DNA of 42,231 nucleotides from Ionaspis alba (lineage: Eukaryota), in assembly GCA_964255285.1 (NCBI GenBank), contig CAXUUL010000057.1, positions 1 to 42,231 of the forward strand, read 5' to 3'. Below, in pieces: positions 1-42,231 of this stretch. Within the stretch, counting starts at the first letter, position 1, and the number at the start of each line of letters is the position of its first letter. The notes beneath the pieces were generated by a model. It was not told the origin of the DNA and searched no databases. It was given only the letters and a program-made list of their open reading frames with translations. Position numbers and translations under genes: made by a program.

Positions 1-10274: not shown

Positions 10275-13200
10275 ATGGCTTTTGTATCCATCTCCGGAAC
10301 TGAAGAGGCTAAAGTGGAGTTTGTGATTCTGAGTGCTTTGCTTTCGACCACGGCTGAAAACATTGCAGCGTTGTCGGCGTTCCAGCGATCTTTGGAGATC
10401 CTGAAATGACATGGACATCCGTAGAGCCCGACTCTACCCACCAGTGGCTAGGCCCCGAACTACTTAAGTCTATTCCGGAAGCAAGAGTGCTTCTCTACGA
10501 CCATCTCACTCCGGAAGAAAGAGGTGTGGCAGACCATGACTCTGAAGATGACAGGCCGGAAACCTCGAATCAGGCGTGTGAGGGTGTGAAGTCGAGAGTA
10601 GCCAAGTATGGTATTGCTGACTGGAGCAAACGGCTGCTCGAGACCCTCGAGCCAATGCGAGATACTCAAGCTGTATTCTCACATTTCCCTTCATACCGAC
10701 CAAAATTAATCGCTCACAGCTCCGAAAACGACAAATTATCTTCATTTCACATAGCACTGGTGGCATCATCGTGAAAGAGGTGAGCTTTCACTTCCAAGTA
10801 TCACTAAGGCTCCCTCGAATACACATCTTGCCAGGCATTTTGCAGCCCAGGGGGATCAGGTTTAGTTGCTACTTGCATAGGTTTTGCCTTTTTTGGTCAG
10901 TTGTGCTTGCTATACTCATTGACATGGGCTGAGTCTTGTGGTTAGCTACACCTCACCATGGTTCCGACGGTCTTTCTCGATCCGGGTTTGCCGAATCCGT
11001 GAAGGACGCACTGCCATTGAGATTTGAGATGTCTGAAACGTTGAGGGATCAATTCCGTCCCAAGAATAGCCAACTTGAAGTTCTAAATCAATTGTTTATT
11101 GTCAAGTCAACTGGTGTTCGGACGTGGAGTTTCGTTGAGGTAACAAAATCGAAAATCGTTCGTCCCTCTGGCGATATTCCGGATGCAAACCGGGTGGTCT
11201 GCACACCAGATTATTTGGCTATATTGGGCGATGAATATTTCTCCTGTGAGGACGAACATGCCTCTGCGCTGCCAATCGATTGTGCTGGAATAGCTCAATT
11301 CAGGCATGCAACTAAGGATCCGGTGATTTTCCTCTCTGATCTCGGAAGGGTCGTTAGACTCCACGTCTCCAATCCTCCTCGGAGTTACAATCTGCACAAA
11401 GACATCATGACCAACACTTATATCGTGGTCAATCAATTCTGGCCGCCCATGAGATGTGTCCGAAACGAACTCACGTTAAAGGAATTCCTCGCGCCAAGTC
11501 CGGATATGCATTTGACTGGTGGAGTCCGCGATGTGTTCACGCAATCTTCTGATGATGCTTTCGATAACGAGTTTGCATGGATAGATGTGCCATACAATAT
11601 CCCTTTGTGGGTGCCCAAGGTCTTAACCGCACTTTCCCGGGAGAGAGGCATTCTGGACCTCTACCAAAGACTGCTCTCTAGTGCGTGATTTATTCTTCTT
11701 GTCCACATGTGCTCCGATTCTGATATGGGCTTGAACTAATCTTTTCCCGGTGGTGCTAGAAGATGTCTGGTGGTCGAAGCACAACCGTTCCGCTCATGAC
11801 GCCTTCCCCTTTGTCCGGACGGCGTCCCAATTACTTCCGTCTTTAGAATATGTGTCCGGTGATCAGTCTGAAAACGTAATCTCTGGTAACGAGCTTCAAT
11901 ACGCTCTCTACCTGCCGTACTTAGGATGGGATACCTTCAAGAATTTTCATTTCACGAACGAATCCTCCCGGACGCGAGAGCCATTGCCATCCATGCCTCA
12001 GGACTCGGCAGACCAGTCGATGGAAGACAAGCCGGCAGAAGCGAAATTGGCATGGATGTATCAGAATTTCAGATACCCAATTCAGTCCGTCGGCTTCATT
12101 AATCAGTAGTGAAGAAGGCAATGCTGATAGCTCATAGTCGTCGCCGTTCCATTGATCAATACGGCTACCCTGATCTGCGAGATACTGAAGCACTGGACGC
12201 AAATCAAGCCCTCTTCAAGCGAACCAAAGATTTCAAGTTATTGGTGGCGAACGACGACTGGGACTTCGATGTGGAGGAAGCCGAGTACTCAGACCTCGAG
12301 CCAAAGATTCTTATGGTTGGTCAGTCATCCTATTCGTTCCCAGCTCTAAAGCTTGCATTCACTTGTTCGCAACGAAGAACCATCAACTGACTGGACTGTA
12401 GACCAGCTGTGGCTGTTCGTGCTAGACCAAAAAACAATAGCCACCTTTACAGGCGGCGAAAAGGGAGCACCACACACATTTTCAAGTGATTCACGCAATA
12501 TGCTCAAGAACATTTATGCCAGCTCCGTTCTTGACTGCGCTGACTGTTTCGATCTTGCTGCACTGCTAGCATATCACATCATCACGACTTTTCTTGACAA
12601 CGCTCCCTGTAGGACCTTGTTGGTATTCCAGATATTTGACGATTACATCAACGAACTTGTAATGCGCATATCTCTTCTACTATGTATGCGTACTGATGTG
12701 GTTTGTAGAGCGACTACCAGGCTGCGCGTATGAAGGCTTTCTGCAGTGTCACATATCAAACTTCGCGGGAGATGAGAGTCTATGATTTCCTGCAATATGC
12801 AGACAACAGTGGCGATCTTGACGCTCTTATAGACCTGCAAGACATTCAGGATGAGCTTCTGATACTACAGAAGCTTATGGGAGAGCAGTGCCAATGTATG
12901 GAACAAATGCAGTCACAGTATCAGACAATCAATGACAAGCACGGGAAAGGAAAGTATGGTACTACCCTCATAAAGGAAGCACTGCGGAAGATATCGATGT
13001 ATAATGAGCAGTTTAGAATGATGTATGAGAGAGCGCGGGCTACTCAACAAGCCGTAAGGAGGATCGCCCCGTTCAGAACCCCAAAATGGAATTGGTCTCT
13101 TACTGATAATTCAGCAGTTCGAGAAGCTCATTGACATGAAGCAGAGACAAGGGAACAACTTCTCGTACCAGCAGACGCTAGTAGCAGCCAACCAATCGAG

Positions 13201-13558
13201 ATCCATTCTCATCTTCACATTCTTCAACATCATATTCCTTCCCTTGTCTTTCTTCTGTTCACTTTTTGGTATCAATGTTTCTGATTGGAGCGGTGTCGAC
13301 ACCAATCCCTCCCTGCACAGCTTCCTAGTCTACATGATCACGATCTCGGCAAGCCTCATCATAGTCACACTTCTGGTAGCATTCAGCAAGGATTCAAGGC
13401 GTGTCGCTCGGAGGGTTTGGTCCTTTGCAAAGACATCGCGATCTTTGTCTGACTTCCTACCCAGTCTGGCGCGGCTGTCGAGTGCACGGCGTAAGAGACA
13501 GCGTGGAGATATCGAAGACCAAGATGGTTCATCGACGATGTCGCGAAAGAACCGGTAG
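10275..13558 (+). CDS. Alpha/beta-hydrolase-like (SesB/DUF676-type) domain fused to a CorA/ZntB-like membrane domain, about 917 aa
   Basis: Ten phase-consistent exons: 10275-10318, 10369-10672, 10720-10779, 10835-10895, 10946-11680, 11760-12084, 12138-12319, 12402-12658, 12709-13053, 13118-13558. N-half: VDVVGVP..TWT, IPEARVLLYDH, IIFISHSTGGIIVKEA, FFATPHHGS. C-half: LYLPYLGWD, RRSIDQYGYP, LMVDQLW, DIQDEL, QSRSILIFTFFNIIFLPLSFFCSLFGIN and a second TM helix. Confidence 0.85.
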
Positions 13559-14804
13559 AGATTGACGGACGACTTAAGAGGACAAGACTGGAAGCACGTG
13601 CACGAGTCATGGGATGAGGTAGACGGACAAAACCATTCAGTAACACAATGGAACTGCAAATTCTCTTCTTACAATACTATATTTGAGCTCAAACGTTGAT
13701 GCACCACTGCAGACCTTGGTCATTTTACCTGCATCACTCCTCGTGGAGGGTGGTTGGATGGCTGTGACCTCGAGAGAGCTGAGCACGTGCCGTGCTCAAT
13801 GTTGGCGGATGCCTCCAACGGTCAGGACGAGAACTACTGTGTGGAGCGTAGAATTCTGATTTCACAAGCATGTTTCCTTTGACGACACATGAGACACACG
13901 ACCTTTGCCTCATCCCACGCCCAAGAGACGATTACTTGATCAAAGTATTACTTTGCTATCTTCTTATCTTTCCCCCAACAGATCAAGCCTATCACAGTAC
14001 AGGATGTTGAGCCCTAACGTCCACCGAACGTCCCCATTCCGACAGGCACGAGATGCACGACGTTTTTCTTACCAAATCGAATCATGGAAGCCAACGAGCG
14101 TCCAAGCAATCAGCTCGACCCATGCGCCACTACCCGCTCACCCCATCCTGCACAATGCCGGTTCCCTAACCGATTCTCTCGCCAGCACCCTGCCTTTTCT
14201 CGTGGTCAACAAAGCTACCGTGCGAGTCCAGATCTTCAGCACGAGCTTCAAAAAGGGTCACGTCTAATCTCTCCTTGCTTGGGTCTTTCTCTCCATCTCG
14301 GCAGGTTGCAGAGAAACATGACCTCCACCGTCATTGATCACCTTATCCTCCTTCAATCACTTGCTCGTACCACCGTTCCTGGGACCTTTATCTTCTCGGC
14401 CGTCGAGATCCACCATTGAGATAGCTGGAAGAGATCGCCAATGGTAAACGCCATGACACAACATGAGCTGTGACCTAGGTGGCCTATGCGCAAATTGTGC
14501 ATAATCAGCAAAAGTCGCAAAGATACCGGGCAAGGAATCTGCATGACATTGGCTCCCGAGAGATAGTGAAGGGGGAGAAATCGATCCCACGCAGACGCCG
14601 AACCAGTGCCTGACAGCCTCCCTTTCCCCATAGCCCTGACTATCAACAACGCGCCTCCCCCCAGCTTAGTGTTGTCAATCTGCCGTGCCGAGAACCATGA
14701 TGGCATCCGCAGCTGTTATGTCAAATATAGCGCCTTGTCCTATCTCTCCTGCACAACTTCACCAGCGTCGCTTTCACTTTGGGCCGAAGTCAAGTTTCAC
14801 ATCC

Positions 14805-16923
14805 ATGACTGGAGGCAGAGTGGCGTCGGCTCCCCGTGGAAGGCGGGAACGTCCGTGTGATGCCTGCCGCAAGCGCAAGAGCAAGTGTGTGGTCACCGAG
14901 GGACAGAAAAGATGTGCAGCATGTGCAGTTCACTCTCAGGAGTGTACGTATGTCGAGGAGCCTCAACCGAGGAAGAGGAGAATGGATAGCGATGGCAAGG
15001 AGTCTGAACTGTCTAAGCGAAGGTATGTCCATCTATCGACAATGTCATACTTGAGACAGGATGTTGATCAGCCTTCCAAAACAATAGATCGACGGTATCT
15101 TCGTCAACTGGCGCTACAGCTTCTTCTACAGACTTGAGGGTCGACACTGCCCCTTCGTTCGACACCGTTTCAACGTCGTCTTCCTCAACAGAAAAACATC
15201 GAAAACCATCACATTACTACAGCACTCATATTGGCCCTACCACCGAGATCGAACCAATTCTACTGGATCTATCTATAATGAATGGCAATACCTCTCCCGG
15301 GGACATGTACGAAAAGCATGATGGTCGAACGGCATTCTTGGTCGACCAATTGGAGGCGGAGAGGATTCGAGAATCAAAGTCGACAGCTTTGGAACAAGTG
15401 GAACAAGCCGTGCGCTCGCATGGCGCCGCCCTCCTACGAATTTACCTAAACACCACCCACAGCAATTTCCCCATGATTGAGGACGACTTCTTTTCCGATT
15501 ATTTCGAAGGCAACATTGCGAATTTGGACCCCACTTTACTTGCTGCCATATATGCACTGACACTTCCATGGTATGCCAGAGATGCTGTCGAGCCTGGTTC
15601 CATAATACCGGACGGTATCCGACTAGAAGATCTTGCTTTCAAACTCTTTGGTGACTCACTATCTAAACCAACCTTGTCGACTATACAAGCTGGAATATTG
15701 CTTATGCAAAGACCAAATGTCGACTCGAAGACTCTGAACACCCAGCTCGTGGCTGCAGCATATGAGCTGGGTCTCCACCTCGATTGTACCTCCTGGACTT
15801 CTCCAGCTGGAGATAAAGGGTTGCGCAAAAGACTGGCCTGGGCCTTGTATATGCAAGACAAATGGTGTGCTCTAATACATGGCCGACCGTCCGCGATTGT
15901 TCAGAGCAATTGGGCTGTTCGCAGTCTCAATGATGAAGACTTTGACAATAAGGTAATGAGCTCAGATGCAGATATCCCCGAAGAAGAACTCGAACGAGGT
16001 TGGGCACTATTCAAGCACATGGCTAGCCTTACCGAGATCCTCTCAACTCTACTAGACACTTTCTACACACTACAAGCGATGCAGGAGGTCGACGATGCTG
16101 GGCAAGGCGGAACGCGACTCATTCTCGAAAGGGCAAAGCCAGTCCAAATACGGCTCAAAGCATGGTTCGCCGGTTTACCAAGCAACCTCAAGATGGACAA
16201 CACTATGACGGGCAAGCCATCCTCCACAGGTAACGAACCACGACCACACTCATCCTCCTTCATTCTAACCCTCTTCCAGGCTACCTCCACCTTTCCTACT
16301 TCGCCACCGAAATTACCCTCCACCGCTGCATCATCCGCTCTCTCGAGCCCGAAAACGGCGACCAATACCTCACCCACATCTGCCGCGCCGCTGCCAAAAC
16401 CCGCCTCATCTCCGCGATGGACTTCGTCAATCGCCTTCGCGAAGAACACCTCAATGCTTTCTGGTACTTCCCTTCCAAAGTCAATTTCGCTCTCATCGGC
16501 ACCTTTGGCAGCCTCCTCCTCGCTACCGCTCCCTGCCAAGAAGAAGTCGATTTCTACCGCACCCGCCTTTCTGAGTATCGGTGGACTCTTAGTGCTAGCA
16601 GCAAAACAGCTGATTTCCTCACCTTCGCCGTCGACTCCTTGGACTCGTCGAATAGCTTATTGAAGAATCTACCAAGAAGGCCGTCGACGAATGAGTTCTC
16701 GGCACAATTTACAACAGCGATGCCCCGACAGAGGATATCTCCGCCCCAGGATGAGATGATGACGGAGGCGCCACCGATGCATTTGGGTCAGCTGCCGCAT
16801 ATGCAGGGAGGTGGGAGAGAGGCGAATGCTTCGGGGTTGGTGTCGCCGTCGACGTCGACGTCAAGTGGGTCGACGAGCTATGAGGCTTATGCTGAGGCGT
16901 TTCCTATTCAGCGGCAGAGGTGA
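14805..16923 (+). CDS. Zn(II)2Cys6 transcription factor with fungal-specific TF domain (DAL81/TamA-like family)
   Basis: CDACRKRKSKC..CAAC......C cluster. Introns 15023-15087 and 16230-16279. Motifs AYELGLHLDC, RKRLAWALYMQDKWCALIHGRP, GYLHLSYFATEITLHR. Confidence 0.92.
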
Positions 16924-17701
16924 CCATGCGGTGGAGCCGCGGGTCCTGGGTTCATTCCTCCTCGCCTCTCCCAGGATGCAGGAGGATCAGTATCATATGT
17001 GCATTGAGGACAAGGACCTGGGATAAGGTCGTCTTTACGAAATCTCTCCGGCGGCGAGGCTGCAAAGTCATTGCACCTGACTTTATCGATTGACGTATTT
17101 TCCGGTCAACTATCATGGAGACTGGCTTCTACTGCCCTCTTCGTGTCATTGTCAGACTCGATTGGAACTGTCTTTGGTGACAGGGCCGCATGTTGTTTCG
17201 AGATATCCACCTTAATGTCCATCATACAATATCCCATCTCCAAAATCTCATTCCTGCCTTGAATCTTTACGGTTACCGGAACCAGTCCTTGTTCTTCTCT
17301 CGTGGAACTCTTCCAAGATTGTATTCGGGCGGGCGAGGATACAAAAGAATCTCGCAGAAATTTAACCGCACAAGTTTCGGGCAATGCAGATCCCAGGGTT
17401 TATAATGTTTCAACAACGACCATGCCTATAGCGATACCCATTTTTCCTTTTTGACATTGGAGCTAGCAGCATGATATGATGATCTCGATTTGGGCAATAG
17501 GATCAGATGAGCTACTTGAGCGTGTTGGCATGAATCGACAGTGGACGATGTGATGCTTAGAATGATATAGATTGATGTTAGTGTAGAAAGTCACGATTTG
17601 ACGTGAATAGCGATGACCTCATTGGACGAACCCTAAATTGTTTGTGAGACCACGACTTGGCCGCTTTGTATATCCCTTCAATCATTCCACTAATATTTTA
17701 G

Positions 17702-19452
17702 ATGAAAGCTTCCTTTACCTGTTCCACCCTCTCGCTGCGACGTCTTGTATACACATGCAATAGACGCCCTTCCTACCCCATCTCCCTCTTATTCTACAGA
17801 GGTATGAAGCGGAAAGCCTTGGACTCGAACAACTCCGCCAAGCCTAAACGTGTGAAGGAGCCTCTACCAGATTACTGTGATGTTGAGATTCATAGAGATG
17901 AGCATGGCGAGATGGTGTGGCCGGCACCGGAGAAGGCGATGGAGAGAGCGAGGGATTTCTTAAGGGAATGGTATGTTCAATGAACATGCGATTTGATCTT
18001 GCTTGTGGAAAAATGTATGCTGGCATCGTTCTACATACTAAATATGCACACGTGAAAGTTCCTTCAATCATATATTTTGAGTCTGCTAGGATATATAACG
18101 CAAGTGTGGTATTTATACTGACTAGCATTTCTCAATAGTGCTGCTGCAAAGCAGAAGACGTTGATTGTGCCTGACAAAGATGCTGACGGCCTTGACGCTG
18201 GAGTCATTGTCTACAGGACTCTCACGACTCTAGGTCTTAAGCCTTGTTTGATTGATATCCATCTAGTTGGGAAGGGCACGAACATCCACGATGAACTGGA
18301 ACGGACAGCTATGAAGGCCAAGGAACCAAAGTATATCATCGTTGTAGATCAAGGCAGTCGACCTGCACCACCTGTCATTGACGATACAGAGGCAAAGGTT
18401 TTGATCATTGACCATCACCTTAGTGATGAGTTTCCGGAGCACGCTATCGTGAGTAACTTCTCCTAAAGACCCTATGCCTATGCGCATGCTCATTTTTTAT
18501 CAGATTGTCTCTGCTTGCCATTACCCGCCAGTGGCTACCTCTGCACTTCTGACCTATGAGATCTGCAAGCTTCTGCATCCTGATATTGTTTCATCATGTG
18601 CGTTTTTGTGCGCAATGGGTACACACGGTGACCTAGGGACGACTTTAAAATGGAAGCCGCCCTTCCCTGATATGGCAGAGACGTTCAAGCAGTATTCAAA
18701 GAAGGCAATAAATGATGCTGTTTCCCTCATAAATGCTCGTAAGCAAGCATCCTCCTCACCCCCCTTAATACTCGTACACGCTTTTGACACTAGTACAGCA
18801 AGACGGACGGCCAAATTTGACGTCATATCTGCATGGGAAGCACTTCTCGCAGCCAAAACTCCCAAGGACCTTCTCACCAATTCTCGTCTTCTTGAAGCCC
18901 GTGCCGAAATCAATGATGAGGTAGAGCGCCACACCCATGCAGCCCCGAAATTCAGTAAAGATGGCAAGATCGCCGTCCTGCGGATCAACAGTGGTGCCCA
19001 AGTCCATCCGGTCATCGCAACGAGATGGGTACCATATCTCCTACATATAGACCTTTTTCACGTGACTCAAGCTAAGTCCTTCACAGGCCGGCCACCTTCA
19101 GTCAAGAGCCCTCGAAATCGTCATGGTAGCCAACTATGGCTACTCTCCCGGTCTCGTCAACTTCTCCTGTCGTATCGCCCGCTGTGCCCGTTCTCGTGAT
19201 CCGCCGGTCGATATCATAGCCTCGCTCAAAGCGGTTGCGGACCTCGATACTTCGGATCTGAGGAAGAGAATGGGTGAGAGCTTTGCCAGAGGCCATAAGG
19301 AGGCTTCTGGAGGGATTGTACCTGTCAAGGACTTCGAAGAGTTGATGGCGTTGATGAAGGTGGGCGAGAAGCCGGATTCGGTGGAGAAGGTGGCGCCGAA
19401 GAAAGCTGCGGCGCAGAAGAATAATCTGATGAATTACTTTGGGAAACGGTGA
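17702..19452 (+). CDS. DHH family phosphoesterase (RecJ-like, DHH plus DHHA1-type domain), about 469 aa
   Basis: Exons 17702-17970, 18139-18448, 18504-18738, 18799-19028, 19087-19452. Motifs PDKDADG, VVDQG, IIDHH, GTHGD, NAPRR, RGHKEASGG. Second in-frame ATG at 17804. Confidence 0.9.
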
Positions 19453-20941
19453 GTGGTGAGGGAAGCTGTCTGAATCCGTCAGAAGTCCAAGATGCTAGGC
19501 CAGCTCTGCCACTCCCCTTTGTCTAATCTCAGAAGGCTGGTTTTTAGTCTTTTGGATCGCGGCTCGACGGCTGATTCGATACACTTTGGCTGTCATGCTT
19601 GATCGAAGCTGGTGCTTCGATCAATCGCCCTGCCGGAGGAAAGGTACCAGTTCCACTTGCTTTTCCGGCTCGGCTCAGTGATCATCACTCGAAGATCCAT
19701 CACTCGAGGAACTATCCTCATACCCTCCAGACGAAGTCAATGGTTTGGGTCCCATTATCACGGTCTCGGAATATCGCTAGTGCCTAATTTGACCGGGCAA
19801 AATACGCCACCTGGTATTCATGATCTACTCGGTGGATCTGTTCCTAGGCTTAATTTCCACCCTGTCTCAATCGACAACCACGCCCGAGACCATGATGGTG
19901 ACTGTCGATGGGGCCTTGTCGACTGTGACGGAATGTTTTCCGGACAGACGCTAGTACACGCCCGCTCTCTGCAATAGGACTTATGTCTCTGCTATTCTCC
20001 ATGTCTCATCTGCCGAGATGGCATCAGAGGCTTCCACGAGACTTCCCGCTACAGTCAAGCACCGGCGATCTGAACAAACGTATGGCCCTAGGGCCAGGGC
20101 AGACCCTACGATGGTAGTGGATGCGTAGATTTCTCCCCCTTTGGAGCTGGAGGCATCGCAGTCTCGTCTTCCCTTGGTTCTAGTCTGCGAACCACTGGTG
20201 CGGCTGTTGCAGCCGTAGGATGTGATCATTTCTCCTGGAATGGCATCCTCAACGTGAAATATCACATGACATTTCTCCTTTGAAAATCCTCCCTACGTGA
20301 ATAATCGCATGACCCGAAGGTATTTCCTTACAACTGATGAACGGGATTTTGGCTGGGCCTAGGGCTGTTGTGATGCAGTGTATAGCTACGCTGGCATATA
20401 GATACAAATAAGGAGCCGTCGTCCCAAACCTCTACAGTGTAATCAGCCAATCGATCAGCTTCTGCGGTGGTCAGCGCGCTGACAATTTCGGAGCAATGTA
20501 TCCAACGCAGCCACAATGAGATCCGCCCTTTCCGCGCCGACGTCTTTGTCGTGTGTGCCTTATGTTCTTATCTAGACGTTGTCTGGTCAAAGATGCAATA
20601 GGTGCGACGTTCAACTATTTCGTCTAGTACTTCAATGGGGTTGTTTGGATGGCCTGGTACTGCTTATGCAAGCTCGGCAATTAGAAGTGTTCGTTAATCA
20701 TTCAGATACCTAGAGTAAAAACATGGAGAACAATCCTCAAAACCCTGCATTTCCATCAAGCAGCCCAGAGCAAGCACAGAAATTCCAAGGTGTGCCTCTA
20801 AACTTGGTGCCGTGATCCCCTTCTATCAAATAACACACTGACTCCACATCAATCCCCGTCTCTCTATGACAATCCTTTGATCATAAAAGCGTCCTGACAA
20901 GGTCTGTCACACACCCTAATCCACCTCTATCTTCGGCTCGC

Positions 20942-21549
20942 TCACTCCTTCCAATCGTAAACCAACCTCGCCTGCTTCCAGTCCTTCCCCTTCCTAACCA
21001 CAACATGCCTTGCGTAATGCCTCCCTCCATCAACCTCCTTGAATCCCCAAATCTGCTCCGCAGTCCATCCATTTGTCTCGCTCTCCGCCCAAGCCTGTAT
21101 AACTATGCCACCATCCTCATCCAGCCATCCTTTGGTCAGGAAATCCTTGTCATCGCTATCCGGCATGTCCTTAATCGTCGTGAACCTCGATTTGCCCTTT
21201 ACGTCTCCAAAGAGAGAGTCGTTGTGACCTCTCTCCTGCCAATCTAGCGTGCGTTTTTCGGTCGTGCCCTTCAGGCCGCCCATTGAGAGGGTTTGTGAAA
21301 TGTCGATGTGCGTCTTGCCCTCTTCTTCGTACTCACTCGCGTCGAGGGTGATGGTCGAATTGGAGATGATGGTTCGTTTGAACCAGCTGACGCCTTGTAA
21401 AGCGAGGAGCGGGTCTGCGTCATCTGAGAGGGTCTTGTTCTGGAGAAAGGTCAATATTTGCTCTCTGTGGACAGATTGGCGGGATGCTTCAATACCATGA
21501 CCCATTTACCATTCAAATCCTTGATGGTCTTCTCCTTGGGCGCTGCCAT
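20942..21549 (-). CDS. Conserved fungal beta-barrel (lipocalin/FABP-like) protein, family often labelled 'LCCL domain-containing'
   Basis: Exons 21549-21496 and 21439-20942. MAAPKEKTIKDLNGKWVM|NKTLSDDADPLLALQGVSWFKR ... GTTEKRTLDW ... GWTAEQIWGF ... RHYARHVVV ... RLVYDW. Confidence 0.85.
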
Positions 21550-22113
21550 TTTCAAGGTCGTGGTGTGAAAATTGTTGGCCGCAGCAGTCTATGTGCAGCT
21601 TGTAAATCTGAGCTGAGAGAAGAGAGGCCGTTGATTAACGCAGCAGTAAATCTTTGTGACAAGGCTTAGTTTCTGCTTTCTCTAAATCAATATATTGAGC
21701 TATCGATGATCTTTAATGCTTTTTATTGTATTCAGAACGGCGGAGGAGTATTGGAGCATGACAGGACTGTTATGTGTTGGATGCATGAAGCTACGCCGCA
21801 AGAGCTCTTACATGTGAATTACCGAGTCAGTGAATCTGACGTGCGTGAAGCCTATCCAAGTCAATTTAGTTGTGTCTCGAGGACAAAGTAATTCTATGAG
21901 CACAAGTGACTCCAGATGTGCTAATCTGCCCATCAATATATGGACAATACGAGGACTAGTGACTGGGTCGATTTCTTCTACTCGGCTGAAAGACTGCTTC
22001 ATGCTATATTGACGAACAGAACTCCTAGGGATGTGATGAGATTACCGGCCATAGAAGTAAGGAAATCAATTCGTCCTTTGATTGTACAATCTTGAACATG
22101 CATGGAAAGAAAA

Positions 22114-22466
22114 TCAAAGTCCTTTGCTCAATCCTGCACCGACACCTTCTCCAATACCTCCCTTTCCAACAAGACCACCAGCGGTGTCGGCCACGCCGCC
22201 TTGAAGCTCGTTCACATTCTTGTCATCCGTGACCTTTTGGCCTTTGACAGCGCCTAGAAACTCATCAGTGGTTTCTAAACACTACCTTTGCAGACTGTCA
22301 CGAGCCTACCCTTCAGGCCGAACGAGGCTCTATTCTCGCCCATTGTATCCAAAAGAAGGTTTTGTAGCATCTTTTGATACTTGTCAAGATAGCCTGCCAC
22401 CCAAGCCGCGGCTACTATGACGGTAAGGGTAGCGTAGATAGTGGATATCAGGAGCTCCTTTCCCAT
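22114..22466 (-). CDS. Small hypothetical membrane-anchored protein, 98 aa
   Basis: Exons 22466-22310 and 22253-22114 total 297 nt in frame. N-terminal TM helix, MGENRASFGLK, and Gly-rich tail GGLVGKGGIGEGVGAGLSKGL. Confidence 0.75.
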
Positions 22467-23161
22467 ATTGGATGCTTGCCAGAGGTCCGGATGAATGAAG
22501 GAGTGTACTCTGACCAGGGGGCAGAAGGACCGGGCAACCAGGAAGCTTTAGTGCTGGTACCTAGCCCAATACTGTAAGAGTAATTGTAAGCTAATCAATT
22601 CGTTATGATCAAAGGGCTTTCAGAATATCAATCGACGGTACTTGTTCGATGGATTGGTACTTGATAAGCGCTTGTCGAGCCATCAAGCCCCGCACTAGCT
22701 TCGGATCAACATTGATCCTGAGAAAGGAGCAAAACAATCAGATCGCGGGGCACGAGGGCTGAGAGGTGAGGCTGAGTTTTGGTTGCAGAGGCACAGCGCA
22801 CAGCGTCGCATTATTATTGTTTGCTACGGCCAAGGCTTTCTACTTTTTCTCTCGTGTGGCTTGCTCCCCAATCTATCTTGTGGCTGAGCTATCAAGCCCA
22901 TCACGACCTTCAGCTGAGGCCTGCGCAATCCGAGAAAGTAAACAGCACATATATTCACATCTGCCCTTTCAATACCTTCGAGCTCCACGTTGGGGGCTGC
23001 AAAAAAGCTCTCCAATCTCGTTGAGCTTCAGCTTATCCTCGAAGCTGCACGTGGACCCATTTGGCTGCATGTGACGCTCTGCCAGCTCATCGTCCTGCTT
23101 CTCGACTCTCGAATAGCTCTGAAGGCAGGTGCTAACCAGCCGTGGAGAAGCAACCGCAGAG

Positions 23162-24832
<1,671 letters not shown>

Positions 24833-25527
24833 GGTAGTCACTGTGAGTATGGGATGTGCGTGCATGGGCTAGGTGTGTCGGAACCATAAAGGGTGTTGGG
24901 TTCTTTCATTTCTTGGATTCTCAAAATGCCTATACCACTCCCGTAGTCTTGCTGGTCTTTGCTCTGCAATCTGTTCATAGCGGCACTTTAGAGGGTGTTC
25001 ATCTCCTGTTCTCCTCTTTACGATCTTGCCGTGTATCCCGTTTTGGTTCTCGTGGGCTACCCTCCCCATGATTCTCTTCTCCGTTCTAGATGTGATTTCG
25101 ACCTACTACTGAGCTTCAGTATTATATACTTCTGTCTCTCCATTCACAAGATGAGTACACTTACTGGATTTCCCACGAATTTGGAGAAAAGTTGTTGTTG
25201 GAAAAAGACTAGGGGACTGCGACCGCTGGTCAACAGTTTAGCCCAAACAAGAGGTGATAGGATTAAAGAACATTGTTGATATTGATAATGTATATCATCT
25301 TACGGACTGTCGAAGCGCCCAAAAAGCTGAACCACCCAAGTTTAAACTGAGAACCGTGATAATATTCGGGAATAGTCATCATGCAATACCAGGAACACGT
25401 AACTGAGTTAGCCAAGATTTCGCTCCTACAAGGAGCTAGGGCTAAGCTATTCTCTATATTTTTACAAAGTTGTTTCGTCGACAGAAAAATTTACAAGATC
25501 TGAAAACGCCAGAATAATGCAGAGCAG

Positions 25528-26987
25528 CTAACGGTCTACCTCCCCAAAAACGAGGTCCATCGTGCCGATTATAGCCACAGCATCAGCGAGAAGATGACCT
25601 CTGGATATTTGGTCGAAGCTTCCCAGATGTGCGAAACCAGGTGCACGGATCTTACACCGGTAAGGTCGTTCACTCCCATCACTGACAACAAAGACACCCA
25701 TCTCTCCCTTGGGTGCTTCGATAGCCGAGTATGTCTCGCCGGGAGGAACAGTATAGCCCTTGGTAAAAAGCAAAAAGTGGTGGATTAGCGCTTCCATGTT
25801 CTCTTTCATGGCGGCTCGTGGTGGCGGCGAGATCTTGTAGTCCTCGACCCTAATAGGACCGGCAGGCATCTTGTTCAGGCACTGGTGAATAATCCGCAGG
25901 CTCTGTCTGAATTCCTCCATCCGGCATAAGTACCGATCGTAACAGTCTCCGTTTACACCGACGGGGACATCGAACTCAACCTGGTCATAGGCGTCATATG
26001 GCTGGCTCTTTCGGACGTCCCATGGAACGCCAGACCCTCGTAGCATAACACCGGAGAAGGAGTAGTTAAGGGCATCGGCGGCCGAGACAACACCAATTCC
26101 TTGGGTTCTGCCCTTCCAAATTCGATTGTCTGTGAGTAACTCTTCTGTTTCGTCGATACGGTCGCTAAATTGTGTTGCCCATTGATAGATGTCGTCAAGA
26201 AGGCCCATGGGAAGGTCCTGGTGAACGCCACCTGGTCGGATATATGCGGCATGGAGGCGAGCACCAGAAACACGTTCGTAGAATTCCTTGTCAACTATTA
26301 GCGTGTATACAATCCTGATTGACCGGCAGTACTCACCATCAGTTTCTCCCGCTCCTCAAAGCCCCACAAGAAAGGAGTGAGCGCTCCGACATCCATAGCG
26401 TGTGACAAGACGGACATGAGATGGTTCAATATTCTGGTGATCTCTCCGAACAGCGTCCTGATCCACTTCGCTCTCTCCGGCACCTCGATGTTCAGCAACT
26501 TCTCCACCGCCAGCGAGAAACATTGCTCGTTCGTCATCATTGACACATAGTCCAGTCTGTCAAAGTATGGTAAGGCCTGAAGGTATGTCTTGTACTCGAT
26601 CAATTTCTCCGTTCCTCGGTGCAGTAACCCAACGTGCGGATCAGCGCGAACAATCTCTTCTCCATTTAGTTCTAAAATCAATCGCAGCACACCGTGCGCT
26701 GCGGGGTGCTGGGGACCGAAGTTGACTGTATAATGCCTGATCTTCCGCTTCTCGGCAGCGTCACCGTCGTCGAGCGCGGTCGAATGCTCATTGTATTCTG
26801 AAGATGGACCGAGTCTTTCATCCAAAGGCACGAGCTTTGTTCCTTCGTAGGGTTCGGCATAATGCCTTGGTATCGAAGAAGAGACAGAGCGGACTATGGG
26901 AGTGGAGAGTGTTGATCGGGGTGCTCGCGGACGAAGGCAAAGTCGCTTTGCACTGTGGCCAGCAAGACGAGTAAAAGAAGACGCCAT
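25528..26987 (-). CDS. nuo49: NADH:ubiquinone oxidoreductase 49 kDa subunit, mitochondrial precursor (NDUFS2/NuoD)
   Basis: Arg/Ser-rich presequence, [34 protein letters not shown]-terminal DLVFGEVDR. One intron at 26287-26336. Confidence 0.97.
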
Positions 26988-27192
26988 TGTGACCGATGGC
27001 TGATGGACGATTGAAGTTATGGGCTTTAGTTGAGCAGTGGCGGCTGAGCTGATGTTGCGAAGAGAAGTCGCCGCCGGAGTGGTGACGATTGGCGATCTCG
27101 CTCGACCCTCATTGGTCGAACAATTTCGAGATCACATTTCGGCATCCTCAAAAATCCCCCACCATGCCAGGCGCAAAGTAAACCGGCACAGT

Positions 27193-28422
27193 ATGTCGCC
27201 ATCAAGGGTGTCACAGCACGAACTGGATAGAAGAAAGGTACGCTAGATATGGGAGATTGATTCTTCGGGCCACTAAATAGTTCCAGATAGTCGGCGTCAA
27301 TGCAGAAACCGTTACGAACATTTCATCCACCGATTTTCCCGGCCATTACCCTGGTGAAGACCATACTTGGAATTTAGAAGAGTTTAGAAACGTATGTCGT
27401 GCAGCATACGCAATTCCTGGGCAGGCGATCTCAAGCTTACAGGCGTCCAGTCCTTCCGCATACAATTCTACAAGAATGATCCACTCGACTGCTGCTTCTC
27501 TCTCATTCACCTCGACGCCTCAATTGCCAACGCCTTCCGACGCATCCTGCTTGCAGAGATTCCAATAGTTGCCATAGAACATGTCTTCGTAAACAACAAC
27601 ACCTCCATAGTTCAAGACGAAGTCCTTGCCCATCGGCTCGGACTGGTCCCAATAACTGGAGATCCTAAGGGGCTTGATTGGCTACGTTGGATTGATGAGC
27701 CTGCAGAAGGACAGCCAAAGCCCGGTCCGTTAGATACAAACACCATAGTACTAAAGCTAAAGATCGAATGCACAAGGAGGCAGGATGCGAAGAAGGGCGA
27801 GGAAGATCCCTTGAAGCTTTACGAAAATGCGCATGTATATGCAAGGCACATCGAGTGGGAGCCGGTGGGAAGACAGAAACAGATGTTTCCAGAACCACAC
27901 GGTGTGATCAGACCGGTCAACCCCGACATCCTCTTGGCAAAGATGCGGCCCGGGCAAGCAATTGATATCGAGATGCATTGTATCAAAGGCAAAGGGGCAG
28001 ATCACGCAAAATATTCGCCTGTCGCTACAGCGAGCTACCGACTCTTACCCACTATCGATATCGTGAAGCCAATCCTGGGTGCTGACGCGAGAAAATTCGC
28101 CAGGTGCTTCCCCAAAGGCGTGATTGGCATTGAGGATGTCACTGAAGAGGAAGCCTCACATGAAGGTAGTGGCTATGAGGGGCAAGCAGGCCAGAAAAAG
28201 GTAGTTGTGAAGAACACCTTTAGGGATACAGTGTCGCGAGAGTGCTTGCGACATGATGAATTCAAGGGCAAGGTTAAGCTGGGAAGAGTTAGGGATCATT
28301 TCATATTCAGCGTGGAGAGCGTAGGACAGCGGGAGAGCGATGTGCTCTTCCTTGAGAGTATCCAGACACTCAGATCAAAATGCACATTGCTCAAGAAAAA
28401 CTTGGCTAATGTCATGCGATAG
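27193..28422 (+). CDS. rpc40: DNA-directed RNA polymerases I and III subunit AC40
   Basis: Exons 27193-27237, 27287-27391, 27451-28422. STDFPGHYPGE, ANAFRRILLAEIP, NNTSIVQDEVLAHRLGLVP, HAKYSPVATASYRLLP, DTVSRECLRH, RDHFIFSVES. Confidence 0.95.
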
Positions 28423-28687
28423 AAGCATTAGGTTTTCTTGGTCTTAAGCGAATTAGCATTGCATGGCGTTTAGATGGCCGGGAGCGTGCAATTGCCAGTC
28501 CCATCTTTGTACCCAGAGAACTCAAAAGAGCTTCAATGGTCCTGTTCTTTTGTTATCCTAACCTTGCTGACTAGTGCAGCATCTGTGAAGTCGGCTGTTT
28601 TCAAGCAGCGCCTGTTCGCTATGCAAATCAAAAGAATCCCAGGACAGGTTTGTAGTATCACATCTCTATCCAAAGTCATACCATCAA

Positions 28688-30238
28688 TCATGACCGGAAT
28701 ACAAGCTTGAACTTGAAAGCGATTTGAAATGCGGGATCCGAGACCGCGATCTCCTCCCCGTCAGAAACAAGCTCAGAGATTCTCTTGGAGAGGTTAGGCC
28801 TCGTCTGCTCTTCAAGTGACTTCGGTGATTGGTAGTAGAGGGAAGCGCTCTCGGTCCGCAGCGTAGGCTTCTTCAGCTGTGCTTCGGCCCGTTCCCCAAG
28901 ACTATCAATAAATTCTTGTAAGGTGATCTTTGGATCGACATCAAGACTTCTCGCAAGGTTCCCACAGACAGGACAATCCTCGCTTTGCTCATGCTTGAAC
29001 ATGTAGGTATAGATGCTGTCGTCACCACTATACATCATGTAGTTGTCCAGGTAGGGGTTGCAACTTGTCGCAATTTTGAGAGCTTCATTACAACAGCTAG
29101 CAGCGATGATGGCGTTTGTGGATGCGATAGCAGGAATGATGTTCTTGACCACGCCCTGTGTCAGTGAGTAGGTCACACCGGGAATATTGAACTCTTCTGC
29201 ACGAGCAAGGGCTTTCTGATACAACCAAGAGATGTGCTCAGGGTCGTCCGTGTCCAGGATTTCGTCCTTCCGATGCTCTTCCCAAGCAATGATATGAGCC
29301 CACTCAATGCAATGTTGGGGCTGACGTGGGATGGTTGCCAGCGTGCACAAAGGTACTGCTGGTCTTGGTGCGTGCATGTCGAGCTGACACTCAATACAAG
29401 AGGAAATAGTCGGCAGTATTACCCTAGCCTGGCCTTTAAATCCTGTATGACCAGTTTTTAGTATAATTCTCAGGGGGAAATTTCATGCTCGCAAATACCT
29501 TCCGTTCCACCGTCAATCAGTGGTTTCAGAGACTCCGGATTCTCAAAATCAACCATGCCAATGAGAGTGGCGTTGATCCATCTTCGAGCCTCAACACTAT
29601 CAAGCCCACAAACCACGAATTTGAATTGCATGTAGTAATCTTCATCTTTGTCCTGAATTTTCCCATGGTAAGGAGTGATCTTGACGCCTTTAACACGTCT
29701 TTCCACAAACGCAGCCGCCACCTCAGCCTTCGACTTGCCTACGTCAGCTTCCCTGAAGAGAAATTGGCGATTCAGGTTCGAGACATCGATAGTATCTTCC
29801 GTCGATTAGCTACACGGTTGCTAGGCCACAACTGCAAGACCCACCCATGTCTATGACATGAATATTTTTGAAACCGGAGAGGGCCAAATTTTTCAGAATC
29901 TCACATCCCAATCCCCCGGCTCCGCTACTGATATCAGCTTCATTAAATAAGCTAGATACCATGCTAGACGGACATTACGCTGCAGGTACATTAGCCATAA
30001 TCTAAATCACGGTCAAGGTCGAAACCGACAGAATTTTTGAACCCTCCAGATTATCAATAATGTCTACGCCAGGCGTCCAATCTGAGTCTGTGAAAGGTCC
30101 TGGTCGAGTTAAGACATGATCCAGATATCTCCTAGGCTGCGTTAGACACCAAGAATCGAAGAAAGGACCAATAACTCACCATCTTCTTCTAATATCACCA
30201 GAACCATGCAGCATTTCGGATTTAGATTCAATAGCCAT
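28688..30238 (-). CDS. uba3: NEDD8-activating enzyme E1 catalytic subunit
   Basis: Multi-exon gene including a 6-nt micro-exon at 29974-29979. [55 protein letters not shown], catalytic [30 protein letters not shown]. Confidence 0.95.
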
Positions 30239-30621
30239 ACTAAGTGGTCAAATATATCATCATCAAGCAAAGTCGCACATTAAGGTAGAAGCCGTAAACA
30301 GAGCCGAGGTCAAGCGCAGCCTAAATAGGCGCGGGTATCGCTTGGCCTGAATCACTTGGCGGCAATACTGGGCATCAAGCAGCATTAAAATAAACAGGAT
30401 ACAGAAGCCACAGTGCTTTTTGACGTTAAGTCGAGCTGTTGATTACAAGTTAAATCGACTTCTATCTACTGCCTATACAAGTTTTAATCAATTAAAAGAT
30501 ATGTACAGATTATAGACCAGAGCGAGAGTGCTTGGATCAGCACTCGAGGGTAATCTGCTGCAACTTCTTCCTCTATTTCTATCTGTCAACGAGGCATATC
30601 TCGAGTTCGTGGTACCGACAG

Positions 30622-32101
30622 CTAGGGAGTCAACCGATGGGCCTGAGGTATCCCCATCTCTAGATCACCGCAAGACCGACTGGAAGAGGAAGATGCGACT
30701 TTGCAATGGCTTATTTTTGGGACCTCTTGTGGGTGCCAACCTGCACCCTGCGTCGCCCCAATGGGAGTAGGTGAAGAAAGCTTCACTGACGGTAGTCTCA
30801 CCCACTCTGGCCTTGCTAATACCGGCCGCGGAGAAGAAAGTGAAATCTGTCCCTTAATGGTATTGAGATCCTGGGGTACGTATGGCCCGGAGAGCGAGTC
30901 CCTGTCGAGCTTATTTGCAAAGGTTGTAGCGCATTTGTGGACCAAGAACCGTAAGAGTGGTCGCATGGCCAGTAAGCATGCGAAGACAAGACCGATGCTC
31001 ACTTCTAGAAGAGTCCATATACTGGGCAATACACTTGTGACTGTCCTATCCATTAGTCTATCGTTATTAACGAGGTGGGGATATGATGGCTTTTCGAATA
31101 CTTACACGTTACATCAATCACAACAATTCGTTGTAGGTACGTATAGCGTACGATGCTAGCAACGCATACACTGTCGATGATCAGATAAGCATGATCGAGT
31201 AAGCATTACAAGAGAGCGTCAAGGCAAACTTACAAGAAGCCGAGAGAAAAAGTAATCGAGATTGCAAGCTTCTGAGACTTCTTGATACAAAGCCGCCACA
31301 CGATTGGCATTGGCAGTATGAGAATCATGATATCAGAAGCAATGGTGAAAGCAGAAGTTGAGGCCAGAAAGCTCCAAGTATTGATACACGAGCCTGAGGT
31401 GTCGCCAGTGGCTTGATTCCAGAAAAATGGCACAGGTGTACATTGAAAGATCACTACAATGATACCCGTAACATTCAACACCACTACCCAGACTGTGACG
31501 AAAATCCATGCAGTTCTCCAGCCGACTGGCGTCGCGTGGACAGGGAAGATCTTTCGGAGGAACAGCAATATAGATACTTTGATTGTAAGGCTCGCTGTCG
31601 CGTACTCGGTTTCGAATGCATAATATACCTTGAAATCCACAAATGATTAGTCGCCGTTGAAGAGCCAAGAACAATTCGCCATACCTGCAACAAGTGCACT
31701 TGTTTTGGTCTCGGAACTGTGATTGCATGCCTTCCTCCTCCGTACAAAGCGCCTATTAAAAAAATCAGCGTTACCTATCCTCTTCCTGACTCGACCAGGA
31801 TGCGAACCAATTAGAATGAGACAAACGCATATGCCATATATAAGAAACTTGTCTTGGTGAGCAATATATCCTTCTTATCCGGGACTATAGCTTGACAGCG
31901 CAGACGTACTAGACTGATTATGATCACATAATCATCGCTAGACAACTTGGTCTTCGTGGATCTTTTGCAGAGGATGCGCACGACAACAGCAGTGGTCGTT
32001 ACTACCATCATACTGCCAGCGGCAGCATAGAACCCGCCCGATCTATCGTCATGGATATTGGCCAATTGGTAATGAAGATTTTCCAGATTGACTGACGCCA
32101 T
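30622..32101 (-). CDS. PTH11-like 7-TM integral membrane protein (fungal rhodopsin domain, no CFEM)
   Basis: Multi-exon. VVVR...LSSDDYVI, YGGGRH, IKVSILLFLRKIF, IFQCTPVPFFW...GSCI, SDIMILILPMPIVWRL, WTLLEVSIGLVFACL, and a Ser/Pro-rich tail. Some 3' exon boundaries were not fully resolved. Confidence 0.85.
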
Positions 32102-32929
32102 GGCGAAGCCTACCCAGGCAAGGCGGTAAGACAAGGACTCAGTGTCGGAAAGAAATGGTCCCAAAAGTCAGTATGCTGGCCACGTCGAAGATTGCATGGC
32201 AGATCTCTATATATCCCGAGCACGCAATGCACGAAGTCGTCATTGGACTCGATGTACAAATAAGTATTTCCGTATGTCAGGACGCTCAGACTTCAAGAGT
32301 GCCGTGGAAATTGGGCGAACCTCCCAAGCAGGTAAAGTATGAAATGTTGGACTCAACGTAGAGATTAATAGCCCCAATTCTCAATACGCTCAGATATCAG
32401 TGGTGTGAAACTACTGCGTACGGGCGGAGCACGCACGGCACGCAATGTTGAAGCTGAGGTTGAAGCAAGTAGTCCCAAATGTCATTAGGTTCTGACTTTC
32501 AAAAGAGCTGCATGGCAACGGACCGCACGGGCAGTTCCCCACATCCACAAGGGCTGCATGGCAATTTCCATATCGGCCTAGGCCCAATAAGCAATGCACG
32601 GTGCATTTATTATTGATGCGCTTAAATGCCACCCGCTGCATTGACCATAGATCCCAGCTAAGACCGCAACCTCCACTAACTTATAAAGCCTCCGTGGCCA
32701 CATCGACCATCCTTACAGCTGTATCAGAGACAATCTCTGTATGGCCTCATTTCGAACAACTAAATGTGTCATTTTATGGCAACGCAAGTCCATCAACGTG
32801 GATGTCTCATATCATGTCAATGTGCTCGCCGACCTTCGCAGTGGACTGCGGACTGGTGCAATACTGACATTAGTTCTGGCCGTGTGCCGTTCGAGTTGTC
32901 TCGCACTTCTGCAAGTTTAAAGGCAGGCT

Positions 32930-33565
32930 CCTGGTAACTTGCCGGTAGGAACCACTCGCGGCAAGCTGCAGTATAAAACTAAGCCCAATGGAAACGCCCC
33001 TAAACCTCATACCGTTAAATATAACGTAGTCTCGCCTAATTAAAATGCGGCGTATTTCTTCTCTACCCGCACAAATAGTAGCTGTAGTCCCTGGCAGCCA
33101 CGGGGTGCGAACAAAAACGGAGACACCCCTTTTGGCGAATCTCGGAGCAGTTTCCCCACGATTCTTCACCCCGCGTGGCAGCCAACATGTCGCTAAGACT
33201 AGACTCGCGTTGGGGGCTGGACTGGGATGTCACGTCTCCTGGGACCCGAGCTCGAACCTGCGGGGGAGACAGGGGGATGTTGGCAGAGTTTTGTACGATT
33301 CCTATGAACGATCTTTTGCCGAGTAGCTACAATGGTGTAGTGGCAGAAGACACCGTCGTAGTCTTAGCAGTTAACAGCGTACGTAATAATACCTGGACAC
33401 GATCTAGAACCCGGACAGATCCCGGGCTAACTTCCGTTAACCTGGACCCCTTATTGTCAGGACTAGATGGTCCGGTTTAGGCAGCTCTACGCGGCTTTAG
33501 GGGGAACGACCGCGTACTAGGTCGTGTCCGGGTGGTACGTACACCCCTCTATATCGCGATCACGC
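32930..33565. repeat. Possible RIP-degraded repeat or pseudogene relic
   Basis: Intergenic stretch visibly rich in TpA (tag/cta/tac/taa) and CpG relative to its flanks, with no credible ORF. No terminal repeats were identified. Confidence 0.35.
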
Positions 33566-33902
33566 AGCCCTCACAGCGGCAGCCATTTGCTTCTGAATTT
33601 ACGTAGCAGATTCCTGTGAATAGTCCCCAGTGTTAGGAATTATATCGGTGATATCCGAATCCGAAGCCCTATCATATATTTACATCACGTGTGATCTCCC
33701 AGACTCGCGCGACCATAGAACGGCCCTCATCCGGCATCCGATTGGGGTTGAGGTTAGGTCGGATTTGTATCTTTCTAGCATCAAACGTCTTCCTTTGATT
33801 ATGGCATCGTGTGGACGGATCAACGGTCGCCACGATGCTCTGATCTCCGTATCAGGATAGGTATCCTCGTGTCTCTGTTTCCCATCAAGTACGGATCGAA
33901 AA

Positions 33903-36900
33903 ATGGAAAACGCCATGGAGAACCTCTTGAGACCCACCAAAACCAGGCGGCTTTCAGGGTCGAGACCGCTCCTGGCTCCAGTCAGCATGCCCGAGTCTGC
34001 ACAGACGCGTGGTGACTTGGCCGTCCGCTCAGCAGATGATGTTATAGAGGTCCTGCTTTCCAAACCGGACTTGAATGCGCTGACAAAGTGTCTAAAATGG
34101 CTGACTTCCAAGAACGATGATGGCTCGCATTTCAATATCAATATCCCAGGACCGCAAGCTGCGCGAATCATCAGCATACTTGTGAATGATATAATTCCCA
34201 ATTTCTGGCATGTGTTGCAAGAAAAAGCGGATCCCGTCAATATCAAGCGGAGGAGAATGCTTGTTACCTGTTTGGTAAACGTGGCTGGTATTGGGGCCAT
34301 GATCAATCAGCTCCGCAGTCTTGTCGTTGTGTCCAAGGGTACTCAGAAGAAGCATGAGAAAGTGTCGCAGCCTTCGTCAGCCTTGCAATCGATTCAAGAA
34401 CTGCTTGATGTATTGGAGACTCTGTTTCAGAAAGATGACTTCATCGAAAGAGTCTGGCACACCATCAGTGTCTCAATCGAGCAGTCCATAAAGCGGAATC
34501 TACTTTGGAAAGAGTTTGTGTCCTTTCTTGCTTCAGGAAAGCTGCTTTCAGCCGTCGCTGAGGCAAACGATATTTGCAATGAGCTCCGCTCTGATGTCCA
34601 AAAGGGTAGCTGGATCGGCGACGGACCGCTCTATTCTCGATGGTTTGGTCGAAGTATACTGTATATGATCACCAAAAATATCGAGAATGACGTTGAGAAG
34701 AGTAAAGCGATGACTCTGTTGCTCAGCAAAGCGCTCACTCTGGGCTACACAGGTTGCTTGATAGTTCAGTCCAATTGGTCGCAAGCTCTACTAATCGACT
34801 GTTGTAGACAAAATTGTCGAAACTGTCTTTAACAAAGTCTTACATGGCGATGATCAGAATCTTCCACAAGTCCGATTGTTACTGTACGGTCTCGCGCCAC
34901 ACGAGCAGAAGACCATTTTGTACAGCCTTCTACGCCTCACGGCTAGGCCGTCCGTTGCTTCGAGCGAGGCGGAGAAGCCTGTTAGCGGCGTTGCCGCACT
35001 TCTGCACGCCTTCACGGAGGAAAGACCCAATCTACGTGAAGCTCTCATAGACTGGTTAACCAGCTCGAATGGCGGAGCAATTGGATCAGATCCACAGACC
35101 CGTCGAGCTGTTATCGCCACGCTGTCCATCCATCCAGGTCAGTCGTTACCCCAAAGAGGATTATCCTCAGCTGAAGCCGTTCAGAGCTGCTTCAGAAGAC
35201 ATTCATGCGAGTATTGCAGCAATTTGGCGACAAGCTATACATCAAGCATGCTCCGGTACTAAGTCAGGAGGGTAAGTGACGGTTCGAGCTGCCTCAAGAT
35301 GTACCATAAATTAAATGCAGGCAGTGAATTGTCAGATCTTCCTGCTGCTGGCTGGGCGGTTATACAGATCTGATCCTGACTTCTTACGCAAGACGTCACA
35401 GTCAAGCCTGTACATAAATGCGATCTCTAACCGTTTGGCCGCAGCTTCATCTCGGTCACGTTTTCTGGGTATGATAGTTGGCGTGGCCGTCTCTGATCTT
35501 GTGGATCAGAGTGACAAGAAGATGACCTTCAGCTCTGAAGAGATTGACAACGATGAGGGTAGATGGCTTCGGAGCCTCACCAAGGTCATGGACTCGATAG
35601 GATCCATAAGTGATTTGATGGCAACCACAATTGACAGTCCCGCTCCAAAGAAGAGGATACAGAGACCTAGATCGCCTGTACAGCAATCTAAACTAGCCTC
35701 CGTATCTAAAATCATGTCAATTGAAGAGATCGACGATACGAGTGACGATGAAGCTCTCCCTATGTATGAAAAGCCCGACTCTGACGATGAAGACTCCGAA
35801 GATGATCCTACTTTGGTTCAGCGAGACAAGCCTACGGCGCCGGTGTAAGCTTCCTATGCGTGCTATCGCGATTAGCTCTTGCTAACAACGACAAAGCTAT
35901 ATCCGAGATCTTATAGCCGGCTTAAGAGACGACGAAAACTACGACCGCCATCGCTTGGCTCTCACGACAGCATCAACACTAATCCGGCGCAAGACAGGGT
36001 TTGGTACAGAAGTAACGGATCATATTGAAGAACTGGCAACTCGGCTTGTGGGACTGAACGACAAATACAATCTTGAGAAATTCCAAGAGATGCGTCTCCA
36101 GGCAATGATTGCAGTCCTCGTGGCACAACCTCTTGAGATGGGACAATGGTTCTCCAGGACCTACTTCAACGGCGAATACTCTATGGGCCAGAGAGCTGCC
36201 ATCTTGACGACCTTAGGCCTAGGAGCTCGTGAACTCGCAGGATACCGCGAGGAAGACGCTGCTCTGACGGGGACGAATGCCCTACCAGAAAAGCTCTTCC
36301 CGTCAAAGCAATTACCCGAGAAACTTCACAAAATATATGCTATCGATGCTGCCCCTGTAGACAACCTTGCTCACAGACTGGAAAGAACTATCCTGCAACC
36401 TATGGCGAACGAAGCCGCGGACAAGATTACAGGTCCTAATATACTGAAAGTACGAACGTTTTCATCCCGCATGGAGGTAGAGAAGAAGCGCAAACGACCC
36501 ATCACGAACCAATTGGCGAAGGCTGTGGCCGATGGATTTTTCTTCCCCCTCACGGGCCTCTGGAGGATCCAGGCGAAGACTCGGTCAGCAGAATGAAAAA
36601 GTCTGTGAACCTGCTTCTCAAAGGCTAATGACACATATTTAGGGGTAAAAATAATGTCTTCTCACAACCCTTTCTCCTATCGCACTTTCTCAAGACGCTT
36701 TCCCTTATGCTAAATGCCTCCGGCGCTTCCACCCTCTCTCTTCCGGCACTCACCACAGAGTTCTGGTCTCTGCTACTATCTTTGCGCGTCGCAGCACAAG
36801 ATGCGCCTCCGGTGCTCGAAGCTCTTCTATTTTCATTTTTGACCTTGCTGGAGATCAACAACGACAATCAGCGTGGCATTGCCGAGGATCATGCCAAGGA

Positions 36901-37069
36901 GTTGCTGGAAACGCAGGCTTGGGTTGAACAGGTGTTCGAAATTGTGGGAGGTGGAAGTGAGGAAGGAGATAGGATGCGAATGCTGGCGGCTGGTGTACTC
37001 GTCAAGACGCGTGAAGTTGTCGAGAAGTATCAGAGATTGCTTCTTGGTGATCTAGTCAACTTTACTTGA
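33903..37069 (+). CDS. tel2: Telomere length regulation protein Tel2 (TTT complex)
   Basis: Six exons; introns about 34753-34807, 35138-35184, 35272-35324, 35845-35896, 36585-36642. FGDKLYIKHAP, YINAISNRLAA, acidic KPDSDDEDSEDDPTL, PTAPVYIRDL, FGTEV, KVRTFSSRM, FFFPL. The start may be ATG 33915. Confidence 0.9.
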
Positions 37070-37445
37070 GGAAATTTTACGAATGGGAAGCTAGACAAGG
37101 TGTCACAATGATATTGTAATATGTCAGTCTAAGGTGTTAAAGGCTCTCACTGTCACGAAATCGTTATCTAGGTCGTACCGACGCTGTAAGCCAGTCACCT
37201 GGCCTACAGTCTGAAATAGTGGCGCAATTGGCTAAGCTTCACCTAAAACGGTAATGTATGAAGTGAATGATGCTTTCAATTTGCCTATCTTGATGAAAAG
37301 CTACCGTTGCACCATCTCGTTCATCCTCTGAAGCTTCGGTCTGAGTTATCTCGACCGACAAAGAACACGATCAGCTCATAAGCTGACGAACTCATAAAGT
37401 CCTGTTGACCATATCCAGCTCTTCCACTTCCAGACTCATTCATCT

Positions 37446-42231: not shown

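Follow-up and report, generated by a model that had tools for sequence, protein, structure and literature searches.

The window (the whole 42,231-nt stretch of Ionaspis alba DNA that was analysed) contains a five-exon gene at positions 17702 to 19452 of the + strand, which encodes a DHH/DHHA1 protein of 435 amino acids. The question that it raises is which kind of DHH enzyme this is and in what process it might act. To our knowledge, the only other DHH proteins of eukaryotes are Cdc45, which is inactive, and Ppx1/Prune. Our preferred reading, to which we give about an even chance, is a "mini-RecJ": a repair nuclease that would trim 5' ends, be targeted to two compartments, dock on PCNA and have UVDE repair as its candidate pathway.

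Gene model and relationship to RecJ

Counted from the upstream ATG at 17702, the product has 469 amino acids. The four introns are 168, 55, 60 and 58 nt long and all are of the GT..AG type. The 435-residue product aligns end to end with the annotated homologues P0012, P0008 and P0007 at about 77% identity, and the exon junctions are free of gaps in these alignments. Retention of intron 3 was considered and set aside because the homologues lack the 20 residues that it would add. The features of the gene are as follows.

17702-17803, +: 34 codons in frame 5' of the MKRK methionine, opening with an ATG at 17702 that directly follows a stop codon (17699-17701); candidate presequence by which a long isoform would enter mitochondria
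17804-17970, +: exon 1, counted from the second ATG (MKRK...), which is conserved; residues 1-18 (17804-17857) are a basic stretch resembling a bipartite NLS
17971-18138, +: intron 1, 168 nt, GTATGT...AG
18139-18448, +: exon 2, with DHH motifs I DKDADG (18173-18190), II VDQG and III DHH (18410-18418); Pfam PF01368
18449-18503, +: intron 2, 55 nt, GTGAGT...AG
18504-18738, +: exon 3, last part of the DHH domain, motif IV GTHGD and first part of the helical linker as far as INA of motif V
18739-18798, +: intron 3, 60 nt, GTAAGC...AG; in frame and stop-free, so that retention would read through
18799-19028, +: exon 4, remainder of motif V (PRRT), helical linker and first DHHA1 strands
19029-19086, +: intron 4, 58 nt, GTACCA...AG
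19087-19452, +: exon 5, DHHA1 with motif VI NFSCR (19159-19173) and motif VII GHKEASGG (19291-19314)
3' part of exon 5, +: lysine-rich disordered linker, tail and stop codon (19450-19452)
19414-19449, +: C-terminal PIP-box-like short linear motif QKNNLMNYFGKR, with Q one residue farther from L than in the canonical motif

The DHH motifs, reported as intact by the sequence-only reading, are all present (DKDADG, VDQG, DHH, GTHGD and GHKEASGG). Pfam DHH (PF01368) matches exon 2 (E value 3e-8; 34.4 bits, cut-off 28.1), and the homologues also score above the cut-off. An alignment of 43 full-length homologues shows the catalytic residues of motifs I to IV (DxD, D, DHH, D) and the DHHA1 G-H motif GHKEASGG to be invariant in all 43. 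The Pfam DHHA1 model remains below threshold on homologue P0038 (E value 0.12, 13.3 bits against 25.9). The AlphaFold model has a pLDDT of 84 and a pTM of 0.82, and its fold alignment with RecJ takes in the DHHA1 lobe and runs as far as residue 406 of the model.

Profile searches place the protein near RecJ. The NCBIfam matches are to RecJ models only (TIGR00644, E value 1e-14; archaeal RecJ, 2.5e-6), and the PDB profile search returned only RecJ-type chains, namely 8y30 (2.3e-8), 1ir6, 2zxo and 5f54, followed by archaeal RecJ/GAN. A profile-profile alignment with seven true RecJ proteins (probability 94.5%, E value 7.9e-8, 328 columns) brings motifs I to VII into register. In motif V, R240 of the family falls on R270 of RecJ; in motif VI, S341 and R343 fall on S371 and R373; and H384 pairs with H397. 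The motif V arginine and the S-x-R of motif VI are invariant in the family. In the RecJ of Deinococcus radiodurans, Arg280 of motif V together with the motif VI residues Ser371 and Arg373 binds the 5'-phosphate and determines the 5'-3' polarity (PMC4846377). The position of another DrRecJ arginine, Arg109 of the DHH lobe, is taken by leucine in the family, with the invariant residues H97 and K101 nearby.

The match to RecJ does not extend over the whole of that protein. The TIGR00644 equivalog cut-off is missed (53.8 bits against 396.9), and only profile positions 38-184 are matched. The alignments cover RecJ up to residues ~416-435 of chains that are 616-756 residues long, and the OB-fold and C-terminal domains of RecJ are absent, the protein ending about 30 residues past the DHHA1 lobe. 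Its sequence profile and predicted fold place the protein nearest to the bacterial RecJ catalytic core, minus the OB-fold. Compared with bacterial RecJ, a 5'-3' single-stranded DNA exonuclease (TIGR00644; 2zxo, 1ir6, 5f54-56, 8y30), it has ~435 instead of ~550-750 amino acids, drops the OB-fold/C-terminal domain and adds a PIP-like tail as well as predicted signals for targeting in the eukaryotic cell. It belongs to a separate family, paralogous to RecJ: true RecJ is also present in all five of five bacterial genomes that carry a relative.

The features that distinguish archaeal RecJ/GAN, RecJ2, HAN and Cdc45 (a CID or insertion, and GINS-binding features) are missing from the fungal protein, and its similarity to archaeal RecJ/GAN is weaker than that to bacterial RecJ. 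Cdc45 has lost its metal ligands, carries a large insertion and measures ~550-650 amino acids, whereas the fungal family retains all the ligands; assignment to Cdc45 was rejected, and membership in Ppx1/Prune or NrnA was weighed and likewise set aside. The initial view that the protein is neither Cdc45 nor Ppx1/Prune is borne out.

The family occurs in fungi, green algae and one amoebozoan. The description of the product as an uncharacterised fungal enzyme was accurate in its first part and too narrow in its second: literature searches returned nothing on the fungal family and nothing on a link between DHH proteins and uvdE, the sole co-mention of "UVDE" and "DHH" concerning only the helicase DHH1. 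The suspected bacterial kinship is real in that bacterial relatives exist, and phylogenetic reconstruction places the eukaryotic proteins in one clade beside them.

The C-terminal tail

The canonical PIP box is Q-x-x-[LIM]-x-x-[FY]-[FY]. The protein does end, past a flexible linker, in the tail first noticed in the sequence, QKNNLMNYFGKR. Its Q-K-N-N-L-M-N-Y-F misses the canonical consensus, the glutamine being one residue too far from the leucine, and contains the PIP-like h-x-x-a-a core as L-M-N-Y-F at the extreme, disordered C-terminus (model pLDDT below 50 over residues 414-438). The sequence-only reading was correct that L-x-x-Y-F fits with Q shifted by one. The shift is no peculiarity of one protein, as Qxxx[LI]xx[YF]F is the norm of the family. 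Conservation of the tail among fungal homologues, which that reading had named as a check, is complete for the close ones: all 43 have the shifted motif without variation, and the tail positions Q, K, N, L, Y and F do not vary across the alignment of 43 full-length sequences.

For the wider family, homologues clustered at 50% identity were surveyed; of the 67 cluster representatives with the DHHA1 motif, 41 have a tail of at least 40 residues. All but two of these long-tailed representatives (39/41) end in a PIP-like motif: 8 are canonical, 25 have the shifted glutamine and 6 have the hydrophobic core only, against expectations from shuffled tails of 0.065, 0.035 and 1.05, respectively. Another 108 homologues comprise 99 with the shifted form, 2 canonical, 3 core-only, 2 without a motif and 2 without the DHHA1 motif. 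The canonical PIP box stands at the equivalent position in homologues from Pleurotus, Cryptotrichosporon, Sorochytrium and Saitoella.

The tail shares with PCNA clients such as FEN1, DNA ligase I and DVC1/Spartan the location of the motif in a disordered terminus past a basic linker and the h-x-x-[YF]-F core; unlike their consensus, most family members have the glutamine one residue farther upstream. Some members have the core LSNYF, which is also the core of the DVC1/Spartan PIP box that has been crystallised on PCNA (PMC7225939, Table 1), and PIP boxes that lack the glutamine still bind PCNA (PMC7225939). These features make PCNA, or a partner resembling it, the most probable binding target of the tail, although the shifted glutamine as family norm could reflect a partner other than PCNA.

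Two start codons and predicted isoforms

A classical bipartite NLS has the form (K/R)(K/R)-X10-12-(K/R)3 of 5. The stretch MKRKALDSNNSAKPKRVK at 17804-17857 agrees with this pattern, as had been proposed, in having KR, 10 residues and PKRVK. Residues 1-19 are disordered in the model. Among the 43 homologues, K2 and R3 are invariant and M1, K4, A5 and R16 are nearly so.

The sequence-only reading had also started the gene at 17702. An in-frame ATG does lie there, 34 codons 5' of the MKRK methionine, but the extension had been left without an interpretation. Mitochondrial presequences are N-terminal stretches of 20-60 residues that are rich in R, S, L and A and almost devoid of D and E. The 34 residues of the extension are rich in R, S, T and L and include six basic and no acidic residues, which agrees with a presequence as far as composition goes. 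Distinct related loci from fungi, 46 in number and not mutually independent, were compared: 42 have an in-frame ATG extension of at least 30 codons, whereas the other two frames have one in 0/46 and 6/46. Pooled, the 42 extensions contain 13.5% R, 12.6% S, 12.1% L, 0.7% D and 1.1% E (D+E, 1.8%). Most public gene models begin at MKRK, and only 12 of 63 include the extension.

The contexts of the two ATGs differ in the window and 34 further loci. At the first, the -3 base is T in this gene and a pyrimidine in 24/35, a weak context; at the second it is a purine in 34/35, a strong one. ATGs between the two starts are depleted (29 observed against 58.8 in shuffled sequences) and all are out of frame; 12 of the 35 loci have none, and this gene has a single one, at 17755. 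Four divergent fungal representatives keep the presequence-like N-terminus but are missing the tail as well as the MKRK stretch. The 500 nt 5' of 17702 showed no white-collar-type GATN..CGAT, GATCGA or GATA motifs above the window background.

Because the upstream extension is conserved, a purely nuclear picture is probably incomplete. Two protein forms are probably made, one from ATG 17702 and one from ATG 17804, and their sequences suggest a mitochondrial and a nuclear isoform. Yeast DNA ligase I likewise has nuclear and mitochondrial forms. Fungal UVDE offers a similar case, since the S. pombe enzyme acts in the nucleus and mitochondria, and in C. neoformans a long mitochondrial isoform arises from an alternative start (PMC3764193); the long and short isoforms of the present family are predicted ones.

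Bacterial relatives, UVDE repair and the proposed role

The gene for the bacterial relative directly adjoins uvdE in 33 of 79 loci from at least six phyla, and PF03851 was confirmed for all 33. The two genes are divergent in 20 of these loci; uvdE lies upstream on the same strand in 6 and downstream on the same strand in 7. Among further genomes without this adjacency, four of five have uvdE elsewhere in the genome; in control genomes the count is 4 of 14. In one complete Corallococcus genome the relative is present and uvdE is absent. An ATP-dependent DNA ligase gene adjoins the relative in 6 of the 79 loci and ruvAB in one. DHH and ATP-dependent DNA ligase domains are fused in P0232, and 54 of 56 matches of the fusion search are ligase-DHH fusions, the named sources being filamentous cyanobacteria.

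Linkage to uvdE was seen in bacteria only. A tblastn search with uvdE, the ligase, ruvB and three other bacterial neighbours gave no match in the window and 80 fungal loci (421 kb in total). No Cryptococcus protein is among the best 120 Tremellomycete matches listed; this genus does have UVE1. As the bacterial relatives lie beside genes of UV-damage repair, the fungal gene looks like an unstudied DNA repair enzyme. The repair half of the role in replication or repair first envisaged for it is thus backed by the bacterial gene neighbours and fusions.

UVDE is scattered patchily over fungi, bacteria and a few archaea (PMC8307549), and the present family is patchy too. Its cut leaves a 5'-phosphate and a 3'-OH (PMC6264785), and a 5'-phosphate is the type of end that a RecJ-type pocket binds. 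Among the downstream factors tabulated in PMC6264785, the only nucleases are the general ones FEN1 and EXO1, and none of the papers found names a DHH protein in the pathway. The family would act on the 5'-phosphate nick made by UVDE/Uve1, and UVDE-initiated (alternative) excision repair is possibly its pathway, at the excision step; it is the most specific candidate.

The mechanism that we propose combines these elements. The DHH-linker-DHHA1 core, with its intact two-metal site and the motif V and VI residues of the 5'-phosphate pocket, would act as a 5'-to-3' exonuclease or trim 5' ends on single-stranded or nicked DNA; both activity and polarity we infer from the RecJ comparison. It would work between strand nicking and resealing. 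The long form from ATG 17702 would be taken to mitochondria by its 34-residue presequence, and the short form from ATG 17804 would carry the bipartite NLS at its start and the disordered tail at its end. Through Qxxx[LI]xx[YF]F, the tail may bind PCNA or a PCNA-like partner and so bring the enzyme to intermediates of repair or replication. In the UVDE pathway, UVDE nicks just 5' of a UV lesion, and the nuclease would then remove the damaged 5' end. The stronger version of this proposal, a nuclease dedicated to 5'-3' excision in UVDE repair from bacteria to fungi, algae and amoebae, and in eukaryotes a catalytically active RecJ homologue, tethered to PCNA in the nucleus by an unusual "Q+1" PIP box and also mitochondrial through its alternative start, is tentative, and we consider it rather less probable than the general one.

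The main competitor keeps the RecJ-like repair nuclease and gives its tail another partner, such as a pocket of the Rev1 or Mlh1 type, the 9-1-1 clamp or a factor specific to fungi, the likeness to a PIP box then reflecting the known overlap of such motifs. The overlap of PIP sequences with RIR and MIP motifs (PMC7225939) is in its favour, as is the glutamine shifted by one in this gene and in 99/108 further homologues. Against this, several distant lineages have a canonical Qxx[LI]xxFF at the equivalent site, the h-x-x-a-a core in a disordered C-terminus past a basic linker is typical of PCNA clients, and LSNYF is a proven PCNA-binding core in DVC1 (PMC7225939). We regard a non-PCNA partner as unlikely.

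Two further readings would remove the enzyme from nuclear DNA repair. An essentially mitochondrial nuclease that processes the 5' ends of mtDNA, its basic stretch and tail having no nuclear or PCNA role, would agree with the presequence-like extension at 42/46 loci and with the divergent members that keep only that N-terminus. The invariance of the tail (43/43), the MKRK methionine and the basic stretch would be hard to explain if they were functionless, however; the strong Kozak context of the second ATG (34/35) and the depletion of intervening ATGs fit its use as a start, and the members without the tail have also lost the MKRK stretch. This reading seems very improbable. Somewhat less so, but still improbable, is a nanoRNase or pAp phosphatase, similar to NrnA or archaeal PAP phosphatase. 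Such an enzyme would rid nucleus and mitochondria of small phosphorylated nucleotides and would be no DNA nuclease. The nanoRNases NrnA, Rv2837c, TM1595 and GdpP and the archaeal PAP phosphatase 8a8k are also among the nearest known systems.

If the mini-RecJ reading is true, an active and widely conserved enzyme with a RecJ core and nuclear, mitochondrial and clamp-type tags would be an added repair nuclease of eukaryotes. The family also forms a natural series of "Q+1" and canonical PIP boxes, useful for the study of motif tolerance. The linkage of its bacterial relatives to uvdE and ATP-dependent ligase gives it a concrete and testable role, removal of the damaged 5' end after the UVDE nick, and the family would then join UVDE as a second case in which an enzyme of that pathway has one isoform for the nucleus and one for mitochondria.

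The gene and its RecJ core

The gene at 17702-19452 (+) is split. Its 435-residue product comes from a five-exon model with four GT..AG introns of 168, 55, 60 and 58 nt:

17804-17970 (+), exon 1
18139-18448 (+), exon 2, where the Pfam DHH domain is found
18504-18738 (+), exon 3
18799-19028 (+), exon 4
19087-19452 (+), exon 5

The model is taken as correct: the predicted protein aligns end to end with annotated homologues (about 77% identity), and the alignment as printed shows no gaps where exons meet. The window is ordinary fungal nuclear DNA. The neighbors include a sugar transporter, an F-box protein, a Zn-cluster-type transcription factor, a kinase, the 49-kDa complex I subunit, an Rpb3-like subunit and a UBA3-like enzyme, and no repair gene cluster is present among the neighbors annotated within the window. 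The upstream neighbor (15068-16923, +) has a Fungal_trans transcription factor domain, and its frame shifts between overlapping ORFs 15278-16663 and 16417-16923, as expected with an intron there.

All the catalytic motifs that the sequence-only reading had called intact (DKDADG, VDQG, DHH, GTHGD and GHKEASGG) are found in the window protein, as is the basic N-terminal stretch MKRKALDSNNSAKPKRVK, and the observation of a RecJ-like DHH gene is confirmed as a whole. The only NCBIfam models matched by the family are RecJ models, with TIGR00644 at E 1e-14, far under its membership cut-off, and a PDB profile search returned RecJ-type chains only.

Fold comparison with DHH proteins. Bacterial RecJ aligns over 325-343 residues.
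Bacterial RecJ: 27.4-25.1
Archaeal PAP phosphatase 8a8k: 25.8
HAN: 22.4
Archaeal RecJ: 19-22
Cdc45: 14-21
NrnA-type: 15-18

Seven true RecJ proteins from genomes in which a family member is also present were compared profile to profile with the family; the match has a probability of 94.5% across 328 columns, and the seven RecJ motifs all line up. On the strength of the RecJ-only matches, the fold comparison and these motifs, the window protein is a RecJ catalytic core that lacks the OB-fold and C-terminal domains. All five bacterial genomes tested carry both a family member and a true RecJ; the family is paralogous to RecJ and is not RecJ proper. In Deinococcus radiodurans RecJ, the motif V arginine, the motif VI Ser-x-Arg and Arg109 are described as holding the terminal 5'-phosphate and setting 5'-3' polarity (PMC4846377). 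The motif V arginine and the Ser-x-Arg are retained in the family, but the fourth pocket residue, Arg109, has no arginine counterpart. The activity and polarity of the window enzyme are predictions.

The C-terminal tail and the two start codons

The claimed C-terminal motif, QKNNLMNYFGKR, forms the last twelve residues (19414-19449). Its Q, K, N, L, Y and F are invariant in 43 full-length close homologues. Among 67 representatives with the DHHA1 motif, 41 have at least 40 residues after it, and 39 of these long tails carry a motif resembling the PCNA-binding PIP box: the canonical Qxx[LIMV]xx[FYW][FYWLM] in 8 (0.065 in shuffled tails), a form with the Q shifted by one extra residue in 25 (0.035) and the hydrophobic core alone in 6 (1.05). 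None was found in the 26 short-tailed representatives, which are bacterial-like or truncated. In 108 additional fungal homologues the shifted form occurs 99 times and the canonical form twice. Canonical boxes are seen in Pleurotus, Cryptotrichosporon, Sorochytrium and Saitoella, and a near-canonical one in Chlamydomonas. Judged from these alignments, the shifted ('Q+1') box is the family norm and has repeatedly interchanged with the canonical box, which argues for, and does not prove, use of the same pocket. The LSNYF core of some members is that of the DVC1/Spartan PIP box, which has been crystallised on PCNA, and PIP boxes without the glutamine are also reported to bind PCNA (PMC7225939). 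The window tail is predicted to do so.

The ATG at 17702, taken as the start in the sequence-only reading, directly follows a stop codon and lies 34 codons 5' of the conserved methionine of the MKRK stretch (17804). The intervening extension lacks acidic residues, and R, S, T and L are abundant in it. Of 80 related fungal metagenome loci, 54 had a match reaching the N-terminus, giving 46 distinct loci; 42 of these have an in-frame ATG extension of at least 30 codons (0 and 6 in the other two frames), although the loci are related and the counts are not independent events. The pooled composition is of the mitochondrial-presequence type (R 13.5, S 12.6, L 12.1, D+E 1.8%). The extension is part of just 12 of 63 public gene models.

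Start contexts were compared in the window and in 34 loci that have the extension and whose aligned second start is an ATG; eight loci with another codon there were excluded. In 24 of these 35 related loci a pyrimidine occupies position -3 of the first ATG; at the second ATG a purine does so in 34. Between the two starts there are 29 ATGs, all out of frame, versus 58.8 in shuffled sequence and about 78 over the same length downstream of the second ATG; 12 loci have none. The window has a single one, out of frame, opening a two-codon ORF (17755-17763, ATG CAA TAG). Leaky scanning or alternative transcript starts could account for this pattern, and either would yield a long form for mitochondria and a short one for the nucleus; the localisation of the window protein is predicted accordingly. 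Four divergent fungal representatives (P0126, P0132, P0171 and P0270; Sphaerosporella and Sistotremastrum where named) have a presequence-like N-terminus and lack both the MKRK stretch and the PIP-like tail, which suggests that nuclear signal and tail act jointly. These four may be mitochondria-only copies.

Distribution of the family

Exon 5 matched 845 proteins at E ≤ 1e-3. All named proteins among the best 120 are fungal and carry automatically assigned names ('DHH family protein', 'DDH domain-containing'). The database searched does not contain the protein of the window itself; its top match there is 79% identical. When a profile was run against 1.84 billion cluster representatives, 1577 matched at E ≤ 1e-3 and 210 at E ≤ 1e-30. 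Named members include many Pezizomycotina and Saitoella (Taphrinomycotina); the basidiomycetes Pleurotus, Tulasnella, Kwoniella, Tremella, Rhodotorula and Mixia; the chytrids Spizellomyces, Phlyctochytrium and Fimicolochytrium; the blastocladiomycete Sorochytrium; the amoebozoan Planoprotostelium; and the green algae Chlamydomonas schloesseri and Myrmecia bisecta. Bacterial members are shorter, e.g. a Corallococcus 'DHH family phosphoesterase'. In the public gene model P0082 (Psora testacea, 727 aa) a methyltransferase domain stands N-terminal to the DHH protein; this probably reflects two neighboring genes merged into one model and not a genuine fusion.

A quick maximum-likelihood tree of 71 rows places the 38 rows labelled eukaryotic (22 with a eukaryotic organism name, 15 unnamed and the window model) on one side of a single branch (SH-aLRT 96). 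The outgroup consists of the seven true RecJ proteins (SH-aLRT 100); the order of the 26 bacterial relatives between the two is not resolved.

Bacterial neighbors and the UVDE pathway

The 79 bacterial loci are from Myxococcota, Acidobacteriota, Cyanobacteriota, Actinomycetota, Planctomycetota, Methylomirabilota, Armatimonadota and others. In 33 of them uvdE, which encodes the UV-damage endonuclease, lies directly beside the DHH gene (20 divergent, 6 upstream and 7 downstream on the same strand); all 33 are confirmed by Pfam PF03851. uvdE is present elsewhere in four of five further genomes where it is not adjacent (one lacks it), against only 4 of 14 control genomes. An ATP-dependent DNA ligase gene adjoins the DHH gene in six loci, and ruvAB directly precedes it in one. 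Ligase and DHH protein are fused in the 919-residue P0232 and in 54 of 56 matches of a long-form search, from filamentous cyanobacteria where named. P0232 and P0410-P0462 have 900-1030 residues, with ligase N, adenylation and OB domains followed by the C-terminal mini-RecJ. The bacterial relatives are tied to uvdE and DNA ligase.

Other neighbors were also seen. In 20 of the 79 loci, all Myxococcaceae (L081-L102, L135), the DHH gene is immediately followed on its own strand by a DUF3105 gene. In three cyanobacterial loci (L116, L119, L126) a DUF3140 gene lies upstream of uvdE and the DHH gene. In a Chthonomonadaceae locus a 443-residue ORF without a Pfam match (L127:4624-5952, +) lies between the ATP-dependent ligase and DHH genes; the other 78 loci gave no homologue of it.

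UVDE cuts 5' of the lesion, leaving a 5'-phosphate and a 3'-OH (PMC6264785). An enzyme built on a RecJ core, with a pocket for the 5'-phosphate, is an obvious candidate to strip the damaged 5' end after this nick, ahead of gap filling and ligation. UVDE is described as limited to fungi, bacteria and a few archaea (PMC8307549). The Schizosaccharomyces pombe enzyme is reported to be active in nucleus and mitochondria, and that of Cryptococcus neoformans to have a long mitochondrial isoform via an alternative start (PMC3764193). Counting against extension to fungi, bacterial-type neighbors such as uvdE were not found in the window or in 80 fungal loci, uvdE was not found in one Corallococcus genome with a relative, and Cryptococcus is not among the Tremellomycete matches listed. 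A fungal role in the UVDE pathway is what we infer.

No description of the family or of a DHH-uvdE link was found in open-access papers and preprints. The earlier interpretation, an uncharacterised fungal enzyme possibly of bacterial origin and recruited to PCNA, is partly supported and can be sharpened: the window gene encodes a eukaryotic mini-RecJ, unstudied and widely conserved, that also has relatives in bacteria. To it the sequences assign a conserved PIP-like tail, a putative nuclear signal and, newly added, a hidden, equally putative mitochondrial presequence.
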